A DNA stretch of 64,000 bases, taken from NCBI GenBank assembly GCA_002773535.1, contig PFAZ01000001.1, forward strand, positions 19,226 through 83,225. The letters are read 5' to 3'. The notes beneath the pieces were generated by a model. It had not been told where the DNA came from. It searched no databases and saw only the letters and a program-made list of their open reading frames with translations. The stretch comes from Candidatus Harrisonbacteria bacterium CG10_big_fil_rev_8_21_14_0_10_40_38. GTDB taxonomy: Bacteria; Patescibacteriota; Minisyncoccia; UBA6257; 1-14-0-10-40-38. The first letter of the stretch is position 1; every line of letters begins with the position of its first letter. This document shows positions 1 to 64,000 of the stretch, one piece after another. The position numbers and the translations under genes are program-made.

Positions 1-491
1 CAATCCAACCAGTAATCCCAAATGATGGCGATAACGGAGGAGGAGATAATGGCGGCGGAGGATCCGGCGGATCCGGCGGAGGCGGCGGAGGCGGCTGGTG
101 GGGCCCATCTCCATCACCGACTCCATCTCTATCACCTTCACCTTCTCCAGAAGGAGAAGTCTTGGGCGCAGAAACCATCTGTGAGCCATATCTCACAACT
201 TATATCAAACTCGGTAATAAGAATGACGTGGGTGAGGTTAAGAAGCTTCAGGAATTCCTGAATACTTATGAAGGTGAAAAACTTCCGGTAACAGGGTTCT
301 ACGGCAATATGACATTTGCAGCTATAAATAGATTTCAGCTCAAATATTCAAACGACATCCTTTTGCCATGGGTCGCTTACGGGCTTCCAAATAGTAAATC
401 AGCTACTGGTTATGTTTACAAAACAACCCGGTATAAGATAAACGCAATTGTTTGTCCTGAAAATCAGTCCCCAAAGCCAATGCTCCCATAA
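1..491 (+). CDS. 3' end of a larger ORF entering from upstream; Gly/Ser-rich and Pro/Ser/Thr-rich linkers then a peptidoglycan-binding (PG_binding_1-like) C-terminal domain
   Basis: Frame 3 is open from position 3 to the stop at 489-491. The C-terminus (LQEFLN...LPVTGFYGNMTFAAINRFQ) matches the PG-binding domain pattern also seen at the C-termini of 2911..8373 and 13824..14528. Confidence 0.55.
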   Translation, partial: IQPVIPNDGDNGGGDNGGGGSGGSGGGGGGGWWGPSPSPTPSLSPSPSPEGEVLGAETICEPYLTTYIKLGNKNDVGEVKKLQEFLNTYEGEKLPVTGFYGNMTFAAINRFQLKYSNDILLPWVAYGLPNSKSATGYVYKTTRYKINAIVCPENQSPKPMLP

Positions 492-504
492 AGTTAAAAA
501 AGTA

Positions 505-537
505 CCCCCCGTATAGAGCGGGGGGTGTATTTTTTTA
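505..537 (+). terminator. Rho-independent terminator (bidirectional)
   Basis: The ccccccg / cgggggg 7-bp GC stem with loop tatagag is followed by tgtattttttt and preceded by an A-run. Confidence 0.7.
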
Positions 538-564
538 ATACAAATATAAAAGTATAATAGTTAT

Positions 565-1509
565 ATGAAGAGGCTTAAAAAATATTTTATACCTCACAAA
601 GGAAATAACTATAAACCGCATGTTTTTCACATCCGGTCGGTTATTTTTATTATTTTAGGCATTCTATTAATAGAAGCGCTTTTTCTTTTAAATACATTTA
701 TTATAAACCCAAGAACAGGCTTTTTTTCGGAAATCATCAAAAACGTACTGGTTGATGAAACAAATAAAGTTAGAACAGAAGCTGCAGAAAACACTCTTAA
801 AATAAACCCAATACTTGAAAAAGCCGCCCAAAGCAAAGCCGAAGACATGGCGCAAAAAGGTTATTTCAGTCACGAAAGTCCGGATGGAAAATCACCTTGG
901 GAGTGGATATCTGAAGCCGGTTACAAGTACGCAAGCGCAGGAGAAAACTTGGCGGTAAATTTTGTAGATTCAAAAGATGTTATAAACGCATGGCTCGCCT
1001 CCGAAGGTCATAAAAAAAATATTCTAAACAAATATTTTACTGAAATCGGCATCGGAACCGCAAAAGGTACATACAAAGGAAGAGATACAATATTTGTTGT
1101 ACAATATTTCGCCCGACCTGATTTACTTGCAATAGCACCAGAAAACATAGAATCTTTACCAAAATCAGAACCGGAAATCATTAGAAATTCACTTGAAGAG
1201 GAAATGGCCATCATAAATAAGCAAAGCGATATAAAAGTAGCCGGAGCCGAAAGGACAATAGATCCATTTGAAGAGATTCGCGAGGCAAATATCGGCGAAA
1301 CTATTATCTCAAACCCCAAAACAATCACTAGATATGTATATGAAGGTATTATTGCTATAATAGCCCTCTCACTGATAATTCTTTTAGGTTTCAGCTTTAA
1401 AAATAAAAATTTCAGGCTATTTACTCATGGAATGCTCATAATACTTATTATATCCGCATTTATTGCGGCAAATAGCTATATAATTTCAGCAAGTATAGAG
1501 ATAAAATAA
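565..1509 (+). CDS. CAP/SCP/PR-1 (YkwD-like) domain protein with N- and C-terminal TM segments
   Basis: Contains GENLAVNF...AWLASEGHKKNIL...EIGIG CAP-domain motifs, with hydrophobic stretches at both ends. Confidence 0.6.
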   Translation: MKRLKKYFIPHKGNNYKPHVFHIRSVIFIILGILLIEALFLLNTFIINPRTGFFSEIIKNVLVDETNKVRTEAAENTLKINPILEKAAQSKAEDMAQKGYFSHESPDGKSPWEWISEAGYKYASAGENLAVNFVDSKDVINAWLASEGHKKNILNKYFTEIGIGTAKGTYKGRDTIFVVQYFARPDLLAIAPENIESLPKSEPEIIRNSLEEEMAIINKQSDIKVAGAERTIDPFEEIREANIGETIISNPKTITRYVYEGIIAIIALSLIILLGFSFKNKNFRLFTHGMLIILIISAFIAANSYIISASIEIK

Positions 1510-1793
1510 TGTTTAAACACTTAAATATCACAATATATGGGAAAGTTCAGGGTATTTTTTTCCGTCGCACTGTAAAACACGAAGCAGATAAAATTGGCAT
1601 TTTCGGGTTTATCAGAAACGAGCCTGATACAACTGTTTATATTGAAGTAGAGGGCAAGGAAGATGAATTAAATCAGTTTACTGCTTGGCTAAAATCCGGA
1701 GCGGGGGAAGGTGAACACGAAATTTCTCTTGTAGATGTGGAAACCGGACCGTATAAAGCTTTCAATACTTTCGAGATTAAAGACGATAAATAA
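1509..1793 (+). CDS. acyP: Acylphosphatase
   Basis: The 94-aa protein starts ITIYGKVQGIFFRRTVKHEADKIGIFGFIRNEPDTTVYIEVEG, the acylphosphatase signature. Confidence 0.8.
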   Translation: MFKHLNITIYGKVQGIFFRRTVKHEADKIGIFGFIRNEPDTTVYIEVEGKEDELNQFTAWLKSGAGEGEHEISLVDVETGPYKAFNTFEIKDDK

Positions 1794-1799
1794 AAAAGT

Positions 1800-2882
1800 A
1801 TGCAAAGAATAGTTCTGCATCTCGATATGGATGCATTTTTTGCGTCCATAGAGGAACGCGACAAACCCAGATTAAAAGGCTTACCTATCGTCGTTGGCTC
1901 CGACCCAAAAGACGGAAACGGCAGAGGCGTTGTTTCGACTGCAAATTATGCGGCAAGAAAATACGGCATACATTCAGCCCAACCAATAGGAATTGCATGG
2001 AGTTTATCGGAAAAAGCGGCAAAAAACGGAAATCCAAAAGCAATTTTTATAGAACCGGACATAAAAAAATACAGCAAAGAATCAAAGAATATAATCAGTT
2101 ACATAAAAACAAAAGCGAAAAAAGTTGAGCAGGCAAGCATAGACGAAGCCTATATTGAGTGCGAAAAAGAAAATCAGTCTTGGGAAAAAGCCGAGAATTT
2201 TGCAAAAGAAATAAAAAAATATATAAAAGAAAAAAATAAACTTACCTGTTCAATCGGCATCGGTCCAAATAAACTCATAGCTAAAATGGCATCGAGTTTT
2301 AAAAAACCCGACGGCCTCACGATTATCACAGACGAAGATGTGAAAAACTTTCTCGATCCAAAGTCAGTTGGGGATATTCCCGGTATCGGCCCAAAAACAG
2401 AAAGCGTACTTAAAAGAATGAAAATAGAAACCATTCGCGATTTAAAAAATATAAGTCGCGAAAAGCTTATTGAAAAATTTGGCAAATGGGGAGCGGGAAT
2501 GTTTGAAAGATCACGAGGCATAGACACGCGAGAAGTTGAGGAAGACCGAGAAATCAAATCAATCGGAGAACAGGAAACATTTGAAAAGGATACCCTAGAT
2601 AGCGTTATTTTGATAGAAAAACTCAAGGAAATATGCTCAAGAGTTCAAAAACGAGTAGAAAAAAACGGATTATTATTTAAAACAGTAACAATCATCGTAA
2701 GATTTGAAAATTTTGAGACAAAAACAAGATCACATACGGTAAAAACAAAAACAAACAGTCTAAGAGACTTAGAGGGGGAGTCTCTTCAAATGTTTCTTCC
2801 GTTTTTAGATAGTAGGGAAAACCCAAATCGAAAAAAGATCCGTCTTTTAGGTGTGAGAGTGGAAAAATTAATTCACAGATAG
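1800..2882 (+). CDS. dinB: DNA polymerase IV (Y-family)
   Basis: The N-terminus has HLDMDAFFASIEER... and GIGPNKLIAKMAS..KPDG motifs. Confidence 0.88.
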   Translation: MQRIVLHLDMDAFFASIEERDKPRLKGLPIVVGSDPKDGNGRGVVSTANYAARKYGIHSAQPIGIAWSLSEKAAKNGNPKAIFIEPDIKKYSKESKNIISYIKTKAKKVEQASIDEAYIECEKENQSWEKAENFAKEIKKYIKEKNKLTCSIGIGPNKLIAKMASSFKKPDGLTIITDEDVKNFLDPKSVGDIPGIGPKTESVLKRMKIETIRDLKNISREKLIEKFGKWGAGMFERSRGIDTREVEEDREIKSIGEQETFEKDTLDSVILIEKLKEICSRVQKRVEKNGLLFKTVTIIVRFENFETKTRSHTVKTKTNSLRDLEGESLQMFLPFLDSRENPNRKKIRLLGVRVEKLIHR

Positions 2883-2910
2883 TGTTTGTGGAAAACTTTT
2901 TTTAAATCTT

Positions 2911-5900
2911 GTGGTAAACTACAAGCACATGAGCAGAAAAAATATTCTGTTAGCTTCGTTTCTGACAGCCCTCGTCACGATATTAGGAGCGACAGCTTAT
3001 GTAATCCTAAATTTCAACGAGAATAATAGTGAGACAGCCAGCGCAGCGGGTGTTTTGGGTTTAAATCAGGTTTACGTAAAGAACAATAATTCATTTCCTC
3101 TACAAAATGATCTAGTGACCATCCCGCTCTCATTCAGAGAAAGCGAGTATTTTCCAAATGGACTTTCAAATATCAAAATCGGCTCGCTTGATACACAAGT
3201 CACGCCAACCTCTTTTTATAAGAACAATTCCGTAAAAACAGCCGTTGCTCGCGTCATCATATCAATGCCCGCTAATACCGAGCTTATTTTTGATATTACA
3301 TCAGGCTCAAACCCTGGTTCATTCACACCACTTCCAGAAGTTTCAGCATTCTTAAATGGGGGGTTAAAAGCATTTTCAAAAGACCTTGGCGGCGGAACAT
3401 ATCAGACGATTTTTACACCCGGCGACGGACGACTTGTTGAAGACGGACCTGTTGTCAAAACATACGAATTTATCAAAAAGCACAGACCAATTCCCGGTTG
3501 TTCAACCACACTAAACCAGACATGCCTTCCTTATCTATTCACCTCCCATTTTTGGGTTACTGTAGTAAAAGGAAAACCATACGTTCAGATCAAGCATTTT
3601 ATTGTTAACTTCGGAAATCTTGCCGAGGACACATGGACAAATGGAAATCCATACAACTACACAGAAGGACAAAACGGCTTCGTCTTCTTTGATCAGGTCT
3701 ATTTTGATACAAATACGAGCGGCACACCGTCATATCTCCATATCTTAGACCAAAGCTACCTAAATCCTTCAGTAAAACAGGTAGTCAGCAGTAGCTTAAA
3801 CCGCTACTTTGTAATGCCAACGGACGCCCAGACCATATTATCTCAAGCCCCTTATTACGACGGACCTCCTCCAAGTGTTGTCACTAACCCAAGTAACTAT
3901 GTGTCAGCGGGCCAGGGATTTTTGACATATAGCGTTCTTCATATAAACAGCTCTAATCCACCGGCCTTTATCGATCCATTTGATGAATCAAATGTTGAAA
4001 CAGGCCAGTCCCTTGCCAGATTTAATCAGGTAAACGGGCATCTTTTTGATGAAATTGTGAGACCGGACGCCATTGACCCTGGCTTTAATTTTGCAAATAA
4101 CGCCCAAGTTGAATACGACAGAGTTGTAAACACTATCAGCGATCCCATAAACGGGCACAGGTTTGGGCAATATGATTACGGCATAAAAGATATGGGAGCC
4201 GGTAGTGTATTCAATCACTACATAGAAGATCCATTTAATATTGTGAGGTACCTCATGTCATGCGATACACGATGTGCCAAAAGATACATAGACATGACAC
4301 GGTTTCACATGTATGGCTCTGCTCATGTTGTAGCTCATCCCGTGGGAGTTGATTTGGCCGCTCACCCCCAAACCAATTTTTCAAACTATAGGAACACTTC
4401 ATTTGAAAAAGAACTTGATGGATCTGATACAAGCTGTGATATTCAGACAACAATAAACACCGAAGATAAATTAGGTTTCGGAAATAGTGATTTAAATACA
4501 AATATCAATTTCAGGCGAGATGCAAATGGAAGATACTGCAATGTTTATTCAAACTGGGCATGGCTGGCGCTGTCTCACAAATGGACAACCAGAGACGCAG
4601 CTCACGCATCACTCGCTCTTGAGCTTTACAGATGGATGTTTACCGGAGACTTTGCCGCAAGAACTCTCGGTGAAGACCAAATAAAAACATTCGGAAGCGC
4701 ATTTCAATACACCTATCTTTACAGGTGCGACTTCACGCGCCCAGGTTCCTGTTACCCCGATCAGACCCGCGCGATGGGCCGCGCGCTCACAAATTTTGCA
4801 AAAGCATTCAGCTCAACTGGCAATTCATACTACGCAACGCTTGCCGGTTATATGTTTAAGATCATAGACAACGTAAAAGACCACTCCCAACCGGGCGCAT
4901 ATGGCGTCGATGCTTCAGGAGATCAAAGACCAGTTCAATTCTTTAGCTACTACCGACCACCGGCATGCCACTTGTTTACACGCGAAGAGTCTTTGGTGCT
5001 GGATGGCATTGAGACTAGTTATAAAGACGCTATAACAGACACGACAATATTAAACAGAATGAGAACCGTTTTGGACGAAGGGTTGTTCTCGGTTCTTACT
5101 TACATGGTTAAAAGTCCATCTGAGGTGAAAAACAACATGCCAAACCCCGAAAACCCAAATGCCCCAATTATGCAGGGAACGGGTGGATGGACGAGAGATA
5201 ACTACATCTGCAACAACGGCGATGGAACAGATTTCACTCAATATTTCTATTCAAGTGAAGGAGGTTATAGCCCTGATAGATCACAGGTTATACCGGGCAT
5301 CTGTCACGCTGTAAAACTCTCCAAACAACTAGGACTTAATCCATGGTATGACACAAGATTTAGGGACGCATTTGAGCGCGGATTTGTATATCCTTCAGCA
5401 GTTACTAGAGATGATTTCGGAATCCGTATACAAAATCTAAACATCGAAGAATTGTGCGGCCTTCGCGTTGCCTTAAATCTTCCAACAGCTCTTGAAAACA
5501 ATAACTGCGTAGACAACGATGGCGACGGATATTCAACGTGCACAGGTGATTGCAACGATAACAATGCAAATATAAATCCTGGCAAAAACGAATTATGCAG
5601 CGACGGTATAGACAACAACTGCAACCAGCTCTTTGATTGCAACGAAAGATCATGTTCCGGAAGCTGCTCCGGGCAAAGAACTTATTGCGGCGACTTGTTT
5701 GTCAGTAACCCAAATAGCTACGGATTAAACGAGCAATGTGATGTAAAAGGATTTGGCACAGGTGGAACAAATTCATGTACTGGGTACACTTGTGTTCCGG
5801 CTGGAGTTTCGCTAACGCAAGGTTGTCTCTGTTCAAACGGTCAGGAGTCACCCCGTCCAACCCCAACACCATCACGAACTCCTACGCCAACACCTACGCC

Positions 5901-8373
5901 AACGCCATCAAGAACCCCAACTCCCACCCCAACGCCGTCATCATCACCGAATCCAACCCCAACCCCAACACCATCCGAGAGCCCACCTCCTCCAAGTAAT
6001 GGATATTTACCACCTTGGTCTACGGTTCCTGCAACAAGAACAATTACGCTCAATTACAACACCGGCATAAGCGATGACGAAAACGGTGTTGCGCTCATGA
6101 ACGCAGTTGCCTCGCTTAGAGCTGGCGATAGATTGATTGTCGGTGGAGCCACGGGAAGAACTTATAGACTACCAACAGGAATTCCATTTACAATTACGCT
6201 TTCGGGAACCGCAAACCAACCTATATGGATTGATGGAAGTTTAACGCCGAAACCTGTAATAACAAGACCAAATGCATCTTTCGAAGTTATCGATTTTGGA
6301 CTTGTTCAATCTGGATCTCCAACAGCTTCATATATAGCGCTCAGAAACTTTGAAATAACAGGTGGGCGAAATGGAATAAGAGTTCACAACACTACGAATA
6401 TCTGGCTCGACAGTCTTGATATTCATAATATCGGCGAAGGTGGCGTAAAATCAGACACATCAAACACGAGTTATCTCTATGTCACAAGAAACCTTATTCA
6501 TGACACAGCAGGCCAGTTCGGAGACGGCATTCGTATCGGAAAAGACACCACGGGAATAACAAGAAACTCCACATATGCTCTAAACCAGATCTATAACACC
6601 AGAAGTTCACAACAGGGAGACGGCATCGAAGTGCGCGGCGGCTCACACTCGAATCTTATTGCTGCAAATGTTATCCATGACACGATCTATCCTTGTATTA
6701 GAACCAATGACGCCGCTCCGGGCATGATGAACGTCATATCAAAGAACATAGTCTATAGTTGTGATGACAACGGAATTCAGGTTGAGGGTTATGGAGTTAG
6801 AGTTGAGGGAAATCTTCTTCTGGGTCCATTCGGTAACAAAGCTTTTGACAATACGCATGGCAACAACCTTCGCGACGTCGTAGTTGTCCACAACACCATG
6901 TTTTCTGTGAATGGATATGGAGCAGGTCTTTGGGGATGGAATGGTCAACCAAACATGGTCTTTGCAAATAACGCTGTATATGTAAGAAATTGCAGGACAC
7001 TTGGGTACTCAATCGCACAATTCGGAGACAAAATACCGGGAGTTTACAAAGGAAACGTCGCCTACTCGGAAGATTGCAATGGCATAGGCTCGGACGGAAC
7101 AAAAGGAATTCCTTCGGCTGGGTATAAAGAGGGAAGTGGCTTAACCGACTTCGGTAATGTAACTCATTGGTCAGGTTTTTATCCCCCAATTCCAAATTAT
7201 CGTCCTTCAGACAGAGGAGCCATTATCGGAAGCGCTGATCCTTCGTGGTTAATTGAAAAAGATTTACTTGGTGACACTCTTCAAGCGCCATATGAAGCCG
7301 GAGCGATTGACAATCACAGCGGCGCGCCAACTCCAACTCCAACATCTTCGCCAAATATAACCCCAACGCCATCTCGAATCCCAACCCCAACACCATCCCC
7401 AACAACCTCGCCAACCCCAACACCGTCAATCTATCCCCCAAAGGGGCCAAGCGGACTTTATTTGGGCAATGTTCAGAGCGATAGAATATCTCTATTCTGG
7501 ACCGATAATTCAGACAATGAAGCCGGGTTCTTAATCCAAAGAAAAGTTGGCGATGGAGAATTTGTAAATCTTGCCGCAGTGGAAAAAGATTCTATCGCGT
7601 ATAACGACTTTTCAGTTGGTCCAAATAAAAAATACACATATAGAGTTCAGGCATACAACTCTGCTGGCGTATCTAATTATTCCAATGAAGCGTCTGTAAC
7701 AACACCTCCGCTTGATGACGGAACTCCGCCACCATCTCCACCACCAACTCCATCTCCACCACCGGGAGCTACACAAACCCCTAACCCAACTCCTACAAAA
7801 TCCCCAGACTCATCAAGAAGCCCAACGCTCAAAGGACCGGTAAACCTAAGAGGGGAAATAACAGGCGATACTTCTGTATATCTTACGTGGACAACCAATT
7901 TCACCGGACTTGGTATAAAGCTTGAAGTCAGCGATGACGGAACAAGCTTTAGAGAAGCAAATACTCTTCCTTACTACTACTTCTATTGGAATGTTGTGAA
8001 TGCAACACCGGGCAAGACTTATTACTTCAGAATGAGATCTTATGACAATAGTGGTTTCTCTGACTATTCAAACACTATAGAAATAACAATGCCGGGCAAA
8101 ATTGTTGGCGGAATAATATTTACCGAAACTCTCTACAAAGGTGTCAGGAGCCCTCAAGTAACTCTTCTTCAAGAGCTACTAAGAAAAAATCCTAAAATAT
8201 ATCCCGAGGGGTTAGTAACTGGTTATTACGGCCCACTAAGCGAAAAAGCAGTTAAAATTTTCCAAGAAAAATACGGCATCGTAAACTATGGTTCACCAGC
8301 ATCCACCGGCTACGGCCTAGTAGGTCCACAGACAAGAGAAAAACTCAACGAGGTTTTCGGAAGTATTCCATAG
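2911..8373 (+). CDS. Giant (1820 aa) secreted or cell-surface protein: signal/TM, MopE-like Cys-rich metal-binding motifs, Pro-Thr linkers, parallel beta-helix (pectate-lyase-like) repeats, two FN3 domains, C-terminal PG-binding domain
   Basis: Features: an N-terminal hydrophobic segment; NNCVDNDGDGYSTCTGDCNDNNANINPG...CSDGIDNNC; PTPTPSRTPTPTPTP runs; repeated NIxxDSLDIHN / NLIHDT / NVIHDT beta-helix units; FN3-like blocks ending YRVQAYNSAG and YYFRMRSYDNSG; and a C-terminus LLQELL..GLVTGYYGPLSEKAVKIFQ. Confidence 0.7.
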   Translation: MVNYKHMSRKNILLASFLTALVTILGATAYVILNFNENNSETASAAGVLGLNQVYVKNNNSFPLQNDLVTIPLSFRESEYFPNGLSNIKIGSLDTQVTPTSFYKNNSVKTAVARVIISMPANTELIFDITSGSNPGSFTPLPEVSAFLNGGLKAFSKDLGGGTYQTIFTPGDGRLVEDGPVVKTYEFIKKHRPIPGCSTTLNQTCLPYLFTSHFWVTVVKGKPYVQIKHFIVNFGNLAEDTWTNGNPYNYTEGQNGFVFFDQVYFDTNTSGTPSYLHILDQSYLNPSVKQVVSSSLNRYFVMPTDAQTILSQAPYYDGPPPSVVTNPSNYVSAGQGFLTYSVLHINSSNPPAFIDPFDESNVETGQSLARFNQVNGHLFDEIVRPDAIDPGFNFANNAQVEYDRVVNTISDPINGHRFGQYDYGIKDMGAGSVFNHYIEDPFNIVRYLMSCDTRCAKRYIDMTRFHMYGSAHVVAHPVGVDLAAHPQTNFSNYRNTSFEKELDGSDTSCDIQTTINTEDKLGFGNSDLNTNINFRRDANGRYCNVYSNWAWLALSHKWTTRDAAHASLALELYRWMFTGDFAARTLGEDQIKTFGSAFQYTYLYRCDFTRPGSCYPDQTRAMGRALTNFAKAFSSTGNSYYATLAGYMFKIIDNVKDHSQPGAYGVDASGDQRPVQFFSYYRPPACHLFTREESLVLDGIETSYKDAITDTTILNRMRTVLDEGLFSVLTYMVKSPSEVKNNMPNPENPNAPIMQGTGGWTRDNYICNNGDGTDFTQYFYSSEGGYSPDRSQVIPGICHAVKLSKQLGLNPWYDTRFRDAFERGFVYPSAVTRDDFGIRIQNLNIEELCGLRVALNLPTALENNNCVDNDGDGYSTCTGDCNDNNANINPGKNELCSDGIDNNCNQLFDCNERSCSGSCSGQRTYCGDLFVSNPNSYGLNEQCDVKGFGTGGTNSCTGYTCVPAGVSLTQGCLCSNGQESPRPTPTPSRTPTPTPTPTPSRTPTPTPTPSSSPNPTPTPTPSESPPPPSNGYLPPWSTVPATRTITLNYNTGISDDENGVALMNAVASLRAGDRLIVGGATGRTYRLPTGIPFTITLSGTANQPIWIDGSLTPKPVITRPNASFEVIDFGLVQSGSPTASYIALRNFEITGGRNGIRVHNTTNIWLDSLDIHNIGEGGVKSDTSNTSYLYVTRNLIHDTAGQFGDGIRIGKDTTGITRNSTYALNQIYNTRSSQQGDGIEVRGGSHSNLIAANVIHDTIYPCIRTNDAAPGMMNVISKNIVYSCDDNGIQVEGYGVRVEGNLLLGPFGNKAFDNTHGNNLRDVVVVHNTMFSVNGYGAGLWGWNGQPNMVFANNAVYVRNCRTLGYSIAQFGDKIPGVYKGNVAYSEDCNGIGSDGTKGIPSAGYKEGSGLTDFGNVTHWSGFYPPIPNYRPSDRGAIIGSADPSWLIEKDLLGDTLQAPYEAGAIDNHSGAPTPTPTSSPNITPTPSRIPTPTPSPTTSPTPTPSIYPPKGPSGLYLGNVQSDRISLFWTDNSDNEAGFLIQRKVGDGEFVNLAAVEKDSIAYNDFSVGPNKKYTYRVQAYNSAGVSNYSNEASVTTPPLDDGTPPPSPPPTPSPPPGATQTPNPTPTKSPDSSRSPTLKGPVNLRGEITGDTSVYLTWTTNFTGLGIKLEVSDDGTSFREANTLPYYYFYWNVVNATPGKTYYFRMRSYDNSGFSDYSNTIEITMPGKIVGGIIFTETLYKGVRSPQVTLLQELLRKNPKIYPEGLVTGYYGPLSEKAVKIFQEKYGIVNYGSPASTGYGLVGPQTREKLNEVFGSIP
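5849..5995 (+). repeat. Pro-Thr linker coding repeat (ccaac(c/a)cc(a/t)ac units); related copies at 7321..7440 and 7726..7800
   Basis: Visible CCAACNCCAAC periodicity that encodes the PTPTP linker. Confidence 0.6.
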
Positions 8374-8418
8374 GCAAATTAACCGGAGTAACACTCCGGT
8401 CAATTTTTATCTACAAAA

Positions 8419-8444
8419 TAGCACTCTTGACTTGAGAGTGCTAA
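8419..8444 (+). promoter_or_regulatory. CIRCE operator (HrcA binding site) upstream of hrcA
   Basis: TAGCACTC-ttgacttga-GAGTGCTAA is a near-perfect match to the CIRCE consensus TTAGCACTC-N9-GAGTGCTAA, about 40 nt upstream of the hrcA start. Confidence 0.88.
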
Positions 8445-8483
8445 AATACTAAACTGACAAAAAGAGTTAATAATTTTATTTAT

Positions 8484-9209
8484 ATGCATCCGAGAACAGC
8501 ACATATCTTGGAAACAGTGATACGTGAATTTATCGCCACAGGCGAACCCGTAAGCTCAAAGCAGATATACGATAGATATAATTTTGACGTAAAATCAGCA
8601 ACTATCAGAAACGAGTTAAATGCGCTCACAAGCGATGGATATCTCGAGCAAATTCACATATCAAGCGGACGCGTTCCAACAGACAAGGGGTATAAATTTC
8701 TTGTAGATAAGCTTATAAAGGAAAAAGATTTTAAGGATTTAAAAAACAAAACCACTCCCGGTATAAATCAAATAAAGAAAGAAATTACAGCCGGAGATTT
8801 AAGCGAAACTATAGAATATTTCGCCTCAAGACTTCAAGCGCTCTCGCTTGGTATAAATATGCTCGAGAGGTCAATTTACAAAAGTAGCCTCGCCGCGCTT
8901 TTAAATAGTTTAAATACTAGCGCCCATGAAACCAGTTTTGAGGATTTATGCGAAATAGTTGAAGACTTTGAAACACTCGAAGACAAGATAAGTTCCCTTA
9001 CAAATGTAGTTGAGAGCACCGCGCCGACAGTCTTCATCGGAAAAAGTCCGATCATGAGAAGTAGACACCTTTCCGTAATAGCCGAAAAATTTGATCTAGG
9101 AGATAAGCAATATATCGTCGTAGTAATCGGGCCAAAGCGAATGGATTATGAGAAAAATATTCAAATGTTTTCAAAATTTAAAAGAGATTTAGAATCACTG
9201 AATGAATAA
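8484..9209 (+). CDS. hrcA: Heat-inducible transcription repressor HrcA
   Basis: The N-terminus (ILETVIREFIATGEPVSSKQI...SATIRNELNALTSDGYLEQIHISSGRVPTDKGYKF) is typical of HrcA, and the gene sits at the head of the grpE-dnaK-dnaJ operon. Confidence 0.85.
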   Translation: MHPRTAHILETVIREFIATGEPVSSKQIYDRYNFDVKSATIRNELNALTSDGYLEQIHISSGRVPTDKGYKFLVDKLIKEKDFKDLKNKTTPGINQIKKEITAGDLSETIEYFASRLQALSLGINMLERSIYKSSLAALLNSLNTSAHETSFEDLCEIVEDFETLEDKISSLTNVVESTAPTVFIGKSPIMRSRHLSVIAEKFDLGDKQYIVVVIGPKRMDYEKNIQMFSKFKRDLESLNE

Positions 9210-9237
9210 TATGTCGCAAAAAAAATCATAAAAAAAT

Positions 9238-9714
9238 ATGAATGAAAAAGATGAAGTAAAAAATCAAAATGAAATTTCCGATCATTCAAAATGCGAATCA
9301 GAAAAAAACGAATATCTTGAAGGTTGGAAAAGAGCAAAAGCAGATTTAATAAATTACAAACGTGACGAAGAAAAAAGGTTTGAGGAGGTAGCAAAGTTTT
9401 CCGTAAGCAGTCTTCTAAAAGAAATTATTCCTGTTTTAGATAGTTTCGACCTTGCTATTACAGCTCTAGAGAAAAACGGAATGGCAGAAAAAGGGATTTT
9501 GATGATAAGAGCTCAACTCGAGGACGCATTAAGAAAAGGAGGCTTGGAAAAAATCGCAGCCAAAGAAGGAGATGAGTTTGATCCACAGATCCACGAAAGT
9601 ATAGGGGAAGAAGAATCGGAATTTGAAGAAGGAAAAATATCAAACATTATCGAAAAAGGTTACTCGCTTCACGGTCGCGTTGTGCGTCCAGCGAGAGTAA
9701 AAGTGTCAAAATAA
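9238..9714 (+). CDS. grpE: Nucleotide exchange factor GrpE
   Basis: The GrpE C-terminus GYSLHGRVVRPARVKVSK and its position between hrcA and dnaK. Confidence 0.85.
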   Translation: MNEKDEVKNQNEISDHSKCESEKNEYLEGWKRAKADLINYKRDEEKRFEEVAKFSVSSLLKEIIPVLDSFDLAITALEKNGMAEKGILMIRAQLEDALRKGGLEKIAAKEGDEFDPQIHESIGEEESEFEEGKISNIIEKGYSLHGRVVRPARVKVSK

Positions 9715-9737
9715 ATTAAAAAATTATTTAAAAAATT

Positions 9738-11591
9738 ATGTCAAAAATAATTGGAATCGATTTAGGAACTACATATTCAGCAGTCGCCGTAATGGAAGGC
9801 GATCAGCCAAGAATTTTAGAAAACAGCGAAGGCAATAGAACAATGCCTTCTATAGTCGCTCTGTCAAAATCAGGAGAACGCCTAGTAGGTCTTCTTGCAA
9901 AGCGACAGTCAGTAACAAATCCAAAAAACACTGTTTTCTCGGTAAAAAGATTTATCGGACGAAAGTGGACAGATGAAGAAGTCCAGCACGATAAAGCATG
10001 GTTATCTTATGATATTCAAGAAAGCTCATCCGGAGGTGTCGAGGTAAAAATGGGTGACAAGCTCTACAAACCGGAAGAAATCTCAGCAATGGTTCTCGCA
10101 AAAATAAAATCCGATGCTGAAATGCGTCTCGGTGAACCGGTTGAAGAAGCAGTCATTACAGTCCCTGCATACTTTGACGATGCCCAGAGGCAAGCGACAA
10201 AAAACGCGGGGGAGATCGCAGGCTTTAAGGTCAGGCGTATTTTACCAGAGCCTACAGCAGCCGCTCTCGCTTACGGGTTCAATAAAAAGAAAGATGAGCG
10301 AATCGTTGTATACGATTTTGGTGGTGGAACGTTTGACGTATCAGTGCTCGAAGTTGCAGAAGACACGATTGAGGTAAAAGCTATCGGTGGAGACACTCAT
10401 CTTGGCGGTGACGACTTTGACAAGCGTATTATCGAATATCTTGTAAAAGAATATAAACAAAGAGAAGGCGTAGATCTATCAGTTGATTCTCTTGCTATCC
10501 AGCGTCTAAAAGAAGCCGCAGAAAGATCAAAACACGAACTCTCAACCGCTCTTGAAGCAGAGATAAACATCCCATACATCACAGCCGATGCATCAGGCCC
10601 GAAACATTTCCTCATCAAGCTCACTAGGGCAAAGCTCGAGGAACTCGTCCACGACCTTATTGAAAAATCAATCACTCACTTAGATAAGACCATCAAAGAC
10701 GCTGGCTTCACCGTAAAAGAAATAAACGAGATCATCCTCGTAGGCGGACAAACCAGAATGCCTGCCATGCAGGAAGCTGTCGAAAAATATTTTGGCAAAA
10801 AACCCCACAGAGATATCAATCCTGATGAAGTAGTTGCCCTCGGCGCCGCCGTTCAGGGAGGTATTCTTCAGGGAGATGTAAAAGATATTCTTCTTTTAGA
10901 CGTCACACCTCTTTCACTCGGTATAGAAACGTTAGGTGGAATCTTCACAAAACTTATCGAAAAAAATACAACTATCCCGACATCAAAGTCTCAAGTATTT
11001 TCAACTGCAGCAGACAACCAGACATCAGTAGAAATTCACGTCCTGCAAGGAGAGCGTGAAATCGCATCAGGTAACAAAACTCTAGCGAGATTTATCCTCG
11101 ATGGAATTCCTCCAGCTCCACGCGGCATGCCTCAAGTAGAAGTAACATTCGACATTGATGCAAACGGTATTCTTTCCGTATCTGCAAAAGAGAAAAAAAC
11201 AGACAAAGTTCAATCAGTCAGGATCGAGGCAACAACTAGTCTTTCAAAAGAAGAAGTTGAGCGTCTCAAAAAAGAAGCTGCCGAAAAGGCAACCGAAGAC
11301 CATAAAAAGAGAGATCTTGTTGAAAGTAAAAACAATGCGGAACAGCTCATATACGTAACCGAAAAATCTCTCAAAGATGCGGGCGAAAAAGTCCCTGCAG
11401 ACGTCAAAGAATCAATCACAAAAAAAATCGAAAATCTAAAAACAGTGAAAGATTCTGAAGATGTGGAAAAAATAAAGTCAGCCGCGGGAGAGCTTTCAAC
11501 TGAAATACAAAAAATTGGCTCCTCAATGTATAACGAAAACAATGAAAACAAGGAAAATAAGCCAAACGATAATCAGGGAGCCGCAGAGTAA
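9738..11591 (+). CDS. dnaK: Chaperone DnaK (Hsp70)
   Basis: [18 protein letters not shown]..., [13 protein letters not shown], and full-length Hsp70 architecture. Confidence 0.96.
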
Positions 11592-11661
11592 AAACTGAAG
11601 AAAACTTGACTAAGTGTATGTTCTCGAGCGACCATAGAATAAGTAGTTTTCGAAAAAATCA

Positions 11662-12594
11662 ATGAGTCTTTCAATTGCGAATAAAGCATTCCTAAAAGTA
11701 TCCGTATTTATAGAGGTATCTATAGTACTGGCAGCATTCTTTGGGTATGAAATAAGCCAGATCTTACAAACGCCATCCGTCAGCCATCTTATACTCCTCG
11801 CGGTTTCAACCCTGCTTTGGATATCATTTCTCTGTCTTCACGTTTATTTTGTCGACGAGTATCAAGCGGTGGCATTATCAGTCGGGTTTCAGGTTTTTGT
11901 AATATGGCTGTTTCTTGGAAACAAATTTTCCTTACTTACCTTTGTGAGTGTTCTCGTAATAGCGGGGTTTATGGCAAGTGCCATATTTCGCGGAAAGCTC
12001 GTTAGGGAAAACAGCCTAAGGATAAAGTTTATTAAAGTAGCCAGCCCGGTTGCGGCTACTATAATGACCGGGTTCGCGTTTTTCATCGCAATATACTTTG
12101 TAGGTACGCTAAATGTTCGTGATCTCATAATTCCAAAAAATGTATTCGAGTACACAGTAAAAAGCGTTGAAAAAATAGCATCAGCTCAGATCCCTGGTTT
12201 TGATATACAGGCGCCCTTTATCGACGCAGTCCGCTCTTATGTAAGAGTTCAAGCCCCGGAAGGTGTTCCAGAGAGCGCGATAGAAAAAGCCTCACAGGAA
12301 CTAATCCACAACCTTGAGCTAAAGACCGGCGCAAAGATAAATCCATCAGATAGGTTTGTAGACGCGCTCTATGGCATTACACTGGCAAAGATTGTCCAGC
12401 TGCCTGACAACTACAGAGTGCTAGGTCTTGCCATCATCGGTCTTTTGCTCTTTCTCACAATCAAAAGCGTTGCGTTTCTCATCACTTGGCTAGCAGTATT
12501 GACTGGGTTTGGTATTTATAAATTCTTAATAGCCCTAAATGTAATCAGCGTTAAAGTAGAAGCAACAAATCGCGAAATAGTAATCATAAACTAA
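11662..12594 (+). CDS. Polytopic membrane protein of unknown function inserted between dnaK and dnaJ
   Basis: A 310-aa ORF with multiple hydrophobic helices; no recognisable motif. Confidence 0.5.
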
Positions 12595-12599
12595 AAATC

Positions 12600-13700
12600 A
12601 TGTCAGACGATTATTACAAAATCCTCGGCGTCGAAAAAAGCGCTACCGAAGAGGAAATAAAAAAAGCATACAGGCGTCTCGCCCACAAATATCACCCCGA
12701 CAAAAAAGACGGGGATGAAGCAATGTTTAAAAAAATAAACGAAGCCTATCAGGTGCTCTCAAATAAAGAAAAGAGAAGTCAGTATGATAGATTCGGCAGA
12801 GTCTTTCAGGGTCAAAACGGAGCCGGAGGTTTTGATTGGAGAAATTTTAACGATGGTGGTTTTGAGTTCGGCTTTGACCCAAGCACATTTGAAGATCTCG
12901 GAAACATGGGCGATATCTTCGACGCGTTCTTCGAGGGTTTTGGCATGAAGCGAAAACGAAAAACCTACGAACGCGGTTCAGATCTTGAGCTTGTGCAAGA
13001 AATCACGCTTGAAGAAAGCTACAACGGAGCAACAAAGTCCGTCCGTTTTAATACACAAAAATCATGCGAAACCTGTTCAGGCGTAGGCCATGACCCCAAA
13101 GAAGGTTTCACTCCGTGCTCTGCCTGCGACAGCAGGGGAGAGATCCACGAAATGAGGAAGACTTTCTTTGGAAATTTTAGTCAGGTAAAAACATGCACCA
13201 AGTGCGCAGGCGCAGGAAAAATCCCAAATTCAATTTGTAAAAAATGTTCCGGCACCGGCCGCATAACCGGCGAGCAGTCAGTTGACCTAAAAATCGCTCC
13301 CGGTGTTGATGATGGCCAGCTTATTAAAGTTACAAAAGCCGGAGAAGCCGGCGTACACGGTTCTGAACCGGGTGACCTCTACGTAAGAATAAAAATAAAA
13401 CCCCATAAAAAATTCAAAAGAAGCGGGGAAGACTTAGTCATTACCGAGTCGGTAAATCTCGTGGATTTTCTTATCAATAGAAGTGTCGAAGTTGAAACAA
13501 TCTCCGGAAAAAATATAAAAGTTGAAATTCCTTCAGATTTTAATTTAGGCGATCAGCTAAGCGCATCAGGCGAGGGCATGCCCCGTCTCGGCGGTTTCGG
13601 CAAAGGACGCCTTCTCATAAACCTCGATATCAAAGTTCCTAAAAAACTTTCCGGAAAAGCAAAATCCCTCCTCGAAGACTTGAGAAGGGAATTGGAATAG
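12600..13700 (+). CDS. dnaJ: Chaperone DnaJ (J domain, G/F region, four CxxCxGxG zinc fingers)
   Basis: [64 protein letters not shown]. Confidence 0.95.
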
Positions 13701-13823
13701 ACTAAGTAAAAAATATTTTGCAAATAAAAAACCCCAAAGCGAAATAAAAATTTCACAAGGGGTTTTTTAGAAATCTTTCAGATTTGATCTAGGCAGTTCT
13801 ATTTGCTCAATTTCTTCAATCAT

Positions 13824-14528
13824 TTATTGATTAGTTCTAAAGCTACTTGGCCAAATCATGCTCATGTTCCCAACATTATCAACTCCTCGTACGAGGTAAT
13901 AATATGTGGTATTTGCTTGAAGGTTTGAAACTGTAACCGTGTGGCTAGTTTGCAAACCGCCTGCATCAAGAGCCAAGTTTCCGCTTACATACGGCTGTTG
14001 GCGAGGTCCAGTAGCTTCGTTAAATTGAAGCGGGACGTTACTCAAATATACTTGCCCTTGAGTAGGCTCATTACTGGTCCACACGAAAGTCGCATTTGTG
14101 TCTGTTTTCTGAACCGTAGGAGTACTCAAGATGGGTGAAGTATCCCACGCTGTCTGGTCTCCGCCTGAACCTAATAGGATATTAATTCTCGCCATTGTTT
14201 GTGGTCCAACACGACCGTAACCAGTTGTCGCCGGTGTTCCTTCAGAAATAATTCCCTGTGCTGTTTGAAATCTTTCGACAGCAGCTTTAGTAAGCTGGCC
14301 AAAATATCCGGTAACCAGTCCTTCAGGGTAGATATTTGCATTTGTCGCAAGATATGTCTGAAGTTCGGTAACTTCAGAATCACGATCGCCAAGATCTAAT
14401 TGAGTGGTGATAGCGGCATATGCATTTTGAATTCCCAAGAGGGATAAGACAAGTACCGCAACCATCGTTCCTCTAAATAGAAGACTCGAACGTGATGTAG
14501 TCTTTTTTAGATGTATTGTTTTTTTCAT
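13824..14528 (-). CDS. Secreted protein: signal peptide, PG-binding domain, C-terminal FN3/purple-acid-phosphatase-N-like beta domain
   Basis: N-terminal signal peptide MKKTIHLKK...VAVLVLSLLGIQNAYA; VTELQTYLATN..GLVTGYFGQLTKAAVERFQ matches the PG-binding domain; C-terminal TNATFVWTSNEPTQGQV...TTYYYLVRGVDN. Confidence 0.6.
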   Translation of the reverse strand: MKKTIHLKKTTSRSSLLFRGTMVAVLVLSLLGIQNAYAAITTQLDLGDRDSEVTELQTYLATNANIYPEGLVTGYFGQLTKAAVERFQTAQGIISEGTPATTGYGRVGPQTMARINILLGSGGDQTAWDTSPILSTPTVQKTDTNATFVWTSNEPTQGQVYLSNVPLQFNEATGPRQQPYVSGNLALDAGGLQTSHTVTVSNLQANTTYYYLVRGVDNVGNMSMIWPSSFRTNQ

Positions 14529-14650
14529 TTTATTTTTGATGAATTTTAGAGATTATCTAGATATTAACACAACCGACCTTTATTTTATGCAGATGAACTT
14601 TGTGCTTAATCCCTATACACGATGCCGACTGAAGCACTCTTCCATTACAA

Positions 14651-15295
14651 TCATTCACTTTTATTAGTTTTTGGTTGTGTTTTAATTTCATCAATCTCTT
14701 TCTCCAGTTTTTTAATATAGCTTTCAAGTTTCTCGATGCGATCTCCCGTTTTCGCCTCAAATTGTTTTGTATGATGACTAAGCATTTCGGCTACACTCAT
14801 CATTTCTGTAACATCTTCCATTGCCAGTAGTATGATTGGTGGAAAATCAGCATCCTCTTTAACATAAATTTGACGAGCGTTTAAAATCATAACCTTGTAG
14901 CCGATTGACGGAAATTCATGAGCAACCTCAAATCCTTTAAAGAAAATATTATTCGGCAAAATATCCTCAAGTAGTTTTCTGAGATCGGGAATATTCCACT
15001 GACCATTTCCTAATTCATATACAATTTTTCCTTCGGTATCTTCAGGATTAACCTGAAACACTTTATAAAAAGACTCATTAGCCGCCATTATGCAAAAATT
15101 CTTATCAAGTATTAAAACCGGTTCATGCACAACATCAACTACAGTTTCTATATATGTCCAGCTTTTTTCCCAAAAATTATCTACAAAACTAGCCCCAATC
15201 TTAACAGGTGCTGTTTTTATGATATTTTTATTTTTTCCATAATTTTTAGTACAGTTTTTATTATTGATTTTTTTCAATAGAGAATCAGGAATCAC
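14651..15295 (-). CDS. Stand-alone PAS-domain protein with C-terminal coiled coil
   Basis: PAS-like core PVLILDKNFCIMAANESFYKVF...GKIVYEL...GFEVAHEF...YKVMILNARQIY. Confidence 0.5.
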   Translation of the reverse strand: MIPDSLLKKINNKNCTKNYGKNKNIIKTAPVKIGASFVDNFWEKSWTYIETVVDVVHEPVLILDKNFCIMAANESFYKVFQVNPEDTEGKIVYELGNGQWNIPDLRKLLEDILPNNIFFKGFEVAHEFPSIGYKVMILNARQIYVKEDADFPPIILLAMEDVTEMMSVAEMLSHHTKQFEAKTGDRIEKLESYIKKLEKEIDEIKTQPKTNKSE

Positions 15296-15329
15296 ATAAG
15301 TGAAAAACTGGGATGATTAAATTTCAGTA

Positions 15330-15695
15330 TTACTCGCTATGTCTATCCTGTTCATCCAGTTTTGCTGCAGCTTCCGGAGTTGATACCGTTTTACTTATCA
15401 AAAGTAATTTAACAATCGCGAAAGCAATCATCCAATACACCAACATCGCCAAAAGAGTCGCCCATTCAAAGACGCTGTCATGTAAAGCAGTCTTTGGGAA
15501 GACCGCAATAAAAGGAGCGGTAAATGGCCACGTGGAAATATAAATGAAATTTGTAAATCCCGCTTCAGGATTTGCTCCCATTAGCTTGAATATGAAACGG
15601 AATGCGAGCAATGCCTCGAGAAGCGAAAAAAAATACCAGACAATTTGTGTGCCTCTAAATAACGGTTTTGTGGTTGGAGAGTTATATGAGTCCAT
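15330..15695 (-). CDS. YggT-like small membrane protein
   Basis: Two TM helices with NP..GFTNFIYISTWPFTAPF..., resembling the YggT family. Confidence 0.45.
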   Translation of the reverse strand: MDSYNSPTTKPLFRGTQIVWYFFSLLEALLAFRFIFKLMGANPEAGFTNFIYISTWPFTAPFIAVFPKTALHDSVFEWATLLAMLVYWMIAFAIVKLLLISKTVSTPEAAAKLDEQDRHSE

Positions 15696-15718
15696 GATTT
15701 AAATTTTTAAAAAATATT

Positions 15719-15967
15719 TTAGCGCCGCACCACTTTTACTATTGCAATAAATAAACACGCTCCAAGTAATGCAACTAGAAAACTATAAATATTAAATCCA
15801 CCAATACCACTTTTTCCAAAAAAACTCATCAACCATCCGCCAATAACTGCTCCCACTATACCAACTATGATATTGAAGATCGCCCCTTGTTCGGCATCGG
15901 TGTTCATAATCAAAGAGGCGATCCAACCGACTAATGCTCCGAATATAATCCATAAAATAATTCCCAT
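15719..15967 (-). CDS. GlsB/YeaQ/YmgE family stress-response membrane protein
   Basis: MGIILWIIFGALVGWIASLIM...GIVGAVIGGWL is the characteristic transglycosylase-associated-protein motif. Confidence 0.7.
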   Translation of the reverse strand: MGIILWIIFGALVGWIASLIMNTDAEQGAIFNIIVGIVGAVIGGWLMSFFGKSGIGGFNIYSFLVALLGACLFIAIVKVVRR

Positions 15968-16335
15968 GAGTTTGTGTTTGTGTATTAGTACTTTAGTATA
16001 AGTATAGATTTATTTTTATTGATCAATATGGGATTTGTATGGACGATATTGATGCCGTTTTGATCGAATGAATATTACACGCTTTTAAAATTTACTTATT
16101 TTACCTACATAAACATTAAATGTATCCGTTGCCAAAACTCGCTCTAAAAAGTATAAAATGCTACAGTTGAAACTCGAGTACATCCTCATTGATTTAGGTG
16201 TTGTTGTAATCTTTCCGTAATAAAACTGGTTTTAGTTAAATGCGTATTGGTATTTAAACTATGACTATCTCTAAACATCACAAAATTTCTGTAATAATCA
16301 TGTAATTAAAAGACCTCTTACTCGGCTACATATAT

Positions 16336-16851
16336 ATGACAACCCCAACACAGAAAACTGAGCAAGAAGAATTATTGACTTCAGCTCACCAAGACTATGA
16401 AAAAGGCATGAATTCATATGCTAATTTCAAAGTACACAACAACGCAACCGGCAAAGATTTGGTTCAGGATACTTTTATAAAAGCTTGGGCATATCTTGTA
16501 AAATGGGGAAAAGTCGATTTGATGAAATCATTTTTATACCACATTTTAAATCAGCTGATTATTGATGAGTATCGTAGACGTAAAACATCTTCGCTCGATG
16601 TTCTTCGCGAAAAAGGTTTTGAACCGAGTTTTGATCATACAAAAAGCATGGTAAACACTTTTGATGGCAAAAAAGCCATACTCCTGATTCAGCACCTCCC
16701 GGAAAAATACAATAAAATTATGCACATGAGATACACACAAGATCTCTCCATTAAAGAAATAGCGCTTATCACGGGACAGTCTAGAAACGCCGTCGCCGTG
16801 CAAGCATATCGAGGCCTAAAAAAACTTAGAGAATTATATAATCATATATAA
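16336..16851 (+). CDS. ECF-type RNA polymerase sigma factor (sigma-70 regions 2 and 4)
   Basis: DLVQDTFIKAWAYL (region 2) and LSIKEIALITGQSRNAVAVQAYRGLKKLR (region 4 helix-turn-helix). Confidence 0.8.
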   Translation: MTTPTQKTEQEELLTSAHQDYEKGMNSYANFKVHNNATGKDLVQDTFIKAWAYLVKWGKVDLMKSFLYHILNQLIIDEYRRRKTSSLDVLREKGFEPSFDHTKSMVNTFDGKKAILLIQHLPEKYNKIMHMRYTQDLSIKEIALITGQSRNAVAVQAYRGLKKLRELYNHI

Positions 16852-17043
16852 ACATGTTTTGGACAATCATTATCATTTTATCATTCTCTGGATTCTCGGA
16901 TTTAGTTTCAAAATTGGAGGAAATTTAATCCACGCATTACTTGTTATTGCGCTCATTATATTTATCATCCAACTCGTAACTTGAACAAACCCAATTAGTT
17001 CCCCCATTACTCGGTTCCAAAAAGGAAAACGTAAACAATAAAA

Positions 17044-17072
17044 ATACCCGCCATATAGCGGGTATTTTTATT
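17044..17072. terminator. Bidirectional intrinsic terminator (terminates tRNA-Lys on the - strand)
   Basis: atacccgc-catata-gcgggtat stem-loop flanked by an A-run and a T-run. Confidence 0.65.
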
Positions 17073-17077
17073 GTTTG

Positions 17078-17148
17078 TGCCCCCACATGGAATCGAACCA
17101 TGATCAACTGCTTAAAAGGCAGCTGCTTTGCCACTAAGCTATGGGGGC
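17078..17148 (-). tRNA. tRNA-Lys (anticodon UUU), 71 nt, no encoded CCA
   Basis: The reverse complement folds as GCCCCCA-TA-GCTT-AGTGGCA-AAGC-A-GCTGC-CTTTTAA-GCAGT-TGAT-CATGG-TTCGATT-CCATG-TGGGGGC-A, a canonical cloverleaf with a TTCGA T-loop. Confidence 0.85.
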
Positions 17149-17397
17149 ATTAAAATCCTCGATAAGCTTCCTTACTGTAATGCCTCCTTTCTGTTTTTTC
17201 AACCATTTTTCATATCTTAAGTCAGATTGCCCATCTCTAAATTCTTTTTGAAAAATAAGAATTAATGGAATTCGATATCTTGTAGAAATATTTTTACCGG
17301 AATTATGCTCCTCAATTCTTTTTTTAACGTTTGAAGTCGAGCCAACATATCTCCTTCCATCCTTGCTACTTTTTAATATGTAAACAAAGTGCGGCAT
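17134..17397 (-). CDS. Small GIY-YIG nuclease-domain protein (87 aa)
   Basis: FVYILKSSKDGRRYVGSTSNVKKRIEEHNSG is the GIY-YIG motif; the last four codons overlap the 5' end of tRNA-Lys. Confidence 0.8.
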   Translation of the reverse strand: MPHFVYILKSSKDGRRYVGSTSNVKKRIEEHNSGKNISTRYRIPLILIFQKEFRDGQSDLRYEKWLKKQKGGITVRKLIEDFNAPIA

Positions 17398-17426
17398 ATC
17401 AACTACCTATTTTCTATCTCAAGGAA

Positions 17427-17480
17427 TTTGCCACTAAGTCCCGCGAAGCGGGATCCCGCCCTGCGGCGATTATGGGGGCA
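17427..17480. repeat. Duplicated 5' fragment of the tRNA-Lys gene (12 + 10 nt) interrupted by a 32-nt hairpin-forming insert
   Basis: tttgccactaag + [tcccgcgaagcgggatcccgccctgcggcgat] + tatgggggca matches 17127..17138 and 17140..17149 of the intact tRNA. Confidence 0.65.
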
Positions 17481-17573
17481 AAGGTATAAAAACTTTAACC
17501 TGTTCTTAAAATTTTTTCAAATTTCTCGTTACATTCTCCTTGTCGCTTTTGGCATCAAACATCAAAAAGAATC

Positions 17574-17608
17574 CTTAATTCATAATTCATAATTCTTAAT
17601 TCTCTTAA
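17574..17608 (+). repeat. CATAATT-family heptamer tandem array (5 units), upstream of secD
   Basis: The units are cttaatt cataatt cataatt cttaatt ctcttaa. Confidence 0.7.
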
Positions 17609-17660
17609 AAACAATTGCTTTTTTATCAATTTTTGTATAAGCTATTCCCATTCTTAGTAT

Positions 17661-18911
17661 ATGGAAAAACACACGGGTATCCTTCTACTGATTTTAGCTA
17701 TTTCCGTTTTTGGGGCAGTGTTCATCGTCCCGAAACAGTTTGGCGCAGATGTCCTTCCATGGCGTTTGGGGCTCGATCTTGTTGGCGGAGTACATCTTGT
17801 ATACGAAGTTGATATGACTTCAGTCTCGGAGGCTGACAGAGATTCAGTTCATGAAGGCTTAAGAGATGTTATAGCCAAACGCGTTGAAAGAGGAGACAGT
17901 CTTTTGGGTGTAACAGAAGCGCAAGTAGTAACCGCAAAGAGCGGAGACGCATATCGCCTCATCGTTGATCTTCCGGGTGAAAAAGATATAGACGCCGCAG
18001 TAAAAAAGATCGGCGAAACTCCATTTTTATATTTTGCTGAAGTTTCTACCGAAGAAACCGGCACAAGTACTCCAGTAGATATTTTATATACACCCACAGA
18101 ATTAACCGGAAGATACATATCGAGGGCAGAGTTGGTATTAGACCAGTTTTCTGGCAAACCGGTTATCAGTTTGGTCTTCAACGACGAGGGCGCCACAATT
18201 TTTGAAAATTTAACCGAACGCAATGTCGGCAGACAACTCGCAGTATTCGTCGATGACAATGTTATAACAGCGCCGGTTGTACAGGAAAAGATTACCGGAG
18301 GCAGGGCCCAGATTACAGGCGACTTTACCAGAGAAGAGGCGAGTCTCCTCGTCTCCCGTTTTGATGCAGGTGCGCTTTCTGCGCCAATCAGTCGTGTCAG
18401 TCAACAAACAATCGGCGCCACACTAGGCACAGACTCTTTAAAAAGAGTTGTTAAAGCCGGAGCGATCGGCACGGGGTTGGTCATGCTCTTCATGCTTGTC
18501 TATTACAGAAAGTTCGGCATCTTTTCAGCCTGCGCCCTTATCGTATATACAATAATCACTCTTACGATCTTCAAACTTTTCGGCATCACAATGACACTCG
18601 CTGGCGTCGCAGGTTTCATACTCTCGATAGGTATGGCGGTGGACGCAAACATTCTTATATTCGAGCGAAGCAAGGAAGAAATGAAGCGAGGCCTCTCTGC
18701 TATGTCTGCAGTCGAAGAAGGTTTTAAGCGCGCATGGCTCTCAATAAGAGACTCAAACATTTCAACTATCATAACTTCGGTTATTCTCTATTACGCAACA
18801 ACGGGTTTTATAAAAGGTTTTGCTCTCGCCCTCCTTATCGGTGTTTTGGTTTCAATGTTTAGCGCCATAACAGTCACAAGAACATTTCTGCGTGTTTTTA
18901 TAAAAAAATGA
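17661..18911 (+). CDS. secD: Protein translocase subunit SecD
   Basis: N-terminal TM, LDLVGGVHLVYEVD, and a C-terminal 6-TM SecD/F domain. Confidence 0.9.
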   Translation: MEKHTGILLLILAISVFGAVFIVPKQFGADVLPWRLGLDLVGGVHLVYEVDMTSVSEADRDSVHEGLRDVIAKRVERGDSLLGVTEAQVVTAKSGDAYRLIVDLPGEKDIDAAVKKIGETPFLYFAEVSTEETGTSTPVDILYTPTELTGRYISRAELVLDQFSGKPVISLVFNDEGATIFENLTERNVGRQLAVFVDDNVITAPVVQEKITGGRAQITGDFTREEASLLVSRFDAGALSAPISRVSQQTIGATLGTDSLKRVVKAGAIGTGLVMLFMLVYYRKFGIFSACALIVYTIITLTIFKLFGITMTLAGVAGFILSIGMAVDANILIFERSKEEMKRGLSAMSAVEEGFKRAWLSIRDSNISTIITSVILYYATTGFIKGFALALLIGVLVSMFSAITVTRTFLRVFIKK

Positions 18912-18959
18912 ATACCAAAATTTTTATTTTTGATTTTTTAATTTTAAATTAATTTCATT

Positions 18960-19847
18960 ATGAACATCATAGGAAACAAATGGATATTTTTAGGAATCTC
19001 ATCCGCACTCGTTCTTGCGAGTATCGGCTCTATTATGCTCTACGGATTTAAACCGGGAATAGATTTTTCCGGAGGAACCTTGTGGCAGATAAAATTTGAA
19101 ACAGAACCGACAGTAGGCGATCTGGCAACATTCTTTACTGAAAAAACAGATGTTGAAAATCCGATCATAACAACCGAAAAAGAAACCGAGAGTTATCTCA
19201 TTCGCATAAAGGAAATAGATGAAACAGATCACTCAAGTATACTGTCAGGGCTAAAAGAATCATTTGGTAATCTCGAAGAACTTCGATTTGATTCAATCGG
19301 AGCCTCGATCGGCAATGAGCTTAAAAACAAAGCCATTACCGCCTTTATCGCAGTACTCGTCGGTATATCGCTCTATATCGCTTTTGCATTTAGAAAAGTC
19401 TCAAGGCCGGTAAGCTCATGGAAATACGGCACTATCACACTGATCACCCTTTTTCACGATGCGCTCATTCCAGCGGGTATCATGGCCCTTTTAGGTCACT
19501 TCAAAGGAATCGAGGTTGATACAAACTTTATTGTCGCCCTTCTCGTAGTCATGGGTTTTTCGGTTCATGACACAATTGTTGTATTCGACAGGATCAGAGA
19601 GCACCTAAGAGGGGACAGTGGCAGAACAAATTTTGACACTCTCGTAAACGAAAGTGTAAATGAGACAATCGCAAGATCAATAAATACATCTTTCACACTT
19701 ATCCTTGTGCTCATTGCCCTATATTTCTTCGGAGCCCCAACTCTCAAATATTTCATATTGACCATGTTAGTTGGAACCGCAGTAGGTACATATTCTTCAA
19801 TTTTTGTTGCCAGCCCGATCCTCACATTATGGAGGAAAAAGGCCTAA
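18960..19847 (+). CDS. secF: Protein translocase subunit SecF
   Basis: IDFSGGTLWQIKF..., HDALIPAGIMALLG..., SVHDTIVVFDRIRE. Confidence 0.9.
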   Translation: MNIIGNKWIFLGISSALVLASIGSIMLYGFKPGIDFSGGTLWQIKFETEPTVGDLATFFTEKTDVENPIITTEKETESYLIRIKEIDETDHSSILSGLKESFGNLEELRFDSIGASIGNELKNKAITAFIAVLVGISLYIAFAFRKVSRPVSSWKYGTITLITLFHDALIPAGIMALLGHFKGIEVDTNFIVALLVVMGFSVHDTIVVFDRIREHLRGDSGRTNFDTLVNESVNETIARSINTSFTLILVLIALYFFGAPTLKYFILTMLVGTAVGTYSSIFVASPILTLWRKKA

Positions 19848-19996
19848 GGCTATTGCCAAATACACCTGAATAGTTTTATTATAATCTTATAAAAAATACA
19901 GGAAAATCAGTCAATACCCGGCAACCTATTGACATAAAAATATATAAATTGTACACTTATTACAAATATAAATTACCGCAAAAAACGGCAAAATAT

Positions 19997-21055
19997 ATGG
20001 CAACATCAAAACAAAATTCAAATATAGCTTCATTTGTAAACAGCTTTATTGCCGACCTCGACGAAAGACAGCGCGAGGTTATTAAACTTAGATACGGTCT
20101 TGGCGGAAAAGAAGCCCAGACTCTTCAGGCGATAGGAAATAAATACAGCATCACAAGAGAAAGAGTTCGTCAGATCGAATCAATGGCTCTCGGAGCTCTC
20201 CGAAAAAAACTCGATGATGCATATGCAAAAAATTTCATCCAGACAGCCGTTAATCGCCTCAAGCTCGCAGGCAACGTTGAAAAAGAAAATCTCTTTTTTG
20301 CAGAACTAAAGAAAGAACTCGGCGACACAAGCGCAGATGAACCTTTCACAAATTCAGCAAGATTTATTCTTGAACTCTCAGGAAAACTCGGAACGCACAG
20401 ATACAACCACGATCTCGACTGGCACCCACATTGGCACATCACAACCGATGACAAAAAGCGTGCTCACGGGTTTATTTCCAAACTCATTTCAGCTCTAGAT
20501 TCAGAAAAAGAAGAAGTTCTCTCAAAAGACAAGTTTGACGAAGTTTTCAAAGCAGTTGCCAAAGCTTCAAACATTTCCGAGTCAGTTGCTAGAAACTTCA
20601 TCTCAATTTCAAAAAATTTCGGCACCAACGCTTTTGATAAATTCGGTCTCATGAAGTGGCCCGAAATAAATCCAAAGACAGCTCGCGATTGGGCATATCT
20701 CATATTAAAGAGAGAAAATAAACCCCTTCACTTTACTGATCTTGCAAAGACAATCGCAAAATTCAGAAAAGAAAAAAGAGTAAACGTCCAAACAGTTCAC
20801 AACGAGCTTATTAAGGACAATCGCTTTGTCCTCGTAGGACGCGGTCTATATGGCCTTCGCGAACAAGGTCTTATCCCTGGTACAGCGCTTGAGATTATTA
20901 AACACACTCTTACCGAAAATGGCCCGATGCACACCCATGAGGTTGTAGCGACTGTAAAGAAACAGCGCCTCATCAAAGAAGGCACAATCCTTATAAACCT
21001 ACAAAACAAAAAGCATTTCAAATCTCTTCCCGATGGAAGATTCACCCTCTGCTAA
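19997..21055 (+). CDS. Sigma-70 region-4-like HTH domain protein with long C-terminal winged-helix-like region (CPR-typical); the ORF track gives an alternative start at 19949
   Basis: LDERQREVIKLRYGLGGKEAQTLQAIGNKYSITRERVRQIESMALGALRKKL resembles sigma factor region 4. Confidence 0.5.
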   Translation: MATSKQNSNIASFVNSFIADLDERQREVIKLRYGLGGKEAQTLQAIGNKYSITRERVRQIESMALGALRKKLDDAYAKNFIQTAVNRLKLAGNVEKENLFFAELKKELGDTSADEPFTNSARFILELSGKLGTHRYNHDLDWHPHWHITTDDKKRAHGFISKLISALDSEKEEVLSKDKFDEVFKAVAKASNISESVARNFISISKNFGTNAFDKFGLMKWPEINPKTARDWAYLILKRENKPLHFTDLAKTIAKFRKEKRVNVQTVHNELIKDNRFVLVGRGLYGLREQGLIPGTALEIIKHTLTENGPMHTHEVVATVKKQRLIKEGTILINLQNKKHFKSLPDGRFTLC

Positions 21056-21138
21056 ACAAAAAAAGTTCAGCATGTGATAAAATAAAGCCGTGGTTTCAAA
21101 ATTTATGAAAGCACGGCTTTATTCTAAATAAGAAAAAT

Positions 21139-22380
21139 ATGCAACCAGGAGTTTGGGAATCTATTAAAGAAGTTTTTTCAGCAATTTGGTGGCTGATAGT
21201 ACCTCTAGCCCTCGGTTTTTTTCTTTGGGAACAGTGGCTTAGTTACATAAAAAGAAAATTTGTTATTGAGACAAAGCAGGTTCTTTTGGAAATAAAAATT
21301 CCCCGCGAAGTTCAAAAAACCCCAAAAGCCATGGAGCAGGTTTTTTCTGCTTTCAGAGCAATGTACTCATTCGGATTTAACTGGAAGCAAAAATACATAA
21401 AAGGCGAAGTTGAGCTTTGGCTCTCGCTTGAAATGGTTGGTACCGCGCAGGGCATATTTTTCTATATCCGCACACCAGAGAGTCATAGAAATCTGATCGA
21501 GTCTGCCATCTTTGCTCAATATCCGGAAGTAGAAATCCAAAAAGTTGATGACTACGTAGAAGAGATAGGTATGACGCTCCCAAATGAAGCTTTTGACTTA
21601 TGGGGTGCAGAGTTTACTCTTGCGAGAGACAATCCATACCCGATAAAAACCTATCCGATGTTCGAGGAAAAAATCGAAGAAGCTCAACTTGACCCGCTGT
21701 CGCAGATTATGGAAGTTATGTCCCGTCTTCAGGGAGGTGAAAGGATTATGATCCAAATTCTCGTAAAGCCTATTGGTGATGAACTCGCCAAAGAAGGCGA
21801 AAAACTCCGCGACAAGATTGCAGATAGAAAAAAACCCATTCCCGATCCATCAACAGCCCCTATCGGAAATTTTTTCAAAGATTTAGCCACAGCTCCATTT
21901 AAACAGCCGGAAGTACAGGAAAAAAAGAAAGAAGAAAGAGGCAATCTTCTTATGCTAACCCCGGGCGAGAGGTCAACCTTGGAAGCGATAGAAAAAAAAT
22001 CAGGAAAACTCGCTTTCGAAACTTTAGTCAGATTTGTCTTTGTAGACGACAGAAAGAGCTTCACCCGCTCGCATATTTCAGCTGTTATGGGCGCCATGCA
22101 TCAGTTCAACACAAACGACCTAAATTCATTCAAGCCAAATAAAGATACGCTAACAGCTATTCGCAAAGGTTTTTTCAAAGACCAGCGAACTTATTTAAGA
22201 AAAAGAAAACTTTGGGACAAATTTAAATTTAGAAGATTTTCTCCAAAAGGTTCGTATTTAAACACCGAAGAACTTGCCACTATATTTCACATACCATCAT
22301 TTGCAGTCAAAGCTCCGCTTCTTAGACATGTTCCATCCAAAAAGGGCGAACCACCAGCAGGCCTCCCAATAGAGGAGTAG
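21139..22380 (+). CDS. Membrane-anchored hypothetical protein (413 aa), partner of the downstream VirD4/TraD-like ATPase
   Basis: One N-terminal TM helix (WWLIVPLALGFFLW) followed by a large soluble domain with no recognised motif. Confidence 0.5.
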   Translation: MQPGVWESIKEVFSAIWWLIVPLALGFFLWEQWLSYIKRKFVIETKQVLLEIKIPREVQKTPKAMEQVFSAFRAMYSFGFNWKQKYIKGEVELWLSLEMVGTAQGIFFYIRTPESHRNLIESAIFAQYPEVEIQKVDDYVEEIGMTLPNEAFDLWGAEFTLARDNPYPIKTYPMFEEKIEEAQLDPLSQIMEVMSRLQGGERIMIQILVKPIGDELAKEGEKLRDKIADRKKPIPDPSTAPIGNFFKDLATAPFKQPEVQEKKKEERGNLLMLTPGERSTLEAIEKKSGKLAFETLVRFVFVDDRKSFTRSHISAVMGAMHQFNTNDLNSFKPNKDTLTAIRKGFFKDQRTYLRKRKLWDKFKFRRFSPKGSYLNTEELATIFHIPSFAVKAPLLRHVPSKKGEPPAGLPIEE

Positions 22381-22402
22381 CGTTAAGCGCAAGAACCATG
22401 TC

Positions 22403-22437
22403 CATAATTCATAATTCATACTTCATAATTCATATAT
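22403..22437 (+). repeat. CATAATT-family heptamer tandem array abutting the start codon of 22436..23986
   Basis: The units are cataatt cataatt catactt cataatt catat(ATG). Confidence 0.7.
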
Positions 22438-23986
22438 GAGCGACATCAACTTTTTCGGAAGCACAACTTTCCGAAACCAACAGAAAAAATTTGGCATAAA
22501 AAAAGACGATCGCCGTCGTCACATGTATGTGATAGGAAAAACCGGTGTTGGTAAAACAACGCTTCTCGAAAACATGGCTATTTCAGATATTGTGAACGGA
22601 AACGGGTTGGGCATTATAGATCCTCACGGTGAGTTTGCTGAAAAACTTTTAGAATACATTCCCGAAGAACGCATAGACGATGTCGTTTATTTTGATCCGT
22701 CAGATATAAACTTCCCAATAGCATTCAACCCGTTAGAACAGGTTGATCCTGAGTTTCGCCACCTCGTCGCCTCATCAATCATGGGCGTATTCCAAAAAAT
22801 CTGGATAGACGCATGGTCTGCGAGGATGCAATATATTTTAAATAACACACTCCTAGCCCTTCTCGAAAACCCTGGCACAACACTCCTCTCAATCATGAGG
22901 ATGCTAAATGACAAAAACTATAGAAAGGGTATTGTCGAAAATCTCACCGATCCGGTAGTAAAAAGTTTCTGGGCAAACGAATTTGCAAGATATTCAGAAA
23001 AATTTGAAACCGAAGCCACAGCCGCTATCCAAAACAAAGTCGGTCAGTTCGTCACAAACCCCCTCATCAGAAACATCTTAGGCCAAAAAGTCTCGTCAAT
23101 AGACATGAGAAAGATCATGGATGAAAAAAAGATTTTTATCGTAAACCTCTCAAAGGGAAAGATAGGGGAGGATAACTCGGCCCTTATAGGTTCGATGATT
23201 ATCACAAAGCTCCAACTCGCCGCCATGTCTCGTGTAGATATTCCAGAGAAAGACAGAAACGACTTTTATCTCTACGTAGATGAGTTTCAAAACTTTGCCA
23301 CAGACTCATTTGCAAACATTCTCTCCGAGGCGAGAAAATACCGCCTTTGTCTTGTGCTCGCGCACCAGTACATTCGCCAGCTAACTCACAACGAAAACAC
23401 AAAAGTCAGAGACGCTGTTTTTGGTAACGTGGGAACCATGGTCAGTTTCAGAGTTGGAGCCGATGATGCAGAGTTTTTAGAGCGTGAGTTTCAACCAGAC
23501 TTTCTCGCCACCGATCTTGTAAATCTTGCCAAATATAATGCTTATATAAAACTTATGATAGACGGCATAGCCGCGCGACCATTTTCTGCCGAGTCGCTTC
23601 CGCCAACACCCCTCCCTCCAAAATCATACAAAGAAGACATTATCGAAAATACGAGGCAAAAATACGGCATGGCACGAGAACGTGTAGAAGAAAAAATTAG
23701 AAACGAATGGATGCCATCAGGTGAAAAAGCAGCCGAAGAACTCGTTCAAAGAAGGGGAGAGCAATCCTTAGATAGAGTTTTGAGAAATGCCAAACCTCCG
23801 AAAAAAAATAAACCCGAAAACCAAAACGGATCAAACAGTGAAAACGAAAAACCAAAAGAAAACGAACAAAAGCAAAAAGAAAAAAAAGAAATCAATCTCG
23901 CAGAGTTAAGACAAGCGCTCTCACAGGCCCTAAACGAAAAAAACGTCTCAAAAGAACAAGAACCCGAAGAACCACCGAGTCCATAA
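22436..23986 (+). CDS. P-loop ATPase of the TraD/VirD4 (type IV coupling protein) / FtsK-HerA superfamily
   Basis: Walker A VIGKTGVGKTTLL, Walker B YLYVDEFQNFA, and a LVLAHQYIRQL...FGNVGTMVSFRVG block typical of coupling-protein ATPases; the C-terminus is a Lys/Glu-rich low-complexity tail. Confidence 0.55.
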   Translation: MSDINFFGSTTFRNQQKKFGIKKDDRRRHMYVIGKTGVGKTTLLENMAISDIVNGNGLGIIDPHGEFAEKLLEYIPEERIDDVVYFDPSDINFPIAFNPLEQVDPEFRHLVASSIMGVFQKIWIDAWSARMQYILNNTLLALLENPGTTLLSIMRMLNDKNYRKGIVENLTDPVVKSFWANEFARYSEKFETEATAAIQNKVGQFVTNPLIRNILGQKVSSIDMRKIMDEKKIFIVNLSKGKIGEDNSALIGSMIITKLQLAAMSRVDIPEKDRNDFYLYVDEFQNFATDSFANILSEARKYRLCLVLAHQYIRQLTHNENTKVRDAVFGNVGTMVSFRVGADDAEFLEREFQPDFLATDLVNLAKYNAYIKLMIDGIAARPFSAESLPPTPLPPKSYKEDIIENTRQKYGMARERVEEKIRNEWMPSGEKAAEELVQRRGEQSLDRVLRNAKPPKKNKPENQNGSNSENEKPKENEQKQKEKKEINLAELRQALSQALNEKNVSKEQEPEEPPSP

Positions 23987-24016
23987 TTCATACTCCATAC
24001 TCCATACTTCTATTTT
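23982..24016 (+). repeat. CATAATT-family heptamer array overlapping the stop codon of 22436..23986
   Basis: The units are cataatt catactc catactc catactt ctatttt. Confidence 0.65.
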
Positions 24017-24017
24017 A

Positions 24018-24057
24018 TAAAAAAACCCCCACCCGTGCCTTGCGGCTCGGGTGGGGG
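24018..24057 (-). terminator. Intrinsic terminator for the - strand ORF 24089..24358
   Basis: cccccacccg / cgggtggggg 10-bp GC stem; on the - strand it is followed by a T7 run. Confidence 0.7.
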
Positions 24058-24088
24058 ATTGCGTTGTTAGCAAAAAACTCAATTCATT

Positions 24089-24358
24089 CTATTGCGATTC
24101 TTGCCTCTGTCTTCTCTCGTCACCTATCCTTTTCAAGATCTCGTCAACATCCCTATCTAAATATTTCATGATCGGCTTTAGTAGCCATCTCTCAAATATA
24201 TTTAGTCTCAATTTTTTCATAATAGAAGTCTCGCATTTTTCTATTTCATCATTTTTCTTTTTGATTAGCTCAAGAATCGCTCGCACAACAAGATGATTCA
24301 ATCTATGAGTAGCTTTCAAATACCGAAAAATCGGATATCTAACAATATTTCCCAGCAT
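24089..24358 (-). CDS. Hypothetical small protein (89 aa)
   Basis: An ORF with a strong terminator immediately downstream; no recognisable motif. Confidence 0.4.
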   Translation of the reverse strand: MLGNIVRYPIFRYLKATHRLNHLVVRAILELIKKKNDEIEKCETSIMKKLRLNIFERWLLKPIMKYLDRDVDEILKRIGDERRQRQESQ

Positions 24359-24563
24359 CCTTCCCTCCGTATTTTTTCACTGGTTTGAAATGTGCGAGAA
24401 AGATTAAACCTGTAAAATCAGGCTCAATCACTAAAAATAAAATACATCAAAAACCCCAAAAAAGTCAAATAACAACCTCACAAATTGACAAAAAAAGAAA
24501 AGAATGCAAACTAGCCAATAGTTCCAAAACAACCAAAAACCCAAGAACGAGGAGGATAGACAA

Positions 24564-24653
24564 ATGGCAACAAAGAACCTCAAGAAACTCTCGAAGAGGA
24601 TGGATATTCCTGTAAACGCATTTCAAGAATGCGCTCGGTCTCAAAATTACTGA
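24564..24653 (+). CDS. Small ORF (28 aa, MATKNLKKLSKRMDIPVNAFQECARSQNY) with strong SD; a possibly frameshifted longer gene continues in the +1 frame to 24774
   Basis: aggagg lies 7 nt upstream of the ATG. The protein-like +1 frame (..TVPEAKEAYYNAPEDSEAERAALRKIYDLFKDEE*) has no start codon. Confidence 0.25.
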   Translation: MATKNLKKLSKRMDIPVNAFQECARSQNY

Positions 24654-24788
24654 AACATGTGATGCCACCACAGTCCCCGAAGCGAAAGAAGCATACTATA
24701 ATGCTCCCGAGGACAGCGAAGCAGAACGTGCTGCCCTCCGCAAAATCTACGACCTCTTCAAAGACGAAGAGTAACCCCCTCGACCCAA

Positions 24789-24822
24789 GCCTCCGGCAAC
24801 CCCCGGAGGCTCTAACTTTTTA
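24789..24822 (+). terminator. Intrinsic terminator
   Basis: gcctccgg-caaccc-ccggaggc followed by tctaactttttaat. Confidence 0.65.
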
Positions 24823-24849
24823 ATAATATTTAAAACTTTTTTTATGCCG

Positions 24850-25112
24850 CCATGCGGTATAAAAAAATACCGTAAGTCCATTCCCACTCCCCAAATACAG
24901 AGAAAGCAACACAACCAAGTTCCCAATCTCCCCGCTCTACGGGGAGAGCAGGGAACTACCTTAAGTCCAACTTTCTTTGAAGGCGTCTTCTTAAGTCCTT
25001 GAACGGATTACGGAGGCTGTTTTGGCATGGTCCCCCGCAAACGCGGGGGCAAAACAGCCGGAGTCCTCGGAGTCCAGCGCTGGCTGGACGAGAATGAGCG
25101 AAAGGACTTAAG
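24850..25112. ncRNA. Highly structured intergenic element (candidate ncRNA or efp 3'-UTR structure); strand undetermined
   Basis: Perfect helices: tcttcttaagtcctt(24999-25013)/aaggacttaagaaga(25097-25111); ggctgttttg/caaaacagcc; cccccgc-aaac-gcggggg; gtccagc-gctg-gctggac; tctccccg-ctcta-cggggaga nested in agttccc/gggaact. Confidence 0.35.
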
Positions 25113-25683
25113 AAGATGCCTTTTCCACTCTCTCTACATAGCTTCCTGTCTCTGTATTTACCCTCACAACATCTCCAACATTCACAAAAAACGGAACATT
25201 AACGATAGCCCCAGTCTCAAGTGTCGCCGGCTTCGATCCGCCAGAAGCGGTATCACCCCTGATCCCTGGAGGAGTTTCTTTTACTTCGAGGTCTAGTTTT
25301 ACCGGAACTTCGATGTTTATTATTTTCTCGTCAAAGTAATCCGCGGTTACTTCGGTATTTTGTTTCAAAAATTTTGCAGGCGTCCCGATAATGTCTTCTC
25401 CTAAAGAAAACCTTGCTGAAGGGTTGTCGATTTCACAAAACCAAAACTCTCCTTTATTGCTGTACAAAAACTTTACCGATCGCTTTTCTATATCCGCTTC
25501 GTCAAATGACTCGTTCATATGAAAGCTCCTCTCGGCAATTTTCCCCGTGATAAGGTTTCTGATTTTTGTCTTTGCGACAGGCTTCCTCTGTTGCATACGA
25601 AGAAACTCATACTCAAGCACTTGGTACGGTTGTCCCTCCATAACAAAAAGTACGCCTTTCTTTAAATCTGTATAACTAAGCAT
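25108..25683 (-). CDS. efp: Elongation factor P
   Basis: MLSYTDLKKGVLFVMEGQPYQVLEYEF... with full three-domain EF-P length; the ORF track extends further upstream to 25746. Confidence 0.9.
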   Translation of the reverse strand: MLSYTDLKKGVLFVMEGQPYQVLEYEFLRMQQRKPVAKTKIRNLITGKIAERSFHMNESFDEADIEKRSVKFLYSNKGEFWFCEIDNPSARFSLGEDIIGTPAKFLKQNTEVTADYFDEKIINIEVPVKLDLEVKETPPGIRGDTASGGSKPATLETGAIVNVPFFVNVGDVVRVNTETGSYVERVEKASS

Positions 25684-25766
25684 GTGAGAAATTTTACCCG
25701 ATTCTACAAAAAAATCAAACCTCGCTAAAACTAGCTTTTCCCGCAAAAAGTTGATTAAATAATATT

Positions 25767-26546
25767 ATGAAAAAATACATATTAATATTCGTTGCAATTG
25801 TAGCCGTAATTGGAATTTTTGCTTATTCAAATTCTTCCAAGTCAGATCAATCAGCTTTTTTTAAAGATGAGCTTATCAAATCCGGTCTTGAGCGTTTTGG
25901 TCAACCGATAGAAGGTTTTAACGCATTCATATATCTCGAAGCATTCCCAGGTTTTGAAGAGGTAGATTTTGACGGCGTCGAGACACTCGAAGGCAAAATG
26001 ACTTTTAAAGATGGAACGCTGACATTTGAGCGCACCGCTGACAACCCAATAACATCAGCCGAAAGCATGATTTCAGACGAGGGCTACACAACGCTCATGA
26101 AAAACTTTTCAGAACGCATTGGTGTAAATGTAGAAACAGAAGCCGATGTCGCCACGCTACTTGAAAAACTCCACGAAAGCAACGGAGAACCCAACGCAAA
26201 CGGAGACGACAATACCGGAATTTTGCCATTCAAATCTGGCGCGATGGGAAAGGTATTACTCGGCCCAACTTGTCCGGTCGAAAAAGATCCACCTGACCCA
26301 AACTGTGCCGACAAAGGATACGCGACCACCATACAGGTTATAGAAAAGAACAGTCCTAAAAGTTCACTTTTCTCTAGCGTAGAAACAGATAAAGAAGGGA
26401 ACTATAAAGTTTTTCTCCCTCCGGGTGAATATGAGCTCCAAGCATTAGGAGGCAAGACCTTTCCGAGATGCGAGTGGGAGGATATCACCATAGAGCCAGA
26501 CACTATGATAAAAATAGACCTCACTTGCGACACTGGCATTAGATAA
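25767..26546 (+). CDS. Secreted or lipoprotein-like hypothetical protein
   Basis: N-terminal signal peptide MKKYILIFVAIVAVIGIFAYS; C-terminal beta-sandwich-like GNYKVFLPPGEYEL. Confidence 0.5.
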   Translation: MKKYILIFVAIVAVIGIFAYSNSSKSDQSAFFKDELIKSGLERFGQPIEGFNAFIYLEAFPGFEEVDFDGVETLEGKMTFKDGTLTFERTADNPITSAESMISDEGYTTLMKNFSERIGVNVETEADVATLLEKLHESNGEPNANGDDNTGILPFKSGAMGKVLLGPTCPVEKDPPDPNCADKGYATTIQVIEKNSPKSSLFSSVETDKEGNYKVFLPPGEYELQALGGKTFPRCEWEDITIEPDTMIKIDLTCDTGIR

Positions 26547-26580
26547 TCAAATACTTAAATACCCCAAAAAACACGGCAAC

Positions 26581-28728
26581 ATGAAAGTTGCCGTGCTTCC
26601 TTCTAAACTCCAAAAAAACTGGATTTTCCAGCAAAAAGAGGGGATAATAGCAATAAATAAAACTCTTCAAGTTCTCAAATATAGAAATATGAAAAAAATA
26701 CTAGACATCATAAAAGATTCAAATTACAGTTTTTCACTTTTTGATCAAAAACTTATTGATGAGTTGGAGCAGAAAATCACTATTAAAGACGGCAAACCAT
26801 ATGTTGTTTGCGCTATTCGCGACAAAGAAATTGTATTGAAGCCAGAGGAAATAGTGCGCCAGCTATACGCAATGAAATTACTTGGGGAATATGGTTACCC
26901 GAAAACCAGAATTAAATTTGAACACGCAATTCATTTTGGTCGTGAAATAAAATCCGCCGACATTGTTATTTTCGACAAAGACCGCCCGACCGTTGAATAC
27001 ATTATTGTAGAAATAAAAAAGCCAAAACTTCAAGACGGAAAAAATCAACTTCGCTCATATACCAACGCCACCGGCGCGCCGATTGCTGTTTGGACCAATG
27101 GTGGTCAAATTTCTCACTACAACCGCAAAGATCCGAACTATTTTGAAGACATTACCGATATTCCAAAAGCCGACCAAACGCTTGAAGATATTTTGAAAGA
27201 AAGGTTTACTCTCAAAGACTTAATCATCAAAGACAAAATCCCAAATGAGGGGAAATCACTCAAAACCATTATTCAGGATATGGAAGACGAGGTTTTGGCC
27301 GCCGCCGGTGTGGACGTCTTTGAAGAAGTATTTAAACTTATTTTTACCAAACTTTACGATGAATTACAGAGCAAGAAAGATAAAATGCGTCTGGAAATTT
27401 ATCTTGAAGATAAGTTAAGCAAAGAAGATCGCGGAGATTATGACAAGGTAAAAGAAATTTTGGCAAAAATTGATGACAGCAGTTTCAGGGTTCTGGAATT
27501 TAGAAACACCGGACAATCAGAGGGCGAACTTAAAAAGAAAATCCAAAAACTTTTTGACGAAGCCAAAGCCAAATGGCCGGGCGTTTTTGACGAAGCTAGC
27601 CAGATTCTACTTTCTCCATCACATCTTTCTGTTGTAGTTTCCGGTTTTCAAGATATAAAACTTTTTAACTCAAACCTGCAAATTATTGATGAAGCTTTTG
27701 AATATTTAGTTAGTAAGTCAGCTAAAGGTGAAAAAGGCCAATACTTCACCCCTCGCCATGTGATTGATATGTGCGTCAAAATGCTCAATCCAAAAGCTGG
27801 CGAATATATGGTAGATACCGCCGCCGGTTCTTGCGGATTTACCGTTCACACTATTTTTCAAATTACAGGACACCTATTTCAAAACACGGATATTTCCGAA
27901 AAAGAAAAAGAAAATGTGCTAAAAGTTTTTGGCATTGATTTTGACGAAAAAGTCGTGCGCGTGGCTCGCACCTTAAACCTGATTGCCGGAGACGGAAACA
28001 CTAATGTTTTGCACCTCAACAATCTTGATTATGAACGCTGGAATGAATCAATTCAAAATCGCGATTGGCTGGAAGTGTACGGAGCGGGATTAAAACGGCT
28101 TGAAGTTCTGCAAAAAGATAAAAGTTCATACAAAGAATTTAATTTTGATATTCTCATGGCAAACCCGCCATTTGCCGGAGACATCAAGGAATCCCGTATA
28201 ATCCACAAATACGATCTTGGCTACAATGACAAAAACAAGCCAAAATCAAAAGTTGGGCGCGATATTTTGTTTATTGAGAGAAACTTAAATTTTTTGAAGC
28301 CGGGCGGAAGAATGGCAATTGTTTTACCTCAAGGACGTTTTAACAATACATCAGACAAAGCAATTCGCGAGTATATCGCCGAAAAAGGCAGAATTTTGGC
28401 TGTTGTCGGACTCCACGTAAACACTTTCAAACCACACACGGGAACAAAAACCAGCGTACTTTTTGTGCAGAAATGGGACAATAAACTATGCCCGAAAGTG
28501 GAAGACTACCCGATTTTCTTTGCTGTTTCCGAGAAATCCGGCAAAGATAATTCCGGCGAGTATGTGTTTTTGAAAAACGGAGGTGGTCAGTCGAAATTGG
28601 ATAAAAACGGCCATTTAATAATCGAGCACGATCTGCACAACCACGACGGAGAATTGCCCGACGGCGTGGCGGAAAAATTTATTGAATGGGCAAAGTCGGA
28701 AAAATTAAGTTTTTGGAAGCAGTTATGA
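26581..28728 (+). CDS. Fused restriction-modification subunit: N-terminal HsdR_N-type PD-(D/E)xK nuclease domain + gamma-class N6-adenine DNA methyltransferase (BcgI-A / Type IIB-IIG-like); the start may instead be 26689
   Basis: Nuclease motif ...SADIVIFDKDRPTVEYIIVEIKKPK (D...ExK). MTase motifs QYFTPRHVIDMCVKML (X), VDTAAGSCGF (I), MANPPF (IV). Confidence 0.75.
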   Translation: MKVAVLPSKLQKNWIFQQKEGIIAINKTLQVLKYRNMKKILDIIKDSNYSFSLFDQKLIDELEQKITIKDGKPYVVCAIRDKEIVLKPEEIVRQLYAMKLLGEYGYPKTRIKFEHAIHFGREIKSADIVIFDKDRPTVEYIIVEIKKPKLQDGKNQLRSYTNATGAPIAVWTNGGQISHYNRKDPNYFEDITDIPKADQTLEDILKERFTLKDLIIKDKIPNEGKSLKTIIQDMEDEVLAAAGVDVFEEVFKLIFTKLYDELQSKKDKMRLEIYLEDKLSKEDRGDYDKVKEILAKIDDSSFRVLEFRNTGQSEGELKKKIQKLFDEAKAKWPGVFDEASQILLSPSHLSVVVSGFQDIKLFNSNLQIIDEAFEYLVSKSAKGEKGQYFTPRHVIDMCVKMLNPKAGEYMVDTAAGSCGFTVHTIFQITGHLFQNTDISEKEKENVLKVFGIDFDEKVVRVARTLNLIAGDGNTNVLHLNNLDYERWNESIQNRDWLEVYGAGLKRLEVLQKDKSSYKEFNFDILMANPPFAGDIKESRIIHKYDLGYNDKNKPKSKVGRDILFIERNLNFLKPGGRMAIVLPQGRFNNTSDKAIREYIAEKGRILAVVGLHVNTFKPHTGTKTSVLFVQKWDNKLCPKVEDYPIFFAVSEKSGKDNSGEYVFLKNGGGQSKLDKNGHLIIEHDLHNHDGELPDGVAEKFIEWAKSEKLSFWKQL

Positions 28729-28762
28729 AGCACTAAACTATATTAAATACTTTGGATCAAAT

Positions 28763-30649
28763 ATGCTTATTCTACGAAAAATGAAAATCAAAAACTTCCG
28801 CTCGTTCGTTGATGACGAGATTGTTTTTGATGATATTACGGCAATCGTTGGCGCAAACGAAGGAGGTAAAACAAATATTTTAGATGCTATTGAACATATT
28901 ACAAGCGAAAGCCCTTTCAAACACGATGACTTGAGAAAGGGGTCAAAGAATTATCCATACGGAGAAATTGAAATTAACTATACGGTTACTTTAACCGACA
29001 AGGTGATTCCTGAACTCATTGAAGAAGTGCCTCAACTTAATGAAAGAGATTTTCTGATTACCAAGAAAGGAAAATTAGATCATGCGCCCGATTTTTGTTT
29101 CCAACTTATAGATGCTAAAGATTTAGAAAAGATTATTACAATAAAAAAAGTTTCTCAATTCAAGAAAAAGTTTGACGCAGAACAGATTAAAGCATTCGAT
29201 GAAGCGTTGAAAAGAAAATGGTTTGTTAAAAAACCAGTACTCAATCTAACACACTCCCCATTCCCACAGTTGAGGAAAGAAGGTGTGATTGAGGTTATTG
29301 ATAGCGAGCAGAAAATAAACAGCTTCCTTTCTAGTAAGATTATAGAAGAATTAAGGAGTAACACAAACATTTATTTTTGGAAGTATAACAAGGGGGAGTT
29401 TCTAAAAAATATAACACCCATTAATGAGTTTGTTGCAAATCCTAATAACTTTCCTGCTATGAAAAATCTTTTTACCGTTGCGGGCTGGAAGAAAAATGAT
29501 TTTCAGCGATATCTCGTCGATACTAAAATAAATGATGCAGTTGTTGTGATGCGGGAAGTTGAAAATAAAATAAATAAGCTCATTAAAAAAACCTGGAGGC
29601 AGCATCGAGACTTGACAATCTCCATCCAACGCACAGAAAATGATTTGCTTTTGAATCTGCAAGAACTCAATGCCCCCACCCCACCAGAGATTAGGAGCGA
29701 TGGGTTGAAATGGTTTTTGGGTTTCCTAATCAACTTTCGAGCAAGGGCAAAAAATTTGAGCGACTTTACCATTCTTATAGACGAACCAGCTCTACATTTG
29801 CATCCTCGTGGACAAAAGGATGTGTTATCAGAAATTAAGGGTTTAGGAAAGGATAATCAGATTATTTACACTACCCATCAAACTTTTATGTTAGATAGGA
29901 ATCATCCTGAAAGAGTGAGAATCTTAACAAGAGAATCTATAAAAAGCGGCGGGCATGATTATTACTTCGCATCAAGAATAATAGGAGAACCTGAAACCAA
30001 AGATATTATTTCAGACCCGTTATTGAGAGAAGCGTTAGGATTTAACGTTTCCGACATATCGCCGATTAGTGCAAAAAATATTTTAGTCGAGGGAACTTTT
30101 GATAGGGGGTTATTACTTTTGCTCAATAAATATTTTCCTAGTATTGATTTAGAGCAATTTTCCATTATTGCTTGCGATGGAGCATCAGACATAAAAAGAT
30201 TTGCAAACTTCTGCTTGGCAAACGAGTTAAAAATTTTTTGTCTTTATGATAGTGATGAGAGTGGTAAGATATGCCACGACAATACTTCCGAAAATGCAGT
30301 GCCGACAAACCTAAAAACTCATTTTAAACTACTGCATAATGATTTTTTGGCTTTAGAAACACCAGAGGATTTATTCTCGCTGGAGCTTTTCAGAAATGCA
30401 ACGAGGGATGTTACTGAATTAAAGGATTTTGCGCCAACGAGTTCCTCTCCCAAGATGCAACAACTAAAGACATTTCTTGATTCAAAAAAAATCAGTAGGG
30501 ACGAAAAAAACGAGATAAAGCATAAACTTGAAGATGCTCTTTTGAAAAAGTTAGGAGAAGAATTAAATAATCAAAAAATATCTACTGGCGATAGTTTAGT
30601 AAAACTCCTAGTTTCTTTAGCAGAGGAATTAAAGAAGAGAAAGATTTAG
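28763..30649 (+). CDS. OLD-family ATP-dependent nuclease (ABC-type ATPase + C-terminal TOPRIM), Gabija-GajA / PARIS-like
   Basis: IKNFRSF...ITAIVGANEGGKTNILDAI (Walker A), ILIDEPALHLHP (Walker B/D-loop), IIYTTHQ (H-loop); TOPRIM NILVEGTFDRGLL and LYDSDESG (DxD). Confidence 0.75.
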   Translation: MLILRKMKIKNFRSFVDDEIVFDDITAIVGANEGGKTNILDAIEHITSESPFKHDDLRKGSKNYPYGEIEINYTVTLTDKVIPELIEEVPQLNERDFLITKKGKLDHAPDFCFQLIDAKDLEKIITIKKVSQFKKKFDAEQIKAFDEALKRKWFVKKPVLNLTHSPFPQLRKEGVIEVIDSEQKINSFLSSKIIEELRSNTNIYFWKYNKGEFLKNITPINEFVANPNNFPAMKNLFTVAGWKKNDFQRYLVDTKINDAVVVMREVENKINKLIKKTWRQHRDLTISIQRTENDLLLNLQELNAPTPPEIRSDGLKWFLGFLINFRARAKNLSDFTILIDEPALHLHPRGQKDVLSEIKGLGKDNQIIYTTHQTFMLDRNHPERVRILTRESIKSGGHDYYFASRIIGEPETKDIISDPLLREALGFNVSDISPISAKNILVEGTFDRGLLLLLNKYFPSIDLEQFSIIACDGASDIKRFANFCLANELKIFCLYDSDESGKICHDNTSENAVPTNLKTHFKLLHNDFLALETPEDLFSLELFRNATRDVTELKDFAPTSSSPKMQQLKTFLDSKKISRDEKNEIKHKLEDALLKKLGEELNNQKISTGDSLVKLLVSLAEELKKRKI

Positions 30650-30679
30650 AATAAATCAAGAGGAAAAATAAAAATAACT

Positions 30680-32098
30680 ATGCAATATTCAGTTGTAAAT
30701 CACAAAATGGTAAAAGAAAATTCTGATTTTAGGATTGATGGCGAATTTTACCATCCCGTAATTTTAAATCGGCTAGATTTACTCAATCACAAAAGAAATG
30801 GGCAATTGAAGAACTTGGTAAAATTTGTAGTTGGCCCTTTTGGTTCAACAGTTACAGTTGATAAATATGTTGAAGAGTCAAATTTTAGGTACATCAGAAA
30901 CAAAGATATAAATGATTTTGTGATTGGAGAAACTGATCCAGCTTTAATCCCTGAAGAAGTGTACCATTCGCTAAAACAATTTCACATTCAACAAGACGAC
31001 CTCTTACTAACAGTAGTTGGTACACTTGGAAAAGTCGCGATAGCACAGGAAAAAGACATACACTCTATTTTCAGTTGCAAAAGTACGCTTTTGCGGTCAC
31101 AGGGATTAAATCCTTACTATTTACTAACATACTTAAATTCTGCAACAGGACGACTTTTTTCATTACGAGGGAAACGAGGCGCAATTCAAGAGGGACTCAA
31201 TTTATCAGATCTAAAAGATATTAAGGTTTTCATTCCATCAGAGGATTTTCAAAATAAAATAGCAGAACTAGTGCAAAAATCTTTTTCAATAATTAATAAT
31301 TCAAAATCCCTCTACTCTCAAGCCGAGCAATTACTCCTTTCCGAACTCGGACTTTTAGACTGGAAGCCAAAACATGCACTTTCTTTTGTAAAAAACTTTT
31401 CCGCAACGCTTGAAGCCAATCGTTTTGACGCAGAGTATTTTCAGCCGAAATACGAGGAAATTGTTGAAGCGGTAAGAAAATACAAAGGCGGATTTGATGA
31501 ACTGAGTAATTTGGTGAAAATTAAAAAAAGCGTTGAGCCGGGAAGTGAAGCATACCAAGAAAACGGAATCCCTTTTGTCCGTGTGAGTAATCTTTCAAAA
31601 TTTGAGCTTTCCGACAACAACCAGCAATTTATATCCGAGGAATTATACAACGAACTAAAAACACATCAGCCAAAGAAAGGTGAAATTTTGCTTTCAAAGG
31701 ACGCAACGCCCGGCAGGGCATATTATTTGAACGAAGAATCACAAAAAATGATAGTTTCCGGCGGAATTTTGAGGTTAAAAATGGATAACAAACAGATATT
31801 GCCGGAGTATTTGACGCTTGTTTTAAATTCCGTAATTGTGCAAAGGCAAATTGAGCGCGACGCTGGCGGATCAATCATTAACCATTGGAGACCTGACCAA
31901 GTAAAAACAACGCTCATTCCAATTTTGAAAGAAAATAAACAAAAAGAAATCAAAGAATTAATTGAAAAATCATTTAACGACAGGAAGTTATCCAAATCTC
32001 TGCTTGACATCGCCAAGCGAGGCGTGGAAATGGCAATAGAAAAAGACGAACAGGAAGCGGAACGGTGGATTAATAGCGAAACCAAAACACTAAACTAA
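30680..32098 (+). CDS. hsdS: Restriction-modification specificity subunit (HsdS-like, two TRDs)
   Basis: Two repeated halves with conserved blocks DLLLTVVGTLGKVAI / GEILLSKDATPGRAY and GAIQEGLNLSDLKDIKVFIPS / GGSIINHWRPDQVKTTLIPIL, plus central and C-terminal coiled coils. Confidence 0.8.
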   Translation: MQYSVVNHKMVKENSDFRIDGEFYHPVILNRLDLLNHKRNGQLKNLVKFVVGPFGSTVTVDKYVEESNFRYIRNKDINDFVIGETDPALIPEEVYHSLKQFHIQQDDLLLTVVGTLGKVAIAQEKDIHSIFSCKSTLLRSQGLNPYYLLTYLNSATGRLFSLRGKRGAIQEGLNLSDLKDIKVFIPSEDFQNKIAELVQKSFSIINNSKSLYSQAEQLLLSELGLLDWKPKHALSFVKNFSATLEANRFDAEYFQPKYEEIVEAVRKYKGGFDELSNLVKIKKSVEPGSEAYQENGIPFVRVSNLSKFELSDNNQQFISEELYNELKTHQPKKGEILLSKDATPGRAYYLNEESQKMIVSGGILRLKMDNKQILPEYLTLVLNSVIVQRQIERDAGGSIINHWRPDQVKTTLIPILKENKQKEIKELIEKSFNDRKLSKSLLDIAKRGVEMAIEKDEQEAERWINSETKTLN

Positions 32099-32112
32099 AC
32101 CACAAAAAACTC

Positions 32113-32862
32113 ATGTCCGAATACTATAACCCAAACAGAGACTCCTCATGGAATTACGGAGGAAAAAATTGGAAACTAAGTCGCTCTAAGATCGACCTGT
32201 TTTTAGAGTGTCCGCGATGTTTCTATATAGACAATAAGCTCGGCGTAAAGCGAGTACCCGGATTTCCTTTTTCTATCAACAGCGCAGTGGACTACCTCCT
32301 TAAACAAGAGTTTGATGCGTATCGAGTAAAAAATGAGCAACACCCGCTTCAAAAAGAGTACGGTATAGATGCCAGACCAATGTCTCACGATGAGCTTGAT
32401 GAATGGAGGAGAAATTTCGGTGGTATTAGGTATCTACATGAACCGACTGGGCTTTTAGTAACCGGAGCGATTGATGACTTGTGGATCAATAAAAAAGACG
32501 AACATATTGTCGTTGACTACAAAGCAACAGCAAAAGACGAAGCAGTAAAAGCGCTAGATAAAGAATGGCAAGATGGCTACAAACGACAAATGGAAGTCTA
32601 TCAGTGGCTCTTGCGACAAAATGGACTCAAAGTTTCTGATATTGGATATTTTGTTTACTGCACCGGAAAAATGGATCGCCAAGCTTTTGATAAAAAAATC
32701 GAGTTCGACGTGAATCTGATCGAATACAAAGGAAATGACTCATGGGTAGAAAAAACATTATTTGAAATAAAGAAATGTTTAGATGGTAGCGAAATACCGC
32801 AATCAGAAAAATCTTGCGATCATTGCGCGTATTGGAACTCCCGAAAAAAATTTGAGAAATAA
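32113..32862 (+). CDS. Cas4/RecB-like PD-(D/E)xK nuclease with N- and C-terminal CxxC pairs (putative Fe-S)
   Basis: Motifs GAIDDLW, HIVVDYKATAK, RQMEVYQWL (QxxxY); Cys residues at CPRC and CDHC. Confidence 0.6.
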   Translation: MSEYYNPNRDSSWNYGGKNWKLSRSKIDLFLECPRCFYIDNKLGVKRVPGFPFSINSAVDYLLKQEFDAYRVKNEQHPLQKEYGIDARPMSHDELDEWRRNFGGIRYLHEPTGLLVTGAIDDLWINKKDEHIVVDYKATAKDEAVKALDKEWQDGYKRQMEVYQWLLRQNGLKVSDIGYFVYCTGKMDRQAFDKKIEFDVNLIEYKGNDSWVEKTLFEIKKCLDGSEIPQSEKSCDHCAYWNSRKKFEK

Positions 32863-32864
32863 AC

Positions 32865-33362
32865 ATGCCAATCTTTTATATCATTAGTATTACTATAATC
32901 ATCGTGATAGCAATCTCAGTTGTTCGTAGAGGTTTTACCAGCGTTGAAGAAAAAGCCAAATATCATTATAACCACAAAAATTTCTTTCTTACGCGATCAG
33001 AGCATGAATGTTACGACGCCCTTGTTGAGGCAGTTGGTATGGAGTACCGCATTTTCGCGCAAGTGCATTTACCTACCATAGTTGACCACGCGGTTCGAGG
33101 GCAGAATTGGCGTGCTGCTCTTGCTCATATAAATCGAAAGTCGGTTGATTTTGTACTCTGCGACAAAGCATATCTCTCACCAAAACTCGCTATCGAGTTA
33201 GACGATAAATCACATGAACGACCAGATCGGCAAGAACGAGACCGCGAAGTGGAGCGTATTCTGCGTGAAGCAGGCGTACCACTCTTGAGACTGAAAAATT
33301 ATGAAAGCTCTAATTCAATCGAATTAGCTCAAAAAATCAAAAAAATATTAAACACAAAATAA
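32865..33362 (+). CDS. DUF2726-like (NERD/PD-(D/E)xK-like) domain protein with N-terminal TM anchor
   Basis: TM helix IISITIIIVIAISVV; SEHECYDALVEAVG...RIFAQVHL...SVDFVLCDKAYLSPKLAIELDDKSH pattern. Confidence 0.5.
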   Translation: MPIFYIISITIIIVIAISVVRRGFTSVEEKAKYHYNHKNFFLTRSEHECYDALVEAVGMEYRIFAQVHLPTIVDHAVRGQNWRAALAHINRKSVDFVLCDKAYLSPKLAIELDDKSHERPDRQERDREVERILREAGVPLLRLKNYESSNSIELAQKIKKILNTK

Positions 33363-33392
33363 TTTTTTACAAAAACACGCTATAATGCAACT

Positions 33393-34067
33393 ATGACCGA
33401 AACAATTTTTATTATTTCACTAGTCATTATATCGGCATTAGCCGTAGCGACGTTTGTGATAACTCTCCGAACTAGAAAAGAGACAGAAAAAATTAAATTT
33501 CATAACAGCGAAACAAACGATGCGCTTGCAAAGCTTAGCCATCAACATAAACAGCTATATACAGAAATCCTAACCGAAGTAAAAAAATACAAAGAGGACA
33601 ACAATGACATTTGGGATCGTGAAATCGATGACAGATACGAAGAAGCAAAAAAATTGATTTATGAAGCAAACAGAGTGTCAGCATCTTTCCTTCAGCGAAA
33701 ACTTAAAATCGGTTATGCACACGCTGCAAAATTATTAGATAAATTAGAAGAAGATAATCTGATAGGCCCAGGTGACGGAGCAAAGCCAAGAGAAGTTTTT
33801 ATTTCTGAAGATGATTTAGAAGAAAAACCACCAAAGGAAAGCCCATACGCTGAAGACGACGACCTATATCTACAAGTCAGAAAATTTGCAATCGAAACCG
33901 GAAAAATAAGCGCACCAAAACTGCAACGCCAATTTAAAATCGGCTACGCACGAGCCGCGTGCCTATTGGATCTACTAGAAGAGAGGGGAATTATCGAATC
34001 AACAAACAAAAAAGGGATGAAAAAAGTCCTAGTAACAGAAGACGGAATAAGAGAAACTGAAGAATAA
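33393..34067 (+). CDS. Membrane-anchored protein with two tandem FtsK-gamma (KOPS-binding winged-helix) domains and no translocase motor
   Basis: N-terminal TM helix, a coiled coil, then RVSASFLQRKLKIGYAHAAKLLDKLEEDNLIGPGDGAKPREV and KISAPKLQRQFKIGYARAACLLDLLEERGIIES, each matching the FtsK gamma consensus (LQRxLRIGYNRAARLIDxLEExGIV...KPREV). Confidence 0.65.
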   Translation: MTETIFIISLVIISALAVATFVITLRTRKETEKIKFHNSETNDALAKLSHQHKQLYTEILTEVKKYKEDNNDIWDREIDDRYEEAKKLIYEANRVSASFLQRKLKIGYAHAAKLLDKLEEDNLIGPGDGAKPREVFISEDDLEEKPPKESPYAEDDDLYLQVRKFAIETGKISAPKLQRQFKIGYARAACLLDLLEERGIIESTNKKGMKKVLVTEDGIRETEE

Positions 34068-34466
34068 ATGCCCAAAACAAAAAACATCCTCATACTCGAA
34101 GACGATATTGAAACACTAAGCAAGCTTCTTGAGGAAATCTCAAAACTCGAAGAAGAGATATATCCAGACGATATAGATGTAACTGTGCTTTCAAATTATA
34201 AATCGGTAGAGAAATGGATAAACAAAGAGGAGTCAGAAAAATACGACATAATTCTTTTAGATCGCGATTGTAAAATGGGTGGGTCATTTCATATTCTAGA
34301 TATAGAAAAATTTGGTCCAGATAAAATCATTTCTATTTCCTCAACCCCGCAATGGAACGAAGAAGCAAAAAAGAGAGGCATAAAAACAATCGTTTGGAAA
34401 AATTATGAAAATCTCGACGCATTCGCAAAGGATGTTGGGATAACAATCCGAGAAAATTTTCTATAA
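34068..34466 (+). CDS. Stand-alone receiver (REC/CheY-like) domain protein (divergent)
   Basis: ILILEDDIETL..., a phospho-acceptor-like DIILLDRDCKMGG, and a KTIVWKN end; its start overlaps the stop of the upstream gene. Confidence 0.4.
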   Translation: MPKTKNILILEDDIETLSKLLEEISKLEEEIYPDDIDVTVLSNYKSVEKWINKEESEKYDIILLDRDCKMGGSFHILDIEKFGPDKIISISSTPQWNEEAKKRGIKTIVWKNYENLDAFAKDVGITIRENFL

Positions 34467-34473
34467 AACCAAC

Positions 34474-34499
34474 CACTTCCCAAACTCCTAAAAAACCAG
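34474..34499 (+). repeat. 26-bp perfect direct repeat (second copy at 35568..35593) flanking the zeta-toxin cassette
   Basis: cacttcccaaactcctaaaaaaccag is identical at both sites. Adjacent roughly 30-bp blocks (34502..34530 and 35470..35500) are about 70% similar. Confidence 0.8.
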
Positions 34500-34563
34500 C
34501 CGTCGACTTCAGAGCTCTTGAGTAATCGGTATTACTCCAATCGTTTTTTGCTAAAATAGGATT

Positions 34564-35277
34564 ATGACCGATGAAGAAATTCGCGTTCAAGCAATTGAAT
34601 ATGCTAAACGAAATAAGGTTTCCATAGCCAAAAAGCTAACTGATCGCACAAAGTATATGCCGGATATTGTTCCTATTTCAGTTTTTATGGCCGGCTCGCC
34701 GGGTGCAGGCAAAACAGAGTTTTCAAAAAGTTTGATCAGTATTTTAGAAGCAGGCGAAGAGCGTCGCGTAGTACGCATTGACGGGGACGAAGTGCGACTA
34801 CTTATTCCCGACTACACCGGCAATAATTCATATCTTTTTCAGGGAGCAATTTCGCTTGTGGTAGAAAAAATGCATGATTTAGTTTTGCACAACAAACAAA
34901 GTTTTGTACTAGATAGTACGTTCTCAAACTACACTAAAGCCACGGATAATATTCGGCGTTCTTTGGGGAAAAGCAGACCAGTTTTTATTTTTTATATCTA
35001 TCAAAAACCAGAGGTCGCTTGGAACTTCACTCAAGCGAGAGAGAAAGTAGAGGGTAGAAATATTCCGAAATCAGCATTTCTTGATCAGTTTTTTGGCGCT
35101 AGAGAAACAGTGGATAAAATTTCCAGCGAGTTTAGTGATAAAGTAGTAATATTTTTAGTTAAAAAAGATTTTGAGAAAAATTCTGTTGAAAATATAGTTA
35201 AAATCGGACCAGAAAGTAATATTGACGAACATATAACAGAACTCTATACTAAAGATGAACTAGAAAAACGTTTATGA
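34564..35277 (+). CDS. Zeta-toxin / AAA_33 family P-loop kinase
   Basis: Walker A VFMAGSPGAGKTEFSK, an RIDGDEVR segment, and zeta-toxin-like length (237 aa). Confidence 0.6.
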   Translation: MTDEEIRVQAIEYAKRNKVSIAKKLTDRTKYMPDIVPISVFMAGSPGAGKTEFSKSLISILEAGEERRVVRIDGDEVRLLIPDYTGNNSYLFQGAISLVVEKMHDLVLHNKQSFVLDSTFSNYTKATDNIRRSLGKSRPVFIFYIYQKPEVAWNFTQAREKVEGRNIPKSAFLDQFFGARETVDKISSEFSDKVVIFLVKKDFEKNSVENIVKIGPESNIDEHITELYTKDELEKRL

Positions 35278-35456
35278 AACTCTTCAACTTATTTAGAAAA
35301 ACCGAGCAAAAGGAAAAGTCCGGAAAGTTTTCCGACTTCTTTTTGCATGCCTCGGAAAGAAGAAAAGAAGAGATTTTGAAGGAAGCAGCACACAAGGCAA
35401 ATGAAGAACAACGAAAAGTATTTCCGAAATCTCATCTAAAGACAAGGGCCAGATAA
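35274..35456 (+). CDS. Small basic hypothetical protein (60 aa) overlapping the zeta-toxin stop
   Basis: ATGA-type 4-nt overlap with the upstream gene; Lys/Glu-rich. Confidence 0.3.
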   Translation: MKLFNLFRKTEQKEKSGKFSDFFLHASERRKEEILKEAAHKANEEQRKVFPKSHLKTRAR

Positions 35457-35571
35457 CCAAAAAAGCGCCACCGACTTCACCACCCTCGAATAATCGATTT
35501 TATATCAAGTACTTAATTAAAAATTTAATAAAACCGAAAACTCAAAATAAATCTTCCCAACAGACCTCACT

Positions 35572-35599
35572 TCCCAAACTCCTAAAAAACCAGTATAAT
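35572..35599 (+). promoter_or_regulatory. Candidate sigma-70 promoter for mnmA (TTCCCA-17-TATAAT) giving a near-leaderless transcript
   Basis: The TATAAT at 35594..35599 ends 7 nt before the mnmA ATG; the -35 region lies inside repeat copy X'. Confidence 0.35.
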
Positions 35600-35606
35600 T
35601 ACGCGC

Positions 35607-36791
35607 ATGAATAAAGGCCGTAAAAACAAAACAGTTTTTGTGGGCATGTCGGGTGGCGTAGACTCATCAGTCGCCGCCGCGCTTCTCTCAGCCGAAGGTT
35701 ACGATGTCGTAGGCATTCACCTTCGCTGTTTTAATGTGGATGGATGCGCCGCTCGCGACGCAGAAGACGCTCGCAGAGCCGCCGAGACACTAGGCATTCC
35801 TTTTTATACTCTCGACTTCGAAGAAGAGTACAAAACCAAAGTCGTAAGCTATATGGTCGACGGCTACAGGCAGGGCATCACTCCAAACCCAGATGTCATG
35901 TGCAACCGCGAAATCAAATTCGGCCTCTTTCTAAAAAAAGCACTCGAAATGGGCGCGGACTTTGTCGCAACAGGACATTACGTGAAGAAAGAAGAAAGAA
36001 GAAAGAAGAAAGAACTAAAAACACATTCCTCGTTCATCATTCCTCATTTATCTCTATCTATCGCCAAAGACGGCAACAAGGATCAAAGCTACTTCCTCTG
36101 GACCTTAACGCAAGACGACCTCAAGCATTGTCTCTTTCCGATAGGGGAATATAAAAAACCCGAAGTAAGAAAACTTGCAAAAAAATACAATCTCCCAAAC
36201 GCAGAGAAAAAAGATTCGCAAGGTATTTGTTTTTTAGGGCAAGTAACATTAAGTGATTTTCTAAAAGACTACATTCCCGAAAAGAAAGGCGCAGTGGTAA
36301 CAGAGTCAGGCGAAAAGATAGGCGAGCACATTGGCGCGCACTTCTATACCATCGGCCAGAGACATATTGGAGTAACAAATACGAGAGGAAAGAGGAAAGA
36401 GGAAAGAGGAAAGAACACCGAGCCGTTTTATGTTTCAGGAAAAAATATAAAAACAAATGAAGTAATCGTTGCCGAAGGTTCAGAAAACCCAAACCTCTAC
36501 AGAAAAGAAATAAATCTCGCAAACGTAAACTTCATAAACCAAAATTTGGAATTTGGTGCTTGTGATTTGGAATTTCCCGTTCTGGCACGGGTCCGCTACC
36601 GTCAACCGCTCGTGAAGGCGATGCTTAAAGTAAAATGTGACACGCAAAATGGAAAAACAAAAACCAGTTCACATTCCGCTTGTCACTTTTCCCTCAAATT
36701 TGACCAGCCGGTCAAATTTGTAGCCGAAGGCCAATCGGCCGTTTTCTATTCAAAGTCTGGCGAAATGCTCGGCGGCGGAGTTATTGTTTAA
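35607..36791 (+). CDS. mnmA: tRNA-specific 2-thiouridylase MnmA, carrying two low-complexity insertions
   Basis: VFVGMSGGVDSSVAA, NPDVMCNREIKF, DSQGICFLG; inserts KKEERRKKKE and RGKRKEERGK encoded by the (gaaagaa)n and (agaggaa)n tandem repeats. Confidence 0.9.
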   Translation: MNKGRKNKTVFVGMSGGVDSSVAAALLSAEGYDVVGIHLRCFNVDGCAARDAEDARRAAETLGIPFYTLDFEEEYKTKVVSYMVDGYRQGITPNPDVMCNREIKFGLFLKKALEMGADFVATGHYVKKEERRKKKELKTHSSFIIPHLSLSIAKDGNKDQSYFLWTLTQDDLKHCLFPIGEYKKPEVRKLAKKYNLPNAEKKDSQGICFLGQVTLSDFLKDYIPEKKGAVVTESGEKIGEHIGAHFYTIGQRHIGVTNTRGKRKEERGKNTEPFYVSGKNIKTNEVIVAEGSENPNLYRKEINLANVNFINQNLEFGACDLEFPVLARVRYRQPLVKAMLKVKCDTQNGKTKTSSHSACHFSLKFDQPVKFVAEGQSAVFYSKSGEMLGGGVIV

Positions 36792-36879
36792 TACTCCGCA
36801 ACTTGCGTATATCTAAAAACCATGGCACAATATACAAATCGTTTTTAGAAGAAAAACCGCAACTTGAAAGGAGAATAGA

Positions 36880-37110
36880 TTGAAGGCAAGCGCAGTTATG
36901 GGATGTGTATTCACTGCGTTCAGGGCACTCTTTCCCGAGCTTTCGGGAGGGGGAGAAGGGAACCCACTCGACCTACTTCGTACAAGAATCGCGTACGAAG
37001 CCTTCGGTATGAAAAACTTGTGCAAAGGTCGAAACAGAAGAAACAGAATCCCCGTTCCCGTGAAAATCGAAGGACGCCGCTTTCATCAATTTTGCAGACG
37101 AAGCGAATAG
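36880..37110 (+). CDS. Possible small ORF (76 aa, TTG start with aaggag SD) inside a structured, terminator-capped element; alternatively a noncoding RNA or leader
   Basis: The SD aaggag lies 6 nt before the TTG. The product MKASAVMGCVFTAFRALFPELSGGGEG...RRSE has no known motif, and the same region carries several perfect hairpins. Confidence 0.25.
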   Translation: MKASAVMGCVFTAFRALFPELSGGGEGNPLDLLRTRIAYEAFGMKNLCKGRNRRNRIPVPVKIEGRRFHQFCRRSE

Positions 37111-37137
37111 CCTTGTCTTGCAAAGAACGTATACCCC

Positions 37138-37170
37138 CCTCCGGCACCAAAGCCGGAGGTTTTCTTTTTT
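37138..37170 (+). terminator. Intrinsic terminator
   Basis: cctccggc-accaaa-gccggagg followed by ttttctttttt. Confidence 0.8.
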
Positions 37171-37296
37171 AAAATTTCATTTCCCACCCCATCCACGTAT
37201 AATAAAAATACGTAAGTCGTAAGTTTTTAGTTGTCAGTTGATTACTGTCATTCCGAGCGAAGCGAGATCCTGAGTCGCACCGAAGGCTTCCAAGTC

Positions 37297-37331
37297 CATA
37301 ATTTATAATTCCAACTTCATAATTCTAAAAA
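37297..37331 (+). repeat. CATAATT-family heptamer array ending 2 nt before the start of 37334
   Basis: The units are cataatt tataatt ccaactt cataatt ctaaaaa. Confidence 0.7.
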
Positions 37332-37333
37332 TT

Positions 37334-37861
37334 ATGTTAATAATTTTTACCGGCAACGGAAAAGGAAAAACAACAGCGGCCCTAGGACAAGCAGTTCGCA
37401 TAATGGGACGCGGCAAAAAAGCCCTCATAGTTCAGTGCATCAAAGGCCCATGGAAATCTGGTGAAGATTTTTTTAGAGAAACTTTCGATATTCCAAAAGA
37501 AACATTTAACATACGCAAAATGGGTCTCGGTTTCGTCGGCATCTTGGGCGACACCCTTCCAAAAGAAAAACACATAGAAGCCGCCAAATCCGCACTAGCT
37601 ACATTTAAAGAAGCGCTCGAATCAAACAAATGGGATCTCATCGTTTTAGACGAAGTGAATGTAGCGGTTTCACTCGGGCTCTTAACTGTAGACGAAGTGT
37701 TAAAAGTTGCAGAAAATATCCCCGAAGAAAAACTGGTAGTCTTCACAGGTAGGGGAGCTCCACAAGAATTTATAGACAAAGCCGATCTCGCAACAGAAAT
37801 GAGAGAAATAAAACACCCATTCGCTGACGGCAAAAAAGCTAAAATCTCAATCGAGTTTTAA
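37334..37861 (+). CDS. ATP:cob(I)alamin adenosyltransferase (CobO/BtuR family)
   Basis: The P-loop IIFTGNGKGKTTAALG and DLIVLDE are typical of CobA/CobO/BtuR. Confidence 0.75.
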   Translation: MLIIFTGNGKGKTTAALGQAVRIMGRGKKALIVQCIKGPWKSGEDFFRETFDIPKETFNIRKMGLGFVGILGDTLPKEKHIEAAKSALATFKEALESNKWDLIVLDEVNVAVSLGLLTVDEVLKVAENIPEEKLVVFTGRGAPQEFIDKADLATEMREIKHPFADGKKAKISIEF

Positions 37862-37872
37862 ATCACCTTTCC

Positions 37873-37907
37873 CATAATTCATTATTCATAATTCTTAATT
37901 CATTTTC
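37873..37907 (+). repeat. CATAATT-family heptamer array ending 2 nt before the start of comEC
   Basis: The units are cataatt cattatt cataatt cttaatt cattttc. Confidence 0.7.
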
Positions 37908-37909
37908 TT

Positions 37910-39334
37910 ATGCCCCTCCACGACAAGGCATTCTGGCTCCTCGCGTGGTATCTCATAGGCGTTGCGATAGCAAGCGCAACAATCAACTTTTCGCACTCGC
38001 TTTTAGTTTCCGCAATTCTGTCTGTTTTTCCCGCTTTGGCTCTTATAAGTTCAAAAAAAGAATTAGCCGTCCTTTCACTAGCAGCCATAGTTGGTGTCGG
38101 TCATTTTGAACTAAGTGATGCTCTAAGAGAAACCGTTTTGCTTCCCGAAAATCAAATTCCATTCACAGCAATTATCAAAAAATCAGAAGAAAGAGGGGAG
38201 AGCCAGCGCCTCACGGTAGCATTAAATAAACCTTTCAGTGGGAAAATCAGAATAACTGCAGAAAGGTTTCCCAAATTCAGCTATGGCGACATTATAGAAA
38301 TTTCAGGAAACATTGAAACCCCAACAGAAGAAAATCAAAACTATTTAAGAAAAGACAATCTGTCAGCGACAGCTTTATTCCCCGAAATAAGCCTCATCAA
38401 AAATGCAGAAGGGTTTTCCATCCGCCGTACTCTATACAACATCAAAGATTGGTCAGATAAAATAATCAAAAAAACTCTACCACAGGAAGAAGCGGTTTTT
38501 ATGTCGGGCATCCTCCTCGGAGAAACGGGTTCTTTTAAACCTGAGCTTCGCGATGCGCTGTCTAGTACAGGAACCAGTCACCTCGTTGCGCTTTCTGGCT
38601 ACAACATCACTATTGTCGCCGAAAGCGTGATGATAGCTTTGGGCTGGTTTTTAAAAAGAAAAAAAGCTTTCGCAGGTGGCGCGATAGCGATAACTCTCTT
38701 TGTCATAATGACAGGCGCAGAAGCCGCCACAGTCCGCGCCGGCATCATGGGCCTGATCCTGCTTCTCGCAAATCAGTCAGAGAGAATTTACAGTTTCAGA
38801 AACGCCATAACTATATCTGCCGCAGTGATGGTCATAATCAATCCAAATATTCTGTTTTGGGATATCGGCTTTCAACTTTCGTTCGTCGCCGTCTTGGGGC
38901 TCATCTATCTCCGCCCTGTAATTTCAAAATTTTTAAAATTTGAATCCGACAAAGGTTTTCTAAACTGGAAAGAAAACATAGCCACAACGCTCGCTGCTCA
39001 AATCGCCGTCCTGCCAATTCTTCTAAATGCATTCGGTTCTTTTTCTCCGGTATCAATTCTCGCAAACATGCTTGTACTCTCCGCCATCCCGCTCACTATG
39101 CTTTTTGGTGTTTTTGTTATTTTCTTCGGATCAATACTTTCATTTCTAGGGTTTTTGTTTGGCTTTGTTGCTCATTTCCTACTTTTATATGAACTCACAG
39201 TTATAAAAACTCTAAGCAGGTTCAGTATAGGAATCCACATAGAGCACATAAACATAATCGCAGTAATTTTTTATTATGTAATTGTGCTCTACGCAATCCG
39301 CCGATCCAAAATAAAAAGCTTTCGCCATATATGA
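37910..39334 (+). CDS. comEC: ComEC/Rec2 DNA internalisation channel (DUF4131 + competence domain), membrane part
   Basis: Polytopic; SSTGTSHLVALSGYNITIV is the competence-domain signature. Confidence 0.8.
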   Translation: MPLHDKAFWLLAWYLIGVAIASATINFSHSLLVSAILSVFPALALISSKKELAVLSLAAIVGVGHFELSDALRETVLLPENQIPFTAIIKKSEERGESQRLTVALNKPFSGKIRITAERFPKFSYGDIIEISGNIETPTEENQNYLRKDNLSATALFPEISLIKNAEGFSIRRTLYNIKDWSDKIIKKTLPQEEAVFMSGILLGETGSFKPELRDALSSTGTSHLVALSGYNITIVAESVMIALGWFLKRKKAFAGGAIAITLFVIMTGAEAATVRAGIMGLILLLANQSERIYSFRNAITISAAVMVIINPNILFWDIGFQLSFVAVLGLIYLRPVISKFLKFESDKGFLNWKENIATTLAAQIAVLPILLNAFGSFSPVSILANMLVLSAIPLTMLFGVFVIFFGSILSFLGFLFGFVAHFLLLYELTVIKTLSRFSIGIHIEHINIIAVIFYYVIVLYAIRRSKIKSFRHI

Positions 39335-40179
39335 GCAAAAACCCTGCCTACGTTATTATCATTCTTCTTTTTCTCGCAGATATTTTTGTCTTCAAAAGCG
39401 TCTTAAGCTCACATGACGCTCTAGAAGTTCATTTTCTAAACATTGGTCAGGGCGATTCTGCGCTTATCAGATTTCCAAGCGGTGAAGATGTTCTTGTCGA
39501 TGGCGGCCCACCAAACGGAAAGATTTTAACCGAACTTGGCAAAATCCTGCCCCTCGAAGACAGATACATAGATCTTGTTATCTCAACCCACCCCGACCTC
39601 GATCACTTCGGCGGGTTTATAGACGTATTAGATAACTATGACATCGGCGCCATCATCGGCAATGGCAGATATGGTTCCGCCACGAGCTTTGAAACATTTT
39701 TAGAAAAAATAAATAAAAACGGGAAAAAGTATATAACTCTCAAAGAAGGGGACACGATAACCTTAAAAAATTCCAAACTCGATATAATTTCGCCAAATGA
39801 GGAGGAATTTATGGGAACCGCCACAAACGATGCCTCAATAGTTTTTGAACTCGAAAGTTACGGCGCAAAATTCCTTTTTACCGGCGACATTAGCTCCGAA
39901 GTCGAAAATAGACTTGTAGACGAAAATAAGGTTCCAGACATAGATATATTAAAAGTAGCCCATCATGGCTCAAGGTTCTCATCAACAGCTTCGTTTTTAG
40001 ATAAAATAAAGCCTGAAATAGCTGTGATAAGTGTCGGCAAAAACAGCTACGGACACCCCACAGAAGAGGCGATAAATAGACTAAGCGAAGAAGGGTCAAA
40101 AATCCTAAGAACCGACTATTACGGAACTATCAGGACAGAGGTCAAAAACGGCCATATTTTCACCTTTACAGAAAGGTAG
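39331..40179 (+). CDS. Metallo-beta-lactamase domain protein (the ComEC C-terminal domain encoded separately)
   Basis: VHFLNIGQGDSALIRFPSGEDVLVDGG and STHPDLDHFGG (HxHxDH-like) motifs; ATGA overlap with comEC. Confidence 0.75.
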   Translation: MSKNPAYVIIILLFLADIFVFKSVLSSHDALEVHFLNIGQGDSALIRFPSGEDVLVDGGPPNGKILTELGKILPLEDRYIDLVISTHPDLDHFGGFIDVLDNYDIGAIIGNGRYGSATSFETFLEKINKNGKKYITLKEGDTITLKNSKLDIISPNEEEFMGTATNDASIVFELESYGAKFLFTGDISSEVENRLVDENKVPDIDILKVAHHGSRFSSTASFLDKIKPEIAVISVGKNSYGHPTEEAINRLSEEGSKILRTDYYGTIRTEVKNGHIFTFTER

Positions 40180-40200
40180 GTGACACAATAAACCCAATGC

Positions 40201-40230
40201 TTGACATCATTTTTGTTCGTTTGCTAACAT
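40201..40230 (+). promoter_or_regulatory. Candidate sigma-70 promoter for the tuf / S10 operon
   Basis: TTGACA-18 nt-TAACAT, about 100 nt upstream of tuf. Confidence 0.35.
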
Positions 40231-40334
40231 GGGTAATGCTCACACGCGACTCATAAACCAAGTTTTGCGGGGCAGCAAGTAATACATATATATAAATAAG
40301 TCGAAATTAATAAAATTAACATTCCATCGCCCGT

Positions 40335-41534
40335 ATGGCAGAAAAGGAAAAATTTCAAAGAAATAAACCGCACGTAAATGTTGGAACTATCGGTCACGTT
40401 GACCACGGTAAGACCACATTAACAGCGGCTATTACGCACGTCCTTCACATGAAGGGTCTTGCGAAAAAAGAAGAAAACGTAGATCAGATCGACAGCGCTC
40501 CAGAGGAAAAGGCACGTGGTATTACCATTGCTCTCCACCACTCGGAGTACGAGTCAGAAAAACGTCACTATGCGCACATCGACGCGCCAGGTCACGCTGA
40601 CTACATTAAAAACATGATCACGGGAGCCGCCCAAATGGACGGTGCTATCCTCGTGGTTTCAGCAGCTGACGGCCCAATGCCTCAGACGCGAGAACACATT
40701 CTTCTCGCACGTCAGGTAGGTGTACCGGCTGTAGTCGTATTCTTAAACAAGGTTGATCAGGCTGACGATCCGTCACTTGTTGACCTCGTTGAGTCAGAAG
40801 TAAGGGAACTTCTTAATAAATATCAATTCCCAGGTGACGAAACACCAATCATTCGCGGATCAGCTCTAAAAGCTCTCCAGGCTCCTTCTCTCGATGACGA
40901 AGCAGTAAAGCCAATTCTTGAGCTCGTTAAAGCCCTCGATGAATTCGTCCCAGAACCGGTCCGAGACGTATCAAAACCATTTTTGATGCCAGTCGAAGAC
41001 GTCTTCTCAATCAAAGGTCTTGGCACAGTTGCCACAGGACGTATTGAAAGAGGAATCATTAAGTCAGGTGAGGAAGTCGAACTAGTTGGTATCAGGCCAA
41101 CCCAGAAGTCGGTTGTCACTGGAGTAGAAATGTTCCAGAAGACCCTCGACGAAGGTCAAGCTGGTGACAACGTCGGTTTGCTTCTCCGCGGTCTTAAAAA
41201 AGAAGATATCGAACGCGGTCAGGTTATCGCAAAACCAGACAGCGTAAAGCCTCACACAGAATTTGACGCAGAGGTATATGTCTTAACAAAAGAAGAAGGT
41301 GGTCGTCACACCCCATTCTTCAAAGGGTATAAACCACAGTTCTATATGAAGACCACAGACATCACTGGTGAAGTGTATCTTCCAGAAGGAACAGAAATGG
41401 TTATGCCTGGCGACACCGTCTCAATCAAAGTTAAGCTTTTGGTGCCAGTAGCACTCGAAGAAAAACAGAGATTTGCTATCCGTGAAGGCGGAAAGACGGT
41501 AGGTGCAGGAGTTGTAACAAAGATTTCAGCTTAA
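40335..41534 (+). CDS. tuf: Elongation factor Tu
   Basis: [36 protein letters not shown]. Confidence 0.97.
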
Positions 41535-41540
41535 ACCTTT

Positions 41541-41861
41541 ATGACTAAAAAGGACGTTGAAAAACTTAGGCTCCGAATCAAGGCATACGACCATAAGCTC
41601 ATAGACAGTTCATGCCGTCAGATTATTGATAGCGCAAAGCGTCATGACGCTGAAATTATCGGTCCTATACCTCTCCCAACAGAGATCAAAAAGTATACGG
41701 TAAACCGATCAACGTTCGTTCATAAGGATTCACGGGAGCAGTTTGAACTCCGAATCCACAAGCGACTCATCGACATAATTAACCCAAATCAATCAATTAT
41801 CGAATCCTTTTCACAGCTTAATTTGCCTGCGGGCGTCGATATTGAGGTAAAACGCGTGTAA
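41541..41861 (+). CDS. rpsJ: 30S ribosomal protein S10
   Basis: IKAYDHKLIDSSCRQIIDSAKRHDAEIIGPIPLPT..., 106 aa. Confidence 0.95.
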   Translation: MTKKDVEKLRLRIKAYDHKLIDSSCRQIIDSAKRHDAEIIGPIPLPTEIKKYTVNRSTFVHKDSREQFELRIHKRLIDIINPNQSIIESFSQLNLPAGVDIEVKRV

Positions 41862-41865
41862 TAAA

Positions 41866-41975
41866 CTGCCGGAGTATGGACAAGAGAATGGATATTAGTG
41901 TAAAATACGCTCCGGCAGGTAATTAAACGAGGGAATGTGGCGAAAACTGCTAGAGCTGCCCCCTAGCAGTTTTTG
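41866..41975 (+). promoter_or_regulatory. Two stem-loops between rpsJ and rplC; the second is terminator-like (possible attenuator)
   Basis: ctgccggag(41866-74)/ctccggcag(41910-18) with a 35-nt loop; aaactgctag-agctgcccc-ctagcagttt followed by ttgc, 25 nt before the rplC start. Confidence 0.4.
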
Positions 41976-41999
41976 CTATCAAAAGATACCTAAAAAGTT

Positions 42000-42437
42000 A
42001 TGAAAATACCCGGTAAAAAAATAAGAATGACTCAAGTATTTCGCTCTGACAGCACTCTTGCAGTGACTCTTGTTAAGGTTGCAAACGAAGAGCTTGCAAA
42101 AAGCCTTACGCCGGGTATCGAAGTAACTGTAGTGGGGAAGACCAAAGGAAAAGGATTTCAAGGTGTCGTAAAACGACACGGATTTGGAGGCGGACCAAAA
42201 ACCCACGGTCAAAAGAACCGCTATCGCGCTCCTGGATCTATAGGCAGCACTGCGCCACAAAGAGTTGTGCCGGGAAGAAAAATGGCCGGCCGCATGGGCG
42301 GTGACAGAAAAACCCTCAAAGGCATTGAGGTTGTCGAAGTTAATCCGGAAGAAATGATGATTACCTTAAAAGGCCCGATCCCGGGCAATAACGGTGATGC
42401 CATTGAGATGATAAACGTACCCGAAGCGGAAAAATAA
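42000..42437 (+). CDS. rplC: 50S ribosomal protein L3 (short form)
   Basis: MKIPGKKIRMTQVF...GKTKGKGFQGVVKRHGFGGGPKTHGQ. Confidence 0.9.
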   Translation: MKIPGKKIRMTQVFRSDSTLAVTLVKVANEELAKSLTPGIEVTVVGKTKGKGFQGVVKRHGFGGGPKTHGQKNRYRAPGSIGSTAPQRVVPGRKMAGRMGGDRKTLKGIEVVEVNPEEMMITLKGPIPGNNGDAIEMINVPEAEK

Positions 42438-42453
42438 ATTTATTAATTAGAAT

Positions 42454-43200
42454 ATGAAAACTTCAGTCTACAATTGGAAAGGAGAACAAGTTTCCGAAAC
42501 AAATATTCCGGAAGCAATTTTCATGCGCCCATGGAATCCTGACCTTGTTCACGAAGTTATCTTGGCACAGGCCGCAAACCGCAGAAAACCAGTTGCTCAC
42601 GCAAAAGGACGCGGCGAAGTAAGTGGTGGAGGTAAAAAACCTTGGCGCCAGAAAGGAACCGGACGCGCTCGTCACGGATCAATCAGATCTCCAATATGGA
42701 AAGGAGGAGGTGTCACTCACGGCCCTATAAGTGAGAAAAATTTTTCAAAAAAAGTTAACAAAAAAGCCAAATCAGCGGCAATCTATTCTGCGCTTTCAAA
42801 AAAACTTGCTGTAGGCGAACTCAAAGTTTTAAATACACTCAAAATAGAAGAAGAAAAAACCAAAGCCTTGAATTCAGCGCTTCATGGATTTTTTAATATC
42901 GCAAAATCAACAAAAAAGCTCTCCGTACTCTTAATCCCTCAAAAAGGGGAAAGGGCAATCTTTAAAACAGCTTCAAACATCCCAACAGTAAAAGCATCAG
43001 CGGTAAACAGCATAAACATCGAAGATGTGCTCCGATACAAAAATGTTCTTATCGATGAAGCCGCTATTTCCGAATTTACAAAAAAAGGTGAGCGCGCCCC
43101 AGTTAAAGCGGAAACCGTCGAAGAAAAGCCAAAGGCAGAAGCGAAAAAAACTTCCGTAAAGAAAGCTCCGGCAAAGAAATCCGTAAAGAAAGAAAAATAA
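42454..43200 (+). CDS. rplD: 50S ribosomal protein L4 with Lys/Ala-rich C-terminal extension
   Basis: GRGEVSGGGKKPWRQKGTGRARHGSIRSPIWKGGG. Confidence 0.92.
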   Translation: MKTSVYNWKGEQVSETNIPEAIFMRPWNPDLVHEVILAQAANRRKPVAHAKGRGEVSGGGKKPWRQKGTGRARHGSIRSPIWKGGGVTHGPISEKNFSKKVNKKAKSAAIYSALSKKLAVGELKVLNTLKIEEEKTKALNSALHGFFNIAKSTKKLSVLLIPQKGERAIFKTASNIPTVKASAVNSINIEDVLRYKNVLIDEAAISEFTKKGERAPVKAETVEEKPKAEAKKTSVKKAPAKKSVKKEK

Positions 43201-43204
43201 AAAT

Positions 43205-43537
43205 ATGGCTACAAAGAAAACCGCTACAAAAGAAAAGAAAGTTGAAAATCGAACGGTGGTAAACCGAGCGGTTATTACCCATCCAATAATCACAGAAAAA
43301 GCGGTGACGATGAGTGGTCAAGACAAGTATGTTTTCCTTGTAAAAAAAGAATCAACAAAACCCGAAGTCAAAAAAACCGTTGAAGGTGTATATAAAGTTG
43401 AGGTCGATCAGGTTCATGTAATAAATACAAAACCAAAGACACGACGTCTTGGCAGAACAATCGGCGTAAAGTCGGGTTATAAAAAAGCCATTGTTACGTT
43501 GAAAAAAGGCCACAAATTAGATATACTACCCCACTAA
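43205..43537 (+). CDS. rplW: 50S ribosomal protein L23
   Basis: ITHPIITEKAV...KYVFLVKKESTKPEVKKTVEGVYKVEV. Confidence 0.9.
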   Translation: MATKKTATKEKKVENRTVVNRAVITHPIITEKAVTMSGQDKYVFLVKKESTKPEVKKTVEGVYKVEVDQVHVINTKPKTRRLGRTIGVKSGYKKAIVTLKKGHKLDILPH

Positions 43538-43556
43538 CCTTTGAAGTAAGGCAAAT

Positions 43557-44393
43557 ATGAAGAATTATAAAGCAACAACTCCATCAAGGCGCGGAATGAA
43601 AACGATTAACTATCGTGAAGTTTTGACTACTTCAGAGCCATGGAAGCCTCTCACAAAGCGCATCAAAAGCCACGCTGGCCGCAACAACAGGGGTGTAATT
43701 ACAATGCGTCATCAGGGAGGAGGTAATAAAAAACTCTACAGAATTATTGATTTTAAACAGAATAAAGTGGGCGTTCCTGCACGTATCGAAACTATTGAGT
43801 ACGATCCGTACAGAAGCGCCTTCATTTCCAGAGTTATATATAAGGATGGCGAAAGAAGATATGTTCTCGCCGCAAAAGACATAAAAGTAGGTCAGGAAAT
43901 TGTTACAGGAGAATCTGCGCCTCTTAAACCGGGCAATCGTCTTCCCCTTGGCAAAATCCCAGTAGGTTATCAGGTTCATAATGTTGAAATGAAACCAGGT
44001 AGCGGTGGCAAACTCGCAAGATCAGCCGGCTCATACGCCGAAGTCTTGGGACACGAAGGTAAGCACTCTATCATCAAGCTTTCTTCAAAAGAAGTTAGAA
44101 AAGTTTCGATAAATAGCCTTGCTACACTAGGTCAGGTTTCAAACTCGGATTACAATCTGGTAAATTACGGAAAGGCAGGCCGATCTCGCTGGATGGGCAT
44201 AAGGCCAACAGTTCGCGCAAGCGCCATGAATCCAGTTGACCACAAGTACGGTGGTGGTGAGGGAGCACAGCCTCGTGGAACCAGAAGACCAAAAGATATC
44301 TGGGGTAATATTACCGGTGGTCGAAAGACCAGAGACAAGAAGAAATATTCTGGTAAATTTATCATGCAGAGACGCGCTAAAAAGCGTAAATAA
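43557..44393 (+). CDS. rplB: 50S ribosomal protein L2
   Basis: [16 protein letters not shown]...[11 protein letters not shown]. Confidence 0.95.
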
Positions 44394-44398
44394 AAAAT

Positions 44399-44722
44399 AT
44401 GACAAGATCACTACGAAAAGGACCATACGTTGATGAAAAGCTTTTGAAAAAAATTTCAAAGCTTGCTCCGGGTGATAAATCAGTAATAAACACCTGGTCA
44501 CGTTCATCTGAAATTTCTCCCGAAATGGTAGGGCTCACTTTTGGTGTTCATAACGGAAAAAAGTTTATCCCCGTAACCATAAGAGAAGAAATGATTGGTC
44601 ACAGGCTTGGCGAGTTTTCGCCAACGAAAACTTTCGTTAAACACGGTGGTAAAATGCAACGCGACCTCGAAGCCGCAAAGAAAGTAAGTGAACAGCAGGC
44701 AAAAGCCGCAGCAAAGAAATAA
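44399..44722 (+). CDS. rpsS: 30S ribosomal protein S19 with C-terminal extension
   Basis: [16 protein letters not shown]...[15 protein letters not shown]. Confidence 0.92.
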
Positions 44723-44734
44723 AAGCCCAAAGGT

Positions 44735-45250
44735 ATGAAACAGCAAATAGCAAAAGCAAAATACGTACACATTGCTCCACGAAAAGTGAGGCTGATTGCT
44801 AATACCTTAAAAGGCCTAAACGTAAACGAAGCAGAAGCTCAACTCATGCTTCGTCCTCAACGATCATCCGATCCGCTTCTTAAACTCGTAAGGTCAGCTG
44901 TTGCAAATGCAAAAAATAATCAAAAAATGGGTGCAGAAGGACTCATTATTTCAAAAATTACAGTAGACGAAGGCCCGATCATGAAACGCATGTTGCCAAG
45001 AGCTCAAGGAAGAGCCACTCCTATTCATAAGAAAATGAGCCACATCACTTTGGTTCTTGAAGAAAAGTCAGGATCAGAGCCAAGATTCAACATCATCCCA
45101 CCTCAAAAGAAAGGCAAAAAAGACGCTCCAAAAGCAAAGAAGCCAAAGGCCGTAAAAACACACGAAGAAGCAGTGCAGGATTCAAAACCAAAAGCGCAAA
45201 AAACTGACAAAGGTTTGCTGAAGAAAATTTTCCGAAGAAAATCTGTATAA
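44735..45250 (+). CDS. rplV: 50S ribosomal protein L22 with Lys-rich C-terminal extension
   Basis: AKAKYVHIAPRKVRLIANTLKGLNVNEAEAQL. Confidence 0.9.
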   Translation: MKQQIAKAKYVHIAPRKVRLIANTLKGLNVNEAEAQLMLRPQRSSDPLLKLVRSAVANAKNNQKMGAEGLIISKITVDEGPIMKRMLPRAQGRATPIHKKMSHITLVLEEKSGSEPRFNIIPPQKKGKKDAPKAKKPKAVKTHEEAVQDSKPKAQKTDKGLLKKIFRRKSV

Positions 45251-45255
45251 AAATT

Positions 45256-45936
45256 ATGGGACAAAAAATTAATCCAATTTCATTACGTCTCGGTATCATC
45301 GGCTCATGGAGAAGCAGGTGGTGGCCAAAGACCAGCTACAAAAACCAGCTTGAAGAAGACATGTTTATTCGGGATATTATCAAAATAAAAGCAAAACAGG
45401 CTGGAATCATCAAAATCGATATCGAAAGAACAGCAGACAACGCTTACAAGATTTTCCTTAAAGTTGCGAGGCCGGGTATCGTAATCGGTCGCGGCGGACA
45501 AGGCGTAGCAGATCTCACAAAAGCAGTTGAGAAAAAACTTAGCGGCCTTTTCACGCAAAGAAAAGACAGAAAACAAAGCTTTTCTGTAAACATCACTGTT
45601 GAAGAAATGAAACGTTCAGAAATTTCTTCCGCGTATGTCGCTCAATCAATCGCGTGGGATATCGAAAAGCGTATGCCTGCAAGAAGGGTATTAAAGAGAT
45701 ACATCGGTCTTGTTATGCAGAACCGCGAAGCGCAAGGTGTAAAGATAAAACTTTCCGGACGTATCAACGGCGCCGAAATCGCAAGACAAGAATCATTGTC
45801 AGCGGGTAAACTCCCACTACAGACACTCCGCGCAAACATTGATTACAGTGAAGCCACATCATTCAATACATATGGAACGATCGGCATAAAGGTCTGGATC
45901 TATAAAGGCGAAGTTTTCGGCGACGATAAAATTTAA
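45256..45936 (+). CDS. rpsC: 30S ribosomal protein S3
   Basis: [15 protein letters not shown].. and a KH domain. Confidence 0.95.
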
Positions 45937-45944
45937 ATAAAACC

Positions 45945-46358
45945 ATGTTGCTTCCAAAGAAAGTAAAACATCGAAAATGGCAGAAAGGACGTTCGAAAAA
46001 ACGAACGGTTGAGACTCGTGGAACAACTTTGTCATTTGGTACATTTGGGCTCAAAGCCGAAAGCGCTGCTTGGGTCAACTCAAGACAGATCGAATCCGCT
46101 CGCCGAACCATCACAAACTTTGTAAAGCGTGAAGGGAAGCTCTGGATCAGAATTTTTCCAGACAAACCAATCACAATGCGTCCGCCTGAAGTAACCATGG
46201 GCGGAGGAAAAGGCGCAGTAGATCACTACGTCTTTCCGGTAAAACCGGGAAGAGTACTATTCGAGGTCGACGGACTGAAGCCAAAAATTGCAAGAGAGGC
46301 GCTTCGTTTGGCTGGATACAAACTTCCGGTAAAGACAAGAATTATCGGTAAAGAATAA
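45945..46358 (+). CDS. rplP: 50S ribosomal protein L16
   Basis: [16 protein letters not shown]... Confidence 0.95.
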
Positions 46359-46366
46359 GCAAAAAT

Positions 46367-46579
46367 ATGAAACGCAAGGATTTTTTGAACAAATTAAAAG
46401 AAAAGAACTCTGTAGATATCAAAAAGGATATTTCGGAGAGCCGCGACAAGCTTTGGAGCCTAAGGGTTGACCTGGCGGCCGGAAAAGTTAAGAATGTTGC
46501 AGAGATAAGGGCTATTAAAAGATCCATAGCTCGTATGCTTACGCGCTTGAGTTCAGAAAAAACCGATACTTCAAGTTAA
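46367..46579 (+). CDS. rpmC: 50S ribosomal protein L29
   Basis: A 70-aa helical protein at the conserved position between L16 and S17. Confidence 0.85.
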
Positions 46580-46584
46580 ATAAT

Positions 46585-46878
46585 ATGAGGAAATTAGAAG
46601 GAAAAATTGTATCAGATAAAATGACCAAAACTGTTGTAGTGGCGGTCGAGCATTCGCGAAAACACCCGCGCTACTTGAAGTATGTAAAAATCACCAAACG
46701 CCTCAAAGCCCACGATGAAAAAGGCGAGTATCATACCGGTGATCAGGTTGTCATTCAGGAAACTAGACCAATAAGCAAAGATAAGAGATGGATAGTGATT
46801 GGCAGAATTTCCGGTGAAAACAAAAAAGCCGAAATCGTCGAAAAGCCAGAAGCCGAAAGTGAAGCACCAGACGCATAA
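46585..46878 (+). CDS. rpsQ: 30S ribosomal protein S17
   Basis: [19 protein letters not shown]...[27 protein letters not shown]. Confidence 0.92.
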
Positions 46879-46908
46879 TTTTTACTTCTCAATTCATATT
46901 TCAAAAAC

Positions 46909-47277
46909 ATGTTACAGGAAAGATCAATCATAAAAGTTGCAGATAACAGCGGGGCAAAAATTGTCTCTTGTTTCCGCATCTTAGGTGGAAGCCGAAAACG
47001 CTATGCGAAAGTAGGTGATATTTTGATCGCTTCCGTAAAAGTCGCAGAACCGAGAAAGCCGATAAAGAAAAAAGATATTATTAAAGCTCTCGTTGTAAGA
47101 ACAAGTCACCCCATAAGACGCAAGGATGGGGGAGTTGTCAGGTTTGACGAAAACGCAGTCGTTGTCATCGACGAAAAGGGTGAGCCAAAATCAACCCGTG
47201 TCTTCGGCCCTATCCCAAGAGAGATAAAAGAAAAGGGTTATACGTCGGTGTTCTCAATGGCAGAAGAAATTGTATAA
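46909..47277 (+). CDS. rplN: 50S ribosomal protein L14
   Basis: MLQERSIIKVADNSGAK... Confidence 0.95.
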   Translation: MLQERSIIKVADNSGAKIVSCFRILGGSRKRYAKVGDILIASVKVAEPRKPIKKKDIIKALVVRTSHPIRRKDGGVVRFDENAVVVIDEKGEPKSTRVFGPIPREIKEKGYTSVFSMAEEIV

Positions 47278-47281
47278 AGAT

Positions 47282-47590
47282 ATGTTTAGAATTCACAAAG
47301 GAGACACAGTTTATATTCGCTCAGGCAAAGACCGCGGAAAGACCGGCAAAGTTTTGCATATCTATACAAAAACCGACCGCATTCAAGTTGAAGGCATAAA
47401 CGCCTACAAGAAAAATGCCCGACCAAAAAGAGAAGGTGAAAAAGGCGAGATAGTTACTCTCTTTAGATCCCTGCCAAGTTCTAAAGTTATGCCTTACTGT
47501 TCAAAATGTGGCAAAGGTGCAAGGATCAGCACAAGAGTTGACAAGAATAAAAAAGAAAAGTATTGCAGTAAGTGTGGTGTAACAATATAA
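47282..47590 (+). CDS. rplX: 50S ribosomal protein L24 (KOW) fused to a C-terminal C4 zinc ribbon
   Basis: IHKGDTVYIRSGKDRGKTGKV (KOW), then CSKCGK...CSKCG. The ORF track start at 47270 adds four residues. Confidence 0.85.
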   Translation: MFRIHKGDTVYIRSGKDRGKTGKVLHIYTKTDRIQVEGINAYKKNARPKREGEKGEIVTLFRSLPSSKVMPYCSKCGKGARISTRVDKNKKEKYCSKCGVTI

Positions 47591-47594
47591 AAAT

Positions 47595-48122
47595 ATGACA
47601 GCCGAAAAAATACAATTTGCAGACGACGCAAAGTCATTAACAAACGAGATTGAAAAAATCGTCGTTAATATCGGTGTCGGTAAAATTTCCGGCGAAGTCA
47701 ATTTCGAAGACAAAACACTTCCGAGTATCATCGAAGACGTAAGTCTTATAACGGGACAAAAACCATCAGTAAGATCTGCAAAGAAATCTATCGCAGGGTT
47801 TAAACTGCGTGAAGGCACTCCGGTTGGTGTCGTCGCAACACTTCGCGGACAGAGAATGGTTTTATTTTTAGAAAAACTTATTAAAGTAGTTATTCCTCGT
47901 ATCAGAGACTTTCGTGGTATAAAAACCGAAAGCGTTGACGAGGGCGGCAATCTTTCAATCGGAGTTCGAGAAAATATAGTTTTCCCGGAAATTAATCCGG
48001 AAGTTACAAAAGCTTCATTTGGTGTTCAAATAACAATTGTTCCCAAATGGAAAAAGAACAAAGAAGAAGCGTCGGAATATTTCAAAAAAATCGGAATCCC
48101 ATTTAAGAAAAAAGAATCATAA
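47595..48122 (+). CDS. rplE: 50S ribosomal protein L5
   Basis: [34 protein letters not shown]. Confidence 0.93.
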
Positions 48123-48124
48123 AT

Positions 48125-48310
48125 ATGGCAAAATCATCGATCATAGCGCGTGCGCGAAAAAAACCTAAGTTTTCTACGAGAATAGTCCGTAGATGTTTTA
48201 AGTGCGGCAGAAAACGCGGATATATCCGAGATTTTGGCCTTTGTCGAATTTGTTTCCGTGAACTTGCTTCTAAAGGCGAAATTCCGGGAATCAAGAAATC
48301 CTCTTGGTAA
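48125..48310 (+). CDS. rpsZ: 30S ribosomal protein S14 type Z (zinc-binding)
   Basis: 61 aa with [20 protein letters not shown]. Confidence 0.93.
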
Positions 48311-48320
48311 ATATAAAAAT

Positions 48321-48704
48321 ATGTATACAGATTTGCTTACAAAAATTAAAAACGCCCAAGGTGCAAGAAAAGAGACCATGAAAGTCCCTTATTCAAACAT
48401 GGATCTAAAAATTGCCGAGCTTCTTCAGAAGTACGGTTATATCGAAAGTGTTGCTAAAAAAGGCAGGCTCCCAAAACGTGTACTTGAAATAAAACTTAAG
48501 TATGAAGGAAAAAAAGGAGTTATTACTGGTATAAAGTTTTTAAGCAAACCATCACGAAGGATATATTCCGGTTATGAAGATTTAAGACCAACAAAGCTTG
48601 GAGGGCACTCAACATCTGTTATTTCAACACCAAAAGGAATAATGAGTTTCAGACAAGCAAGGCGCGAAAAAGTCGGAGGCGAGCTGTTGTTTGAGATTTG
48701 GTAA
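48321..48704 (+). CDS. rpsH: 30S ribosomal protein S8
   Basis: MYTDLLTKIKNAQ.. at the conserved position. The ORF track start at 48234 is an upstream in-frame extension overlapping rpsZ. Confidence 0.9.
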   Translation: MYTDLLTKIKNAQGARKETMKVPYSNMDLKIAELLQKYGYIESVAKKGRLPKRVLEIKLKYEGKKGVITGIKFLSKPSRRIYSGYEDLRPTKLGGHSTSVISTPKGIMSFRQARREKVGGELLFEIW

Positions 48705-48710
48705 AAAAAT

Positions 48711-49262
48711 ATGTCAAAGATTGCAAAAAAGCCAATTGAAGTGCCTTCGGGAGTAAACGTGTCTATCAAAGAACACGAGATTGAAGTTACCGGAAAAGGC
48801 GGAACACTCATAGTTCCTCTTCTTTCAAACATCAATGCAGTTGCCGGAGAAGAAGGCATTACTCTCACTCCAAAAAATAAAATTGCCGAAACAAGGGCAA
48901 ATTGGGGAACTGTTGCATCACTTTTAAAAAATGCCACTCAGGGAGTTTCAGAAGGATTTACCAAAAGCCTAGAAATAGAAGGCATTGGTTTTAAGGCTGT
49001 TATGGAAGGAAAAACACTAGTCTTGAATGTCGGTTTTTCTCATCAGGTAAAATTTCCAACTCCTTCTGATGTCACTATTACAGTTGAAAAAAATATCATA
49101 AAAGTTTCTGGAATAGACAAAGAAAGAGTCGGGCAGACTGCGGCAGAGATAAGAAAGATTAAAAAACCGGAACCATACAAAGGAAAGGGTATTCACTACG
49201 TCGGAGAAGTCGTAAGAAGGAAAGCCGGTAAAAAGGTTGCAGGCTCGGGCGGAGGAAGCTAG
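48711..49262 (+). CDS. rplF: 50S ribosomal protein L6
   Basis: Two-domain L6 with KPIEVPSGVNVSIK... Confidence 0.92.
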   Translation: MSKIAKKPIEVPSGVNVSIKEHEIEVTGKGGTLIVPLLSNINAVAGEEGITLTPKNKIAETRANWGTVASLLKNATQGVSEGFTKSLEIEGIGFKAVMEGKTLVLNVGFSHQVKFPTPSDVTITVEKNIIKVSGIDKERVGQTAAEIRKIKKPEPYKGKGIHYVGEVVRRKAGKKVAGSGGGS

Positions 49263-49285
49263 AATAAGAACTCGCAAATAAATCT

Positions 49286-49642
49286 ATGAATCAGGCAAAA
49301 AAGCTAAACGAAAGACGAAAAAGAAGAGCTTCACGCACGCGAAGCGTTATTAAAGGCACACCGCAAATGCCTCGTCTTTCTGTATTTCGAAGCAGTCACT
49401 ACACATACGCCCAACTCATAGATGATGAAGCCAGAAAAACACTTGTGAGCGTTTCAACAAAAGCAACCGAAAAAGATAAGGCTACTAAAATTGAAAAAGC
49501 AAAAAAAGCCGGTGAATCTATTGCTGAAAAAGCAAAGAAGATTGGTATTGAAAAAGTCGTATTCGACAGAGGTTCATATAAATATCACGGTCGTGTTAAA
49601 GCGTTAGCCGAAGGAGCTAGAAGCGGAGGTTTAGTTTTCTAA
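49286..49642 (+). CDS. rplR: 50S ribosomal protein L18
   Basis: [18 protein letters not shown]...[20 protein letters not shown]. Confidence 0.92.
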
Positions 49643-49646
49643 AATT

Positions 49647-50204
49647 ATGGCATTTGAAAGAAATCAAAGGAATCAAAGGAATATGCGCGGAGGCGTGAAA
49701 AAGGATGAATTTAATGAAAAGATCCTCGATCTTCGTCGTGTTACCCGTGTTACAAAAGGAGGCAAAAGATTTCGCTTTAGAGCGACCGTTATTATCGGTG
49801 ACGAGAAAGGAAGAGTTGGCGCAGGTATCGCCAAAGGTCTTGATGTCGCTCAAGCCGTAGACAAGGCAAAAACAGACGCAAAGAAAAAATTAATCCGCGT
49901 CCCGCTTAACGGAAGAACAATCACTCATGAGGTAGAAGCAAAATTTTCTGCTGCTAAAGTCAGATTAAAACCTGCTCGCGAAGGTCATGGTCTTATCGCC
50001 GGTGGCGCAGCAAGAACAGTTTTGTCTCTTGCGGGCATTAAAGACATCACAGCAAAATGCATCGGCCGCACACCAAACAAACTCACAAACGCTCTCGCTA
50101 CCATCGAAGCGCTAAAAATGCTCAAGCCAAAGCCGAAAAAAGTTAAAACCGAAAAGCCAAAAACCGAAGAAGGTGTAAAAGAAGAAACGCCGATCAATGC
50201 TTAA
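49647..50204 (+). CDS. rpsE: 30S ribosomal protein S5 (followed directly by L15; no L30 gene)
   Basis: RVTRVTKGGKRFRFRATVIIGD..GRVGAG. Confidence 0.95.
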   Translation: MAFERNQRNQRNMRGGVKKDEFNEKILDLRRVTRVTKGGKRFRFRATVIIGDEKGRVGAGIAKGLDVAQAVDKAKTDAKKKLIRVPLNGRTITHEVEAKFSAAKVRLKPAREGHGLIAGGAARTVLSLAGIKDITAKCIGRTPNKLTNALATIEALKMLKPKPKKVKTEKPKTEEGVKEETPINA

Positions 50205-50218
50205 ATTTACATAAAACT

Positions 50219-50653
50219 ATGCAGCTTCATGAATTAAAATTAAATAAACCTCTAAAGAAAACGAAACCAAGAGTTGGACGTGGTGGAAAGCGTGGAACAA
50301 CAGCCGGCCGCGGAACCAAAGGTCAGAAATCTCGCGCAGGTCACAGAATGCGACCAATGTATCGTGATCTTATTCAGAGACTTCCAAAGCTTCGCGGTGT
50401 AAAAAACCCTTCCGTAAAAGCAAAAAGAGGATTGAAACCGACTGAAATTAATGTGGATAAACTTTCAAAAGTTATTAAAGGAAACGAAGTTAATCCAAAA
50501 ACTCTTGTCGAGGCACGTGTTATAAAGAAAACATCACAACCGGTAAAAATTCTTGGAACCGGAGAAGTATCACGCGCTTTTGAGGTAGAGGGAGTTAGCG
50601 TTTCGAAAACCGCTAGAGAAAAGATTGAGGCTAAAGGAGGAAAAATAAAGTAA
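50219..50653 (+). CDS. rplO: 50S ribosomal protein L15
   Basis: LKKTKPRVGRGGKRGTTAGRGTKGQKSRAG. Confidence 0.93.
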   Translation: MQLHELKLNKPLKKTKPRVGRGGKRGTTAGRGTKGQKSRAGHRMRPMYRDLIQRLPKLRGVKNPSVKAKRGLKPTEINVDKLSKVIKGNEVNPKTLVEARVIKKTSQPVKILGTGEVSRAFEVEGVSVSKTAREKIEAKGGKIK

Positions 50654-50658
50654 ATTTC

Positions 50659-51930
50659 ATGGGAAAATTTCTTCAGATTTTTACAGTACCAGATCTTAGA
50701 AAAAAAGTTTTTATGGTCCTTATATGGCTCGTTCTTTTTCGCGCGCTCGCAGCCATACCAATCCCAGGTGTAAATCCTGAACAGGTTAGAAATTTCTTTG
50801 CTGGTAACGAAATATTCGGACTCTTTAATCTTTTCTCTGGAGGCGCCTTATCAAACCTTTCTGTAATCATGTTAGGTGTTGGTCCTTATATTACTGCAAC
50901 CATCATCATGCAGCTCTTAACCATGATCTTTCCTAGGCTTAAGGAAATTTATTATGAAGAAGGAGCGGCGGGAAGAGCCAAGTTTAATAGGTACTCAAGG
51001 TGGCTCACTATCCCTCTTGCATTCTTCCAGTCATATGCATTTTTGAGGATTTTGGCATCACAAAATGTTGTAGGTTCGCTTTCAAAAGGGGAGCTCGTAA
51101 TAAACGTTCTTGCTATCACAGCCGGCTCGGCGATCCTTATGTGGATTGGTGAGCTTATCAGTGAATACAAGATAGGAAACGGAATCTCGCTCCTCATTTT
51201 TGCAGGTATTGTAAGCTCTTTACCGTCATTTATCAGTCAGATTGTTACAAATCCAGGGCAGATTGATTTTGCGACATATATAGCATTCGGACTTCTTTCA
51301 TTATTGATTATCGCCGGCGTTGTTTTTGTAAGTCAGGGCGAACGCAAAATCCCAATCTCATACTCCAAGAGAATCAGAGGCAACAGAATGTACGGCGGCT
51401 CTGTAAGCTATCTTCCTCTTAAAGTAAATCAGGCAGGAGTTATCCCAATTATCTTCGCTATCTCCATTCTTATCTTTCCGCAATTTATAGCCCAACTTGT
51501 AGCCATCTTTTCGGTGAGCGCCTCAAACAAAGTCGCAGGCATCATGGGAGTATTTTATAACAATCAGATTCTCTACAGCATCGCTTACTTCCTATTAGTT
51601 GTCGTCTTTACATACTTCTATACGGCAATCACTTTTGATCCAAAAGAAATTTCAAAAAATCTTCAAAGAAGCGGAGGCTTCATACCGGGCATCAGACCGG
51701 GAGATCCGTCAGGAGAATTTCTCTCAAAGCTTACAAAAAGGATTACTCTTTTCGGCGCAATCTTTTTGGGACTTATCGCAGTTTTGCCTAATATCACACA
51801 AATTGTTACCGGAACACAACTTCTTACTCTAGGAGGAACATCGCTCCTTATTGTTGTGGCGGTAGCATTGGAAACAATGAAACAAATAGACTCACAGCTT
51901 GTACTTCGTGAGTACGAAGGGCTTGAGTAA
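50659..51930 (+). CDS. secY: Protein translocase subunit SecY
   Basis: 10-TM protein with ...GVNP...GIxPYITAxIIMQLL motifs. Confidence 0.95.
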   Translation: MGKFLQIFTVPDLRKKVFMVLIWLVLFRALAAIPIPGVNPEQVRNFFAGNEIFGLFNLFSGGALSNLSVIMLGVGPYITATIIMQLLTMIFPRLKEIYYEEGAAGRAKFNRYSRWLTIPLAFFQSYAFLRILASQNVVGSLSKGELVINVLAITAGSAILMWIGELISEYKIGNGISLLIFAGIVSSLPSFISQIVTNPGQIDFATYIAFGLLSLLIIAGVVFVSQGERKIPISYSKRIRGNRMYGGSVSYLPLKVNQAGVIPIIFAISILIFPQFIAQLVAIFSVSASNKVAGIMGVFYNNQILYSIAYFLLVVVFTYFYTAITFDPKEISKNLQRSGGFIPGIRPGDPSGEFLSKLTKRITLFGAIFLGLIAVLPNITQIVTGTQLLTLGGTSLLIVVAVALETMKQIDSQLVLREYEGLE

Positions 51931-51956
51931 ACGCACCTTTAAAAAAGGAGGATATT

Positions 51957-52328
51957 TTGGGCGTCATAGAGAACATCATTGAGAGTTTGAAGAACGATCA
52001 ATACATCGAGGAGCTTTCAAAAAATCGCGGAGGAATTTATCACAAAGAAGACGATCTCTTGTTCGTTTTTGTTGATGAAGTCGACAGCTGTGATATAGAA
52101 TTTGTCGACAGACATCTCGACATATTGGTGAAAAACGGAAATGGGAGAACCGTCGTAGGTTTGAGAATTCACAGCATCCAAAAATCGCTCGATGCCTTAG
52201 GGGAATCTCTGTATAAAATTCTGGATGTTGCAGAGGAAAAGAATTTGATCCAAAACCCTGCCGAAAAACTCGGCTATGAAAAAGCCAGGCTCATTGCCAA
52301 AGAAATCCCACTTATAAAGTGGAACTAA
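51957..52328 (+). CDS. Hypothetical protein (123 aa, TTG start with aaggagg SD) inserted between secY and adk
   Basis: A strong SD lies 7 nt upstream of the TTG; no recognisable motif; a hairpin lies downstream. Confidence 0.45.
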   Translation: MGVIENIIESLKNDQYIEELSKNRGGIYHKEDDLLFVFVDEVDSCDIEFVDRHLDILVKNGNGRTVVGLRIHSIQKSLDALGESLYKILDVAEEKNLIQNPAEKLGYEKARLIAKEIPLIKWN

Positions 52329-52329
52329 A

Positions 52330-52354
52330 CAGGGCGAACTACTAGTTCGCCCTG
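52330..52354 (+). terminator. Stem-loop (weak terminator) after the secY-proximal hypothetical gene
   Basis: cagggcgaact-acta-gttcgccctg 11-bp stem; the T-run lies about 18 nt downstream. Confidence 0.4.
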
Positions 52355-52412
52355 AACTCATAATTAAGCAATTTTTTAATTGTAGAATTTCTGCTAAAGT
52401 AGTGTAAAAGCA

Positions 52413-53099
52413 ATGTCAAAAGCAATAATCCTCTACGGACCCCCCGGATCAGGTAAAGGCACTCAAGCATCAATACTGGCCAAAGAAATGGGCCTTATTC
52501 AGTTTGATATAGGATCACTCCTCGAAAAAATCGTCCACGACAAAGTAAACAGCAAAAACAAAAAAATCGCCGAACAGAGAGAAATTTTCGACAAAGGCGG
52601 TTTAAATGACTCAGAGTGGGTAAAGGAAATTGTGACTCCATACATCGAAGCAATAGGTAAATCCGGTTTTGGTATTGTGCTAAGCGGATCACTAAGAACA
52701 ACAGACGAAACTTTTGGTAAACAAAACAAGGAAGGCCTCTTAGATATTCTAGAAAAATCATTTGGCAAGAAAAATATTTTCTTCGGATTCCTTGAGGTGT
52801 CTCCCGAAACATCCATTAAAAGAAACAGTCATCGGCTGATATGCACCGTATGTGGCACGCCGATGCAGGCAAGAGCAAATCTTAAAAAATGTCTTTTCTG
52901 CGGAGGAAAATTAAGAAAGAGGAGTTTAGACAAACCGGAGATTATCAAAGTGCGTCTCAAAACATTTAAAGATCAAACAGAGCCGGTCATCCACGGCCTC
53001 AAAAAACGTGGATATGCAATTTACAAAATAAACGGAGAAGGAGAGCCTCACGAAGTATATGAAAGATTGATTAAAAAAATTGACTCATGGCAGAAATAA
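52413..53099 (+). CDS. adk: Adenylate kinase (with Zn-lid CxxC...CxxC)
   Basis: ILYGPPGSGKGTQA; CTVCG...CLFCGG. Confidence 0.93.
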   Translation: MSKAIILYGPPGSGKGTQASILAKEMGLIQFDIGSLLEKIVHDKVNSKNKKIAEQREIFDKGGLNDSEWVKEIVTPYIEAIGKSGFGIVLSGSLRTTDETFGKQNKEGLLDILEKSFGKKNIFFGFLEVSPETSIKRNSHRLICTVCGTPMQARANLKKCLFCGGKLRKRSLDKPEIIKVRLKTFKDQTEPVIHGLKKRGYAIYKINGEGEPHEVYERLIKKIDSWQK

Positions 53100-53845
53100 A
53101 AACAAAAGAAGAAGTAGAAAAAATTCGCGCAGCGGGGAAGATTCTTGCAAAAGTTTTAAAAGAAGTGAGTATTGCGGCAGAAGAGGGGGTATCGGGCAAA
53201 GATCTTGATAAACTTGCGCACGATCTCATTATAAAAGCTGGTGCAGAGCCCGCTTTTTTAGGCTACCAACCGGGAGGAGCTGCACGACCCTTTCCTGCAA
53301 CACTTTGCCTTTCGATAAATGATTGCATCGTCCACGGCGTCCCTGGGAGTAGACGCTTAAAACAAGGCGACGTCGTAAAGTTAGATCTCGGAGTAAGATA
53401 TAAAGGGTATTGTGCTGATGCTGCAGTAACTGTCGTCATAGATCCGGGCTCAGATGAAGCGAGAAAATTAATCAAAGCCACAGAAGATGCGCTTGAAGAA
53501 GCAATAAAAGTTGCGCGACCGGGAAATACTTTTGGTGATATAGGTTACGCAATCAGTAAAACAGCTTCAAAAAGGGGTTTCAAAGTGTTAAAAGAACTCA
53601 CAGGCCATGGAATAGGAAAAAACGTCCACGAAGAGCCAACTGTATTTAATGAAGGCGAACCGGGTAGGGGACGCATGATAAAAGCCGGAATGGTTCTTGC
53701 GATCGAGCCAATGTTTGCAATAGGTACACGCGAAATAAAACAGCTTCACGACGATGGCTACGCAACCGTAGATGGGTCACTCTCAGCGCATTCCGAGCAC
53801 ACAATTTTTGTCGGCGAAGATGAGACAGAAATCCTTACTCTATGA
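53087..53845 (+). CDS. map: Methionine aminopeptidase type I
   Basis: Pita-bread fold motifs: IVHGVPG, DVVKLDLGVRYKGYCAD, HGIGKNVHEEP. Confidence 0.93.
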   Translation: MAEIKTKEEVEKIRAAGKILAKVLKEVSIAAEEGVSGKDLDKLAHDLIIKAGAEPAFLGYQPGGAARPFPATLCLSINDCIVHGVPGSRRLKQGDVVKLDLGVRYKGYCADAAVTVVIDPGSDEARKLIKATEDALEEAIKVARPGNTFGDIGYAISKTASKRGFKVLKELTGHGIGKNVHEEPTVFNEGEPGRGRMIKAGMVLAIEPMFAIGTREIKQLHDDGYATVDGSLSAHSEHTIFVGEDETEILTL

Positions 53846-54579
53846 GCAAACCGTTTATTTCAGTCATTATTCCGGCTAAAGGTGATTTCGAAAATTTACC
53901 GCTTTCACTTTTGGACATAAATTACTTTCTCGAAAAAAAATTTGAAGAGCCACACGAAATAATGGTGATAGATTCGGGACTCGAAGACGAGTGTAGAACA
54001 ACGATGTCTAAATTTGAGGAGAAAATGAAAAATTTTAAACTCCTCACAAACTCTGTAAACGAAGGAACGGGAAGATCAATCAAGATGGGCATGCTCACAT
54101 CAAGCGGCTCATGGAAAGCGATTCTTGGCGGCGATGAAGGTGAAAAAATCAATTCGCTCTCATACATGATTCCCTTTATGAAACCATCGCCCAGAGCAGA
54201 TATTTTAATAGGCACCACTCCATTAAAAAATGTTGTTAAAGAAGCACCGCATTACTTGCCTATAAAATTTCTCCAGATCGCTTACAATTTTTTTATCAAA
54301 ATTCTATTTCGAGCGAGGATTGAAGACTCGTGGTCAGATGTAAGATGTTTCTCAGAAAACTCAGCTGAAAAAATTTTTTCTATGCTAAAATTTGATTCAA
54401 ATATTTACGGACTTGAATCTCTCGTTCTAGCCGACAGAATGGGTTTAAGAATCCGTTATGTAGATATTCCCCTTGATAAAGAAAGCGCTATGTTTTCCCT
54501 AAAAAATTACTTGCAAATGATAACCGGAGCCATTAGAATGCGTTGGTGGCTTTTTAGAAAAAAATACGCCCTTAACTAA
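53842..54579 (+). CDS. Family 2 glycosyltransferase
   Basis: ISVIIPAKGDFENL and the DSGLEDE pattern of GT2. Confidence 0.6.
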   Translation: MSKPFISVIIPAKGDFENLPLSLLDINYFLEKKFEEPHEIMVIDSGLEDECRTTMSKFEEKMKNFKLLTNSVNEGTGRSIKMGMLTSSGSWKAILGGDEGEKINSLSYMIPFMKPSPRADILIGTTPLKNVVKEAPHYLPIKFLQIAYNFFIKILFRARIEDSWSDVRCFSENSAEKIFSMLKFDSNIYGLESLVLADRMGLRIRYVDIPLDKESAMFSLKNYLQMITGAIRMRWWLFRKKYALN

Positions 54580-54590
54580 CAATTAAATTC

Positions 54591-55049
54591 ATGGAATATT
54601 ACCTCACCGCAGAACGTCTCGAAGAGATAAAAAAGGAATTGGAAATATTAAAAACAGAAAGGCGACTTGAGGTCGCTAAAAGATTAAAAAGAGCAAAAGA
54701 ACTTGGAGACCTTTCCGAAAATTCCGAATATATTGAAGCTCGCGAAGAACAGAGTAGAGTTGAGCGTCAGATTTTTGAATACGAACAAATGGTAAAAAAT
54801 ACCATCCTTATCACAAAACCGGTTGAGAATGTAGACACTATCCAAATCGGTTCTACATTTGAAGTTGAAAAAGAAGGCACTAAAACAAAATTCACAATTG
54901 TTGGATCAAATGAAGCAAAGCCTGAAGCCGGTCTTATTTCAAACGAATCTCCATTAGGAAAATCTTTCCTCGGTAAACGCGTTGGCGATAAAGTTTCAGT
55001 CAAAGTTCCAAAAGGGGAAGTAACTTACAAAATAACAAACATAGAGTAA
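54591..55049 (+). CDS. greA: Transcription elongation factor GreA
   Basis: LTAERLEEIKKELEILK...LGDLSENSEYIEAREEQ and a C-terminal FKBP-like domain. Confidence 0.9.
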   Translation: MEYYLTAERLEEIKKELEILKTERRLEVAKRLKRAKELGDLSENSEYIEAREEQSRVERQIFEYEQMVKNTILITKPVENVDTIQIGSTFEVEKEGTKTKFTIVGSNEAKPEAGLISNESPLGKSFLGKRVGDKVSVKVPKGEVTYKITNIE

Positions 55050-55055
55050 TTTTTC

Positions 55056-56510
55056 ATGTTAGAAGATCTCATTGCTGAAAGGCGCAAAAAGCTTGAGAGA
55101 CTAAAAGAAGAAGGTCGGGACGCATACCCCGCCAAGATTAAACGCACCCACGAAATCAAAAGTGTTCGGGAATCATTTTCGACATTCGAAAAAAACAGCG
55201 CAAAAATAACCGTTGTGGGCAGAGCGCGTGGTCTGCGCGTACAAGGCGCGCTCATGTTTGTTGATCTGGAAGATGGAAGCGGAAAGATTCAGCTCGTAGT
55301 AAAAAAAGAAAATGTAAAAGGTTTTGAGCTACTCCAAAGCACCATAGACATTGGTGATTTTTTGGAATGTACCGGAACTGCCTATAAAACAAAAAGAGGA
55401 GAGGAGAGTATAGAAGCAAAAGATTTAAAAATCATTTCCAAAAGTCTCCGTCCACTTCCGTCCAGTTGGCACGGACTTGAAGACCCCGAAACAAGACTAA
55501 GAAAAAGATACCTCGACCTTATAATGGATCCGGAGCAAAGAACGCTTTTTACAAAAAAAGCGCAGTTTTGGAATACCATGAGAACCTATCTTATCGAAAA
55601 CGGATTTCTGGAAGTTGAAACACCGGTTTTAGAATCAGTTCCGGGTGGCGCTGAAGCAGAACCGTTCACTACTCATCACAACGCGCTTGATACAGATTTT
55701 TATCTTCGCATCTCTCTCGAGATCGCTTTAAAAAAACTTGTCGTCGCTGGCTTTGAAAAAGTTTTCGAAATCGGACGCATTTTCAGAAACGAGGGGATAG
55801 ACGCCGAACATCTGCAGGACTACACCCAAATGGAATTTTACTGGAGTTATGAAGACTACAACGGTCTCATGAAGTTTGTCGAAGACATGTACAAAAAAAC
55901 CATCAAAGCAGTTACAGGATCGCTTACTACAGAATGGGATGGCAAAAAAATAAATTGGGGCAAAAAATGGAAAAAAATAGAATACTACGAAATTTTTAAA
56001 GAAAAAGTTGGGCTTGATCTCGAATCAGCAACCGAAAGCAAACTAAAAGAAAAAGCAAGATCATCAGGCATAAAAATTGAAAAAGGCATGGGCCGCGGCA
56101 GACTCATAGATGTTTTGTTTAAAAAATTTGTAAGACCTCACCTTGTTGAACCAGCGTTTCTTATAAATCCTCCGGTAGATATTGAACCGCTTGCAAAACG
56201 ACTTGAATCCCACAAAGACAGAGTAGAGAGATTTCAGGTTGTTGCTTGCCGAACAGAGTTAGGTAAAGGATTTTCGGAATTAAACGATCCCATAGATCAG
56301 CGCGAGAGATTTGAGGAGCAAATGCGTCTCCGTGATGCAGGGGACAGCGAAGCGCAGAGACTCGATGAAGACTTTCTCGAAGCTATGGAATACGGCATGC
56401 CCCCAACCGCCGGCTTTGGTGTGTCTGAAAGACTTTTCGCTATTCTTATGAATAAACCCATTCGTGAAACAGTCTTCTTTCCTCCAATGCGCCCAAAGAA
56501 AAGTGAATAA
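55056..56510 (+). CDS. lysS: Lysyl-tRNA synthetase (class II)
   Basis: OB-fold N-domain; class II motifs FRNEG and GMPPTAGFGVSERL. Confidence 0.93.
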   Translation: MLEDLIAERRKKLERLKEEGRDAYPAKIKRTHEIKSVRESFSTFEKNSAKITVVGRARGLRVQGALMFVDLEDGSGKIQLVVKKENVKGFELLQSTIDIGDFLECTGTAYKTKRGEESIEAKDLKIISKSLRPLPSSWHGLEDPETRLRKRYLDLIMDPEQRTLFTKKAQFWNTMRTYLIENGFLEVETPVLESVPGGAEAEPFTTHHNALDTDFYLRISLEIALKKLVVAGFEKVFEIGRIFRNEGIDAEHLQDYTQMEFYWSYEDYNGLMKFVEDMYKKTIKAVTGSLTTEWDGKKINWGKKWKKIEYYEIFKEKVGLDLESATESKLKEKARSSGIKIEKGMGRGRLIDVLFKKFVRPHLVEPAFLINPPVDIEPLAKRLESHKDRVERFQVVACRTELGKGFSELNDPIDQRERFEEQMRLRDAGDSEAQRLDEDFLEAMEYGMPPTAGFGVSERLFAILMNKPIRETVFFPPMRPKKSE

Positions 56511-56555
56511 AGTTCTTTGTGCTAAATCAGTGATAGGTGTAAACTAAAAATAGTT

Positions 56556-56804
56556 TTGGCGTTACCCTTCTTACGAAAGGAGCGTGCATTGATAAACAAA
56601 TTAACCCCGGGACAAGACAGGAGAGAAACAAGCAGAATCATCAATATGCTCAAAGGGCGTGGCATTAAGGTGAAAGTGTTGAAGAGAAAAAAAACCGACA
56701 CTCACCGACGCGCCCAGTTTGAAACACAGAACGGAGACATACTCTGCAAAGGAGAAGAAGGAATCATAAGATACCTCTCAGGAAGTCCAAAAGAAAGCGC
56801 CTGA
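56556..56804 (+). CDS. Small basic hypothetical protein (82 aa, TTG start) followed by a strong terminator
   Basis: An ORF with a terminator at 56831..56866; no motif. Confidence 0.3.
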   Translation: MALPFLRKERALINKLTPGQDRRETSRIINMLKGRGIKVKVLKRKKTDTHRRAQFETQNGDILCKGEEGIIRYLSGSPKESA

Positions 56805-56830
56805 AATGCCCCACAGTTCGCGACCAGATA

Positions 56831-56866
56831 GCCGTGCTCATCTAAAATGAGCACGGCCTTTTCATT
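56831..56866 (+). terminator. Intrinsic terminator
   Basis: gccgtgctcat-ctaaa-atgagcacggc 11-bp stem followed by cttttcatt. Confidence 0.75.
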
Positions 56867-56899
56867 GCTAAAAAATCCAGATTTTTATACAATTAGCTC

Positions 56900-57283
56900 A
56901 TGAAAAAAGTAATGATATTTGGTATCTTTGACGGCACACACGAAACACACAGCGAACTCTTTGCCGAGGCAAAAGAGCGTGGAGATCACCTTATTGCAGT
57001 TGTCGCGCAGGATCACATTGTTCACATGTTAAAGGGTCACGAACCGACAAAAAACCTTGCCGAGAGATTCGATCACCTTGCGAAACAAGATGGGGTAGAC
57101 GAGGTTCTGATAGGAGACGCAGAGCTCGAAACTTGGAATATAGTAAAACGCCACCAGCCCGAAGTCGTAGCTTTCTCTCGTGATCAAGAAGCTCTAATGA
57201 ATGACTTCAAATCAAATATGGAAAAACTTAGCTACACTCCAACGATTGTTATGCTCAAAAACAGCGAATCCAATAAAAAATAA
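56900..57283 (+). CDS. Cytidylyl/adenylyl-transferase-like nucleotidyltransferase (HxGH motif)
   Basis: IFGIFDGTHETH matches the (T/H)xGH nucleotidyltransferase motif. Confidence 0.5.
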   Translation: MKKVMIFGIFDGTHETHSELFAEAKERGDHLIAVVAQDHIVHMLKGHEPTKNLAERFDHLAKQDGVDEVLIGDAELETWNIVKRHQPEVVAFSRDQEALMNDFKSNMEKLSYTPTIVMLKNSESNKK

Positions 57284-57329
57284 AATTCCTAAATTTTCCA
57301 TTTTGATTTTTGATTTATAATTTATAAAC

Positions 57330-58622
57330 ATGCTCGACATAAATCTCATTCGGGAAAATCCCGAAATCGTTCGCAAATCACTTCGCGACAGAAACATGAA
57401 CGAAAGTTCCGTTGATGATTTTTTAGCCATAGACAGTGAATGGCGTGGAGTAGAAGGGGAGATCGGTCAAATCAGAGCAAAGCTTAACGAACTTAGTCGT
57501 GAGAGAAAAATAGAAGAAGCAAAAGTAGTAAAAGAAAAAATCAAACAACTTGAAGAAGATATAAAAACGCTCGAAAAAAAAAGAGACACGCTTCTTTATA
57601 GTTTTCCAAACATTCCAAAAGAAGACGTTCCGGTAGGCAGAGATGAATCTCACAACAAAGTTCTCCGCACATGGGGAACACCTCCTAAGTTTGACTTCGA
57701 ACCAAAAGACCACATAGCCCTCGGAGAATCGCTTGGAATTTTAGACATGACAAAAGCGAGTGAAGTTTCAGGCGCCAGGTTTGCATATCTCAAAGGCGAA
57801 TTAGCGCTCCTCGAAATTGCGCTTGTGTCATATGCATTCAATATATTAACTTCAAAAAAAGAACTTCAAAAAATCGCAAAAAAATTTGGAAAAAATTTTA
57901 GCGGCGAACCATTCACACCGATTATCCCACCCGCCATGATCCGTCCGGAAGTTTTTACAAAAATGGCGCGCCTTAGCGAGGAGGATAAAGACGAAAGATA
58001 TTATCTTCCATCTGACGACCTTTATCTTATCGGAAGCGCCGAACATACATTAGGCCCTCTTCACATGAACGAATCTATTAATGAGAAAGATGCGCCAGTC
58101 CGCTACGTCGGTTTTTCCCCAAGTTTCCGCCGCGAAGCCGGTTCATACGGAAAAGACACAAGAGGAATCCTTCGTGTTCATCAATTCGACAAAGTAGAAA
58201 TCGAAACATTCACAACTATCGAAAAACAGGACGAAGAACACGAGTTCGTAGTCGCCATACAGGAATACCTTATGCAGTCACTCAAAATTCCATACAGGGT
58301 GATGCTCCTCTCAACGGGAGATATGGGCAAACCCGATGCGAGGCAAATTGATATAGAAAGCTGGATGCCAGGTCAAGACAAGTACAGAGAAACTCATAGC
58401 GCAGATATGATGGGCGACTATCAATCAAGAAGACTCAAGACAAAGATAAAAAACAAAGACGGCGGAAATGAATATGCCGCCATGATTGACGCCACGGTTT
58501 TTGCAATCGGAAGAACCTTAATAGCGATCATGGAAAACTACCAAACCGAAAAGGGAACAATCAAAATCCCCAAAGTTCTTCAAAAACACGTTGGAGTAAA
58601 GGAGGTAAAACCAAAGAACTGA
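57330..58622 (+). CDS. serS: Seryl-tRNA synthetase
   Basis: N-terminal coiled-coil arm; class II core with FRRE and GSA motifs. Confidence 0.95.
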   Translation: MLDINLIRENPEIVRKSLRDRNMNESSVDDFLAIDSEWRGVEGEIGQIRAKLNELSRERKIEEAKVVKEKIKQLEEDIKTLEKKRDTLLYSFPNIPKEDVPVGRDESHNKVLRTWGTPPKFDFEPKDHIALGESLGILDMTKASEVSGARFAYLKGELALLEIALVSYAFNILTSKKELQKIAKKFGKNFSGEPFTPIIPPAMIRPEVFTKMARLSEEDKDERYYLPSDDLYLIGSAEHTLGPLHMNESINEKDAPVRYVGFSPSFRREAGSYGKDTRGILRVHQFDKVEIETFTTIEKQDEEHEFVVAIQEYLMQSLKIPYRVMLLSTGDMGKPDARQIDIESWMPGQDKYRETHSADMMGDYQSRRLKTKIKNKDGGNEYAAMIDATVFAIGRTLIAIMENYQTEKGTIKIPKVLQKHVGVKEVKPKN

Positions 58623-58672
58623 TTTTTGATCCACCTAAAACAAAGGTTAGTTAGAAAGTGTTATAACTTCTA

Positions 58673-59632
58673 ATGAAAAGAAAAATTGGGGTTATTTTTG
58701 GCGGGACATCACGCGAACACAAAGTCTCGCTAAGTTCCGGCAAAACAGTTCTAAATTCATTAGACACAAAAAAATACGAAATCATACCGGTTAAAATCGA
58801 AAAAAACGGAAAGTGGACAATCGGAAAAAATAAACCAAAAGAAGAACTCGAAGCTCTTAAAATTCTAAAGAAAAAAATAGACGTCGCGTTTATTGTCCTT
58901 CACGGCACAAAAGGGGAAGACGGTACGATTCAAGGTCTTCTAGAATTTTTAGATATCCCATATACAGGTTCAAATGTCGAAGCGAGCGCTCTCGCCATGG
59001 ATAAAGAAAGATCCGCAGAAATTTTTAAAGCAAACGGTCTCACTGTTCCAAAATCTATCTGCATCACAAGAAAAAATCGTAAAACATCGTCAAACATTAA
59101 AATTCCCTGCATTGTAAAACCAGCCGACAACGGATCAAGTGTAGGCATCGCGCTTGTAAGAAAAAAAGAAGATTTGAATAACGCTATAGATAAGGCGCTA
59201 AAAATCAGCGAGCGTGTTTTGGTTCAGGAATATATAAAAGGCGACGAAGTTACCTGCGCTGTGCTGGATGATGGCAAAAAAATCAAACCACTCACGCCAA
59301 CTCATATTATCCCAAAATCGTCAGATTTTTTTGATTACCACGCAAAATATACACATGGCGCCACAGAAGAGGTAACTCCTCCAAGACTACCGGCAAACAC
59401 CGTCAAACAAATACAAAAAATTGCGGTAAAAGCACATAGCATCTTAGGTTGCTCCGGCGTCTCACGTACGGATATGATAATTAAAGGAAAGAAGATATTT
59501 ATTCTTGAAACAAATACAATCCCTGGCATGACAAAAACAAGTCTCCTGCCTCAAGCCTCGGCCCATGCAGGTATACCATTTTCCAAACTCCTCAATATAC
59601 TCATTGAGTCCGCCACCAAAAACCATAATTAG
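58673..59632 (+). CDS. ddl: D-alanine--D-alanine ligase
   Basis: IGVIFGGTSREHKVSLSSG; ATP-grasp. Confidence 0.9.
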   Translation: MKRKIGVIFGGTSREHKVSLSSGKTVLNSLDTKKYEIIPVKIEKNGKWTIGKNKPKEELEALKILKKKIDVAFIVLHGTKGEDGTIQGLLEFLDIPYTGSNVEASALAMDKERSAEIFKANGLTVPKSICITRKNRKTSSNIKIPCIVKPADNGSSVGIALVRKKEDLNNAIDKALKISERVLVQEYIKGDEVTCAVLDDGKKIKPLTPTHIIPKSSDFFDYHAKYTHGATEEVTPPRLPANTVKQIQKIAVKAHSILGCSGVSRTDMIIKGKKIFILETNTIPGMTKTSLLPQASAHAGIPFSKLLNILIESATKNHN

Positions 59633-59652
59633 CAATTTATACTTCCTGATTC

Positions 59653-60774
59653 ATGAAAAAAAACAAAACCTGGATAGAGATTAAAAAATCAGCTCTCGAA
59701 AACAACATAAAACAATTTCGAAAACTGATTCCAAATAAAACACAGCTCTGGTCTGTGGTTAAATCAAATGCCTACGGGCATGGACTTACAACTTTTGCAA
59801 AACTTGCCGAAGATGCGGGTGTTGATGGTTTTTGCGTCGACTCTGTGGTGGAGGGTGCGAAACTCCGTGAAACAGGCATTAAAAAACCAATTCTCGTTTT
59901 AGGCCCAACGGTTGCACCCAACGGATTTCTCATCGAAGCCGCCGCAAACGATATAACTGTCACAGTTTCGACAGAAGAGGGTCTTGTTCAAATTGAGCAG
60001 GCAAAAGCAAAACCAAAATTTCATATAAAAGTAGACACAGGCATGCATCGTCAGGGTTTTTATCCAAACGACCTCCTAAAAATTTTAAAAAAAATAAAAT
60101 CACCAATTCGTGATTCTTTTACCGGTCTCTATACCCACTTCGCATCTGCAAAAGACATAAGCTACCCGACTTACACAGACGGACAATTTAAAAAATTTAA
60201 AGAAGCAATCAAACACTGTGAGTCAGCCGGTTTTAAAAATCTCACATACCACTCGGCGGCAACAGGCGGAACTTTGGTAAATACAAAATATACCGAAGAC
60301 GTGGTACGCATAGGAATCGGTCTATATGGTCTCTGGCCATCAGGAGAACTTGAAACACAGCTAAGTGATAAAATATCGCTAAAACCCGTACTCTCATGGC
60401 GCGCAATAATAAGCGAGATAAAAGAAGTGGAAAAAGGGCACTATATTGGATATGACCTCACAGAGCGCGCCACAAAAAAAACCAAACTTGCAGTCATCCC
60501 TATTGGATACTGGCATGGATTTGATAGATCACTATCAGGCATCGGAAATGTTCTCATAGCCGGCAAGCGCGCAAAAGTTATGGGCCGCGTTTCTATGGAT
60601 CTTATAGTAGTAGATGTAAGCGGTATTACTTGCAAAGTAGGCGACACAGCAACCCTTATCGGAAGCAGTGGTAGCGATGAGATCCCAGCCGGAGAAATGG
60701 CAAGGTTTGCAAACACAACCCACTACGAAACAATAACTCGCATAAACCCTCTAATTGAGCGAATAGTAGTGTAA
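59653..60774 (+). CDS. alr: Alanine racemase
   Basis: VVKSNAYGHG PLP-binding motif. Confidence 0.9.
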   Translation: MKKNKTWIEIKKSALENNIKQFRKLIPNKTQLWSVVKSNAYGHGLTTFAKLAEDAGVDGFCVDSVVEGAKLRETGIKKPILVLGPTVAPNGFLIEAAANDITVTVSTEEGLVQIEQAKAKPKFHIKVDTGMHRQGFYPNDLLKILKKIKSPIRDSFTGLYTHFASAKDISYPTYTDGQFKKFKEAIKHCESAGFKNLTYHSAATGGTLVNTKYTEDVVRIGIGLYGLWPSGELETQLSDKISLKPVLSWRAIISEIKEVEKGHYIGYDLTERATKKTKLAVIPIGYWHGFDRSLSGIGNVLIAGKRAKVMGRVSMDLIVVDVSGITCKVGDTATLIGSSGSDEIPAGEMARFANTTHYETITRINPLIERIVV

Positions 60775-60790
60775 AATAAATGGGATAATC

Positions 60791-61591
60791 ATGTCCCAGC
60801 CACAACGCCCAATAGCAAAAAAAAGGAAGGATCTTCGTTGGTTTAAATTTCGACTCAAGTTTTATGCGCTTTCAGGCGTATTTGGGCTTATTTTAATTGG
60901 TGTTTTTTATCTATTTCGTTACACTCCAATGTTCCAGATAAAATCCATTGGAATAAATGGCGCAGACAAGGAAGAGTCAAAAGCACTCCTCGCAGATTTT
61001 AAACAGTCAGTCTTTAAAACAACTTCTGCAAAACTATTTGGCACAGATAGTTATTTTGCCGTATCAGAAGAAGAAATTAGTACAGAAAAATACGAATCAA
61101 TCAAAATCGATAAAAAACTTTTTAAACACGAAGCTTCAATCACGGTAGTACCACGAAACCGCCTCGGCATCTGGTGCAGAGAGGGAGACGCAGGAACCTC
61201 TTGTTGGTTTTTTGATGACAAGGAGGGGATAGCTATAGAAGAAACTCTTGAAGGTGAAGGACACCTCATCATAAAAATTGTAGAAAAAAATAATGAAAAA
61301 GTTGTTGCAGGCGAAACTCTTATAAACAAAAAATTTTTTGAAAGAATAAAAAAAATTATAGACGGAACATCTAAAATAGACTTAGACGTAAAACGATTTG
61401 AAATCAATACCGGATATCAGGAATTTTCTGCGATTATAACAGGAGGCGCAAAAATCATTTTTTCACTTCGCTTCGATCCAGAAAAAGAAAGCCTCTCCGC
61501 GCTAAGTAAAATACTCAATGAAAATTCATTGTCATCTATTTCTTATATTGATCTTTCAGTAGAAAATAAACTCTACATCAAAAGAAAATAA
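60791..61591 (+). CDS. FtsQ/DivIB-like cell-division protein (putative)
   Basis: A single N-terminal TM after a basic stretch, then a POTRA-like beta domain; the position downstream of ddl matches the usual dcw-cluster order. Confidence 0.45.
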   Translation: MSQPQRPIAKKRKDLRWFKFRLKFYALSGVFGLILIGVFYLFRYTPMFQIKSIGINGADKEESKALLADFKQSVFKTTSAKLFGTDSYFAVSEEEISTEKYESIKIDKKLFKHEASITVVPRNRLGIWCREGDAGTSCWFFDDKEGIAIEETLEGEGHLIIKIVEKNNEKVVAGETLINKKFFERIKKIIDGTSKIDLDVKRFEINTGYQEFSAIITGGAKIIFSLRFDPEKESLSALSKILNENSLSSISYIDLSVENKLYIKRK

Positions 61592-61599
61592 TTAGGTAT

Positions 61600-61977
61600 A
61601 TGTTTGCAAAATTTCCCGAAGACGATAGATATTTCTCTTGGACTCGTCACATAAAAAACAAAATGATGTTTTATGGCATCTCCACCCAAAAAATAAAAAC
61701 CATTTTAAAGTCTCCCACAAGGCGCGAAGAGGGAATAGCTCCAAACACAATCGCAGTCATGAAAAGAAATGATACAAAAAAACGCAAAGAAGAAATTTGG
61801 GTTATGTATCAGACAAAAGAAAAAAGAAAGAAAGAGCCAAGTGTTTATACTCTCGTTGCAAGGCAGTCACAAAAAATAATGATAAGCGCATGGCGCTACC
61901 CCGGCCACACAAAAGCCGGCGCAGAGATCCCAATCCCCGAAGATATCCTCGAAGAACTAAACAAGCTTGTAAATTAA
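61600..61977 (+). CDS. Hypothetical protein (125 aa)
   Basis: An ORF with Lys-rich central region; no motif. Confidence 0.4.
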   Translation: MFAKFPEDDRYFSWTRHIKNKMMFYGISTQKIKTILKSPTRREEGIAPNTIAVMKRNDTKKRKEEIWVMYQTKEKRKKEPSVYTLVARQSQKIMISAWRYPGHTKAGAEIPIPEDILEELNKLVN

Positions 61978-62029
61978 TTTCAAAATATTAAAATAAAAAA
62001 ACAAAGTAAACGTTCGTTGAGAGTCTAAA

Positions 62030-62254
62030 AATGAACAGCTGACTGAAACAGACTCACCGGTGTCACGATATCTATGCAAATAGTAAATCAATGACACCAT
62101 ATCCACTGTGGTTGGCGGAAATAGGTTGTTCATTACCTAAGCGGTCCGTCACTCGTCCAAATCAATCGAAAAGAGGCGCTTTTCGAGCAGTGGAGGCCCA
62201 ACGAGCATTGCCCGTATCGTAATTCTAGGTGTTTTGCGGTACGGGCTCTTTTTA
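62030..62254 (+). ncRNA. Candidate small RNA ending in an intrinsic terminator (unclassified)
   Basis: Stems: ggtgtca...tgacacc enclosing ctat-gcaa-atag (GNRA loop); cgaaaag-aggcg-cttttcg; terminator gcccgta...tacgggc + tcttttta (62210..62254). Confidence 0.3.
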
Positions 62255-62379
62255 TACAAAAATACATAATCGAAAAAAATAAACTCAACTGTCAATCAAA
62301 CTTGACACAACAGTAAAATTCAGTAAACTAAAAAAAGTTAGAACCATCTGCTTCCTTTGGGTGGTTCCGACTCTGTGAG

Positions 62380-62421
62380 CCTCATAAGAGCCCTAAAAAG
62401 CTCTTATGAGGATTTTTCTTG
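62380..62421 (+). terminator. Intrinsic terminator (second in the same intergenic region)
   Basis: cctcataagagc-cctaaaaa-gctcttatgagg 12-bp stem followed by atttttctt. Confidence 0.8.
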
Positions 62422-62461
62422 TATCAATAACCAATCCCTGTTAACATTTCCACAATAAATT

Positions 62462-62503
62462 CGTAATTCATAATTCATACTTCACAACTCATAATTCACG
62501 TTT
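62462..62503 (+). repeat. CATAATT-family heptamer array abutting the ychF start codon
   Basis: The units are cgtaatt cataatt catactt cacaact cataatt cacgttt(ATG). Confidence 0.7.
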
Positions 62504-63499
62504 ATGAAACTCTCTCTCGGTATCGTCGGCCTCCCAAACGTAGGCAAGTCAACACTTTTCAAGACGATTACAAAAAAAGAAATAAATATTGCCAACTATC
62601 CTTTCTGCACAATCGACCCAAACGTCGGTATAGTGACTGTTCCTGATGAACGGATAGACAAACTCGCAGAGCTCTCCGCCTCAAAGAAAAAAATCCCCGC
62701 AGTAGTGGAGTTTTATGATATTGCAGGATTAGTTCGTGGCGCTCACAAAGGAGAAGGCCTTGGCAACGAATTTCTCTCACACATACGAGAGGTAAACGCC
62801 ATAGTGCAAGTACTCCGCTGCTTTAAAAGTTCCGAGATTATTCACGTAGATGAATCAGTAGATCCTCTTCGCGACCTTGAAACAATTAACATGGAACTTA
62901 TCCTAAAAGACATGGTTACGATTGAAAAACGTCTCGACAAAGCAAGAACCGAAAGTCGAAGCGGTGACAAAGAGGCGAAAAAAAACGTCGAGGTTTTGGA
63001 AAAAGTAAAAGCAACTCTCGAAAGAGGGGAGCTCATAGGTGAATTCCGCGATGAAAAAATTATTCAGGAACTTCAACTTTTAAGCGCAAAAAGACAGCTC
63101 ATGCTCTTAAATGGAAAAAAAGAAGACGTGCCCGAGGAGCTTATAAAAAGAATTGAAGATCTCGGCGCCGAATACATTATCACTGATCTAAGCGAAACAG
63201 AGGCAATCCCAGACCTCATTAAATCCGCTTACAAGATTTTAGGGCTCATAAGTTTTTTCACCACAGGTGAAGAAGAAACAAGGGCTTGGACAATAAAAAA
63301 AGGAGCAAAGGCTCCCGAGGCAGCAGGTGCAATTCACACAGATTTTGAAAAAAAATTCATCCGCGCTGAAACCATTGGCACGGGAAAGCTTATCGAAGCA
63401 GGAGGGTGGTCACAGGCAAAAGCAAAAGGCTGGCTTCGCGTCGAAGGCAAGGATTACATCGTTGAAGACGGTGACGTCTTAGTCATCCGCCACGGCTAA
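62504..63499 (+). CDS. ychF: Ribosome-binding ATPase YchF (Obg-family GTPase fold)
   Basis: [26 protein letters not shown], and a C-terminal TGS domain. Confidence 0.9.
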
Positions 63500-63526
63500 A
63501 GAACAAAAATTTTCCAAAAAAACATA

Positions 63527-63973
63527 ATGCCTCGCTCACTGCGGGGCTTAATGCTACCCAAATACCAATCTGCTATAATAAATTTTATGGAACAAATCCC
63601 AATGCACGAATCACTTGAACATGACATAAAAGAACTCTCGCAAAAACTCGAAGGCGCCTCGCCGGAAACTCAGCGGGAAGTTTTAAAAAATGCGATAGGT
63701 AAAAAAATTCAACAAACTCCAAACGCATCACCAGTTCCACAAAACACGATCCCGCAAACAAATAAAACAAGTCTCCTTCCTGATTACTCTGTAAACGTTC
63801 CGGAAGAAGCAAAACTTCGCGCAGAAAAACTTGTAGACTTGGCATGGCACAAAGGCCTCTCTGCAGGCATAAGTGAAGCCAAAAAAAGCGATCCATTAAC
63901 CATGGACATGTTTCACGATGCCATAACCGGCAAGTTGTACGAAGAATTTAAAAAACAGGGAATGATACAATAA
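63527..63973 (+). CDS. Hypothetical protein (start possibly at the internal Met at 63587)
   Basis: ORF only; Gln/Pro-rich middle region. Confidence 0.35.
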   Translation: MPRSLRGLMLPKYQSAIINFMEQIPMHESLEHDIKELSQKLEGASPETQREVLKNAIGKKIQQTPNASPVPQNTIPQTNKTSLLPDYSVNVPEEAKLRAEKLVDLAWHKGLSAGISEAKKSDPLTMDMFHDAITGKLYEEFKKQGMIQ

Positions 63974-64000
63974 ATTACATGTTGGGTTGGATAATTCCAA

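What the first reader, a model, noticed from the sequence alone, without database searches (positions are those of the whole stretch)
17078..17480. GIY-YIG mini-gene overlapping tRNA-Lys, with a duplicated and interrupted tRNA 5' fragment on its other side
The 87-aa GIY-YIG ORF ends inside the first 12 nt of tRNA-Lys(UUU). On the other side of the ORF (17427..17480), 22 nt of the tRNA 5' end recur (tttgccactaag ... tatgggggca), split by a 32-nt insert that forms two small hairpins. The roughly 330-bp segment between the two repeats carries only the GIY-YIG gene. This resembles an attL/attR-like target duplication from a minimal GIY-YIG mobile cassette integrated at the tRNA.
Basis: partly seen in the sequence, partly recalled or inferred. 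Interest (0 to 1): 0.6.

Follow-up and report, generated by a model that had tools for sequence, protein, structure and literature searches.

The report
Nuclease minigene nested in tRNA copies
A tiny nuclease gene sits wedged between a working lysine tRNA gene and a leftover piece of that tRNA interrupted by GC-rich hairpins, and the same layout recurs next to many different tRNA genes across bacterial phyla, apparently as an undescribed kind of selfish element.

Summary
On the minus strand, an 87-aa GIY-YIG ORF (17397..17134) ends at tRNA-Lys(UUU) nucleotides 13-15. Upstream (17480..17427) lie tRNA positions 1-9 and 11-22, split by 32 nt. One of 20,000 shuffles gave two collinear 9-mers like this, and the locus is base-identical in three other assemblies.

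It is not a one-off. Among 86 homologous ORFs from species-representative genomes, 68 abut a co-oriented tRNA and none abuts an opposite-strand one. Fifty-two carry a second full or partial copy of that tRNA on the other side, and 41 of these contain GC hairpins. The stems recur across phyla (CCCCGCC/GGCGGGG, TCCCGC(C), CCTGCC) and replace or interrupt tRNA arms. The window's insert is two tandem TCCCGC(C)-class modules.

Relatives with 63-67% identical SecD keep a near-identical tRNA-Lys beside secD, with no ORF, fragment or hairpin. The protein is a minimal Slx1-like/UPF0213 nuclease under purifying selection (dN/dS 0.02-0.24). Near-identical cassettes sit in unrelated flanks.

Best reading: a homing-type selfish nuclease cassette that colonises tRNA genes while keeping one intact copy. 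There is no integrase and no simple att repeat. How the hairpin modules arise and what they do is unexplained. Ten searches of a held full-text paper library found no description.

The parts
17492..17520 (-). Promoter-like site (TTGAAA, 17 nt spacer, TAAAGT) ending 12 nt upstream of the orphan tRNA fragment. Probably the original tRNA promoter, now driving the whole unit.
   Evidence: Consensus scan. This is a pattern match only. The position relative to the fragment was read.
17471..17480 (-). Orphan block 1: tRNA-Lys nt -1 to 9 (TGCCCCCATA), 100% identical to the intact gene.
   Evidence: (D10).
17439..17470 (-). 32-nt interruption replacing G10. On the minus strand it reads A, then a degenerate module TCGCCGC-AG-GGCGGGA (17469..17454), then an intact module TCCCGC-TTC-GCGGGA (17453..17439). 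These are two tandem GC-hairpin modules of the TCCCGC(C) class.
   Evidence: Sequence. The internal 77% repeat is D8. The insert is unique in the window. DNA fold. The same class occurs in homologous loci.
17427..17438 (-). Orphan block 2: tRNA-Lys nt 11-22 (CTTAGTGGCAAA), 100% identical. It includes the lineage-specific GGCAAA D-loop variant of this genome's own tRNA.
   Evidence: (D5). Comparison with relatives' tRNAs.
17398..17426 (-). 29-nt spacer / 5' UTR between the orphan and the ATG.
17134..17397 (-). 87-aa minimal GIY-YIG (Slx1-like / UPF0213) nuclease gene. The stop codon TAG is tRNA nt 13-15.
17174..17202 (-). Second promoter-like site (TTGAAA, 17 nt spacer, TACAGT) inside the 3' end of the ORF, 25 nt upstream of the intact tRNA. 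Low confidence.
   Evidence: pattern match only.
17077..17148 (-). Intact tRNA-Lys(UUU).
17033..17076 (-). Terminator hairpin of the tRNA. It is a perfect palindrome and so probably also serves the convergent plus-strand sigma-factor gene.
   Evidence: (I1).
16995..17021 (-). Possible degenerate remnant of a tRNA 3' end (TGGGGGAACTAA against TGGGGGCACAAA, 10/12). Low confidence.
   Evidence: D9, I2. Clear 3' orphans of this kind lie 50-240 nt downstream of the intact tRNA in 15 of 54 homologous loci.

Best explanation
The locus is a compact selfish cassette of the homing-endonuclease type, built around a catalytic-domain-only GIY-YIG nuclease (Slx1-like / UPF0213).

Layout. The cassette lives inside the tRNA-Lys transcription unit. 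Behind the tRNA promoter lies a non-functional 5' piece of the tRNA (the 'orphan'), broken by two GC-hairpin modules. Next come a short leader and the nuclease ORF. An intact tRNA-Lys starts so close that the ORF borrows its first 15 nt for its last codons and stop. The host keeps a working tRNA while the nuclease gene gets a strong promoter and tRNA-derived homology on both sides.

Shown:
- The architecture.
- Its recurrence at at least 20 tRNA isotypes and at tmRNA genes in many phyla.
- Empty sites in relatives.
- Near-identical cassettes in unrelated flanks and at different tRNAs.
- Purifying selection on the protein.
- Conservation of the hairpin-bearing leader.

Inferred. The nuclease breaks tRNA genes, or DNA structures they form, in cassette-free genomes. 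Repair then uses the cassette's tRNA-derived arms and copies the ORF in. Repeated rounds leave 5' and 3' tRNA orphans.

The hairpin modules are part of the system, not decay. I rank their likely roles as follows:
(a) They break up the direct repeat or nuclease site in the redundant copy, so that the cassette is neither deleted nor re-cut.
(b) They act as a 5'-UTR hairpin limiting nuclease expression from the tRNA promoter, as in other free-standing endonuclease genes.
(c) They are a binding or cleavage site of the structure-specific nuclease.
For: Protein.
- Pfam GIY-YIG. Invariant Y6, Y17, G19, R27, H31, E63 across 23 homologues.
- Profile hits to UPF0213 structures 1zg2 (2e-18) and 1ywl (4.6e-14), and to SLX1 (4e-5).
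- The AF2 model (pLDDT 90) matches 1zg2 and the Slx1 nuclease domain (TM 0.62-0.67) ahead of I-TevI and UvrC.

Recurrence.
- In the genome set, 68 of 86 ORFs abut a co-oriented tRNA and none an opposite-strand tRNA. Fifty-two have a second copy of that tRNA on the other side, 41 with GC hairpins.
- Homologues at 68% and 52% identity (L004, L006) are also at tRNA-Lys(UUU), with an orphan plus hairpin.
- Orphan anatomy is tabulated.

Mobility.
- tRNA-Lys sites next to secD in relatives lack the ORF (tblastn E>0.2), the orphan and the hairpins.
- L032 and L069 are 91.6% identical exactly from orphan nt 1 to the tRNA 3' end, with unrelated flanks and different host anticodon stems.
- L064 (tRNA-Leu) and L071 (tRNA-Glu) share the same cassette at 84% nt identity.
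- Tandem arrays occur (L009, L081, L084).
- 3' orphans occur in 15 of 54 loci.

Function retained.
- dN/dS is 0.02-0.24 in 8 pairs.
- The leader is 48/49 identical in L057 vs L061, against 71/83 third codon positions and 108/161 in the upstream intergenic DNA.

Other.
- A promoter-like site lies just upstream of the orphan.
- Hairpins in the 5' UTR are a documented feature of free-standing endonuclease genes, seen in 15 of 16 loci in PMC2677866.
Against: - No cleavage activity or target is known for this protein family, and it lacks the DNA-binding domain that gives classical GIY-YIG homing enzymes their specificity.
- The intact tRNA next to the ORF should carry any target that lies wholly inside the tRNA, so self-immunity is unexplained.
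- Very strong purifying selection in a vertically inherited pair (L057/L061, dN/dS 0.02, syntenic flanks) is more than expected for a fixed selfish gene and fits a host-useful function.
- The closest available empty sites are in genomes only 63-67% identical in SecD, so the exact insertion boundaries in this lineage cannot be drawn.
- tRNA linkage is not universal in the family: 27 of 85 ORFs in the metagenome sample and 0 of 38 in viral contigs.
- The loci analysed are the best-scoring 80 per scan, not a random sample.
- The origin of identical hairpin stems in different tRNAs and phyla is not accounted for.
Confidence: 0.6

Rival explanations
1. Hairpin-centred element. The GC hairpin modules are the real substrates of the Slx1-like, structure-specific nuclease. 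Nuclease plus hairpins form a new kind of mobile system, loosely like REP sequences with their RAYT transposase. It inserts hairpins into tRNA gene copies, or swaps them for tRNA arms, and thereby duplicates and rearranges those copies.
For: - The same stems recur across phyla and isotypes while loops vary. Of 133 hairpins with stems of at least 6 bp near the ORFs, 35 have CCCCGCC arms and 118 have the C-rich arm 5'.
- An invariant 20-mer, CCTGCCTGC(C/A)GG(C/T)AGGCAGG, is inserted with no loss of target bases in copies of tRNA-His, Ser, Arg and Gln from different phyla.
- Arm-for-hairpin swaps are length-matched, for example 19/20, 17/17, 18/17, 15/13.
- The same hairpin with its flank lies on both sides of [ORF + tRNA] in L043, L049, L052 and L060.
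- The nearest fold is Slx1, a branched-DNA nuclease.
- Some ORFs sit inside long inverted repeats (L111, L113, L116).
Against: - GIY-YIG enzymes cut but are not known to rejoin DNA.
- The hairpins are not dispersed. The 64-kb window has none of this class outside the orphan.
- One clade (L042, L064, L071, L086) has no GC hairpin but a 160-nt structured spacer.
- There is no biochemical evidence.
Confidence: 0.15
2. Host-function module. The small nuclease acts on tRNA or tRNA-gene metabolism (processing, repair, quality control) and is co-transcribed with a tRNA. The tRNA-like leader with its hairpin is a cis-regulatory or decoy RNA, not a mobility footprint.
For: - Strong purifying selection, including in a vertically inherited syntenic pair (dN/dS 0.02).
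- The leader is more conserved than synonymous sites.
- Hairpins replace arms in register and at equal length, as if preserving tRNA-like geometry. The Bacteroidota copies with a hairpin D arm still score 52.8 bits as tRNA.
- A prokaryotic Slx1-like domain fused to a TrmH-type tRNA methyltransferase led earlier authors to suggest RNA metabolism (PMC1564403).
- The stop codon lies inside the tRNA in 36 of 54 loci. This ties translation to tRNA 5' processing.
Against: - Patchy distribution: empty sites in relatives, at least 20 different partner tRNAs plus tmRNA, tandem arrays, and fragment debris on both sides.
- The same cassette occurs in unrelated flanks and at different tRNAs.
- The window's orphan (nt 1-9 and 11-22) cannot fold like a tRNA.
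Confidence: 0.2
3. Integrase-type integration. A small element integrated site-specifically into the tRNA and the two repeats are attL/attR.
For: tRNA genes are classic integration sites and integration leaves partial tRNA copies (PMC9897764). Direct repeats flank a roughly 330-bp segment.
Against: - There is no recombinase. The only ORF of 60 aa or more confined to the segment is the 87-aa nuclease.
- The repeat is the tRNA 5' part, is interrupted by 32 nt, and replaces G10.
- In relatives the fragment extends to different tRNA positions (22, 28, 35, 40, 60) and always carries hairpin modules.
Confidence: 0.03
4. Chance similarity or assembly artefact.
For: The hairpin folding energies are not significant on their own.
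Against: One of 20,000 shuffles reproduces even a weaker pattern. The sequence is identical in three other assemblies. The architecture recurs in dozens of loci.
Confidence: 0.01

Closest known systems
Free-standing GIY-YIG homing endonuclease genes of T4-like phages, especially SegB in the T4 tRNA gene cluster (PMC2330249, abstract seen)
   Same: A GIY-YIG nuclease gene lying among tRNA genes and not inside an intron. It is inherited selfishly with flanking sequence through break repair.
   Different: From my own knowledge, Seg proteins are about 200 aa or more and have DNA-binding modules, and they are phage-borne. Here the protein is an 87-aa catalytic domain of the Slx1/UPF0213 branch in bacterial chromosomes, and none of 38 viral homologues is next to a tRNA. 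No duplicated tRNA fragments or hairpin modules are described for SegB.
Standalone prokaryotic Slx1-like GIY-YIG domains / UPF0213 (BH0048 1zg2, EF2693 1ywl); Dunin-Horkawicz et al. 2006, PMC1564403
   Same: Same protein family by sequence and fold. It is the minimal domain without auxiliary domains.
   Different: That survey treats the family as vertically inherited, with predicted repair or possibly RNA roles. The three passages of that paper that mention tRNA concern a TrmH fusion and do not describe linkage to tRNA genes or duplicated tRNA fragments (term search).
'Fractured genes' and other host genes split by free-standing endonuclease genes (Dassa et al. 2009, PMC2677866)
   Same: An endonuclease gene is wedged into a host gene. 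Hairpins in the endonuclease 5' UTR are a recurrent feature (15 of 16 loci).
   Different: There the host gene is a protein gene kept functional by split inteins, and the hairpins sequester the ribosome-binding site. Here the host gene is a tRNA kept functional by duplication. The hairpins are self-contained GC palindromes that replace tRNA arms and can also lie 3' of the ORF.
Mobile endonuclease ORFs of fungal mitochondria that carry a copy of part of the target gene and leave the displaced native part as a pseudogene (for example Allomyces atp6, Glomus mobile ORFs). Recalled from my own knowledge, not checked here.
   Same: An endonuclease ORF plus a partial duplication of the invaded gene. 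One copy stays functional and one becomes an orphan. GC-rich or double-hairpin elements are reported nearby.
   Different: Those are organellar, involve protein-coding targets and use larger enzymes. There is no arm-in-register hairpin substitution.
Integrase-mediated integration into tRNA/tmRNA genes (att duplications; PMC9897764)
   Same: A partial tRNA copy lies beside an intact one. tRNA and tmRNA genes are the preferred sites.
   Different: Those need a recombinase, involve elements of kilobases, and leave a clean direct repeat (usually of the tRNA 3' part, from my own knowledge). None of this applies here.
GIY-YIG proteins in non-intron insertion sequences of CPR rRNA genes (PMC11270868)
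   Same: Same host group (Candidate Phyla Radiation). GIY-YIG genes are inserted in structured-RNA genes without intron features. The insertions lie mostly at the tops or bases of stem-loops.
   Different: Those are in rRNA rather than tRNA genes, are reported as sparse, and were judged by the authors to be outside homing. tRNA is not mentioned in that paper.
REP sequences and their RAYT transposases. Recalled from my own knowledge.
   Same: Short GC-rich palindromes are associated with a small nuclease-type gene that they can flank.
   Different: RAYTs are Y1 (HUH) transposases and REPs are dispersed in hundreds of copies. Here the hairpins are confined to tRNA pseudo-copies next to the gene.

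Membership tests
GIY-YIG nuclease superfamily (Pfam PF01541) | Domain match above the curated threshold | tested here: met
   49.4 bits against a 22.6 cutoff, E=5.7e-13, residues 3-70.
GIY-YIG nuclease superfamily (Pfam PF01541) | Conserved motif and catalytic residues (Tyr of GIY, Tyr of YIG, Arg, Glu) | tested here: met
   Y6, Y17, G19, R27, H31, E63 are invariant in 23 homologues, including the window protein.
GIY-YIG nuclease superfamily (Pfam PF01541) | Nuclease activity | not testable with these tools
   Needs biochemistry.
Standalone Slx1-like / UPF0213 branch | Catalytic domain only, with no auxiliary DNA-binding domain | tested here: met
   87 aa. The AF2 model is a single beta-beta-alpha-beta-alpha-alpha domain with pLDDT 90. 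There is no other Pfam domain.
Standalone Slx1-like / UPF0213 branch | Closer to UPF0213/Slx1 than to the I-TevI/UvrC branch | tested here: met
   Sequence profile: 1zg2 2e-18, 1ywl 4.6e-14, SLX1 4e-5, with no I-TevI or UvrC hit at E<=0.01. Foldseek: 1zg2 3e-5, Slx1 3e-3 to 1e-2, I-TevI 0.12, UvrC 0.37.
Free-standing homing endonuclease gene | Presence/absence polymorphism of the nuclease gene at the same conserved site | tested here: met
   Relatives with 63-67% identical SecD have a near-identical tRNA-Lys(UUU) beside secD without the ORF, orphan or hairpin. Caveat: no close strain pairs were available.
Free-standing homing endonuclease gene | Horizontal spread: the same cassette in unrelated genomic flanks | tested here: met
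   L032 and L069 are 91.6% identical over exactly the cassette plus tRNA, with unrelated flanks. L064 and L071 share the cassette at tRNA-Leu and tRNA-Glu.
Free-standing homing endonuclease gene | Separate sequence-specific DNA-binding module, as in I-TevI or Seg enzymes | tested here: not met
   Catalytic domain only.
Free-standing homing endonuclease gene | Site-specific cleavage of the cassette-free allele and resistance of the cassette-bearing allele | not testable with these tools
   No assay is possible. Self-immunity is unexplained because an intact tRNA remains.
Integrase-type integrative element with att duplication at a tRNA | Recombinase gene within the element | tested here: not met
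   The only ORF of at least 60 aa confined to the segment between the repeats is the 87-aa GIY-YIG gene.
Integrase-type integrative element with att duplication at a tRNA | Uninterrupted direct repeat (att core) at both ends | tested here: not met
   The repeat is split by 32 nt and G10 is replaced.
REP/RAYT-like or MITE-like palindromic elements | Many dispersed copies of the palindrome in the genome | tested here: not met
   No other copy in 64 kb at up to 3 mismatches. There are four other GC-rich hairpin sites in the window, none of the TCCCGC(C) class. Two are followed by T runs like terminators, and the one at 25032 has a related CCCCCGC stem. Only 64 kb of the genome was available.
Canonical tRNA gene (for the upstream fragment) | Detected by tRNA covariance or structure models | tested here: not met
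   There is no ARAGORN call and no Rfam tRNA hit at E<=10 for 17427-17480.

The most novel reading that the evidence does not exclude
The GC hairpin modules and the minimal Slx1-like nuclease form a previously unrecognised, hairpin-directed mobile system. It specifically remodels tRNA and tmRNA genes, recognising DNA structure (hairpin, cruciform or cloverleaf) rather than sequence. It swaps tRNA arms for its own hairpins in register and duplicates tRNA genes as it spreads across bacterial phyla.
Probability: 0.2. Interest if true: 0.9.

Novelty: new variant of a known kind. Interest (0 to 1): 0.72.

Why it matters
If confirmed, this would be a widespread class of selfish element that has gone unnoticed. 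The protein family has about 8,700 cluster representatives at 50% identity with E<=1e-10, and a large subset of the members sampled here sits at tRNA genes.

- It would show that the smallest GIY-YIG nucleases, so far annotated as hypothetical or repair proteins, can behave as mobile genes without any DNA-binding domain. That raises the question of how they find tRNA genes.
- It would explain many partial or odd tRNA predictions in CPR and Bacteroidota genomes, including 'tRNA-Pro' copies whose D arm is a GC hairpin.
- It would identify a source of tRNA gene duplication and rearrangement.
- The in-register replacement of tRNA arms by nearly invariant hairpins has no mechanism known to me and is directly testable in cultivable Flavobacterium carriers.

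Tried and rejected
- **Folding energy.** z-scores of the orphan and hairpin region were not significant, so I did not use energy as evidence.
- **Rfam.** Gathering mode on the whole window and E-value mode on the locus and on 11 related loci gave only tRNA and tmRNA hits. No known ribozyme or leader family matched the leaders or the 160-nt spacer.
- **G-T versus A-C mismatch counts** in hairpin stems, meant to separate RNA-level from DNA-level selection. The stems are almost always perfect, so the test is uninformative.
- **NCBIfam, PADLOC and PHROGs.** Only sub-threshold generic GIY-YIG or homing-endonuclease similarities. There is no defence-system or named family.
- **Other copies in the window.** A search for other GIY-YIG genes or hairpin copies found none.
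- **Close relatives.** I tried to find them through SecD to map exact insertion boundaries. The closest are only 67% identical, so the flanks cannot be aligned.
- **Viral contigs.** Thirty-eight homologues, none beside a tRNA, so a phage origin for the tRNA-linked form is not supported.
- **Literature.** Ten full-text searches and four papers consulted found no description of tRNA-flanked minimal GIY-YIG genes with hairpin-substituted tRNA copies (papers in 56, 78, 96, 99). The library lacks most subscription journals, so absence is not proof.
- **Toxin/RNA-antitoxin arrangement (type III-like).** Considered because some leaders carry tandem repeats (L045, L015). Not pursued, as there is no supporting family match.
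Full report
**1. What is in the window**

The window matches a Candidatus Harrisonbacteria (CPR/Parcubacteria) genome: the ORF product is 100% identical to an NCBI protein of that organism. On the minus strand the order is as follows.

- A promoter-like site at 17520..17492.
- A fragment of tRNA-Lys. Nucleotides -1 to 9 lie at 17480..17471 and nucleotides 11-22 at 17438..17427, both 100% identical to the real gene.
- A 32-nt interruption between these two blocks (17470..17439).
- A 29-nt spacer.
- An 87-aa ORF at 17397..17134.
- An intact tRNA-Lys(UUU) at 17148..17077 (ARAGORN; Rfam 74.2 bits).
- A palindromic terminator at 17076..17033.

The ORF reads through tRNA nucleotides 1-12 and stops at TAG, which is nucleotides 13-15. 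The fragment is not recognised as a tRNA. Two collinear shared blocks of this kind arose once in 20,000 shuffles of the upstream 600 nt. The locus is base-for-base identical in three other assemblies. The one caveat is that the hairpins are not significant by folding energy alone.

**2. The protein**

- It matches Pfam GIY-YIG (E=5.7e-13).
- It keeps the invariant Y6, Y17, G19, R27, H31 and E63 of its homologues.
- By profile search its nearest solved relatives are the UPF0213 proteins BH0048 (1zg2, 2e-18) and EF2693 (1ywl, 4.6e-14), followed by eukaryotic SLX1.
- An AlphaFold model (pLDDT 90) matches 1zg2 and the Slx1 nuclease domain (TM 0.62-0.67) better than I-TevI or UvrC.

It is thus the minimal 'standalone Slx1-like' GIY-YIG domain described by Dunin-Horkawicz et al. 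2006 (PMC1564403), with no DNA-binding module. No NCBIfam, PADLOC or PHROG family claims it above threshold. The family is large: 8,734 representatives at 50% identity with E<=1e-10.

**3. The arrangement is recurrent**

The two closest homologues on record (68% and 52% identity; L004/L005 and L006) also sit directly upstream of a tRNA-Lys(UUU). They also have an upstream tRNA-Lys fragment containing a GC hairpin. There it reads nucleotides 1-22, then CCCCGC(A/T)TTGCGGGG, then the anticodon-loop segment CTTTTAAGCA.

A scan of one genome per species returned 79 loci, and I analysed them with ARAGORN and short-word BLAST.

| Measure (genome set, 86 ORFs) | Count |
|---|---|
| Abut a co-oriented tRNA | 68 |
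| — of these, at the ORF 3' end | 41 |
| — of these, within 250 nt upstream | 43 |
| Abut an opposite-strand tRNA | 0 |
| Carry a second complete or partial copy of the same tRNA on the other side of the ORF | 52 |
| — of these, with GC hairpins | 41 |

Across the genome and metagenome sets the partners cover 20 isotypes (Pro, Lys, Met, Gln, Glu, Trp, Tyr, Ser, Leu, Cys, Arg, His, Thr, Gly, Ala, Asp, Asn, Phe among them). The hosts include many CPR phyla, Bacteroidota, Ignavibacteria and others. Three metagenomic loci have the gene downstream of what reads as the 3' end of smpB (my reading of the translated tail); in two of them (L105, L107) Rfam confirms a tmRNA gene downstream, at 100 and 86 bits.

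The linkage belongs to a large subset of the family, not to all of it. It holds for 27 of 85 ORFs in a metagenome sample and for 0 of 38 in viral contigs. The loci are the best-scoring hits of each scan, so these fractions are not population estimates.

**4. Anatomy of the redundant tRNA copy**

Two layouts occur.

- **CPR-type loci, including the window.** The intact tRNA follows the ORF, and a 5' fragment precedes it. The fragment ends in the D region, the anticodon loop or the T loop. A GC hairpin sits 11-41 nt before the ATG, just before the last 10-17 nt of tRNA sequence.
- **Bacteroidota and Ignavibacteria.** An intact tRNA with its terminator precedes the ORF. The ORF runs into a second copy whose D arm is replaced by GCCCCGCC-N3-5-GGCGGGGC. 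ARAGORN still calls this copy a tRNA, and Rfam gives it 52.8 bits against 70 for the intact copy. Further hairpins sometimes lie in the T arm.

The hairpins come in a few recurring stem classes, while the loops vary freely. Of 133 hairpins with perfect stems of at least 6 bp within 200 nt of the ORFs, 35 have the arm CCCCGCC. Others are TCCCGC(C), CCCCGC or CCTGCC, and 118 have the C-rich arm 5'.

They occur in two modes.

- **Length-matched replacement of an arm.** Inserted/replaced lengths are 19/20, 19/20, 17/17, 18/17, 12/13, 15/13, 14/12 and similar.
- **Pure insertion of an invariant 20-mer**, CCTGCCTGC(C/A)GG(C/T)AGGCAGG, with no loss of target bases. This is seen in copies of tRNA-His (L048), tRNA-Ser (L057/L061), tRNA-Arg (L084, a Flavobacterium isolate) and tRNA-Gln (L159), and in a third pseudo-copy in L069.

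The window's 32-nt insert reads, on the minus strand, A + TCGCCGC-AG-GGCGGGA + TCCCGC-TTC-GCGGGA. These are two tandem modules of the TCCCGC(C) class, the first degenerate (D8). So the 'insert with two small hairpins' is the signature of the class.

Other features:
- The stop codon lies inside the abutting tRNA in 36 of 54 loci. In 18 of them it is the universal U8-A9-G10 read as TAG.
- Copies of the tRNA 3' end (13-21 nt, 100% identical) lie 50-240 nt downstream of the intact tRNA in 15 of 54 loci.
- The window has only a weak candidate for such a remnant, at 16995-17021.

**5. Evidence for mobility**

- SecD homologues 63-67% identical to the window's lead to loci that keep a near-identical tRNA-Lys(UUU) beside secD, one of them (L090) in the same orientation. 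These loci have no GIY-YIG similarity (tblastn E>0.2), no extra tRNA-Lys pieces and no hairpins of this class.
- L032 and L069, from different CPR lineages, share 91.6% nucleotide identity exactly from the first base of the orphan to the last base of the tRNA-Gln. Their flanks are unrelated. The orphan, hairpin and ORF are almost the same, while the anticodon stems of the two host tRNAs differ. So the orphan and hairpin travel with the ORF.
- L064 and L071 carry the same cassette (84% nucleotide, 87% protein identity) directly after a tRNA-Leu and a tRNA-Glu respectively.
- Protein clades otherwise track isotype. There is a Bacteroidota clade at tRNA-Pro and a Lys clade containing the window, as expected if tRNA homology or specificity guides insertion.
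- Tandem arrays (tRNA-ORF-tRNA-ORF-tRNA in L009; ORF-ORF-tRNA in L081 and L084) and fragment debris fit repeated breakage and repair at these genes.

**6. Evidence that the parts are functional**

- dN/dS is 0.02-0.24 in eight pairs.
- The leader (orphan, hairpin and spacer) is 48/49 identical between L057 and L061. Third codon positions there are 71/83 identical, and the intergenic DNA just upstream is 108/161. In L057 the orphan matches L061's tRNA D loop rather than that of its own neighbouring tRNA.
- In L043 and L049 the segment TCTCCAA-hairpin-CGAATCC is 32/32 identical and is repeated on both sides of [ORF + tRNA].

The hairpin-bearing fragment is therefore under constraint and is not a decaying pseudogene.

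**7. Most likely mechanism**

*Shown:* a nuclease gene embedded in a tRNA transcription unit; a preserved intact tRNA; a constrained, hairpin-bearing redundant copy; patchy and horizontally spread distribution.

*Inferred:* this is a homing-type selfish cassette.
- The nuclease breaks tRNA genes lacking the cassette, or DNA structures that tRNA genes form.
- Repair from a cassette-bearing copy uses the tRNA-derived sequence on both sides as homology arms and copies the ORF in.
- The tRNA promoter supplies transcription. A promoter-like site sits 12 nt upstream of the window's orphan.

The role of the hairpin modules is the weakest step. My candidates, in order:
1. Breaking the direct repeat or target in the redundant copy.
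2. Limiting expression from the tRNA promoter, by analogy with the 5'-UTR hairpins found in 15 of 16 free-standing endonuclease loci (PMC2677866).
3. Serving as the binding or cleavage site of a structure-specific enzyme.

Because the stop codon lies beyond the RNase P site, processed transcripts would lack a stop codon, which may further limit nuclease synthesis. This is inference from the established RNase P and tmRNA pathways.

*Unresolved problems:*
- There is no recognition domain.
- There is no obvious self-immunity, since an intact tRNA remains.
- Purifying selection in one vertically inherited pair is stronger than expected for a fixed selfish gene.
- No known mechanism places the same short palindromes, in register, into different tRNAs.

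**8. Rivals**

- A hairpin-centred mobile system (REP/RAYT-like) and a host tRNA-related function with a regulatory tRNA-like leader both remain open, at 0.15 and 0.20.
- The attL/attR integration model fails for lack of a recombinase and of a clean repeat.
- Chance and artefact are excluded.

**9. Comparison with known systems and novelty**

The locus works most like a free-standing homing endonuclease gene. SegB in the T4 tRNA cluster is the nearest named case. Endonuclease-fractured genes and fungal mitochondrial mobile ORFs with partial target duplication are the nearest architectures.

It fails one defining feature of classical GIY-YIG homing enzymes, the separate DNA-binding module, and its cleavage specificity is untested. 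I therefore do not file it as a member. By sequence and fold it belongs to the Slx1-like/UPF0213 branch.

In CPR bacteria, GIY-YIG genes were reported in non-intron insertions of rRNA genes, mostly at stem-loops (PMC11270868), but that paper does not mention tRNA. Ten literature searches found no description of this arrangement. The library misses most subscription journals.

I rate it a new variant of a known kind. There is a 0.2 chance that the hairpin-nuclease pairing is something categorically new.

Noticed in passing
window 24990-25110: A nested GC-rich stem-loop (GGCTGTTTTG ... CCCCCGCAAACGCGGGGG ... CAAAACAGCC) lies in an apparently intergenic stretch. There is no Rfam match even at E<=1. 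It could be an unannotated small RNA or a terminator-like structure.
   Followed up: partly
window 16995-17021 (minus strand): TGGGGGAACTAA, 79 nt downstream of the tRNA 3' end, resembles that end (TGGGGGCACAAA, 10/12). It may be a decayed 3' tRNA orphan like those seen in 15 of 54 related loci. It is too weak to call.
   Followed up: partly
L105 601-870 with tmRNA at 946-1353; L107 601-876 with tmRNA at 1008-1419; also L122: Homologous GIY-YIG minigenes sit downstream of what reads as the 3' end of smpB (my reading of the translated tail, not confirmed by a search). In L105 and L107 Rfam finds the tmRNA gene downstream (not run on L122). AT-rich hairpin repeats lie in between. The class therefore also targets the tRNA-like tmRNA gene.
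   Followed up: partly
L064 1044-1200, L071 1041-1200, L042 1043-1200, L086 1012-1165: One clade has, instead of GC hairpins, a conserved ~160-nt spacer with long-range complementary segments. It starts exactly at the 3' end of the upstream tRNA (CTGATATTCGTTTA ... AATATCAG ...). No Rfam family matches, so it may be an undescribed structured RNA.
   Followed up: partly
L065 1085-1181 and 1446-1542: Two 100% identical 97-nt tRNA-Pro-like genes flank the ORF. Both carry an extra ~22-nt hairpin between the D arm and the anticodon arm. It is unclear whether such a tRNA functions or is processed.
   Followed up: no
L038 ~1580-1720, L047 ~1575-1655, L159 ~510-670: Downstream of the intact tRNA and its terminator, a T-arm remnant (GGAGGATTCGAA ... 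GAATCC plus the acceptor 3' strand) is split in the T loop by a 60-130-nt GC-rich insert of unknown nature.
   Followed up: no
L158 915-1020: A tandem array of hairpin 'mini-tRNAs' (tRNA-Trp nt 21-36, then CCCGCC-TGA-GGCGGG, then nt 54-76), each followed by the same 19-nt trailer.
   Followed up: no
L045 1018-1200; L015 1017-1200: The leaders contain 2-3.5 tandem repeats of 45-60-nt hairpin-containing units between the tRNA fragment and the ORF.
   Followed up: no
L111, L113/L114, L116 (around 560-870): In some loci without a tRNA, the ORF is enclosed by a long inverted repeat (for example CCCGGTAGTACAACTTCGAG ... CTCGAAGTTGTCCTACCGGG), as if it had been inserted into the loop of a hairpin.
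   Followed up: no
L132 540-560 and 860-880: The tRNA promoter region (CGTATAAT ... GTTGT) is duplicated together with the tRNA 5' part. One copy lies in front of the orphan and one lies inside the 3' end of the ORF in front of the intact tRNA-Glu.
   Followed up: no

What the first reader, a model, noticed from the sequence alone, without database searches (positions are those of the whole stretch)
22403..22437. Family of six CATAATT heptamer tandem arrays at gene boundaries, several abutting start codons with no Shine-Dalgarno
Six arrays were found: 17574..17608, 22403..22437, 23982..24016, 37297..37331, 37873..37907 and 62462..62503. Each consists of 5-6 degenerate 7-bp units (cataatt / catactt / cttaatt). 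All are in the same orientation on the + strand. Four end 0-2 nt before an ATG (the VirD4-like ATPase, cobO, comEC and ychF), leaving no room for an SD. One lies 52 nt upstream of secD and one overlaps a stop codon. The 7-bp periodicity and the multiple TATAAT-like hexamers suggest an unusual promoter or leaderless-initiation element. They might alternatively be a regulator binding array or the insertion scar of a small repeat element.
Basis: seen in the sequence. Interest (0 to 1): 0.65.

Follow-up and report, generated by a model that had tools for sequence, protein, structure and literature searches.

The report
CATAATT heptamer repeats before start codons
Short runs of the 7-base unit CATAATT sit just in front of several genes in this tiny groundwater bacterium; such repeats are already known in other bacteria, their function is still unknown, and the missing ribosome-binding site applies to every gene here.

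Summary
Eight (not six) degenerate (CATAATT)4-6 arrays lie on the + strand and none on the - strand; shuffles predict zero. Six of them end 0-8 nt before well-supported ATG starts.

The "no Shine-Dalgarno" point is not specific to the arrays. None of the 62 ATG-start ORFs of at least 100 aa scored in this Candidatus Harrisonbacteria (CPR) window has an SD-like motif.

The arrays match a known but functionally unresolved class: intergenic heptanucleotide tandem repeats (Mrazek's LSSR, cyanobacterial STRR). Their anatomy matches the TAACTGA repeats of Beggiatoaceae almost point for point.

- They are absent at orthologous spacers in the nearest relatives, where other lineage-specific heptamer arrays sometimes sit.
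- They are identical in four independent assemblies.
- (CATAATT)n occurs in more than 100 species of many phyla. Same-composition control heptamers are only 2-4 times rarer in viral contigs.

Best reading: these are products of a heptamer-biased repeat process. They survive only in the sense orientation in leaders and intercistronic spacers, where they carry no G, no start codon, stops in all frames and no structure, and so pass as SD-less leaders. A promoter role (CATAAT resembles a -10 box) is a live rival for two arrays. This is a new member of a known kind, of moderate interest.

The parts
17574..17608 (+). Array 1: CTTAATT CATAATT CATAATT CTTAATT CTCTTAA. It lies in the divergent region between the GIY-YIG gene/tRNA-Lys (- strand) and secD, and ends 52 nt before the secD ATG at 17661.
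22403..22437 (+). Array 2: CATAATT CATAATT CATACTT CATAATT CATATAT. It starts 22 nt after the stop of ORF 21139..22380, and its last partial unit overlaps the ATG (22436) of the VirD4/TrwB-like coupling-protein gene.
23982..24016 (+). Array 3: CATAATT CATACTC CATACTC CATACTT CTATTTT. Its first unit supplies the TAA stop (23984-23986) of the VirD4-like gene. It lies in the 3' UTR, just before the bidirectional terminator hairpin at 24026-24058.
37297..37331 (+). Array 4: CATAATT TATAATT CCAACTT CATAATT CTAAAAA. It ends 2 nt before the cobO ATG (37334) and lies about 140 nt downstream of the intrinsic terminator at 37138-37159.
37873..37907 (+). Array 5: CATAATT CATTATT CATAATT CTTAATT CATTTTC. 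It starts 11 nt after the cobO stop and ends 2 nt before the comEC ATG (37910).
46874..46901 (+). Unit 1 supplies the TAA stop of rpsQ (S17). The array ends 7 nt before the rplN (L14) ATG at 46909.
59624..59651 (+). It overlaps the TAG stop of ddl (59630-59632) and ends 1 nt before the alr ATG at 59653.
62462..62503 (+). Array 8: CGTAATT CATAATT CATACTT CACAACT CATAATT CACGTTT. It abuts the ychF ATG (62504) with no gap and starts 50 nt after the strong intrinsic terminator at 62380-62411.
37138..37159 (+). Intrinsic terminator upstream of array 4 (context). It implies that the cobO promoter lies within about 175 nt that include the array.
62380..62411 (+). Intrinsic terminator upstream of array 8 (context). 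It implies that the ychF promoter lies within 83 nt, half of which is the array. TTCATA-17-CATAAT at 62467-62495 is flagged as promoter-like.

Best explanation
The arrays are a lineage-specific family of sense-strand heptanucleotide tandem repeats. They belong with the intergenic LSSR/STRR repeats and have the same anatomy as the TAACTGA repeats of Beggiatoaceae.

SHOWN:
- There are eight co-oriented arrays of 4-6 units in about 74 kb, all in non-coding spacers.
- Six end within 8 nt of a genuine ATG, and three donate or overlap the upstream stop codon.
- They are absent at orthologous spacers in relatives and invariant across four assemblies.
- Period 7 is by far the dominant tandem-repeat period in this clade, even inside genes.

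INFERRED:
1. Origin. They arise from the heptamer-biased expansion and dispersal process typical of CPR, Bacteroidota and Cyanobacteria. Each lineage ends up with its own favoured unit.
2. Filtering. Selection decides where they survive. (CATAATT)n has TAA in all three frames, so it cannot persist inside ORFs. Its reverse complement (AATTATG)n carries an AUG and a UGA in every frame. That would create decoy starts ahead of genes in a genome that selects starts without an SD.
3. Tolerated position. In the sense orientation the RNA (CAUAAUU)n has no G, no start codon and no predicted structure. It therefore passes as, and probably serves as, the A/U-rich open leader or intercistronic spacer that SD-independent initiation needs here. 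The likely readers are ribosomal protein S1 or cold-shock-domain proteins, whose binding sites hold about 7 nt (this last point is from memory).
4. Extra role. For cobO and ychF the array must also hold or adjoin the promoter.

This is not a new initiation signal and not a substitute for a missing SD.
For: - Reality and orientation: 7-8 arrays on the + strand, 0 on the - strand, 0 expected.
- Abutment to starts: p = 9e-5.
- Genome-wide lack of SD: 0 of 62 scored ORFs.
- The arrays are unstructured: fold z-scores +1.1 and +1.4. Initiation regions next to arrays fold at -4.9 versus -8.0 kcal/mol for the others, p = 0.04.
- Not conserved. The 82%-identical cobO relative L123 has plain AT-rich spacers before cobO and comEC. 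None of about 80 VirD4-like orthologous loci carries a CATAATT array. The geneX-VirD4 and ychF spacers in other lineages hold different heptamer arrays: TACGAAA, AATTTGG, TTTACTA.
- Heptamer bias. There are 15 period-7 arrays versus 0-4 for every other period from 4 to 12 in 957 kb of CPR DNA. The 120 genome loci hold 206 versus 5 or fewer. In-frame heptamer arrays sit inside mnmA.
- Operon-internal positions (S17-L14, ddl-alr) and a (CATAATT)3 array just after rpoB in L093 favour a leader or spacer role over a promoter.
- Across phyla, forward-oriented arrays cluster 0-8 nt before the first start codon (22 of 59). In SD-using taxa they precede the SD.
- Same anatomy as published for TAACTGA (PMC4679880).
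- (CATAATT)3 is common but not unique: 92 viral stretches versus 53 and 23 for two same-composition controls.
Against: - No transcript or ribosome data exist, so transcription of the arrays is assumed, not shown.
- Start-codon accessibility is no better next to arrays than at other genes (0.60 versus 0.59). Orthologs manage without arrays. Any benefit is therefore small or nil.
- Tolerance alone does not explain why the arrays end exactly at the ATG.
- The same unit at eight loci looks more like dispersal of one element, or like a unit-specific binding factor, than like independent slippage. Five of 8 arrays share an ACTT variant in unit 3. Three of 8 share GTC directly 5' of the array, within a looser CCnnnGTC flank seen in 3-5.
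- Normal leaders in this genome are A-rich (44% A, 28% T). The arrays are T-rich (43% T).
Confidence: 0.45

Rival explanations
1. Promoter array. The tandem CATAAT hexamers act as overlapping -10 elements, with TTCATA falling 17 bp upstream as a weak -35 once 4-5 units are present. They drive leaderless or very short-leader transcripts of the downstream gene.
For: - CATAAT matches TATAAT at 5 of 6 positions, including A2 and T6. Array 4 holds a perfect TATAAT.
- Strong terminators at 37138-37159 and 62380-62411 force the cobO and ychF promoters into the 175-nt and 83-nt stretches that contain the arrays.
- The scan flags TTCATA-17-CATAAT at 62467-62495, which predicts a TSS about 2 nt before the ychF ATG.
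- The last CATAAT ends 6 nt (VirD4-like) and 8 nt (ychF) before the ATG.
- Other genes here carry TATAAT 6-7 nt before the ATG, for example mnmA with TTCCCA-17-TATAAT-7-ATG.
- The relative L123 has TACAAT-N6-ATG at cobO.
Against: - Four arrays are inside operons, a (CATAATT)3 array in L093 lies just after rpoB, and one array is in a 3' UTR.
- Spacing from the last CATAAT-like hexamer to the ATG is 6, 8, 10 and 10 nt, not a sharp 6-7.
- The consensus scan finds a -35/-10 pair lying wholly inside an array only in array 8. Overall, promoter-like hits are no more frequent than in shuffles.
- The sister phenomenon TAACTGA is not -10-like. Bacteroidota, which use TAnnTTTG promoters, show the same abutment of CATAATT arrays to start codons.
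Confidence: 0.22
2. Heptad-binding regulon. A lineage-specific protein binds one unit per monomer or dimer and co-regulates the flanked genes. The protein could act on DNA (RHH/omega-like, or H-NS/ToxT-like as at the ctxAB TTTTGAT heptads) or on RNA (cold-shock domain or S1).
For: - One unit dominates all intergenic arrays of this genome, while relatives use other units in the same spacers. That is what a co-evolving binding protein would produce.
- The arrays are 4-6 contiguous units long.
- Precedents: the omega repressor binds 7-bp WATCACW heptads (from memory); the ctxAB promoter carries TTTTGAT heptads (bioRxiv 10.1101/2021.05.14.444153, listed); an unidentified heptamer-binding partner is postulated in Nostoc; MacGregor proposed S1, Csp or CsrA.
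Against: - No candidate binding protein was identified in the window.
- The flanked genes (secD, T4SS-like ATPase, cobO, comEC, rplN, alr, ychF) share no obvious function.
- The arrays decay freely, from 1 to 8 mismatches per 28 nt, and are not conserved in relatives.
Confidence: 0.13
3. Mobile-element footprint or dispersed mini-element. The arrays are copies of one element of about 35-45 nt, or the terminal repeats or scars of small selfish gene cassettes, spread by insertion rather than by in-situ slippage. On this reading they have no host function.
For: - Shared higher-order signature: an ACTT variant in unit 3 in 5 of 8 arrays, and GTC directly 5' of the array in 3 of 8, within a looser CCnnnGTC flank (3-5 of 8). 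A similar left flank, ACCTATC, occurs in L093.
- In other genomes inverted heptamer arrays flank small selfish genes. A PDDEXK_3 gene lies between inverted TACGAAA arrays in L158, at the very junction that holds array 2 here. 23S_rRNA_IVP genes lie between inverted CATAATT arrays in L035 and L052.
- Three arrays replace the upstream stop codon, as an insertion would.
Against: - There are no inverted partners, no target-site duplications and no cassette genes next to the window arrays, and no array on the - strand.
- The unit-3 coincidence is only marginal (about p = 0.03-0.06 by hand estimate).
- A selfish element would not by itself end exactly at start codons.
Confidence: 0.15
4. Phase-variable contingency repeats. 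Gain and loss of units switches expression of the downstream gene.
For: [quoted passage not shown]
Against: - Contigs from four independent assemblies (3300004209, 3300004210, 3300025850, SRR6240789) are 100% identical across arrays 4, 5, 7 and 8.
- The units are degenerate, which suppresses slippage.
- The flanked genes are housekeeping genes.
Confidence: 0.03

Closest known systems
TAACTGA intergenic direct repeats of marine Beggiatoaceae, also in some Cyanobacteria and Bacteroidetes (MacGregor 2015, PMC4679880)
   Same: - The unit is 7 nt, with 2-6 copies per set and many sets per genome sharing one unit.
- Sets are in forward orientation to the downstream gene, and the largest class ends about 1 nt before the start codon.
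- No RBS is present. Some sets overlap the end of the upstream ORF, and some lie in ribosomal-protein operons.
- The unit contains stop codons, so it is excluded from ORFs in the forward orientation.
- No RNA structure is predicted, and the function is unknown.
   Different: - The unit differs: CATAATT, which is -10-like and G-free, versus TAACTGA.
- The host is a CPR/Paceibacterota bacterium with a small genome.
- The reverse complement of CATAATT is also closed to translation and carries AUGs, whereas reverse TAACTGA is translatable.
- Only eight sets were seen here, in 74 kb.
Long simple sequence repeats with 5-11 nt units, mainly heptanucleotides (Mrazek et al. 2007, as summarised in PMC4679880 and PMC4692102), and cyanobacterial STRR heptamers (Calothrix/Nostoc)
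   Same: - They are tandem heptamers, mostly intergenic.
- Each genome has its own dominant units.
- The phyletic distribution is patchy.
- A heptamer-specific slippage bias has been proposed as their origin.
   Different: - STRR units are different and G/C-containing (CCCCAGT and others, from memory), and those arrays are often much longer.
- No emphasis on start-codon abutment is reported for them.
GGGAATC / GGGGA(T/C)T heptamer repeats of Xanthomonas and Nostoc (Rehm et al. 2015, PMC4692102)
   Same: [quoted passage not shown]
- They also occur as inverted pairs.
- They are not tied to one functional gene class.
   Different: Those repeats are G-rich and can form G-quadruplexes. CATAATT arrays are G-free and unstructured.
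TTTTGAT heptad repeats of the Vibrio cholerae ctxAB promoter, and omega-repressor WATCACW heptads (the latter from memory)
   Same: Both are contiguous 7-bp direct repeats just upstream of a gene that serve as protein-binding arrays.
   Different: - Each occurs at a single locus or on a plasmid and has a known binding protein.
- They lie upstream of the -35 element, not abutting start codons.
- The sequences are different.
A/U-rich, SD-independent translational enhancers read by ribosomal protein S1, such as the TMV omega leader with ACAAUUAC repeats (from memory)
   Same: The leader RNA is G-poor, A/U-rich, repetitive and unstructured, and lies directly 5' of the start codon.
   Different: This is a functional analogy only. 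No binding or enhancement has been shown here, and accessibility is no better than at other genes.

Membership tests
Intergenic heptanucleotide tandem repeats (LSSR / STRR type) | Head-to-tail copies of a 7-nt unit, longer than chance allows | tested here: met
   TRF reports period 7 with 4.1-5.9 copies. Eight loci were observed against 0.0 expected in 200 shuffles.
Intergenic heptanucleotide tandem repeats (LSSR / STRR type) | Predominantly non-coding location, with the same unit recurring at many loci of one genome | tested here: met
   All eight arrays lie in spacers, and only their first units touch stop codons. All share the CATAATT consensus.
Intergenic heptanucleotide tandem repeats (LSSR / STRR type) | Period 7 over-represented relative to other periods in the host clade | tested here: met
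   There are 15 period-7 arrays versus 0-4 for each other period from 4 to 12 in 957 kb of Paceibacterota loci. The 120 genome loci hold 206 versus 5 or fewer.
TAACTGA-type start-proximal heptamer repeats (MacGregor 2015) | Forward orientation, ending within a few nt of the start codon, with no RBS | tested here: met
   Six of 8 arrays end 0-8 nt before an ATG, and all are in the sense orientation. No SD is present.
TAACTGA-type start-proximal heptamer repeats (MacGregor 2015) | The unit sequence is TAACTGA | tested here: not met
   The unit is CATAATT, and no TAACTGA array appears in the TRF output. The arrays therefore work like this family but are not members by sequence.
Sigma-70 promoter | A -10 hexamer (A2, T6) with a -35 hexamer 16-18 bp upstream | tested here: inconclusive
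   A -10-like CATAAT occurs in every unit. A -35/-10 pair lying wholly inside an array is flagged only in array 8 (62467-62495). At array 4 the second hexamer falls inside cobO. Overall hit counts equal those of shuffles.
Sigma-70 promoter | A mapped transcription start 6-9 nt downstream of the -10 element | not testable with these tools
   No transcriptome data are available for this uncultured organism.
Phase-variable contingency SSR | Copy number varies between strains or samples | tested here: not met
   Four independent assemblies are 100% identical over arrays 4, 5, 7 and 8. Only consensus assemblies were compared, so minor variants cannot be excluded.
MITE / REP-like dispersed element | Terminal inverted repeats or a stable hairpin, with target-site duplication | tested here: not met
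   No reverse-oriented copy exists in the window. The arrays fold no better than shuffles. No flanking direct repeats are visible in the alignment.
Known structured RNA families (Rfam 15) | A covariance-model match | tested here: not met
   Only tRNA-Lys reaches gathering score in the whole window. No hit with E of 1 or less was found around arrays 4, 5 and 8.
Omega-type heptad operator (RHH repressor) | WATCACW heptads together with a cognate RHH repressor gene | tested here: not met
   The unit sequence differs. No RHH or omega domain was found among the 35 window ORFs scanned with Pfam. Not all window ORFs were scanned.

The most novel reading that the evidence does not exclude
Heptamer arrays may be the visible product of an active, still unidentified system rather than of passive slippage. 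That system would be shared by CPR, Bacteroidota, Cyanobacteria and a few other phyla. It would write or spread lineage-specific 7-nt units into leaders and spacers. It could be linked to the small selfish cassettes (PDDEXK_3/GxxExxY and 23S-IVS four-helix-bundle genes) that are flanked by inverted heptamer arrays. A cognate heptad-reading protein (cold-shock domain, S1 or similar) would then use the arrays as an SD-replacing ribosome-recruitment or regulon signal.
Probability: 0.1. Interest if true: 0.8.

Novelty: new member of a known kind. Interest (0 to 1): 0.4.

Why it matters
Start-codon-abutting heptamer repeats have been reported in Beggiatoaceae, cyanobacteria and Bacteroidetes for over a decade without a mechanism.

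Finding the same anatomy in a Candidatus Harrisonbacteria genome (CPR; the longest contig carrying these genes is about 443 kb) adds three things:
- It extends the phenomenon to a third major SD-poor lineage.
- It offers a very compact system in which few candidate binding proteins exist.
- It shows that orthologous spacers in sister lineages carry different heptamer units.

The last point argues for a lineage-specific determinant of the unit. If the arrays prove to be read by the translation machinery or by a heptad-binding protein, that would explain how start sites are marked in SD-less bacteria. If they are only tolerated junk, they still show which sequences an SD-less initiation region can accept.

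Tried and rejected
- SD replacement specific to array genes: rejected, because the window as a whole lacks SDs.
- Known RNA family or riboswitch: no Rfam hit.
- Structured RNA: the arrays fold worse than shuffles.
- Better start-codon accessibility next to arrays: not seen, 0.60 versus 0.59.
- Conservation in relatives: none. The relatives checked were L123, L124 and L126-128 for cobO/comEC, about 80 VirD4-like loci, and L382/L383 for ychF.
- Strain-level copy-number variation: none in four assemblies. No closer relative than 82% (cobO) or 73% (ychF) exists in the protein database, so stepwise array evolution could not be followed.
- CATAATT as a uniquely special heptamer shared by horizontal transfer: weakened. 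Same-composition controls (CAATTAT)3 and (CTTAAAT)3 are only 1.7 and 4 times rarer in viral contigs. The genomes that hold CATAATT arrays also hold dozens of other heptamer units.
- Universal orientation rule across phyla: not found. There were 59 forward-upstream versus 52 reverse-upstream arrays. The reverse cases near starts are partly artefacts of ATGs inside the array.
- Same-site hotspot in mnmA: the two lineages' arrays lie about 6 codons apart in one permissive loop, not at the same site.
- Extending the genome beyond the window: only 10 kb more was obtained on the right, with no further array.
- The single genome-contig scan and the single metagenome-contig scan were both spent. A whole-MAG census was therefore not possible.

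Full report
**Observation**

The six reported arrays are present at the stated coordinates. A phase-locked scan for (CATAATT)4 finds them all on the + strand and adds two decayed members. One lies at 46874-46901, between rpsQ (S17) and rplN (L14). The other lies at 59624-59651, between ddl and alr. No copy lies on the - strand. Two hundred shuffles gave no locus with 6 or fewer mismatches on either strand.

The gene assignments hold:
- the VirD4-like gene matches TrwB_AAD_bind and T4SS-DNA_transf;
- cobO matches CobA_CobO_BtuR;
- comEC matches Competence;
- ychF and secD are confirmed as named.

The start codons are well supported. Homologs align from residues 1-3, and Pfam models cover the N-termini.

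Four arrays end 0-2 nt before an ATG. The two new ones end 7 and 1 nt before one. One array ends 52 nt before secD. One sits in the 3' UTR of the VirD4-like gene, between its stop codon and a bidirectional terminator hairpin of -32 kcal/mol. Three arrays supply or overlap the upstream stop codon.

Under uniform placement within conservatively delimited spacers, the chance that at least 4 of 5 arrays end within 2 nt of the ATG is 9e-5.

**Organism and background**

The window is 100% identical to contigs from four metagenome assemblies. Its proteins are named by NCBI as Candidatus Harrisonbacteria bacterium CG10_big_fil_rev (CPR/Paceibacterota).

No gene scored in the window has a Shine-Dalgarno sequence. 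None of the 62 ATG-start ORFs of at least 100 aa has GGAG, GAGG or AGGA at -18..-4. In a looser listing of 78 ORFs, the only clear SD is GGAGG before a small - strand ORF. Upstream regions are A-rich, typically 'aaaaat ATG'.

A subset of genes that follow larger gaps has TATAAT-like hexamers 6-7 nt before the ATG, which suggests leaderless transcripts. Examples are mnmA (TTCCCA-17-TATAAT-7-ATG) and the cobO gene of relative L123.

'No room for an SD' is therefore a property of the genome, not of the arrays.

**What kind of thing it is**

Heptanucleotide tandem repeats are a recognised class:
- Mrazek et al. 2007 found heptamers to be the most abundant long simple-sequence repeats with 5-11 nt units (as summarised in PMC4679880 and PMC4692102).
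- Cyanobacteria have the STRR heptamers.
- Xanthomonas and Nostoc have GGGAATC and GGGGAYT repeats.
- MacGregor 2015 described 169 sets of TAACTGA repeats in an uncultured Beggiatoaceae genome.

The TAACTGA sets have 2-6 copies in forward orientation, and most end about 1 nt before a start codon. They lack an RBS, some overlap the upstream ORF end, and some lie in ribosomal-protein operons. The unit carries stop codons, and no RNA structure is predicted. The window's arrays reproduce this anatomy with a different unit.

A Nostoc preprint also reports contiguous heptamers near start codons or promoters, with unresolved regulatory effects.

**Distribution of the unit**

The hits fall in Bacteroidota, Cyanobacteria, Lentisphaerae, Spirochaetes, Chloroflexi, Firmicutes and one Paceibacterota genome.

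Those loci also hold 82 other period-7 arrays with about 56 different units, against 5 or fewer arrays for any other period.

In viral contigs (CATAATT)3 gives 92 stretches. Two same-composition controls give 53 and 23.

CATAATT is thus a frequent heptamer-repeat unit but not a unique signal. Its wide occurrence needs no horizontal transfer.

Contexts differ between genomes:
- short hairpin-forming inverted pairs;
- positions between divergent Bacteroidota TAnnTTTG boxes;
- parts of larger dispersed repeats;
- forward-oriented arrays that cluster 0-8 nt before the first possible start codon (22 of 59), and that precede the SD in SD-using taxa.

In L093, another Paceibacterota genome, (CATAATT)3 lies 9 nt after the rpoB stop and 8 nt before the next ATG. 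That ATG is presumed to start rpoC; the ORF runs off the locus and was not checked.

**Evolution**

The closest cobO relative (82% aa identity, L123) has plain AT-rich spacers before cobO and comEC. More distant relatives also lack arrays there.

None of about 80 Paceibacterota loci orthologous for the VirD4-like gene has a CATAATT array. The conserved geneX-VirD4 junction is usually 0-40 nt long. In several lineages, however, it holds other heptamer or octamer arrays: TACGAAA inverted pairs, AATTTGG and CTAGTAAG. It can also hold small selfish genes. A PDDEXK_3 gene lies between inverted TACGAAA arrays in L158, and a 23S_rRNA_IVP gene lies there in L169.

A 73% ychF relative has (TTTACTA)~6 upstream of ychF.

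Period 7 dominates tandem repeats in CPR loci, with 15 arrays versus 0-4 for each other period. It appears even inside genes. The mnmA gene in the window carries two perfect arrays, (GAAGAAA)4.4 and (AGAGGAA)4.4, in frame. L126 carries a reverse-oriented (AATTAAG/AATTATG)5 array in the same loop, and there a TAT replaces the TAA that would stop translation.

The arrays are therefore young, lineage-specific and decaying, from 1 to 8 mismatches per 28 nt. They are nevertheless invariant across four assemblies, which argues against phase variation.

Two features hint at common descent or gene conversion between arrays rather than eight independent local expansions:
- Five of 8 arrays have the ACTT variant in unit 3.
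- Three of 8 have GTC directly 5' of the array, within a looser CCnnnGTC flank that 3-5 of them share. L093 has the similar flank ACCTATC.

The statistical support for this is marginal.

**Mechanism**

The properties of the sequence are direct. (CATAATT)n reads CAT ATA TAA AAT ATT TTC TCA. It has no canonical start codon, a TAA in every frame once three units are present, and no G. The reverse complement reads AAT ATT TTA TAT ATG TGA GAA, with an AUG and a UGA in every frame.

The arrays fold no better than shuffles (z = +1.1 and +1.4). Initiation regions next to arrays are slightly less structured overall (-4.9 versus -8.0 kcal/mol, p = 0.04). Their start codons are no more accessible than others.

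My preferred reading has two parts. First, a heptamer-biased repeat process generates and spreads the arrays. Second, selection filters them, so they survive only outside ORFs and in the sense orientation ahead of genes. There they mimic, and probably serve as, the open A/U-rich leader that SD-less initiation requires.

The operon-internal positions (S17-L14, ddl-alr, cobO-comEC, geneX-VirD4, and the spacer after rpoB in L093) fit a transcribed spacer better than a promoter.

For cobO and ychF the array must also contain or adjoin the promoter. Strong intrinsic terminators lie about 140 nt (37138-37159) and 50 nt (62380-62411) upstream of those two arrays. The scan flags TTCATA-17-CATAAT at 62467-62495, which would start transcription about 2 nt before the ychF ATG.

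The exact abutment to the ATG and the single dominant unit per lineage are not explained by tolerance alone. They keep two rivals alive: a unit-specific binding factor (S1, a cold-shock domain, or a DNA-binding heptad reader) and a dispersing mini-element.

**Verdict**

The arrays are a new member, in a new phylum and with a new unit, of a known but mechanistically unsolved kind of repeat.

Interest is moderate. The finding is not surprising as a category. It does offer a compact system for the open question of what start-proximal heptamer repeats do in SD-poor bacteria. It also yielded a side observation worth testing at scale: inverted heptamer arrays flank small selfish cassettes.

Noticed in passing
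window 35984-36014 and 36384-36414 (inside mnmA, 35607..36791); L126 8525-8559: Two perfect heptamer arrays, (GAAGAAA)4.4 and (AGAGGAA)4.4, lie in frame inside mnmA. A 68%-related lineage carries a reverse-oriented (AATTAAG/AATTATG)5 array in the same surface loop. In it, one unit has TAT where TAA would stop translation.
   Followed up: partly
L158 1591-2075; L145 1707-1840; L169 9550-10000 (the junction orthologous to window 22381-22435): In other Paceibacterota the spacer before the VirD4-like gene holds small selfish genes. L158 has a PDDEXK_3/GxxExxY nuclease flanked by inverted (TACGAAA)n arrays. L145 has the same inverted arrays without the gene. L169 has a 23S_rRNA_IVP four-helix-bundle gene.
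   Followed up: partly
L035 5321-5845; L052 2492-3032 (Bacteroidales MAGs): Inverted (CATAATT)n arrays flank 120-aa 23S_rRNA_IVP genes on both sides, like terminal inverted repeats or an RNase III stem. This association between heptamer arrays and selfish cassettes may deserve a systematic test.
   Followed up: partly
L382 482-525: A 73%-identical ychF relative has a different heptamer array, (TTTACTA) in about 6 copies, some 65 nt upstream of ychF. The same spacer thus carries a different unit in another lineage.
   Followed up: no
L093 2012-2032 (- strand): (CATAATT)3 lies 9 nt after the rpoB stop codon and 8 nt before the next ATG in another Candidatus Paceibacterota genome. That ATG is presumed to start rpoC; the ORF runs off the locus and was not verified.
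   Followed up: partly
window 62302-62420: A promoter-like site (TTGACA-16-TAAACT, 62302-62329) is followed by a strong intrinsic terminator (62380-62411). Both lie within a 527-nt non-coding stretch. This could be an unannotated small RNA of about 85 nt. There is no Rfam match.
   Followed up: partly
window 34564-35456: A zeta-toxin family gene (34564..35277) is followed by an overlapping 60-aa ORF with no Pfam match. This may be a toxin-antitoxin pair in an unusual gene order.
   Followed up: no
window 24026-24358: A bidirectional terminator hairpin (24026-24058, about -32 kcal/mol) follows the small - strand ORF 24089..24358. That ORF is the only one in the window preceded by a strong GGAGG Shine-Dalgarno, so it may be foreign.
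   Followed up: no
window 57301-57327 and about 37207-37220: Other short heptamer duplications occur. TTTTGAT TTTTGAT TTATAAT TTATAA lies directly before the seryl-tRNA synthetase ATG (57330). (CGTAAGT)2 lies in the cobO upstream region, which is about 130 nt longer than in relative L123.
   Followed up: no
window 16336-16851 and 19949-21055: An ECF-type sigma factor and a protein with Sigma70_r4 plus HARE-HTH domains lie near arrays 1 and 2. No link to the arrays was tested.
   Followed up: no
L025, L026, L065, L077, L086 (Lentisphaeria MAGs): Composite repeats of the form (GAATGCT)n-GAGGCGCATYT-(CATAATT)n-CGTTAGGG-(GCGAGGG)n recur many times. Here CATAATT arrays are modules of a larger dispersed repeat.
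   Followed up: no

What the first reader, a model, noticed from the sequence alone, without database searches (positions are those of the whole stretch)
24850..25112. About 260-bp hairpin-dense element abutting the efp stop codon
A 15-bp perfect long-range helix (24999-25013 / 25097-25111, with the 3' arm overlapping the last efp codons) encloses three perfect hairpins (10-bp, 7-bp GC-rich, 7-bp). Upstream is an 8-bp hairpin nested in a 7-bp helix. The motif cttaagtcc occurs three times. I could not find RNase P, tmRNA or SRP signature sequences. All helices are pure Watson-Crick, so strand cannot be assigned. A MITE-like inverted-repeat element is also possible.
Basis: seen in the sequence. 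Interest (0 to 1): 0.55.

Follow-up and report, generated by a model that had tools for sequence, protein, structure and literature searches.

The report
Hairpin cluster copied from efp's end
Next to the stop codon of the translation factor gene efp, an uncultured groundwater bacterium carries a real, unusually stable cluster of hairpins whose two closing stems are back-to-front copies of efp's own last codons; it has no relatives anywhere, and it most likely formed on the spot as a structured gene tail rather than being a known RNA gene or a jumping element.

Summary
The hairpins are real, but the long-range helix is mis-placed. It lies at 24980-25000 / 25102-25122 (21 bp: 15 perfect, one G·T, 5 more), not at 24999-25013 / 25097-25111.

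- **Stability:** The 150 nt around it are the most stable fold in the 64 kb on the + strand (-7.1 sd). RNA z-scores are -8.6 to -9.9 (+) and about -6.5 (-).
- **Extent:** The domain is larger than reported. A second helix (24893-24903 / 25149-25159; 1/1000 shuffles) closes 24893-25159.
- **Origin:** Both closing helices are collinear inverted copies of native efp codons (VNTE; KASS-stop), so the arms were copied in place.
- **No known family:** Rfam and ARAGORN find nothing. There is no second copy in the window and no phage, plasmid, viral or metagenome homologue.
- **Lineage-specific setting:** Five related lineages have efp and the convergent ATPase 2-99 nt apart. Here a 1.1-kb insert sits between them.
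- **No variation:** All independent assemblies are 100% identical, so covariation cannot be tested.

Best reading: a young fold-back duplication, transcribed at least as the efp 3' UTR and acting as a 3'-end structure. MITE, retron, bridge RNA, TIGR and attC are not supported. Strand and function are unproven. Interest is modest.

The parts
23987..25107 (.). Lineage-specific 1.1-kb insert between the convergent stop codons of the TrwB/VirD4-like ATPase (22436-23986, +) and efp (25108-25683, -)
   Evidence: In five related lineages (EF-P 72-84% identical) the two genes are only 2-99 nt apart, with the same synteny.
24027..24058 (-). GC-rich hairpin followed by T7 on the - strand; terminator of ORF89 and probably also of the ATPase
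   Evidence: Read from the sequence.
24089..24358 (-). ORF89, an orphan 89-aa helical protein with a GGAGGG ribosome-binding site
   Evidence: Only itself among 5.8 billion proteins. No family hit. Low-confidence helical model.
24565..24775 (+). Small gene of a conserved family of unknown function, interrupted by a 1-nt frameshift near 24618
   Evidence: Three-frame translation. 124 representative homologues. Full-length alignment once one base is removed.
24788..24811 (+). Canonical intrinsic terminator of the small gene (9-bp stem followed by a T-run)
   Evidence: Homologues of the small gene carry the same kind of terminator.
24837..24867 (.). 14-bp hairpin T7ATGCCGC-cat-GCGGTATA7, with one G·T at 24846/24858. 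Not terminator-shaped: the T-run comes first on both strands.
24893..24909 (.). 5' arm of the outer closing helix. It is an inverted copy of efp codons V-N-T-E-T (11 nt exact, 15/17 overall).
   Evidence: I2. (1/1000 shuffles). Present in the minimum-energy fold of both strands.
24918..24957 (.). Hairpin with a 7-bp stem (24918-24924 / 24951-24957) around an 8-bp GC stem (24927-24934 / 24940-24947)
24971..24979 (.). 3' arm of an alternative 9-bp stem with 24898-24906 (one G·T at 24900/24977). It competes with the outer helix.
   Evidence: compared with 79-80.
24980..25000 (.). 5' arm of the 21-bp inverted repeat. On the + strand it reads AAG GCG TCT TCT TAA GTCCTT, a copy of efp's K-A-S-S-stop plus 6 nt.
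   Evidence: (I1).
25004..25066 (.). Long inner hairpin: a 5-bp stem, then the 10-bp stem (25015-25024 / 25050-25059), a 7-nt asymmetric loop, and the 7-bp GC stem (25032-25038 / 25043-25049)
25072..25089 (.). 7-bp hairpin GTCCAGC-gctg-GCTGGAC; third branch of the three-way junction
25102..25122 (.). 3' arm of the 21-bp inverted repeat. 25108-25122 is efp's last four codons plus the stop. On the + strand it is followed by TTTT (25121-25124 including the last two paired T).
25140..25159 (.). 3' arm of the outer closing helix, inside the efp coding sequence (codons VNTETGS)
24865..24880 (+). Copy 1 of the direct repeat AAnTACCnTAAGTCCA. Copy 2 is at 24954-24969 (14/16 identical). The shorter core CTTAAGTCC also occurs at 24990-24998 and, inverted, at 25104-25112.
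   Evidence: (D1, D2), (3/300 shuffles).
25108..25683 (-). efp (elongation factor P), 191 aa from the ATG at 25683
   Evidence: Pfam EFP_N, EFP and Elong-fact-P_C. 100% identical to a Candidatus Harrisonbacteria protein.

Best explanation
**What it is**
The element is a single-copy, lineage-specific non-coding domain (24893-25159, plus an upstream hairpin at 24837-24867). It sits at the junction between a 1.1-kb accessory insert and the 3' end of efp, in a Candidatus Harrisonbacteria (candidate phyla radiation) genome.

**Origin (well supported)**
Its two closing helices are collinear, inverted copies of efp's own last 52 nt. The domain was therefore built in place by fold-back (template-switch) copying of the efp 3' end. 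Further local palindromes and short duplications were added later. It was not imported as a ready-made RNA gene or transposon.

**Function (inferred)**
- No terminator lies between the efp stop and the element, so the efp mRNA necessarily reads into it.
- The RNA then folds into a very stable multi-branch structure anchored on the stop-codon region.
- I propose it acts as the 3'-end structure of the efp transcript: a barrier to 3'-to-5' exonucleases and to transcription from either side.
- This would replace the single long hairpin that sits between efp and the convergent ATPase gene in relatives, from which the insert separated efp.
- On the + strand, the same 21-bp stem followed by UUUU would stop read-through from the small gene before it runs antisense into efp.
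For: **Structure is real and extreme:**

**Copied in place**
- The 21-nt inverted repeat (20/21) equals efp's K-A-S-S-stop plus 6 nt.
- A second inverted match, 24893-24903 to 25149-25159 (11 nt exact, 15/17), is collinear with it. Only 1 of 1000 dinucleotide shuffles reaches this.
- The copied codons are native to efp. VNTETG is conserved in all five relatives, and relative L102 ends in AKASE against EKASS here.
- The region also holds an excess of short local direct repeats. Template switching at quasi-palindromes is a known mutational route to perfect inverted repeats (PMC7202029).

**Lineage-specific and young**
- Relatives have only 2-99 nt between the two genes.
- ORF89 in the insert is an orphan.
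- Stems are almost all perfect.
- At least seven contigs from six samples are 100% identical.

**Transcription and role**
- No terminator-like site is found on the - strand between the efp stop and 24596.
- Relatives that have a spacer carry one long hairpin right after the efp stop (L089, L102).
- Canonical U-tract terminators exist elsewhere in this genome, but the element's own hairpins lack U-tracts.
Against: - There are no expression data, so neither strand's transcript is demonstrated.
- Three nested or adjacent modules, about 270 nt and -120 kcal/mol, are far more than 3'-end protection needs.
- The only non-Watson-Crick pairs are G·U on the + strand and A·C on the efp mRNA strand. The + strand fold is also better defined: the minimum-energy structure has an ensemble frequency of 0.018 against 0.0008. 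This fits a + strand RNA better than an efp 3' UTR.
- A 15-21-bp perfect duplex that includes the stop codon could be an RNase III target, and so harmful rather than protective.
- Similarity between the two copied blocks is not significant in the 20 nt between them (177/2000 shuffles). The 'duplication' therefore rests on two blocks.
- The element may have no function at all.
Confidence: 0.4

Rival explanations
1. Neutral by-product. The palindromes and the inverted efp copy are recent mutational debris (template switching, slippage) in unconstrained DNA of a decaying accessory insert. They have no selected function.
For: - The small gene next to the element is frameshifted.
- ORF89 is an orphan.
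- Stems are near-perfect, as expected for young repeats.
- The region is a patchwork of short direct and inverted repeats.
- No homologue is found anywhere.
Against: - Genomes of this group are compact, and about 300 nt of non-coding DNA is unusual here.
- The two copied blocks are 92% identical while the sequence between them is unrecognisable. This hints at uneven constraint.
- All three imperfections are G·T rather than disruptive mismatches.
Confidence: 0.25
2. A free-standing structured non-coding RNA on the + strand (about 230-290 nt, ending at the 21-bp stem plus UUUU). Its 3' end is antisense to efp's last codons and its 5' part mimics them. It would act on efp expression or have an unrelated role.
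For: - The + strand z-score is stronger (-9.9 against -6.5; -8.6 against -6.55).
- It is the top + strand fold in the window.
- Three of three non-Watson-Crick pairs are G·U on the + strand.
- Linkers are C/A-rich on the + strand.
- The closing stem is followed by U4 on the + strand only.
Against: - No promoter-like site is found between the small gene's terminator and the element.
- That terminator is the family-typical end of the small gene's transcript.
- The outer helix needs the RNA to run 52 nt into efp, past its own presumed terminator.
- There is no Rfam match at E<=10, no homologue and no covariation.
- A 21-bp perfect duplex is atypical of long-lived functional RNAs.
Confidence: 0.15
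3. A miniature inverted-repeat transposable element (or other mobile palindromic DNA) of 143 bp, 24980-25122, with 21-bp terminal repeats. It would have inserted into the efp 3' end and supplied its last codons.
For: - It has 21-bp near-perfect inverted repeats, a size of 143 bp and no coding capacity.
- It lies in horizontally acquired DNA.
Against: - There is no other copy in 64 kb and no target-site duplication.
- A metagenome scan for the repeat pair gave only 5 unrelated hairpins.
- EF-P length and its K-A-S tail look native.
- A second, collinear inverted match to conserved efp codons lies outside the supposed terminal repeats. An insertion cannot explain this.
Confidence: 0.05
4. The RNA component of a mobile-element or defence system (retron msr-msd, IS110/IS1111 bridge or seek RNA, TnpB/IscB omega RNA, TIGR stem-loop array, type III antitoxin), or an invertible DNA switch bounded by the 21-bp repeats.
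For: - A defence island lies on the other side of efp.
- The architecture is an inverted repeat flanking hairpins.
- One chance-level scan hit sits 3' of an IS110-family transposase.
Against: - No reverse transcriptase, DEDD recombinase, TnpB/IscB, Nop/Tas protein, integrase or invertase is found among the annotated ORFs from 13.8 to 41.5 kb.
- There is no tandem periodicity and no Rfam hit.
- The internal sequence is unrelated to the IS110-linked hairpins.
- All assemblies show one orientation.
Confidence: 0.05

Closest known systems
Stem-loop structures 3' of genes that stabilise upstream mRNA or separate convergent transcripts (REP/BIME-type elements of enterobacteria; bidirectional terminator hairpins)
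   Same: - It is a stable palindromic structure placed directly after a stop codon between convergent genes.
- Relatives carry a single long hairpin at the same junction.
- Protection against 3' exonucleases is the classical role of such structures (own knowledge, not tested here).
   Different: - It is single-copy and not a dispersed family.
- It is about 270 nt with three branches instead of one hairpin.
- Its closing arms are copies of the gene's own coding end and reach 52 nt into the coding sequence.
- It has no U-tract on the efp strand.
Quasi-palindrome template-switch products (PMC7202029)
   Same: - It has near-perfect inverted repeats with isolated single mismatches.
- It is a patchwork of short local inverted and direct copies, including a copy of adjacent coding sequence.
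   Different: The documented events are point-scale corrections of existing quasi-palindromes. Here 17-21-nt blocks separated by 100-230 nt would have to be created. The mechanism is inferred, not shown.
Phage lambda sib retroregulator (an RNase III-sensitive hairpin 3' of int)
   Same: It is a long duplex at the 3' end of a coding region that could be an RNase III substrate and so control the upstream gene from downstream (own knowledge).
   Different: There is no evidence of RNase III cleavage or of alternative transcripts. The duplex here includes the stop codon itself.
Miniature inverted-repeat elements such as Correia, ERIC and RUP
   Same: It has 21-bp terminal-type inverted repeats, a 143-bp unit, a folded transcript and a location at a gene end.
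   Different: It has no second copy and no target-site duplication. Its repeat arms derive from host codons.

Membership tests
Any Rfam 15 family (including RNase P, SRP, 6S, tmRNA, ribozymes, riboswitches) | Covariance-model match at or near the family's gathering score | tested here: not met
   The whole window at gathering threshold gives only tRNA-Lys. For 24700-25250 at E<=10, the best hits are 8-18 bits against cut-offs of 35-72, and all lie on the upstream terminator region.
tRNA / tmRNA | ARAGORN detection of a cloverleaf, or of a tRNA-like domain plus tag | tested here: not met
   Only tRNA-Lys at 17077-17148.
MITE | Terminal inverted repeats on a short non-coding unit | tested here: met
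   21-nt inverted repeat, 20/21, bounding 143 bp.
MITE | Several copies in the genome | tested here: not met
   No second copy in 64 kb. The rest of the genome could not be searched.
MITE | Target-site duplication flanking the terminal repeats | tested here: not met
   The flanks are ...CTTTCTTTG | and | TTCCACTC..., with no direct repeat.
MITE | Terminal repeats of foreign (transposon) origin | tested here: not met
   The arms copy native efp codons, and a second collinear copy lies outside them.
Intrinsic terminator | GC-rich stem with a short loop, immediately followed by a U-tract | tested here: inconclusive
   The scan calls only 24788-24811 on the + strand. The 21-bp stem is followed by UUUU on the + strand only, and it has a 101-nt branched 'loop'. 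The inner hairpins lack U-tracts.
Retron msr-msd | Adjacent reverse transcriptase gene | tested here: not met
   No RT domain in ORFs from 13.8 to 41.5 kb.
IS110/IS1111 bridge or seek RNA | Adjacent DEDD (IS110-family) recombinase | tested here: not met
   None nearby. The hairpins linked to an IS110-family gene (assigned by eye from its sequence) in L093/L095 share only the searched 11-14-nt ends.
TIGR-Tas array (PMC12045711) | Regular tandem units (about 36 nt, or stem-loop arrays with box C/D) next to a Nop-domain Tas gene | tested here: not met
   No tandem periodicity. No Nop-domain hit among neighbours.
Integron attC | R''/R' core sites (RYYYAAC ... GTTRRRY) at the ends of the imperfect palindrome | tested here: not met
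   The arms read AAGGCGTCTTCTTAAGTCCTT / AAGGACTTAAGAAGATGCCTT, with no GTTRRRY. No integrase nearby.
Invertible DNA switch | Both orientations present in the population, plus an invertase | tested here: inconclusive
   Every assembly that spans it has the same orientation. Raw reads were not available. No recombinase is found in the window region annotated.
Conserved structured RNA (generic) | Covariation across homologues | not testable with these tools
   No homologue exists in any collection searched, and all contigs are 100% identical.

The most novel reading that the evidence does not exclude
A new, lineage-restricted regulatory RNA built from the target gene's own end. A roughly 270-nt structured transcript would carry both a sense mimic and an antisense copy of two segments of efp's 3' coding region. 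It would control EF-P mRNA stability or translation termination, for example by RNase III-type cleavage or by sequestering the stop codon. This would show how a reduced candidate-phyla-radiation genome can make a regulatory RNA from scratch by fold-back duplication.
Probability: 0.15. Interest if true: 0.6.

Novelty: new variant of a known kind. Interest (0 to 1): 0.3.

Why it matters
If the origin reading is right, this is a clean natural example of a large, very stable RNA/DNA structure created in place by inverted copying of a gene's own 3' end. It arose at the scar of a horizontal insertion, in a genome type where non-coding DNA is scarce. If it proves functional, it would show how structured 3' ends or regulatory RNAs can arise from scratch.

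As it stands, it is one orphan locus in one clonal population, with no expression data and no possibility of covariation. It is a curiosity rather than a discovery.

Tried and rejected
- **Known RNA families:** Rfam at gathering threshold and at E<=10 and ARAGORN found nothing.
- **Extra copies:** A blastn-short self-search of the window and motif searches found none.
- **Phage and plasmid collections:** 'Distant' blastn found no match.
- **Viral contigs:** Three pattern or protein scans found nothing.
- **Metagenome scan for the inverted-repeat pair:**
  - It returned 5 hits, all unrelated inside. Two are perfect palindromes.
  - One hit (L095) lies 3' of what looks like an IS110-family transposase, and L093 is its homologue.
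  - This number is expected by chance for an 'X...revcomp(X)' pattern, so the hits were rejected.
  - The scan did not even recover the source contig, so it is a weak negative.
- **Genome-collection scan with EF-P:** The best hit is 51% identical, so the source species is not in that collection.
- **Orthologous loci for covariation:** Five relatives lack the element. Same-species contigs are all identical.
- **Link to neighbouring genes:**
  - ORF89 is an orphan, and its structure model is too poor to search.
  - Homologues of the small gene exist, but their downstream DNA has only plain terminators.
  - A word-indexed protein search with the small gene found nothing.
- **Tandem or degenerate duplication of units:** None found.
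- **Dispersed family of GC hairpins:** Only 9-12 such hairpins occur in 64 kb, and most are terminators.
- **efp homology between the two copied blocks:** Not significant.
- **Logan contig breaks:** Breaks at 25065/25094 and 24866 inside the element were considered as evidence for inversion or heterogeneity. They were judged uninformative.
- **Replication origin:** Cumulative GC skew has a minimum near here, but there is no switch of gene strand, so this was rejected.
- **Considered by eye and dropped:**
  - RNase P P4-like 'AAGUCC'.
  - 6S-like closing stem and bubble.
  - CsrA-type GGA sites.
  - ECF-sigma promoter motifs.
  - tmRNA tag frame.

Full report
**Source and setting**

The window comes from an uncultured Candidatus Harrisonbacteria (candidate phyla radiation, Parcubacteria) genome from the CG10 Crystal Geyser series. 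Its EF-P is 100% identical to the NCBI protein of that name. efp lies on the - strand at 25108-25683, with its stop at 25108-25110. Upstream on the + strand are:
- a TrwB/VirD4-like ATPase (22436-23986);
- a GC hairpin with T7 on the - strand (24027-24058);
- an 89-aa ORF on the - strand (24089-24358);
- a small + strand gene (24565-24775) followed by a canonical terminator (24788-24811);
- the hairpin-dense stretch itself.

Mostly yes. CTTAAGTCC occurs three times in the entire 64 kb, all within 153 bp here.

The long-range helix is mis-located. It is at 24980-25000 / 25102-25122: 21 nt, 20/21 complementary, with 15 perfect pairs at 24986-25000 / 25102-25116. Its 3' arm covers efp's last four codons and stop.

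The structure is far beyond chance:
- RNA z-scores are -9.9 (+) and -6.5 (-) for 24812-25125.
- 24976-25125 is the most stable 150-nt window on the + strand of the whole 64 kb (-83 kcal/mol, -7.1 sd after GC correction). It is second on the - strand.
- There are 21 inverted 8-mer pairs against 1.5 expected; 0 of 500 shuffles reach this.
- 4 of the window's 12 GC-rich perfect hairpins lie in 300 bp here, and unlike the others they are not followed by T-runs.

- *An outer helix.* A second inverted match links 24893-24909 to 25143-25159 inside efp (I2). It is 11 nt exact and 15/17 overall, and only 1 of 1000 dinucleotide shuffles reaches it. It is collinear with the 21-nt repeat. When 24890-25162 is folded, the minimum-energy structure on both strands closes the whole domain with this outer helix. 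That helix encloses the 24918-24957 hairpin and the 24980-25122 three-way junction (z = -8.6 and -6.55). The domain therefore reaches 52 nt into the coding sequence.
- *G·T pairs.* The helices are not purely Watson-Crick. Three extended helices each hold one G·T that is a G·U on the + strand and an A·C on the - strand.

**Origin**

On the + strand the two 5' arms read as sense copies of efp codons. AAATACAGAGA matches (V)NTE, and AAG GCG TCT TCT TAA matches K-A-S-S-stop. Those codons are native to efp:
- VNTETG is conserved in all relatives.
- The closest tail, AKASE in L102, matches EKASS here.
- EF-P tail length is typical.

So the arms were copied from efp in inverted orientation, in place. 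The 20 nt between the blocks show no significant similarity. The copy also carries about 50 extra nucleotides that supply the complementary strands of the inner hairpin.

The stretch additionally contains several short local repeats:
- a 16-nt direct repeat (14/16);
- a 9-nt-period tandem CGGAGTCC;
- an 8-mer shared with the upstream terminator.

This patchwork of short local inverted and direct copies is what replication template switching at quasi-palindromes produces (mechanism: PMC7202029). That this mechanism acted here is my inference.

**Comparative evidence**

- Five related lineages (EF-P 72-84% identical) keep the synteny CobA - MnmA - NTP-transferase - efp, then the convergent ATPase. 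Only 2-99 nt separate the two stop codons.
- Where a spacer exists in these relatives, it holds one long hairpin right after the efp stop.
- 23987-25107 is therefore a lineage-specific 1.1-kb insert.
- On the other side of efp, a roughly 10-kb defence island replaces the NTP-transferase gene.
- ORF89 has no homologue among 5.8 billion proteins.
- The small + gene belongs to a real family: 124 representatives and a full-length alignment. It carries a 1-nt frameshift here.
- Downstream of its homologues there are only ordinary terminators. The element is therefore not part of that gene's unit.
- At least seven contigs from six samples are 100% identical to the window across the region they cover. 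This rules out an assembly artefact. It also rules out any covariation test.

**Known families**

- Rfam gives nothing, even at E<=10. ARAGORN gives nothing.
- There is no copy elsewhere in the window.
- There is no match in phage or plasmid records or in viral contigs.
- The one metagenome scan, for the repeat pair, returned five unrelated hairpins. That number is expected by chance for a self-complementary pattern.
- No reverse transcriptase, IS110-type recombinase, TnpB/IscB, Nop/Tas protein, integrase or invertase is encoded between 13.8 and 41.5 kb.
- There is no tandem periodicity.
- The MITE reading fails on copy number and on target-site duplication. It fails above all because both closing helices copy host codons.

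**Which strand?**

This is unresolved.
- *For the + strand:* it has the stronger z-scores, a better-defined fold, three of three G·U pairs, C/A-rich linkers, and UUUU after the 21-bp stem.
- *Caveats on that evidence:* only one of the G·U pairs lies in the closed-domain fold. No promoter-like site precedes the element on the + strand. The small gene's own terminator lies upstream.
- *For the - strand:* it is the only strand with an evident source of transcription. efp has no terminator-like site before 24596, so its mRNA must run into the element.

**Most likely mechanism**

- *Shown:* an exceptional, single-copy, lineage-specific structure whose closing arms are inverted copies of efp's native 3' end, lying at the edge of an accessory insert.
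- *Inferred:* it arose by fold-back copying when or after the insert separated efp from the hairpin it shared with the convergent ATPase gene.
- *Inferred:* as RNA it serves as the 3'-end structure of the efp transcript and as a barrier between the convergent units. I give this 0.4.
- *Rivals:* a functionless mutational by-product (0.25); a + strand non-coding RNA antisense to the efp end (0.15); a MITE (0.05); a mobile-element or defence RNA, or an invertible switch (0.05).

**Verdict**

The feature is real and its anatomy is corrected and extended here. It is not a member of any known RNA or repeat family. It is best described as a new variant of a gene-end palindromic structure, built from the gene's own coding end. 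Interest is modest (0.3), because there is one clonal locus, no expression data and no route to covariation.

Noticed in passing
window 17134-17480 (- strand): tRNA-Lys(UUU) at 17148-17077 is directly preceded by an 87-aa GIY-YIG nuclease ORF (17397-17137; Pfam E = 6e-13) whose 3' end overlaps the tRNA's 5' end. Further upstream (17476-17420) is a second copy of the tRNA's first ~22 nt, interrupted by a 32-nt GC-rich hairpin insert. It looks like a homing-type insertion that duplicated the tRNA's 5' end. A 2026 paper reports group I introns in Patescibacteria tRNA genes (PMC13011429, not read).
   Followed up: partly
window 24565-24775 (+): The small gene needs a +1 shift near 24618 (GTA AAC G CAT) to give a 69-aa protein. 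That protein aligns end to end with a family of unknown function, often built of 2-8 tandem ~35-aa repeats (124 cluster representatives). The frameshift is present in every independent assembly that spans it. It is either a pseudogene or a programmed frameshift.
   Followed up: partly
window 25767-35277: A defence island lies between efp and mnmA, where relatives have an NTP-transferase gene. It holds a type I-like methyltransferase with an HsdR-N domain, an OLD/Gabija-like ATPase-TOPRIM nuclease, and a specificity subunit, with hits to PADLOC 'mads' models. It also holds a Cas4-like PD-(D/E)XK nuclease, DUF2726, an FtsK-gamma protein and a zeta toxin. There is no recognisable HsdR helicase subunit.
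   Followed up: partly
window 24089-24358 (-): ORF89 has a strong ribosome-binding site, a promoter-like site (24468-24439) and a strong terminator, but no homologue among 5.8 billion proteins. The predicted fold is three helices at low confidence.
   Followed up: yes
window ~23990-24010: Three tandem copies of a 7-nt unit (CATACTC CATACTC CATACTT) lie immediately after the ATPase stop codon, at the left edge of the insert.
   Followed up: no
L095 1658-1781 and L093 200-322: Two related metagenome contigs carry a ~120-nt long hairpin bounded by TTCTTAAGTCCTTG...AAGGACTTAAGAA. In L095 it lies 18 nt downstream of a 404-aa ORF that looks like an IS110-family transposase by eye (not tested). This is possibly an IS1111-type 3' RNA or subterminal repeat. 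It is unrelated inside to the window's element.
   Followed up: partly
window 24866, 25065 and 25094: Three Logan contigs end inside the element. Two, from run SRR6240789, overlap by 30 nt at 25065-25094. The third, from run SRR6240784, ends at 24866. The cause could be low coverage of hairpin-rich DNA or population heterogeneity. It cannot be resolved without reads.
   Followed up: no
L089 2784-2840; L102 3577-3675: In two related lineages the short spacer between efp and the ATPase gene is filled by one long near-perfect hairpin (23 bp in L089, 16 bp in L102) without a clear U-tract. This suggests such hairpins are the usual gene-end signal at this convergent junction.
   Followed up: partly
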